Source: a phage
Length of the DNA: 555 nucleotides
Direction: 5' to 3' (one strand)
Sequence record: EF517106.1
In this document: positions 1-555 of the stretch, piece by piece
How the letters are laid out: each line of letters starts with the position of its first letter
Numbering within the stretch: the first letter of the stretch is position 1
The notes under the pieces: generated by a model
Told to the model about the DNA's origin: nothing
The model's database searches: none
Seen by the model: the letters and a program-made list of their open reading frames with translations, nothing else
Made by a program: the position numbers and the translations under genes

Positions 1-111
1 TAGAGTGCATAAAGTATGCATAATGGTGTACCTAGAGTGACCTCTAAGAATGGTGATTATATTGTATTAGTATCACCTTAACTTAAGGACCAACATAAAG
101 GGAGGAGACTC
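1..111 (+). other. Non-coding leader/intergenic region upstream of gene 19.5; in T7 it lies just downstream of the phiOR promoter, whose consensus (TAATACGACTCACTATAGGGAGA) is not in this window
   Basis: Seen: every ATG-initiated ORF here is 21 codons or shorter and lacks a Shine-Dalgarno site. Recognition: the sequence matches my memory of the T7 region between phiOR and gene 19.5. No T7 promoter consensus is present in the window on either strand. Confidence 0.5.
98..107 (+). promoter_or_regulatory. Shine-Dalgarno ribosome-binding site for gene 19.5
   Basis: Seen: AAGGGAGGAG at 98-107, with the GGAGG core at 101-105 placed 6 nt upstream of the ATG at 112-114. This is strong complementarity to the 16S rRNA 3' end at canonical spacing. 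Confidence 0.8.
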
Positions 112-261
112 ATGTTTCGCTTATTGTTGAACCTACTGCGGCATAGAGTCACCTACCGATTTCTTGTGGTACTTTGTGTTGCCCTTGGGTACGCATCTCT
201 TACTGGAGACCTCAGTTCACTGGAGTCTGTCGTTTGCTCTATACTCACTTGTAGCGATTAG
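112..261 (+). CDS. 19.5: Small hydrophobic protein of 49 aa, T7 gene 19.5 homolog; function not established to my knowledge
   Basis: Seen: ATG 112-114 to TAG 259-261 translates to MFRLLLNLLRHRVTYRFLVVLCAALGYASLTGDLSSLESVVCSILTCSD. It has a strong RBS, a basic N-terminus (R3, R10, H11, R12, R16) and a hydrophobic core (FLVVLCAALGYASL). Recognition: the length and its position 240 bp before the terminal repeat match T7 gene 19.5 as I remember it (about 39389-39538). Confidence 0.9.
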   Translation: MFRLLLNLLRHRVTYRFLVVLCVALGYASLTGDLSSLESVVCSILTCSD

Positions 262-500
262 GGTCTTCCTGACCGACTGATGGCTCACCGAGGGATTCAG
301 CGGTATGATTGTATCACACCACTTCATCCCTATAGAGTCAAGTCCTAAGGTATATCCATAAAGAGCCTCTAATGGTCTATTCTAAGGTCTATACCTAAAG
401 ATAGGCCATCCTATCAGTGTCACCTAAAGAGGGTCTTAGAGAGGGCCTATGGAGTTCCTATAGGGTCCTTTAAAATATACCATAAAAATCTAAGTGACTA
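262..500. promoter_or_regulatory. Non-coding unique region between gene 19.5 and the terminal repeat; probable cis-acting packaging/concatemer-maturation signal region (pac-type) of a T7-like phage
   Basis: Seen: no ORF longer than 22 codons and none with an RBS; dense reiterated short motifs (CCTAAGG/CCTAAAG/CATAAAG, GGTCTAT, AGGGTCTT) and the palindrome CCTATAGG. Established knowledge, recalled not verified: in T7/T3 the sequences just left of the right terminal repeat are needed in cis for concatemer processing and packaging. The exact pac boundaries are not something I can place from sequence. Confidence 0.45.
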
Positions 501-555
501 TCTCACAGTGTACGGACCTAAAGTTCCCCCATAGGGGGTACCTAAAGCCCAGCCA
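501..555. repeat. First 55 bp of the T7-type direct terminal repeat (continues past the window end)
   Basis: Recognition: TCTCACAGTGTACGGACCTAAAGTTCCCCCATAGGGGGTACCTAAAGCCCAGCCA matches the start of the T7 genome / terminal repeat as I recall it. The 240 bp distance from the gene 19.5 stop agrees with T7 coordinates (TR-R start about 39778). The second copy is not in the window, so the repeat itself cannot be demonstrated here. Confidence 0.8.
526..538. repeat. GC inverted repeat CCCCC-ATA-GGGGG inside the terminal repeat (potential 5-bp stem, 3-nt loop hairpin)
   Basis: Seen directly: CCCCC at 526-530 and GGGGG at 534-538 are perfectly complementary around the ATA loop at 531-533. It is flanked on both sides by CCTAAAG heptamers (517-523 and 541-547). 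Any function is inferred. Confidence 0.6.

What the first reader, a model, noticed from the sequence alone, without database searches (positions are those of the whole stretch)
1..555. Window is the right end of a T7-like phage genome: phiOR leader, gene 19.5, pac-type region, terminal repeat start
The ORF product, the spacing of elements and the terminal-repeat start at 501 all fit the T7 map as I recall it (window about T7 39278-39832). Identifying the locus explains everything in the window with known biology, so a novel system is unlikely here. The sequence may differ from reference T7 at a few positions, but I cannot confirm individual differences from memory.
Basis: partly seen in the sequence, partly recalled or inferred. 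Interest (0 to 1): 0.4.

Follow-up and report, generated by a model that had tools for sequence, protein, structure and literature searches.

The report
Mutation-laden copy of phage T7's right end
The window is a well-known stretch near the right end of bacteriophage T7 (small gene 19.5, DNA-maturation signals, start of the terminal repeat), and its only unusual feature is six single-base changes of the kind a chemical mutagen or cytosine deamination leaves.

Summary
The window aligns without gaps to T7 (NC_001604/V01146) 39278-39832. Gene 19.5 is at 112-261. The 160-bp direct terminal repeat starts at 501, and 501-555 is identical to T7 bases 1-55. The phiOR promoter lies 44-66 bp upstream of the window, so only its transcript leader is present. 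The concatemer-junction pause site (ATCTGTT) lies beyond the window's right edge.

The window differs from reference T7 at six positions, all G:C>A:T transitions: 117 (synonymous), 179 (A23V in gp19.5), 312, 355, 381 and 492. Five of the six alleles were found in no public record. Natural relatives show this class in only 27% of differences (P about 4e-4 for six of six). A known mutagenised T7 line shows 93% and a similar density.

The window is therefore best read as T7 from a mutagenised or deaminated source, not a natural variant and not a new system. This is known biology and of low interest.

The parts
1..111 (+). Leader of the phiOR (T7 RNA polymerase) transcript, +50 to +160. It is AT-rich (30-38% GC) and carries the Shine-Dalgarno GGAGG at 101-105, 6 nt before the gene 19.5 ATG. 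The promoter itself lies upstream of the window.
   Evidence: The phiOR start is annotated at T7 39229, and the 23-bp consensus sits at T7 39212-39234. No promoter match occurs inside the window. GC profile. The RNA fold is not significant, z=-1.6.
112..261 (+). Gene 19.5: a 49-aa small hydrophobic protein (Pfam DUF5465, PHROG 2193). It is nonessential and a candidate secondary holin or lysis-timing factor. This copy carries F2F (117) and A23V (179).
   Evidence: ORF; annotation; translation comparison. Pfam 41.9 bits against a cutoff of 25, and PHROG E=6e-25. Functional literature: PMC2680503 and PMC8365609.
291..331 (.). Imperfect inverted repeat (19-nt arms, 3-nt loop) at T7 39568-39608, centred about 190 bp left of the terminal repeat. 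It is the likely 'M-hairpin' element of T7 concatemer processing, and the 312 C>T change is in the loop.
   Evidence: I1. DNA fold is -7.2 kcal/mol on the + strand and -11.1 on the - strand, z -2.8 and -4.9, identical for the reference and window alleles. It lies inside a 67-bp run (282-348) that is invariant in 8 natural genomes. The M-hairpin is described as adjacent to gene 19.5 in PMC2680503. Its exact published coordinates are recalled, not verified.
329..463 (+). Array of CCTAAAG-like heptamers (CCTATAG, CCTAAGG, CATAAAG, CCTAAAG), almost all in + orientation, flanking the terminal repeat. Further copies lie inside the repeat at 517 and 541.
   Evidence: 13 matches with at most 1 mismatch against 2.4+-1.6 expected, and 0 of 200 shuffles reach 13. 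Direct-repeat families D2-D4 and D7.
462..500 (+). Invariant block immediately left of the terminal repeat. The mature left end is generated at the 500/501 boundary, and the 492 G>A change lies 9 bp from that boundary.
   Evidence: Positions 462-512 are invariant in 8 natural Teseptimavirus genomes. The boundary is defined by identity to T7 base 1.
501..555 (+). First 55 bp of the 160-bp direct terminal repeat.
   Evidence: Identical to T7 1-55 and to T7 39778-39832. Terminal repeats are annotated at the same place in phiA1122 and 13a.
117..117 (+). C>T, synonymous (TTC>TTT, Phe2).
   Evidence: The allele is absent from the phage records and IMG/VR.
179..179 (+). C>T, Ala23Val in the hydrophobic segment of gp19.5. 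Ala23 is invariant in 7 natural relatives.
   Evidence: The allele is absent from the public collections.
312..312 (+). C>T in the loop of the inverted repeat.
   Evidence: The allele is absent.
355..355 (+). C>T at a naturally polymorphic site. T is also present in the T7 lab lines P and P82 and in phages JeanTinguely and 64795_ec1.
381..381 (+). C>T inside the invariant 356-404 block of the heptamer array.
   Evidence: The allele is absent.
492..492 (+). G>A, 9 bp left of the terminal-repeat boundary, inside the invariant 462-512 block.
   Evidence: The allele is absent from the phage records and IMG/VR. The single genome-contig hit is a chance 21-mer in a Lactobacillus MAG.

Best explanation
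The window is bacteriophage T7, genome positions 39278-39832. From left to right it holds the transcribed leader downstream of the phiOR promoter; gene 19.5 (a 49-aa membrane-type protein implicated in lysis timing); the non-coding concatemer-processing region (inverted repeat or M-hairpin, then CCTAAAG-like heptamers, then a conserved block at the left-end cut site); and the first 55 bp of the 160-bp direct terminal repeat. In replicating concatemers this stretch is the left flank of the junction. There the terminase makes the fixed cuts, and the single shared repeat is duplicated so that each packaged genome gets a copy at both ends. This much is shown by identity to the annotated reference and by the literature. 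It is inferred that the six differences from reference T7, all G:C>A:T transitions with five being C>T on the non-template strand, are an induced or damage-type mutation load. Possible causes are alkylating or hydroxylamine mutagenesis as in laboratory T7 mutation-accumulation lines, or cytosine deamination. They are not natural strain divergence, and none of them creates a new element.
For: Locus: 555/555 bases aligned without gaps to T7 39278-39832 at 98.9%. Gene 19.5 and phiOR annotation come. Window 501-555 is identical to T7 1-55. gp19.5 matches DUF5465 and PHROG 2193. Anatomy of 262-500: an inverted repeat with significant DNA hairpin energy, heptamer enrichment of 13 against 2.4 expected, and the three longest invariant runs among 8 natural genomes all lying in this non-coding region. 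Mutation signature: all 6 differences are G:C>A:T. In 7 natural relatives this class makes up 13 of 48 distinct differences, giving P=4e-4 for six of six, and P=1e-5 under uniform substitution. Five of the six alleles occur in none of 50,697 phage records (with a working positive control). They are also absent from IMG/VR. A 37-mer spanning two of the alleles is absent from the viral, metagenome and genome contig collections. The A23V protein is not on record. Calibrator: the lab-mutagenised T7 isolate P differs from its ancestor at 0.785% of sites, 93% of them G:C>A:T, with C>T exceeding G>A on the + strand. Its 555-bp windows carry 4.2+-2.1 changes, and 26% carry six or more. Lines K, K115, P and P82 each carry their own private set of such changes in this same window. 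G:C>A:T dominance after nitrosoguanidine or hydroxylamine treatment of T7 is stated in PMC6042481.
Against: Six sites is a small sample. The strand bias (5:1) is not significant (P=0.12). The purine-5' context typical of MNNG is met at only 4 of 6 sites, which fits both the mutagen and the background. The window matches none of the four deposited mutagenised lines and shares only the polymorphic 355 allele with P. The source of the sequence is unknown, so read-level damage, consensus errors or deliberate editing cannot be separated from a real viable lineage. Three changes sit in blocks that are invariant in nature. That is somewhat unexpected for a phage that must still process concatemers, although lines K, K115 and P also carry changes in or near these blocks. 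The identification of 291-331 with the published M-hairpin rests on my recollection of its position, because the primary papers are not held.
Confidence: 0.85

Rival explanations
1. A natural T7-like isolate (another Teseptimavirus T7 strain) whose 1% divergence from the reference arose by ordinary evolution.
For: Natural relatives at 95-99% identity are common: 131 records. One of the six alleles (355 T) is a natural polymorphism.
Against: The natural difference spectrum in this very region is only 27% G:C>A:T, so six of six has P=4e-4. Five alleles occur at sites invariant in all sampled relatives and in no public record. The window carries none of the changes that recur among natural relatives, such as those at 229-230 and 461.
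Confidence: 0.04
2. Wild-type T7 DNA whose sequence record carries artefactual C>T/G>A calls (cytosine deamination in damaged or chemically treated template, low-coverage consensus errors) or deliberate in-silico edits. No phage lineage with these bases exists.
For: All six changes are the deamination class, and five are on one strand. The haplotype exists nowhere else. Three changes hit otherwise invariant functional non-coding blocks, which is what unselected noise would do.
Against: The same pattern, density and hits in conserved blocks are seen in real, viable mutagenised T7 lines, so nothing requires an artefact. Uniform random in-silico substitution is excluded (P=1e-5).
Confidence: 0.15
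3. Enzyme-driven or transcription-coupled cytosine deamination of the non-template strand. Candidates are T7 RNA-polymerase-associated deamination, an engineered deaminase-polymerase fusion, or a host single-strand DNA deaminase, rather than a chemical mutagen.
For: 5 of 6 changes are C>T on the + strand, which is the non-template strand for all T7 genes. T7 RNA polymerase-induced mutation of the T7 genome is described by Beletskii et al. 2000, cited in PMC8923235.
Against: The strand bias is not significant with six sites (P=0.12). The chemically mutagenised line P shows the same direction of bias: 159 C>T against 127 G>A although G outnumbers C. There is no consistent TC or CC context at the six sites.
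Confidence: 0.1

Closest known systems
Escherichia phage T7 reference genome (V01146 / NC_001604), positions 39278-39832
   Same: Colinear and ungapped, with 549 of 555 bases identical. Gene 19.5 frame and length, inverted repeat, heptamer array and terminal-repeat boundary are all the same.
   Different: Six G:C>A:T transitions: one synonymous, one A23V and four non-coding.
Laboratory-mutagenised T7 isolates K, K115, P and P82 (AY264775-AY264778)
   Same: A T7 backbone carrying 4-6 private, almost exclusively G:C>A:T substitutions in this same 555 bp. Genome-wide density in P is 0.785%, 93% of it G:C>A:T. P and P82 share the 355 T allele.
   Different: None of their other changes (for example 101, 268, 329 and 534 in P; 106, 277, 366 and 518 in K) is in the window. 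None of the window's other five changes is in them. The window is therefore not one of these deposited genomes.
Natural Teseptimavirus relatives (phiA1122, 13a, JeanTinguely, EmilieLinder, 64795_ec1, EG1, vB_SmaP-UFV01)
   Same: Same element order, a 49-aa gp19.5, and identical 282-348, 356-404 and 462-512 blocks.
   Different: They differ from T7 by a balanced mix of transitions and transversions and by leader indels or mosaicism. They keep the reference base at five of the window's six variant sites.

Membership tests
Phage T7 genome segment 39278-39832 (Teseptimavirus T7) | Full-length, colinear, near-identical nucleotide match to the reference | tested here: met
   555/555 aligned without gaps, 98.9% identity, + strand.
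Phage T7 genome segment 39278-39832 (Teseptimavirus T7) | Gene 19.5 ORF at the annotated position and length | tested here: met
   The 112-261 ORF of 49 aa equals T7 39389-39538, with one amino-acid change.
Phage T7 genome segment 39278-39832 (Teseptimavirus T7) | Direct terminal repeat beginning at 39778, identical to the genome's left end | tested here: met
   Window 501-555 is identical to T7 1-55. Only 55 of the 160 bp lie in the window.
Phage T7 genome segment 39278-39832 (Teseptimavirus T7) | phiOR class III promoter upstream of gene 19.5 | not testable with these tools
   The promoter is at T7 39212-39234, 44-66 bp upstream of window base 1. No promoter lies inside the window.
gp19.5 family (Pfam DUF5465 / PHROG 2193) | Profile match above the curated threshold | tested here: met
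   DUF5465 scores 41.9 bits against a cutoff of 25. PHROG 2193 gives E=5.9e-25 over the full length.
gp19.5 family (Pfam DUF5465 / PHROG 2193) | Single hydrophobic (membrane-spanning) segment; holin-like or lysis-timing activity | tested here: inconclusive
   Crude Kyte-Doolittle maximum of 2.2 over residues 17-31; A23V raises it slightly. A TM prediction and lysis phenotypes are reported in PMC2680503 and PMC8365609. The activity itself cannot be tested here.
T7 M-hairpin (concatemer-processing element) | Inverted repeat able to form a hairpin, located between gene 19.5 and the terminal repeat | tested here: met
   Arms at 291-309 and 313-331. dG is -7.2 and -11.1 kcal/mol, z -2.8 and -4.9. 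It is invariant in natural relatives. PMC2680503 describes the element as adjacent to gene 19.5.
T7 M-hairpin (concatemer-processing element) | Coincidence with the experimentally mapped hairpin end, and a requirement for normal concatemer processing | not testable with these tools
   The primary papers (Chung, Nardone and Hinkle 1990; Kim, Kim and Chung 1997) are not held. The mapped position, about 190 bp left of the left-end site, is my recollection.
Class II T7 RNA polymerase pause/termination site of the concatemer junction (CJ) | Strictly conserved heptamer ATCTGTT | tested here: not met
   The heptamer is at T7 161-167, immediately right of the repeat and beyond the window. The window has no exact copy, and near-matches occur at chance frequency: 12 against 16.8 expected. 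I first took reference ATCTGAG at 488-494 for this site and rejected that.
Headful 'pac' packaging site | Packaging series initiated at pac, giving permuted, terminally redundant ends without fixed termini | tested here: not met
   The T7 records are linear with exact fixed ends and a 160-bp direct repeat. Relatives have their terminal repeats annotated at the homologous place. 'pac-type' is therefore only a loose label.
Chemically mutagenised T7 lines (MNNG / hydroxylamine) | Substitutions overwhelmingly G:C>A:T at about 0.8-1% density | tested here: met
   6 of 6 in the window at 1.08%, against 93% and 0.785% in isolate P. Literature statement in PMC6042481.
Chemically mutagenised T7 lines (MNNG / hydroxylamine) | MNNG context: mutated G preceded by a purine | tested here: inconclusive
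   4 of 6 in the window, against 84% in isolate P and 51% background. The result is compatible with both.
Chemically mutagenised T7 lines (MNNG / hydroxylamine) | Identity with a deposited mutagenised genome | tested here: not met
   Only the 355 allele is shared with P and P82. The other five alleles are in no record.

The most novel reading that the evidence does not exclude
The window comes from a viable T7 lineage hypermutated by strand-specific cytosine deamination rather than by a laboratory chemical. The deamination would be transcription-coupled or driven by a host or engineered deaminase. The lineage would tolerate changes in three non-coding blocks (M-hairpin loop, heptamer array, left-end cut-site flank) that are invariant in all sampled natural relatives.
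Probability: 0.05. Interest if true: 0.35.

Novelty: already known. Interest (0 to 1): 0.1.

Why it matters
It matters little for discovery. Every element in the window is part of the classic T7 map, and no new system is hidden here. The practical value is twofold. First, the window can be closed as explained, with exact coordinates and corrected labels: the promoter and the CJ pause site are outside it, and this is not a headful pac site. Second, the sequence is flagged as a non-reference T7 with a mutagen- or deamination-type signature, which tells anyone using the source dataset that it probably derives from a mutagenised stock or from damaged or edited DNA. If the lineage is real and viable, it adds three data points on tolerated changes in strongly conserved concatemer-processing sequences.

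Tried and rejected
(1) I first thought reference ATCTGAG at 488-494 (mutated by the 492 change) was the class II T7 RNA polymerase pause site of the concatemer junction. I rejected this. The conserved heptamer ATCTGTT is at T7 161-167, right of the repeat and outside the window (PMC/bioRxiv 10.64898/2026.02.12.705533). Near-matches in the window are at chance level.

(2) I searched for the source haplotype. The 37-mer, 21-mer and 41-mer scans of the phage records, IMG/VR, metagenome and genome contigs, the exact-protein look-up, and the plasmid and E. coli genome searches found nothing. The one exception was a 21-mer in a Lactobacillus MAG whose flanks are unrelated, so it is a chance match.

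(3) The 41-mer allele test has a blind spot. Carriers with a second mismatch nearby are missed; 64795_ec1 carries 355 T but was not hit.

(4) The Rfam scan gave only a sub-threshold chance hit. The leader RNA fold was not significant. The sigma-70 promoter and terminator scan was at chance level.

(5) The literature search for 'pacB' only matched 'PacBio'. The primary papers on T7 packaging, the M-hairpin, the 2003 mutagenised lines and Springman 2010 are not held, so I could not compare the six positions with published mutation tables.

(6) Mutation context was tested as a way to tell MNNG from other causes, but six sites are too few.

(7) Codon-position bias of natural variation in gene 19.5 (8/4/8) gives no strong coding signal among such close relatives.

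Full report
**Observation.** The 555-base window was read and searched against 50,697 phage records. The best hits are T7 itself. All 555 bases align without gaps, on the + strand, to V01146/NC_001604 positions 39278-39832 at 98.9% identity. No plasmid and no complete E. coli genome contains the sequence.

The reference annotation puts the phiOR transcription start at 39229 and gene 19.5 at 39389-39538. Gene 19.5 therefore corresponds to the 49-codon ATG ORF at window 112-261. The 23-bp phiOR promoter consensus lies at T7 39212-39234, 44-66 bp upstream of window base 1. Nothing resembling it is inside the window. Window 1-111 is thus the transcript leader (+50 to +160) and not the promoter.

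The T7 record is 39,937 bp long with a 160-bp direct repeat, so the right copy starts at 39778, which is window 501. Window 501-555 is identical to T7 bases 1-55. The window ends 105 bp before the physical right end.

**Anatomy of the non-coding part.** The strongest inverted repeat has 19-nt arms at 291-309 and 313-331 around a 3-nt loop. As single-stranded DNA it folds at -7.2 kcal/mol on the + strand and -11.1 on the - strand, with z-scores of -2.8 and -4.9 against shuffles. Its centre is about 190 bp left of the repeat boundary.

The literature I could read describes an 'M-hairpin' adjacent to gene 19.5. [quoted passage not shown] It also describes a hairpin-ended intermediate in T7 concatemer processing (Chung, Nardone and Hinkle 1990, cited in PMC4925675 and PMC4281155). 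I equate 291-331 with that element. The exact mapped position is my recollection, because the primary papers are not held.

To the right of the inverted repeat, CCTAAAG-like heptamers are strongly over-represented. There are 13 matches with at most one mismatch against 2.4+-1.6 expected, 0 of 200 shuffles reach 13, and 11 of the 13 are on the + strand.

In an alignment with T7 and seven natural Teseptimaviruses, the three longest invariant runs are all non-coding. They are 282-348 (which contains the inverted repeat), 462-512 (which spans the left-end cut site at 500/501) and 356-404. Gene 19.5 varies at 14% of sites and the repeat itself at 33%. These blocks are therefore the most constrained sequence in the window, as expected for cis-acting maturation signals.

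The class II T7 RNA polymerase pause/termination site of the concatemer junction (described in 10.64898/2026.02.12.705533) has its conserved heptamer ATCTGTT at T7 161-167. That is just right of the repeat and outside this window. I had initially mistaken the reference ATCTGAG at 488-494 for it and withdrew that idea.

**Gene 19.5.** The product matches Pfam DUF5465 above its threshold (41.9 against 25 bits) and PHROG 2193 over its full length. Both are of unknown function. Experimental-evolution work reports a predicted membrane-spanning segment. It also reports compensatory changes (A24D, E38G) when the holin or endolysin is disabled, and raised 19.5 mRNA in holin-deleted lines. This makes gp19.5 a candidate secondary holin or lysis-timing factor (PMC2680503 and PMC8365609). 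The 49-aa frame is intact in all relatives.

**The differences from reference T7.** There are six, and all are G:C>A:T transitions:
- 117 C>T (Phe2, synonymous)
- 179 C>T (Ala23Val)
- 312 C>T (loop of the inverted repeat)
- 355 C>T
- 381 C>T
- 492 G>A (9 bp left of the repeat)

Ala23 is invariant in the seven natural relatives. Valine keeps the segment hydrophobic. The 312 change does not alter the predicted hairpin.

To ask whether these alleles exist elsewhere, I queried 41-mers centred on each variant. Megablast needs a 28-base exact word, so only carriers of the allele can hit. Five gave no hit. The control at 355 hit exactly T7 isolates P and P82 and phage JeanTinguely. The test misses carriers with a second nearby mismatch; 64795_ec1 also has 355 T.

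Variant 21-mers are absent from IMG/VR. A 37-mer spanning 355 and 381 is absent from the viral, metagenome and genome contig collections. The A23V protein is not on record. The single 21-mer hit in a Lactobacillus MAG has unrelated flanks and is chance.

**What the differences mean.** Among the seven natural relatives, G:C>A:T transitions are 13 of 48 distinct differences from T7 in this region (27%). Six of six therefore has P of about 4e-4, and under uniform random substitution about 1e-5.

The T7 records AY264775-AY264778 (isolates K, K115, P, P82) are laboratory lines. Each carries its own private, almost purely G:C>A:T set of 4-6 changes in the same 555 bp. Genome-wide, isolate P differs from its ancestor AY264774 at 307 of 39,106 sites (0.785%), and 93% of these are G:C>A:T. 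There are 159 C>T against 127 G>A on the + strand although G is the commoner base. A purine lies 5' of the mutated G in 84% of cases. Its 555-bp windows carry 4.2+-2.1 changes, and 26% have six or more.

The window's 6 of 555 lies well inside that distribution. PMC6042481 states that G:C>A:T changes dominate after nitrosoguanidine or hydroxylamine mutagenesis of T7. The window is not one of the deposited lines, since it shares only the polymorphic 355 allele with P.

With six sites, neither the 5:1 strand bias (P=0.12) nor the purine context (4 of 6) can separate four possibilities: alkylation, hydroxylamine, spontaneous or transcription-coupled deamination (Beletskii et al. 2000, cited), and read-level damage.

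**Conclusion.** The finding is confirmed and the interpretation supported. This is textbook T7 with corrected labels. The only extra is that the copy carries a mutagen- or deamination-type load, including changes in three blocks that nature keeps invariant.

Nothing else of note was found. There is no Rfam family, no significant leader structure, and no promoter or terminator signal above chance. Novelty: already known. Interest: low.

Noticed in passing
window 282-348, 356-404, 462-512: Among T7 and seven natural Teseptimaviruses, the three longest perfectly invariant runs are non-coding. They are more conserved than gene 19.5 (14% variable) or the terminal repeat itself (33% variable). This points to tight cis-acting constraints on concatemer processing.
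   Followed up: partly
window 488-494 (reference ATCTGAG) and L008 161-167 (ATCTGTT): Both borders of the terminal repeat carry an ATCTG pentamer. One lies 9-13 bp left of the repeat start. The other, the known class II pause heptamer, lies immediately right of the repeat end. The window's 492 G>A destroys the left one. Near-matches to the heptamer are at chance frequency in the window, so the symmetry may be coincidence.
   Followed up: partly
L004 (JeanTinguely) 1-400 and L011 (13a) 1-270, aligned to window 1-89: JeanTinguely and 13a have a different, shorter phiOR leader that aligns poorly with window 1-89. JeanTinguely has a putative homing endonuclease gene just upstream. This suggests a mosaic boundary between phiOR and the gene 19.5 ribosome-binding site.
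   Followed up: no
L016 vs L018 (whole genomes of T7 wild type AY264774 and isolate P AY264777): In the mutagenised line P, per-site C>T on the + (non-template) strand is about 1.4 times G>A: 159 of 9,038 C against 127 of 10,291 G. This strand asymmetry runs in the same direction as the window's 5:1.
   Followed up: partly
records PV223880-PV223883, under the match to window 1-555: These T7 records annotate a 'cohesive-end site' in this region, although T7 has direct terminal repeats rather than cos ends. This looks like an automatic-annotation oddity.
   Followed up: no
window 179 (gp19.5 residue 23): A23V lies next to Ala24. An A24D change there was reported to compensate for holin deletion and to abolish the predicted transmembrane segment (PMC2680503). 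A23V is conservative and slightly raises hydropathy.
   Followed up: partly

Follow-up and report, generated by a model that had tools for sequence, protein, structure and literature searches.

What does gene 19.5 do for phage T7? Deletion of gene 17.5, which encodes the only known T7 holin, delays lysis only slightly (PMC2680503). Part of the T7 lysis machinery must therefore still be missing, and gene 19.5 is a published candidate for that part in one of the best-studied viruses. The literature already contains the gene, the prediction of a membrane span and the lysis hypothesis; the function of 19.5 is a known open question, and none of this is a discovery of ours. We analysed a stretch of 555 nucleotides that carries the gene (record EF517106.1; hereafter the window) together with relatives of the encoded protein, gp19.5. 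We favour the reading that gp19.5 is an accessory lysis-timing factor and give it a probability of roughly 0.45; the link to lysis comes from published genetics, and the mechanism is one that we infer.

The window aligned over its full length of 555 bases with positions 39278-39832 of the T7 genome (V01146/NC_001604) at 98.9% identity. By this alignment it is the right end of the phage T7 genome, from a T7 variant. An ORF starting with ATG on the plus strand (112-261, with the stop TAG at 259-261) encodes a 5.4 kDa protein of 49 residues, MFRLLLNLLRHRVTYRFLVVLCVALGYASLTGDLSSLESVVCSILTCSD, and is annotated in V01146 as gene 19.5, the final CDS of that record (T7 39389-39538). An earlier note on this DNA had named the gene and placed it last before the genome end; the T7 annotation and the terminal repeat starting at position 501 agree with it. 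The features are collected in Table 1.

Table 1. Features of gene 19.5 and its surroundings in the window.
Feature	Position	Strand	Basis
Shine-Dalgarno core GGAGG, 6 nt 5' of the ATG	101..105	+	read off the sequence
Gene 19.5 CDS, 49 codons and TAG	112..261	+	ORF list, T7 annotation, NF040465, PHROG 2193, frame open in 18/18 loci
Basic N-terminal segment, codons 1-16, net +4, predicted cytoplasmic; ends H11-R12-x-T14-(Y/W)15-(R/K)16	112..159	+	charge count, column frequencies
Apolar run FLVVLCVALGYASLTG, codons 17-32, predicted signal-anchor/transmembrane helix	160..207	+	hydropathy, AlphaFold2, column frequencies, published TMHMM
Codon 23 (GTT), A23V relative to reference T7 (C to T at 179)	178..180	+	comparison with V01146
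Acidic C-terminal tail, codons 33-49, net -3, predicted periplasmic; DUF5465 part	208..258	+	Pfam, column frequencies, model
Tail codons E38; C42; C47	223-225; 235-237; 250-252	+	near-invariant
Right terminal repeat, begins TCTCACAGTGTACGG...	501-555		T7 comparison

The T7 promoter phiOR is located at 39229, 49 nt upstream of the window start, and an AT-rich leader (1-96) lies between it and the ribosome-binding site. No terminator-like site was found anywhere in the 555 nt. Transcripts from phiOR are therefore expected to continue past 19.5, as far as the genome end or over the concatemer junction. The window departs from the T7 reference at six positions, 117, 179, 312, 355, 381 and 492. All six are transitions (five C to T and one G to A), a pattern that suggests a mutagenised or laboratory-evolved T7 line. 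Among them A23V alone alters the protein. It is the sole residue change between gp19.5 of the window and reference T7 gp19.5, and it is also present in the UniProt T7 variant A9XLB6. Complete T7 records each matched the window twice, the second match being the left-end copy of the terminal repeat. Short dispersed direct repeats (CCTATAG, TAAAGAG, CTAAGGT and ACCTAAAG, at 329-467 and 516-547) fill the non-coding DNA from gene 19.5 to the terminal repeat and extend into the repeat.

The length of the ORF is by itself no evidence for a gene. Reading frames of at least 49 aa appeared in 866 of 2000 shuffles of the window when only ATG was accepted as a start and in 1412 of 2000 with any start, that is, in 43-71%. 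The signal beyond chance is conservation. Relatives of gp19.5 were found in 449 phage records by tblastn and in 243 protein clusters by profile search, and the loci examined came from T7-like phages in every case. Matches in IMG/VR were mostly T7-like contigs of roughly 38-41 kb (range 31.5-45 kb), together with two 5 kb fragments; no relative was found in 185,579 bacterial and archaeal species genomes, taken as one genome per species. The window protein matched the NCBIfam model NF040465 (T7_gp19.5) with 86.7 bits against a cut-off of 33, PHROG 2193 with an E-value of 5.9e-25 and, over residues 31-49, the Pfam domain DUF5465 (PF17553; E 6.5e-11, 41.9 bits against a cut-off of 25). NF040465 and PHROG 2193 were matched by all 19 aligned members. 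The protein of the window is a member of this T7 gp19.5 family (NF040465/PHROG 2193/DUF5465), found at the same genomic position and with no difference of substance.

Eighteen annotated loci, representing about a dozen genera of Studiervirinae, were compared. They include T7, T3, K11, BA14, Yep-phi, AP10, SH1, fPS-53, SK1, phiEap-1 and phiPccP-1 as well as an Erwinia phage, a Dickeya phage and three Pseudomonas phages. Gene 19.5 directly follows gene 19 in 18/18 of them, flanked by phiOR and the terminal repeat wherever the record annotates these, and the same right-end gene order was seen in K11, BA14, T3, AP10, SH1, fPS-53, SK1 and others. The 19.5 frame is open in all 18 loci, whereas stops interrupt one of the alternative frames in 16 of them and the other in 17. 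A Shine-Dalgarno sequence of the AGGAG/GGAGG type stands at the same spacing in most loci and is weaker in two Pseudomonas phages. Relatives differ in length by whole codons (triplet indels), and invariant residues are encoded by varying codons: all six Arg codons occur at R12, and three codons each at T14, L18 and G26. The omega values were 0.10-0.14 in the Pseudomonas-phage clade and, in pairwise comparisons among enterobacterial phages, 0.4-1.2. Judged by these comparisons, gene 19.5 is real, protein-coding and conserved. The contrary reading, that 19.5 is a non-functional ORF kept only by its overlap with conserved cis-acting DNA, could draw on a length within chance and on the omega of 0.4-1.2 among enterobacterial phages. 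It would have to accommodate, however, an open frame with a Shine-Dalgarno sequence in 18/18 loci where the other frames are closed, 16 columns at least 90% conserved whose invariant members use varying codons, a protein layout kept at 40% identity, and an omega of about 0.1 in the Pseudomonas clade; we consider it extremely improbable. The conservation survey that the earlier note had proposed thus found a widely conserved gene with rare disruptions. That note had also left the protein without a firmly assigned function, as do the databases, which give only 'gp19.5 family protein', DUF5465 and PHROG 2193 'unknown function'. A paper of 2025 still calls the function of 19.5 unknown (PMC12153263).

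The protein is built of three parts, basic, apolar and acidic (Table 1). Residues 17-32 are the only uncharged apolar run of gp19.5 (16 aa), and the C-terminal 19 residues carry a net charge of -3. The layout is a property of the family. The N-side has a net charge of +3 to +5 in 118 of 121 sequences, the C-side one of -1 to -4 in 121/121, and the apolar run following the (Y/W)(R/K) pair measures 12-16 residues in nearly all of the 121. Under the positive-inside rule the basic flank of a membrane span is cytoplasmic. The combination of a basic N-side with an acidic C-tail therefore predicts an N-in/C-out topology for gp19.5. The hydrophobic segment is short, and its hydropathy is borderline, at about the classical threshold: the Kyte-Doolittle maximum over 19 residues averages 1.60 in the family, with 1.72 in the window protein and 1.59 in reference T7, and just 51 of 113 members reach 1.6. 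By the same measure the T7 holin gp17.5 scores 1.47, below gp19.5, and the A24D mutant of gp19.5 described below scores 1.31. An AlphaFold2 model built on the 113-sequence alignment contains helices at 2-9, 12-31 and 34-46, with low confidence (pLDDT 65). A TMHMM transmembrane segment has been published for T7 gp19.5 (PMC2680503) and a TMHMM span for gp19.5 of the T3-like phage AP5 (PMC4283147).

From these features we infer insertion, and gp19.5 is probably a membrane protein. This bears out the earlier description of a small, possibly membrane-associated protein, which the family-wide hydrophobic span and positive-inside bias and the published TMHMM calls all favour, and of a basic N-terminus, as the first 16 residues carry a net charge of +4. 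The transmembrane helix that the earlier note had drawn at residues 17-30 is right in that there is a single apolar segment; its 14 residues are short for a span, however, and the run occupies 17-32 and the AlphaFold2 helix 12-31. The three cysteines listed there (C22, C42 and C47) are all present, but only C42 and C47 are conserved. A fold search with Foldseek against BFVD returned only a family member, a 'transmembrane protein' of Pectobacterium phage Q19, the query model being small and of low confidence. The profile search of the PDB gave spurious matches only, namely TAL-effector repeats, with no stretch passing alone, and antibody leader peptides.

The leader peptides, which were matched by the hydrophobic segment of the profile, recall a different use of that segment, in which residues 1-28 would be a cleavable Sec signal, cut after G26-x-A28, and would release into the periplasm an acidic peptide of ~21 residues, carrying a disulfide between C42 and C47. 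The pieces of such a signal can be pointed to: a positive n-region (+4), an h-region of 9 residues (17-25) where 7-15 are usual, and small residues at -3 (the invariant G26) and at -1, with the Pfam domain covering the C-terminal 19 residues only. Yet the most conserved part of the family would then be the n-region motif, which is unusual for a disposable signal peptide; at 16 residues the n-region would also be long, and the modelled helix 12-31, itself of low confidence, runs unbroken across the putative site. Thr occupies -1 in a third of the members, and by the -3/-1 rule Thr at this position makes a poor signal-peptidase I site. TMHMM, too, calls a transmembrane helix here (PMC2680503, PMC4283147). 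We regard a cleaved, secreted form as quite improbable.

Column frequencies were taken from 113 aligned family sequences, and the counts of charge, run length and cysteine pairs from 121. Near-invariant in the 113 sequences are L8, H11, R12, T14, Y/W15, R/K16, F17, L18, V20, L21, G26, E38, C42 and C47. E38, C42 and G26 are each found in 112/113 and C47 in 111/113, and position 15 is Y, W or F in 113/113. Residue 37 is L, V or I in 112/113, and Leu stands at position 45 in 90/113. Positions 24 and 28 admit small residues only (A, T or S), with A in 56, T in 38 and S in 18 of the 113 at position 28. In total, 16 columns are at least 90% conserved when A/T/S, Y/W and R/K are pooled, and 12 when a single residue is required. 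Of the 121 sequences, 119 have two cysteines spaced as C-x4-C (or C-x5-C). C22, by comparison, is a peculiarity of the T7 clade (11/113). This family-wide map of invariant residues and charge layout is new here; it makes C22 irrelevant and leaves E38, C42 and C47 as the kept features. Mutable targets can now be named, namely the HRxT(Y/W)(R/K)FL motif, G26, E38 and the C42/C47 pair, along with a predicted topology.

Three further candidates in the same alignment were rejected. The helical conservation moment was matched by 2220/5000, 3419/5000 and 2893/5000 permutations, and we claim no packing face. The string nearest to the twin-arginine motif of a Tat signal peptide, (S/T)-R-R-x-F-L-K, is T14-(Y/W)15-R16-F17-L18; it never has R or K at position 15 and has no spacer before F-L in the 113 sequences. 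For a lipoprotein lipobox, L-(A/S)-(G/A)-C, T7 offers V-V-L-C22, with Leu at -1, at a cysteine that only 11/113 sequences possess.

The DNA of 19.5 is conserved in another respect. Among enterobacterial phages the dS of 19.5 is 2-6 times below that of the adjacent gene 19 (for T7 and T3, 0.23 vs 1.34; the 18 annotated loci were compared), and the non-coding flanks are 61-74% identical across genera. RNA structure was tried as the cause of the low dS and discarded, since RNAalifold found 4 pairs at -0.47 kcal/mol and folding of a single sequence gave a z-score of -0.55. The low dS could arise from cis-acting DNA, codon bias or recombination. In T3 (NC_003298) two 19.5 polymorphisms, at 37621 (L9, CTG to CTA) and at 37630 (R12, AGA to AGG), arose during laboratory pre-adaptation (PMC2696425); both are synonymous. 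As 19.5 lies in a nucleotide-conserved region involved in concatemer processing, deletion phenotypes of the gene may be cis effects, and the depressed synonymous rate is a warning to this end that is new here. Two arms of 19 nt, 79% complementary and separated by a 3-nt loop, make up an inverted repeat at 291-331. This repeat lies 30 nt past the stop codon of 19.5, with the terminal repeat about 190 nt to its right. We take it to be probably the 'M-hairpin' site implicated in T7 concatemer processing.

The gene might accordingly be read as part of DNA maturation: gp19.5 would aid concatemer processing by helping to form the M-hairpin, or the phenotypes ascribed to 19.5 would stem from the right-end DNA or its transcript. 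According to the account given in PMC2680503, Kim et al. suggested that gp19.5 helps to form the hairpin, and the original deletion, which took out 19.5 together with the adjacent M-hairpin, caused late lysis and defective concatemer processing. The location of 19.5, with the terminase gene and phiOR on its upstream side and the inverted repeat and the concatemer junction on the other, fits this reading, as do its low synonymous divergence, the similarity of the flanks across genera and the synonymous nature of the T3 laboratory-adaptation polymorphisms. A basic/hydrophobic/acidic layout with a cysteine pair is not, however, that of a DNA-processing factor, and the recurrent adaptive changes in 19.5 are missense changes at near-invariant residues. 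Invariant residues are moreover specified by varying codons, omega is about 0.1 in the Pseudomonas clade, as under ordinary purifying selection, and no conserved RNA structure was found within the gene. We judge a role in DNA maturation, in trans or in cis, to be unlikely.

Those adaptive changes come from lysis-defective phages and are the source of the lysis-timing reading. In evolved T7 without 17.5, A24D in 19.5 was the only strongly compensatory change; between otherwise matched phages it delays lysis by 2 min, and a separate lysis-defective line acquired E38G in the same gene (PMC2680503). The authors proposed 19.5 as a candidate second holin (PMC2680503). In a second passage study of a gene 17.5 deletion, A24D was already present at passage 1 and E38G appeared by passage 20, and 19.5 mRNA was up 1.7- to 4.5-fold (PMC8365609). 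The A24D of this study may not be an independent event, given its presence at passage 1. Shortly before lysis, no T7+ transcript is more abundant than that of 19.5 (PMC6938266), and a seamless deletion of the gene yields much smaller plaques and a burst of 152 vs 224 (PMC12153263). Searches of the literature turned up no relevant report on the toxicity of 19.5, its proteomics or its knock-down. The earlier note was thus right that the gene has no proven function; it had missed the published lysis-timing genetics.

Placed on the family map, both laboratory-selected substitutions, A24D and E38G, fall on near-invariant positions, an observation that is new here. They are therefore probably loss-of-function or strongly function-altering changes. 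Two aspects of the genetics weaken the lysis-timing reading. Lysis-defective backgrounds favour changes that look like loss of function, and deletion of 19.5 lowers the burst, whereas a simple lysis delay is expected to raise it. Because the genetic direction is inconsistent, the role of gp19.5 may be modulatory or antiholin-like, or may concern another membrane target.

The last of these would make gp19.5 a bitopic inner-membrane micro-protein directed at something other than lysis, for example at a protein of the host envelope or inner membrane, at the exclusion of superinfecting phages or at the protection of late infection, with only indirect effects on lysis. The strongest conservation lies in the juxtamembrane stretch on the predicted cytoplasmic side, H11-R12-x-T14-(Y/W)15-(R/K)16-F17-L18 and at E38, C42 and C47, which resembles the binding of a specific partner and not a generic pore. 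A pure lysis timer, moreover, does not predict the fall in burst from 224 to 152 on deletion, and profile searches with gp19.5 showed no holin homology. For such a target to be credible one would look for a partner or an exclusion phenotype, and none is known; PADLOC gave no match, nor did Pfam or NCBIfam give an informative one, and lysis-defective backgrounds have so far supplied all of the direct genetic signals. A target outside lysis therefore seems to us rather unlikely.

In the lysis-timing reading, which we prefer, gp19.5 would act as a single-pass (bitopic) inner-membrane micro-protein of T7-like Studiervirinae phages, its gene being transcribed late and very strongly from phiOR, which lies a short distance 5' of the window. 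The first 16 residues of gp19.5, which are basic and include the HRxT(Y/W)(R/K) motif, are predicted to remain cytoplasmic, and the stretch from about residue 12 or 17 to 31 to cross the membrane as a signal-anchor that is short and moderately hydrophobic. The acidic tail of 17-19 residues, with its invariant Glu and Cys-x4-Cys, would lie in the periplasm. So arranged, gp19.5 may shift the time at which the inner membrane is permeabilised. It would do so either as a weakly holin-like protein in its own right or as a modulator of the gp17.5 holin pathway.

How such a protein relates to known lysis proteins was examined by comparison. No described holin family was found for gp19.5 in Pfam. PHROG holin 4712 was hit at E 0.03 by only 2 of 19 members, a match that is compositional and was set aside, and hhalign of gp19.5 against the T7 holin gp17.5 gave a probability of 0.1%. 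Like gp19.5, gp17.5 (PF10746, Phage_holin_2_2, holin superfamily II) is a small late protein with one hydrophobic span, and 19.5 mutations compensate for the loss of 17.5 (PMC2680503). The two differ in charge and in location. gp17.5 ends in a basic KKANKE tail, whereas gp19.5 has a basic N-side and an acidic C-tail; unlike 17.5 (36344-36547) and 18.5/18.7 (36917-37348), 19.5 stands outside the T7 lysis cluster, about 2.8 kb from it and after the terminase gene. Typical holins likewise have a basic cytoplasmic C-tail, in contrast to the acidic tail of gp19.5, which is predicted to be outside. The best reading of these comparisons is that gp19.5 would work like a holin accessory and belongs to no known holin family.

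SAR-type antiholins and pinholins, such as T4 RI and phage 21 S21-68, have an N-terminal, weakly hydrophobic span rich in Gly, Ala, Ser and Thr that is followed by a periplasmic part, and they affect the timing of lysis more than lysis as such. By analogy, gp19.5 may be compared with them for the Gly, Ala, Ser and Thr content of its span and for its lysis-timing genetics; no homology with them was found, and its predicted periplasmic part is only about 17 residues long. A direct count gave G, A, S or T at 7 of the 16 residues of the apolar run in T7 gp19.5; the family mean of 0.37 (range 0-0.67) is a rough value, with the T7-like sequences misregistered. A second analogy is with the Pf3 coat protein and M13 procoat, which are single-span proteins inserted in the YidC manner and serve as virion structural proteins of filamentous phages. 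As in these proteins, gp19.5 would have a single span within fewer than 50-75 residues and a short acidic translocated segment, the export of which would be aided by the membrane potential. They have no sequence similarity to gp19.5, which, to our knowledge, is not a virion component. Searches for PADLOC defence systems and against Rfam returned no match and nothing meaningful, respectively.

A bolder form of the lysis-timing reading may be sketched, although we hold it to be improbable. gp19.5 would be a new kind of lysis-clock regulator unique to T7-like phages, in which the tail, its export being potential-dependent, would sense membrane energisation or, via Cys-x4-Cys, periplasmic redox, and would thereby set the firing of the gp17.5 pathway. 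The coding DNA may in addition act in cis at the genome end, and the low synonymous divergence would then be accounted for. The function of 19.5, once resolved, would help to explain lysis timing in T7-based chassis for display, synthetic biology and phage therapy. Such chassis are now often built without 19.5, with a penalty in plaque size and burst size.

Rare variant copies of the gene were also observed (P0004, P0005, P0010 and P0100 in our set). In one the stop is lost, which extends the product to 78 aa; a T7 mutant line combines G26E with S39F, a K11-like sequence has C42H, and an Aeromonas-phage-like sequence has a frameshifted C-terminus.

Follow-up and report, generated by a model that had tools for sequence, protein, structure and literature searches.

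Which base of this locus becomes the left end of the mature phage genome, and does unique sequence give way there to a terminal repeat, as a reading of the letters alone had proposed for the step between positions 500 and 501? The stretch of phage DNA that we analysed (555 nt, hereafter the window) aligns end to end and ungapped with positions 39278-39832 of the bacteriophage T7 genome V01146 (six mismatches, 98.9% identity), and this homology to the T7 right-end region includes both gene 19.5 and the non-coding region in front of the repeat. The T7 reference (V01146 / NC_001604) is reportedly the sequence of Dunn and Studier from 1983. We regard it as highly probable that the window comes from the right-end region of the genome of a T7 lineage with six point mutations, and that 500/501 is the inner edge of its repeat; none of our results speaks against this identification. 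Followed from left to right, the window would begin 49 nt past phiOR, a promoter and origin (the promoter is annotated at T7 39229 in V01146, i.e., 49 nt before the window start), cross gene 19.5 and the non-coding DNA in front of the repeat, and stop after the first 55 nt of the repeat (Table 1). Gene 19.5 is annotated at V01146 39389-39538, equivalent to window 112-261, and its product matches phrog_2193 (E = 5.9e-25). An Rfam scan of the window returned a chance-level match only (E = 0.94), and a promoter and terminator scan of the same 555 nt found nothing above expectation.

Table 1. Features of the window, given in window coordinates.
Feature	Position	Strand	Description
Gene 19.5	112..261	+	ORF in the window; 49-aa protein, function unknown, last T7 gene
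Imperfect inverted repeat	291..331	.	About 15 pairs (hairpin or cruciform); 170-210 nt left of the terminal repeat
Repeat-rich spacer, poorly conserved	346..462	+	CCTAAAG-like heptamers; indels between T7 and T3 groups
Conserved 38-nt island directly left of the cut	463..500	+	Sequence GGTCCTTTAAAATATACCATAAAAATCTaAGTGACTA; conservation, T7 versus T3 groups
Unique/terminal-repeat boundary	500..501	.	T7 39777/39778; in a concatemer becomes the mature left end, 5' sequence TCTCACAGTG...
First 55 nt of the 160-nt direct terminal repeat	501..555	+	Identical to both T7 repeat copies

The position of the boundary follows from the two ends of the reference genome. Positions 501-555 are 100% identical to T7 1-55 and to T7 39778-39832 (E = 8e-21 for the 55-mer), in agreement with the earlier proposal that position 501 corresponds to base 1 of mature T7. 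In V01146, the first 160 nt recur exactly as the last 160 nt, and no longer prefix does so; the right copy of the repeat therefore begins at 39778, which is window 501. It is this exact 160-bp direct terminal repeat of the T7 reference that makes 500/501 the boundary of unique sequence and repeat, with the exact repetition at the opposite end read from the reference and repeat bases 1-55 covered by the window itself. On this comparison of sequences, the assignment of 500/501 as unique/repeat boundary is confirmed to the base.

Other phage records place the edge identically. The 55-mer 501-555 was found at 237 places in 133 phage records, so that about 104 of these records hold two copies of it; its best place is record bases 1-55 in most of the matches listed and the right-hand copy in two, and some records with a single repeat copy, GU071091 (39,778 bp) among them, have the counterpart of window 500 as their last base. 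PV223880 carries an annotated 160-nt feature whose first base is the match to window 501. The motif that flanks the left repeat edge, ...AAAAATCTGAGTGACTA followed across the boundary by TCTCACAGT, is present at 484-509 with a single substitution (G492A). Within the repeat, 501-555 has the heptamer CCTAAAG twice without mismatch, as well as a CCCCC-ATA-GGGGG dyad that appears in the predicted fold of this segment, yet the segment folds no better than its shuffles.

Could the site nevertheless be a cohesive-end (cos) or a headful (pac) site instead of the edge of a direct terminal repeat? The terminology in use might suggest so, given that a "cohesive-end site" is listed in four records of recombinant T7 (PV223880-PV223883), where in PV223880 it is the 160-nt segment in question, and that one paper loosely terms T7 packaging a "cos mode" (PMC3896407). 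We nonetheless consider this reading extremely improbable. A cos site would be a single-copy site with short overhangs and without redundancy, whereas the 160 identical bp at both ends of the T7 reference amount to terminal redundancy, not to a short overhang of one strand. Published read-start analysis likewise classes T7 as a short direct-terminal-repeat phage, with ends that are fixed on both strands and lie 160 nt apart (tau 0.47 and 0.51; PMC5557969), and fixed termini on both strands with tau about 0.5 are not the variable, permuted ends of headful packaging (PMC5557969). As an aside on annotation, the feature at PV223880 35857-36016 is a mislabelled 160-bp direct repeat, and PV223881-PV223883 list the same label.

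The sequence-only reading had named two observations that would speak against its view, namely a missing second copy and permuted headful ends. For T7, both are at odds with the reference sequence and with the published read-start analysis (PMC5557969), and the interpretation of 500/501 is supported. Where the boundary lies, how long the repeat is and what problem its processing poses are already known, textbook T7 biology, to which our confirmation adds nothing new. The terminal repeat and the concatemer junction of T7 have been known since the early 1980s, i.e., for more than forty years, and serve as routine packaging cassettes in T7 phagemids. The value of the assignment is one of annotation, in that the contig is T7 and its right repeat begins at window 501.

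A related question is whether anything about the source molecule follows from the fact that the window reads on from unique sequence into repeat. In mature linear T7 DNA, the junction 500/501 is internal and uncut, 160 bp from the right end. A mature end, a concatemer and a collapsed assembly are identical for 160 nt past the boundary, of which the window covers 55 nt; because it ends 105 nt before the point of divergence, the three contexts are indistinguishable from the window. The earlier treatment of the read-through as a possible hint of a concatemer or a collapsed assembly needs one correction: such records do exist, but neither origin is needed, since every mature T7 genome has the junction 39777/39778.

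We consider it less likely than not that the window stems from a read of a concatemer or from an assembly that was circularised or collapsed, in which case 501-660 would be the sole copy of the repeat and be followed by left-end unique sequence beginning with ATCTGTTACAG... Permuted assemblies with a single repeat copy are available for T7 itself (OZ035731; 39,778 bp), for Salmonella phage C2 and for Yersinia phage WW2, and all three carry the same junction internally; as in T7 and 13a, their repeat is directly followed by ATCTGTT, a class II T7 RNA polymerase pause signal that would be located 106 nt beyond the window end and that is labelled "concatemeric junction" in the 13a record. Nothing in the window demands such an origin, however, and its colinearity with the mature right end of V01146 is just as good; the window ends at repeat base 55, and the identity of the boundary at 500/501 is unchanged either way. 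We would expect a complete record to contain 105 more bases after window 555 and to start with TCTCACAG. A record of the mature genome would then end ...TGTGTCCCT, while a concatemer or a collapsed assembly would show ATCTGTTACAG next.

The boundary is shared far beyond T7. We compared ten phages of the Studiervirinae from six genera (T7, 13a, phiA1122, T3, phiYeO3-12, SH2, Klebsiella GP-5, K11, K1F and gh-1), anchored on repeat starts that were either annotated or computed from prefix/suffix identity, and found the boundary at the homologous base in 10/10 of them, with repeat lengths ranging from 148 to 243 nt (178 nt in K1F). Ends of T3 determined by NGS begin TCTCATAGTT... (PMC3896407), and this start agrees with the homologous boundary in our alignment. 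Across the phages, the left flank reads ...CCTTTAA(A/G)AAT.T.AC.A.AAAAATCT(G/A)A(G/A)TG..TA and continues over the boundary with TCTCA(C/T)AGT..., and the motif CCTTTAAGAAT...AAAAATCTGA(G/A)TG to the left of the boundary is also found in gh-1 and has diverged in K11. The true prefix/suffix repeat of 13a is 170 nt long and starts TCTCAC. Its right repeat is misannotated as 164 nt (EU734174 38678-38841), 6 nt off.

How conservation is distributed around the cut was assessed in an alignment of the T7 and T3 groups that extends from the stop codon of gene 19.5 to repeat base 55. Columns are invariant at 31/41 positions of the inverted repeat (291-331), at 10/14 positions of 332-345, and at 38/117 positions of the spacer (346-462), where indels also occur; the share is again 25/38 directly left of the boundary (463-500) and 21/30 over the first 30 nt of the repeat (501-530). 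This uneven conservation puts the boundary mid-way in a conserved non-coding island (463-530), and a second such island at 291-345 holds the inverted repeat. Such a map sums up the conservation of the pre-repeat region neatly, but it is probably already familiar to specialists. Judging from the alignment, the island 463-530 most likely positions the break at 500/501, and we infer that its part left of the cut, 463-500, is a candidate element through which the site of left-end processing is recognised or positioned.

The six differences between the window and T7 are all G:C-to-A:T transitions, five of them C-to-T on the + strand (117, 179, 312, 355 and 381) and one G-to-A (492), and none is located within 501-555. 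Among the substitutions of natural relatives, 36% belong to this class, giving a rough probability of 0.002 for six out of six. None of the six (0/6) is common to 13a, phiA1122, C2, WW2 or the other T7 records that we compared. No record in the phage collection is more than 98.9% identical over the full length of the window, and a 32-mer that spans the boundary with the private A at 492 had no match in viral_contigs, metagenome_contigs or genome_contigs. At a probability of ~0.002, the uniform spectrum probably reflects a mutagenised or deaminase-exposed lineage or an altered sequence; it suggests that the window comes from a chemically mutagenised or deaminase-exposed laboratory lineage of T7, or that its sequence was altered deliberately. 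Isolate K115 (AY264776), which we take to be a mutagen-evolved T7 line, has a similar substitution density in this region and shares none of the sites.

A mutant lineage might also differ from wild-type T7 in its true terminus or repeat length, in which case 500/501 would not be its boundary. The substitution at 492 gives some reason for concern, being inside the conserved island and 9 nt from the cut, as do deposited mutant T7 clones with small indels inside the repeat and the 6-nt offset of the annotated right-hand repeat in 13a. Yet the 13a offset is an annotation slip, given its real repeat of 170 nt from TCTCAC; the A at the column of 492 is a natural allele in phiYeO3-12, whose boundary sits at the homologous base; and positions 493-555 of the window are identical to T7. 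We therefore judge a shifted terminus very unlikely and retain 500/501 as the edge of the repeat in this lineage as well.

What is known of T7 packaging indicates how the boundary would be turned into a genome end. Concatemers contain one copy of the repeat per junction, which is duplicated during packaging (PMC5000459; PMC1828717). Initiation of packaging requires transcription by the phage RNA polymerase; as part of termination, the repeat is selectively replicated and DNA is cleaved from the concatemer (PMC1828717). According to the literature, the pause site at the junction belongs to the class II signals, with a 7-base motif that is strictly conserved, and plasmids that carry phiOR together with the concatemer junction are packaged. 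Duplication of the repeat has been modelled as extension from staggered nicks (PMC5557969), and a hairpin intermediate is the alternative model in the literature.

Applied to this locus, genomes would be joined head to tail into concatemers during infection, so that each junction would comprise right-end unique sequence, the repeat and left-end unique sequence in this order. As described in the literature, T7 RNA polymerase, transcribing rightward (presumably from phiOR and upstream promoters), would pause at ATCTGTT just past the repeat and engage the gp18/gp19 terminase, and maturation would start. The repeat would be duplicated either by extension of nicks staggered between its two edges or by way of an intermediate primed from a hairpin, and a strand break at 500/501 would create the left end of the next genome, 5' TCTCACAG... 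Under the nick-extension scheme, this break would presumably be on the top strand and leave a 3' OH at base 500, whose extension across the repeat would complete the left genome, while the 5' TCTCAC... end would go to the right genome. That the left end of the concatemer-derived genome is made at 500/501, as had been proposed from the sequence, is in line with the T7 literature, and the conservation around the site is consistent with it.

Is the cut defined by structure or by sequence? DNA folding of 470-530, 440-500 and 501-555 gave energies no better than those of shuffled sequences (z about 0). A structure-defined cut site at 500/501 is therefore unsupported, with local folds at shuffle level, and the site appears to be sequence-defined. 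We also considered a GTGA-N5-TCAC dyad centred on base 500 and rejected it, as the pair is broken in SH2 and GP-5; T3 and phiYeO3-12 change both outer bases together.

Within the island, T7, T3 and gh-1 have all conserved an ATCT(G/A)A(G/A) motif (488-494) that stops 6-8 nt short of the boundary. Its ATCTG(A), with an end 8 nt left of the boundary, resembles the core of the class II pause signal ATCTGTT past the other edge of the repeat. The 38-nt island, whose conservation reaches from coliphage T7 to Pseudomonas phage gh-1, might thus act as a second and weaker element that positions the polymerase or is recognised by the terminase, and in this way set the timing of the left-end nick and of repeat duplication, though we give this idea little credence. 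If the island were an element of this kind, G492A would hit its core, at the very column where phiYeO3-12 naturally carries A.

The sequence further upstream has two features of its own. CCTAAAG-like heptamers are over-represented on the + strand at 329-547, before and inside the terminal repeat: the whole window contains 13 matches with at most one mismatch as compared to 2.4 expected, and 0/200 shuffles reached 13. The inverted repeat at 291-331, which the T7, T3 and K11 groups all retain, has a predicted DNA fold of -7.2 kcal/mol (z = -2.8). Across nine sequences, both bases of 4/15 of its pairs differ between the T7 and T3 groups while pairing is kept, as expected of compensatory changes, and its outer AGGGAT/ATCCCT stem is invariant, K11 included. 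Chung, Nardone and Hinkle (1990) are said to have located a processing intermediate, the "hairpin", at a short inverted repeat on the left side of the concatemer junction. We presume that the inverted repeat at 291-331 is a candidate for the one of this published T7 intermediate, which we offer as a lead and not as a finding.

Deposited mutants of T7 bear on the role of this hairpin. The clones T7_180S and T7_190L have a 189-bp deletion between 9-bp direct repeats, ATAGAGTCA, located at window 143-151 and 332-340 (span 143-340, corresponding to T7 39420-39617). The deletion removes two thirds of gene 19.5 together with the entire inverted repeat, and both clones keep the sequence from 332 to the repeat, small indels aside. 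As both were deposited as complete phage genomes, the inverted-repeat hairpin appears to be dispensable for growth. The main text of the CiPGr genome-reduction paper does not list the MZ3752xx accessions of mutant clones.

Compared to its relatives, i.e., the T3 group (T3 with a repeat of 231 bp, phiYeO3-12 with 232 bp, SH2 and GP-5), K11, K1F and gh-1, T7 has its boundary at the homologous base. The repeat start TCTCA(C/T)AGT is common to all except gh-1, whose repeat begins CCTCTCAAGG, and most relatives have repeats that end ...GTCCCT, from which K1F and gh-1 differ. An ATCTGT-type signal follows the repeat of each relative where this was checked. To the left of the boundary, an AAAAATCTGA(G/A)TG-like motif is present in the T3 group and gh-1 but has much diverged in K11 and K1F, and the spacer between hairpin and repeat varies in length and sequence between T7 and the T3 group or other relatives. 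With the cos sites of lambda-type phages, the T7 boundary has in common that the ends are fixed, specified by sequence and cut from concatemers by terminase. Lambda-type cos ends, however, carry single-stranded overhangs of 10-19 nt without terminal redundancy, whereas those of T7 are flush and come with a 160-bp duplication that packaging must synthesise.

Follow-up and report, generated by a model that had tools for sequence, protein, structure and literature searches.

Strand-biased heptamer repeats at the right end of a T7 genome and comparative constraints on their role at the concatemer junction

Introduction

Why does a short word of the CCTAAAG type recur on one strand across the boundary between unique DNA and terminal repeat in a T7-like phage? 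The stretch analyzed here (555 nt of EF517106.1, hereafter the window) was originally predicted from its letters to carry such a series of degenerate heptamers, with terminase or other protein binding and polymerase pausing as candidate roles. Dunn and Studier reportedly described, in 1981 and 1983, short repeats flanking the terminal repetition together with the T7 sequence, and we take the junction heptamers to be these T7 short repeats, presumably the ones named SRL and SRR; the feature is therefore already known, in agreement with the prediction's own remark that T7 ends carry such repeats. The remark that their role is not settled also agrees with a passage in the literature. According to reviews, the recognition of T7-type junctions and the making of two terminal repeats (TRs) from one are poorly understood.

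Position and enrichment of the heptamers

The window aligned end to end with T7 39278–39832 at 98.9% identity, which bears out its description as T7-like. All six differences were GC-to-AT transitions, the window having T where T7 has C at positions 117, 179, 312, 355, and 381, and A where T7 has G at position 492. The window starts 50 bp past the phiOR start site in T7 coordinates, contains gene 19.5 (positions 112–261, + strand, 49 aa) as context, and includes about 240 bp of noncoding DNA. Its last part (positions 501–555, + strand; T7 39778–39832) corresponds to bases 1–55 of the direct TR, which is 160 bp long. Since T7 39778 is base 1 of the TR and both T7 ends carry an identical TR, the boundary between unique DNA and TR lies between positions 500 and 501, and the heptamer cluster therefore spans it, as had been claimed.

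The seven predicted heptamers were all found in place on the + strand. CCTAAGG at 344–350 (T7 39621) and CATAAAG at 357–363 (T7 39634) form a pair spaced by 13 bp; the former is CCTAAAG in four relatives, and the latter is CGTAAAG in three. TCTAAGG at 381–387 (T7 39658) is a mutated form of the CCTAAGG that occupies this position in T7 and most relatives, and it is the least constrained copy, being interrupted (CCGTAAGG) or altered in five relatives. CCTAAAG at 394–400 (T7 39671) was invariant in 16 relatives, and CCTAAAG at 423–429 (T7 39700) was kept in 15 of the 16 with variable flanks. Inside the TR, CCTAAAG occurs at 517–523 (T7 39794, TR base 17), where relatives have CCCAAAG or CCCAAGG, and at 541–547 (T7 39818, TR base 41). 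Compared with the T7 short repeats, these copies are the same object, T7's own copies at 39621–39818, in a T7 variant in which one of the six transitions damages the 39658 copy.

Further + strand copies had been missed. CCTATAG at 329–335 overlaps the right arm of a hairpin and the boundary of a laboratory deletion, both described below, and CCTATGG lies at 446–452. CCTATAG at 457–463 is a positionally conserved copy, at −43/−45 from the TR start and directly 5′ of a conserved box. The related copies proposed farther upstream, at 8–14, 41–48, and 94–100, were set aside as doubtful family members; their columns were poorly conserved (0.40 pairwise identity), and the putative copy at 94–100 overlaps the ribosome-binding region of gene 19.5.

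Exact CCTAAAG occurred four times in the window against 0.09 expected, a count that none of 200 shuffles reached. When one mismatch at most was allowed, 13 matches were obtained (2.4 expected), and 11 of these lay on the + strand. The degenerate family as originally drawn, YMTAARG, matched nine times, always on the + strand, where 1.15 matches would be expected for the two strands together, corresponding to an enrichment of about 8-fold. The predicted excess over shuffled sequence was thus confirmed, and the heptamer family of the window is real, one-stranded, and enriched.

Spacings of 13 and 24 bp had been said to recur, and both did: 13 bp separates 344 from 357 and 381 from 394, and 24 bp separates 357 from 381 and 517 from 541. 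The regular array at the left end of T7 repeats with the same 13-bp period, but the 24-bp spacing gave no sign of meaning. The term array fits the window only in part, in that two 13-bp pairs and single copies are present but not a periodic array; the sole repeat reported for the window by Tandem Repeats Finder was a two-copy repeat of 12–13 bp at 368–398, and truly periodic arrays occur outside it, in the left-unique flank.

Other signals were also sought in the window. An Rfam covariance-model search gave a single match with E = 0.94, far below the gathering score, terminator-like sites were not found, and promoter-like sites were at chance level. A likeness of the heptamer to positions −7 to −1 of phage promoters (ACTAAAG in T3, ACTATAG in T7) was rejected because the main heptamer of T7 matches the T3 promoter core and not the T7 core.

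When a concatemer junction was modeled by joining the right end of T7 through a single TR to the left end, the family extended from T7 39606 to base 355 of the left end, with 25 copies on the + strand and three on the − strand. The right-side copies lie 43–171 bp before the TR start, further copies lie inside the TR, and a true 13-bp array of 6 + 6 + 1 copies follows beyond it. The copies form a single contiguous cluster only in the concatemer and are confined to about 0.75 kb around the junction. In a logo made from 24 T7 copies, information was confined to the seven heptamer positions. The seven window heptamers are accordingly the right-hand share of about 25 same-strand T7 repeats that bracket the TR.

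Conservation among close relatives

In a sample of 16 Teseptimavirus-like loci anchored on gp19.5, the heptamer family was retained on the + strand in all 16. The right-unique zone, which is the zone of this window, was frozen as a whole, with values of 0.969 for heptamer columns and 0.962 for spacers (p = 0.44). In the TR interior, the corresponding values were 0.857 and 0.811 (p = 0.17, gaps excluded), and the word drifts among CCTAAAG, CCCAAAG, and CCCAAGG. In the left array, where whole 13-bp units have been gained or lost, heptamer columns scored 0.859 and spacers 0.759 (p = 0.005). Selection on the heptamer itself is demonstrable in the left array, outside the window, and the heptamers in the unique part of the window are inseparable by conservation from a larger constrained element.

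Two blocks stood out in this region. Block A, a hyperconserved noncoding block at 288–418 on the + strand (T7 39565–39695), comprises a hairpin and the first five heptamers with their spacers; 91% of its columns were invariant, whereas the 3′ portion of gene 19, an essential gene, had 51% invariant columns in the same genomes. The hairpin, inverted repeat I1 at 291–331 (no strand assigned), has a DNA fold of −7.2 kcal/mol (z = −2.8), and its structure is retained in T7, T3, and K11; we presume it to be the "m" or M-hairpin element, which lies some 190 bp to the left of the TR. Block B, the invariant box GGGTCCTTTAAAATATACCATAAAAATCT(G>A)AGTGACTA/TCTCACAGTG (462–510, + strand; T7 39739–39787), was invariant in 48 of 49 columns (98%) in the 16 genomes. 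It spans the TA/TCTCAC cut (the slash marks the cut, between 500 and 501) that produces the mature left end, and it is recognizable in T3, AP10, K11, gh-1, and Ninurta. The seven predicted copies are not one functional unit, since those in the unique part cannot be separated from the frozen block and mutation or loss affects the 381 copy more often than any other, in natural relatives as well as in the laboratory clones described below.

Heptamer words at T7-group junctions

Junctions were built for T3, AP10, K11, K1F, gh-1, SP6, and Ninurta, and later for phiYeO3-12 and Vi06. Every junction built had one dominant strand-biased heptamer. A common layout with a lineage-specific heptamer was found in T7, T3, phiYeO3-12, AP10, Ninurta, K1F, K11, gh-1, and SP6, and the phages with CCTTATG form a further group with the same layout. 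The word was CCTAAAG in T7, T3, phiYeO3-12, and Vi06; CCTAATG in Ninurta; CCTACAG in K1F; CCTGAGG, CCTTAGG, and CCTTGGG in K11 and KP32-like phages; CCTTGAG and CCTATGG in AP10; CCTTATG in phages of the presumed 285P, Kvp1, and Yep-phi type; CCATAGG in gh-1; and CTTAGTG in SP6. Conservation of copy number and spacing across T7-like phages had been named as a check in the original prediction; the family and its layout were conserved, but the word proved lineage-specific and the number of left-array copies varied.

Two positions were shared more closely. A copy at −45 was present in T3, K11, K1F, gh-1, Ninurta, and phiYeO3-12 (−43 in T7), in each case with the phage's own heptamer variant and directly 5′ of the conserved box CCTTTAAGAAT...AAAAATCTGAGTG..TA/TCTCA. 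On the other side of the TR, the periodic array starts 5–7 nt past the conserved GTCCCT/ATCTGTT in T7, T3, AP10, and Ninurta.

For cross-validation, the top exact 7-mer of the left flank was taken as the motif and tested on the independent right flank in T7, T3, AP10, K11, K1F, gh-1, SP6, and Ninurta. The left-flank motif was enriched on the + strand of the right flank in seven of the eight phages (Fisher combined P about 8e-10), and right-flank matches averaged 3.75 for a phage's own motif and 1.17 for the motifs of other phages. The center of the heptamer changes from one lineage to another, and it does so in concert throughout the 0.6-kb junction. In concatemers, the three zones adjoin one another over about 0.6 kb, and concerted evolution by slippage and gene conversion can therefore explain the shared variant without a co-evolving reader.

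Copy loss in evolved T7 clones

Deposited genomes labeled "Mutant T7 clone" (MZ3752xx) provided laboratory variants of the junction; a literature search for records MZ375233–MZ375294 found no paper. T7_30S, T7_250S, and T7_300S share a 189-bp deletion between ATAGAGTCA repeats (T7 39420–39608, window 143–331), which takes most of gene 19.5 together with I1 and ends exactly at the start of the heptamer zone. T7_250S also carries a 10-bp deletion that fuses and destroys the 39658 and 39671 copies (window 381 and 394) and an in-register 144-bp deletion that reduces the left array from 13 copies to two. This clone had thus lost 11 left-array and two right-unique copies (13 of about 25) and was still recovered as a phage clone. 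T7_300S has a point mutation in the 39658 copy, and T7_250S and T7_300S both carry a mutated ATCTGTT.

The loss of copies in viable clones indicates that individual copies, and even half of them, are dispensable for growth. The left array was kept in most sibling clones despite genomes 2–3 kb shorter than that of T7, and no evolved clone was devoid of heptamer copies altogether.

Small terminase and other candidate readers

Binding by the small terminase subunit, gp18, was among the roles originally proposed. In its specific form, this explanation would make the heptamers recognition sites of gp18, as the R sites are for lambda gpNu1, with a gp18 oligomer on copies 12–13 bp apart. CCTAAAG is common to T3 and T7, whose gp18 proteins are 92–93% identical and cross-complementing; PMC3276506 gives 93% and calls them interchangeable. 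Small terminases of other phages recognize repeated sites near the cut (PMC13595956), and an invariant gp18 core could read the invariant CCT...G part of the word. Repeated sites adjoining the terminase cut were found at the T7 junction, on the packaged side if packaging starts at the right end, but the heptamer did not co-vary with the small terminase. phiYeO3-12 has CCTAAAG with a gp18 72% identical to that of T7, and the gp18 proteins of K11 (72%) and AP10 (70%) are equally far from it, yet these phages use other heptamers. The Salmonella phage Vi06 has a gp18 96% identical to that of the CCTTATG phages and 73% identical to that of T7, yet its junction carries 29 copies of the CCTAAAG family on the + strand and four on the − strand, in all three zones, with CCTTATG at background. 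The C-terminal 416 residues of its gp19 are 97% T7-like. Vi06 is in effect a natural swap to a 285P-type gene 18, and its combination of a CCTTATG-type gp18 with CCTAAAG arrays implies that gp18 does not determine the center of the heptamer. The small terminase is probably not the reader of this variable center, as far as these sequence comparisons go, and we consider specific gp18 sites decidedly unlikely.

Columns 24 and 45 of gp18 were tried as specificity residues. They seemed to partition by heptamer in eight phages but failed in an 80-locus sample, in which both A and K at column 24 occurred with CCTTATG and column 45 was broken by Vi06. The 80-locus sample came from an alignment query, and a single query with T7 gp18 reached only relatives of at least 86% identity. 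A sequence search for a solved gp18 structure found none, and DNA-binding data for gp18 were likewise not found. Whole-protein gp19 was rejected as the tracking protein, because the identities of same-class pairs (0.79 at the lowest) overlap those of different-class pairs (0.84 at the highest). A host factor is an unlikely reader, since the word can differ between phages that infect the same host species, as in T7 and K1F on E. coli.

PMC3276506, citing Yamagishi 1985 and Zhang & Studier 2004, assigns the packaging specificity of T3 and T7 to gp19 and to DNA within 5% of the termini, and describes an interaction of the paused RNA polymerase–lysozyme complex with gp18/gp19 at the junction. Plasmid packaging requires the junction according to PMC13236587, which used Chung & Hinkle 1990. 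A broader reading would take a one-strand, lineage-specific word of the form CCT-NNN-G as the mark of all T7-group junctions, read by a phage factor other than the small terminase and not tracked by the large terminase as a whole; we regard it as doubtful. Candidate readers would include the nuclease domain of gp19 alone or a replication or recombination protein. If this reading were true, mosaics such as Vi06 could be used to find the factor and to explain TR recognition and duplication.

Possible roles of the heptamers

The best explanation, which we favor tentatively and with somewhat less than even confidence, is that the heptamers act in cis as redundant, polar sites of low specificity and support the processing of the junction. 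Each copy would be a low-specificity site, roughly C-C/A-T-A-A/T-A/G-G, and the copies together would assist the DNA-maturation machinery in locating the junction, assembling there, or pacing its movement along it. The heptamers would be secondary to two elements whose sequence is critical, namely the invariant box that ends at the TA/TCTCAC cut and, across the TR, the GTCCCT/ATCTGTT cut with its RNA-polymerase pause site. T7 DNA enters the capsid right end first, so the TR and the window would be the first DNA packaged, a cosB-like position, and the regular 13-bp array beyond the TR would be met just before the terminating cut, a cosQ-like position. This explanation builds on the presence, enrichment, and polarity of the copies, their group-wide architecture and lineage variants, the selection on left-array heptamers, and the tolerance of copy loss, and it supposes that proteins would bind the heptamers and thereby aid processing or packaging. 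We know of no direct binding or mutational data on the heptamers, and none were found in a literature search that lacked the primary T7 descriptions.

The repeats might instead lack a function of their own, having been amplified and homogenized by replication slippage and gene conversion and, in the right-unique zone, forming part of a larger conserved element. Unit-sized insertions and deletions separate relatives, identical units occur in runs (CCTAAAGACCAGA), the left array of T7_250S collapsed in register by 144 bp, many copies can be lost, right-unique heptamers and spacers are equally conserved, and the heptamer class follows neither terminase subunit, all as such an origin would predict. 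Slippage copies whole 13-bp units, however, yet the proximal left-array heptamer is kept while its spacers differ, and heptamer columns exceed spacer columns in conservation (p = 0.005). The polarity is strict, the architecture is kept from T7 to SP6 despite complete motif turnover, non-tandem copies including the fixed −45 copy share the lineage variant, and most evolved clones keep the array in their shortened genomes, so that we judge a functionless origin unlikely. A further proposal, which includes the polymerase pausing of the original prediction, is that the heptamers are polar signals slowing or positioning a moving enzyme, namely T7 RNA polymerase from phiOR, the packaging motor, or a helicase. 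All window copies share one strand and point in the direction of phiOR transcription, and we know of no report of pausing at heptamers. The documented class II pause and termination signal of T7 RNA polymerase at the junction, ATCTGTT, terminates 6–8 nt downstream, and the first left-array heptamer lies 5–7 nt after it; PMC3276506 links the onset of packaging to transcription and pausing at the junction. Nevertheless, the documented signal is a sequence different from the heptamers and is located at bases 161–167 of the T7 left end, just past the TR and outside the window, in which no exact ATCTGTT was found and a single one-mismatch match was at chance level. All lineages retain ATCTGTT, whereas their heptamers differ, and T3 and T7 belong to different genera and have the same heptamer. 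The mutated ATCTGTT of T7_250S and T7_300S indicates that these clones, under their conditions, can grow without strong pausing at this site, and we consider heptamers acting as polar signals quite unlikely. A role in the virion or at infection, in which portal, core, or ejection proteins would bind the repeats to hold or thread the genome ends, would suit the finding that, at both mature ends, the family lies no more than about 360 bp from the tip. The same orientation at both ends, however, gives opposite polarity as seen from each tip, the copies are joined into one cluster only in the concatemer, and a search found no data supporting such a role, which seems to us highly improbable.

The window heptamers are a rediscovery of a textbook T7 feature, and the added value lies in the comparative constraints and the natural swap in Vi06. 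T7 packaging signals are widely reused in phagemid and transduction tools, and knowing which parts of the junction matter (the frozen boxes, the hairpin, and the heptamers) could lead to smaller and better-defined packaging cassettes and could turn biochemistry away from gp18 as the presumed sequence reader.

Comparison with known packaging signals

The class II signal is one of the known systems close to the heptamers. It is polar and group-conserved as they are, and it stands at the same junction, immediately before the first left-array heptamer; unlike them, it is single and invariant between lineages. Among host systems, KOPS (FtsK) and Chi (RecBCD) are likewise short, strongly strand-biased, repeated words, but they are genome-wide and read by host enzymes, whereas the T7 heptamers occupy about 0.75 kb only and differ between phages sharing a host.

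The pac sites of headful phages such as SPP1 and P22, which are bound by the small terminase, are also cis sites near the start of packaging. In contrast to pac phages, T7 makes precise cuts at the two borders of the TR and depends on transcription, and review literature treats T3/T7 as a separate and less understood case of packaging. A further likeness is to lambda cosB and cosQ, where, as at the T7 junction, several short same-sense sites lie next to a precise terminase cut on the first-packaged DNA; the T7 left array would correspond to cosQ as a further element just before the terminating cut. This likeness is positional only and depends on T7 packaging its right end first. The lambda R sites are three in number, 16 bp long, and read by the small terminase gpNu1 with IHF, whereas the T7 repeats are 7 bp long and number about 25, many of them are dispensable, and the small terminase of the T7 group does not track the motif.

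Conserved non-coding blocks and deletions in evolved T7 clones

Alignment of the window with 16 T7-like relatives revealed two conserved non-coding blocks, block A at window 288-418 (T7 39565-39695) and block B at window 462-510 (T7 39739-39787). Invariant columns accounted for 91% and 98% of these blocks, respectively, whereas they accounted for 51% of the neighbouring essential terminase gene. Viable laboratory clones have deleted bases 288-331 of block A and also single heptamers within it; strong natural conservation of block A was found alongside laboratory dispensability of these parts.

The evolved clones T7_30S, T7_250S, and T7_300S had in common a 189-bp deletion of window 143-331 (T7 39420-39608), flanked by direct repeats, ATAGAGTCA. 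The deletion removed most of gene 19.5 together with the inverted repeat I1, and its end point lay exactly at the first heptamers. Gene 19.5 and 'm' were reportedly found to be non-essential by Kim and Chung in 1996, and the deletion in the evolved clones fits this result.

Heptamer array, pause signal, and primase recognition sites

Both 13-bp-spaced heptamer pairs in the window were parts of a 37-bp imperfect duplication at 345-401, the two copies of which, CTAAGGTATATCCATAAAGA and CTAAGGTCTATACCTAAAGA, were 85% identical. In the left array, which lies past the terminal repeat (TR), the first heptamer started 5–7 nt past the conserved class II pause signal ATCTGTT in T7 (left end 161-181), T3, AP10, and Ninurta. 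Class II termination has been reported to occur 6–8 nt downstream of ATCTGTT. Given these two offsets, a polymerase paused at ATCTGTT would, judging from sequence, be located on the first left-array heptamer. The signal (bases 161-167) was mutated to CTCTGTT and CCCTGTT in T7_300S and T7_250S (records MZ375292 and MZ375282), respectively. Both clones also carried phiOL shifted towards the promoter consensus (about 395-410) and an 18-bp deletion inside TR, and T7_250S had an additional 11-bp TR deletion.

The T7 primase recognition pentamers are GGGTC, TGGTC, and GTGTC (PMC2910064). Sequence matching in window 256-470 identified five of them on the + strand (261, 373, 417, 431, and 463), compared with 0.95 expected (P about 0.002), and none on the - strand. 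For forks heading to the right end, the + strand is the lagging-strand template.

Base substitutions in the window

The window differed from T7 at six positions (117, 179, 312, 355, 381, and 492), and all six differences were GC-to-AT transitions, five C>T and one G>A. None of the 16 relatives carried the window base at 381 or at 492, and column 492 was invariant apart from the base of the window. This pattern suggests, at the sequence level, a mutagenised or deaminase-exposed laboratory lineage as the source. Among the records of the phage collection, none matched the window more closely than wild-type T7.

Comparison with Vi06 and gh-1

In Salmonella phage Vi06 (locus L084, 5434-8520), gene 19 was apparently in two parts of 162 and 416 aa, divided by an insert that contains a 200-aa ORF lacking any Pfam match. 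Between gene 19 and gene 19.5 lay an ORF for an HNH endonuclease (PF13392), and four tandem CCTAAAGCCCT units were present within the TR region. The Vi06 record is marked circular, and its sole annotated 'terminal repeat' is 86 bp.

I1 (window 291-331) forms a DNA hairpin of -7.2 kcal/mol (z = -2.8). In the three sequences compared, T7, T3, and K11, the structure was retained, with an invariant outer stem, AGGGAT/ATCCCT, and four inner pairs altered on both sides. In the record of gh-1 (locus L035), bases 501-570, which lie between gene 19.5 and TR, are annotated as a putative RNase III site, and the matching position in T7 is occupied by the conserved hairpin. The putative gh-1 site and the T7 hairpin possibly represent one type of element.
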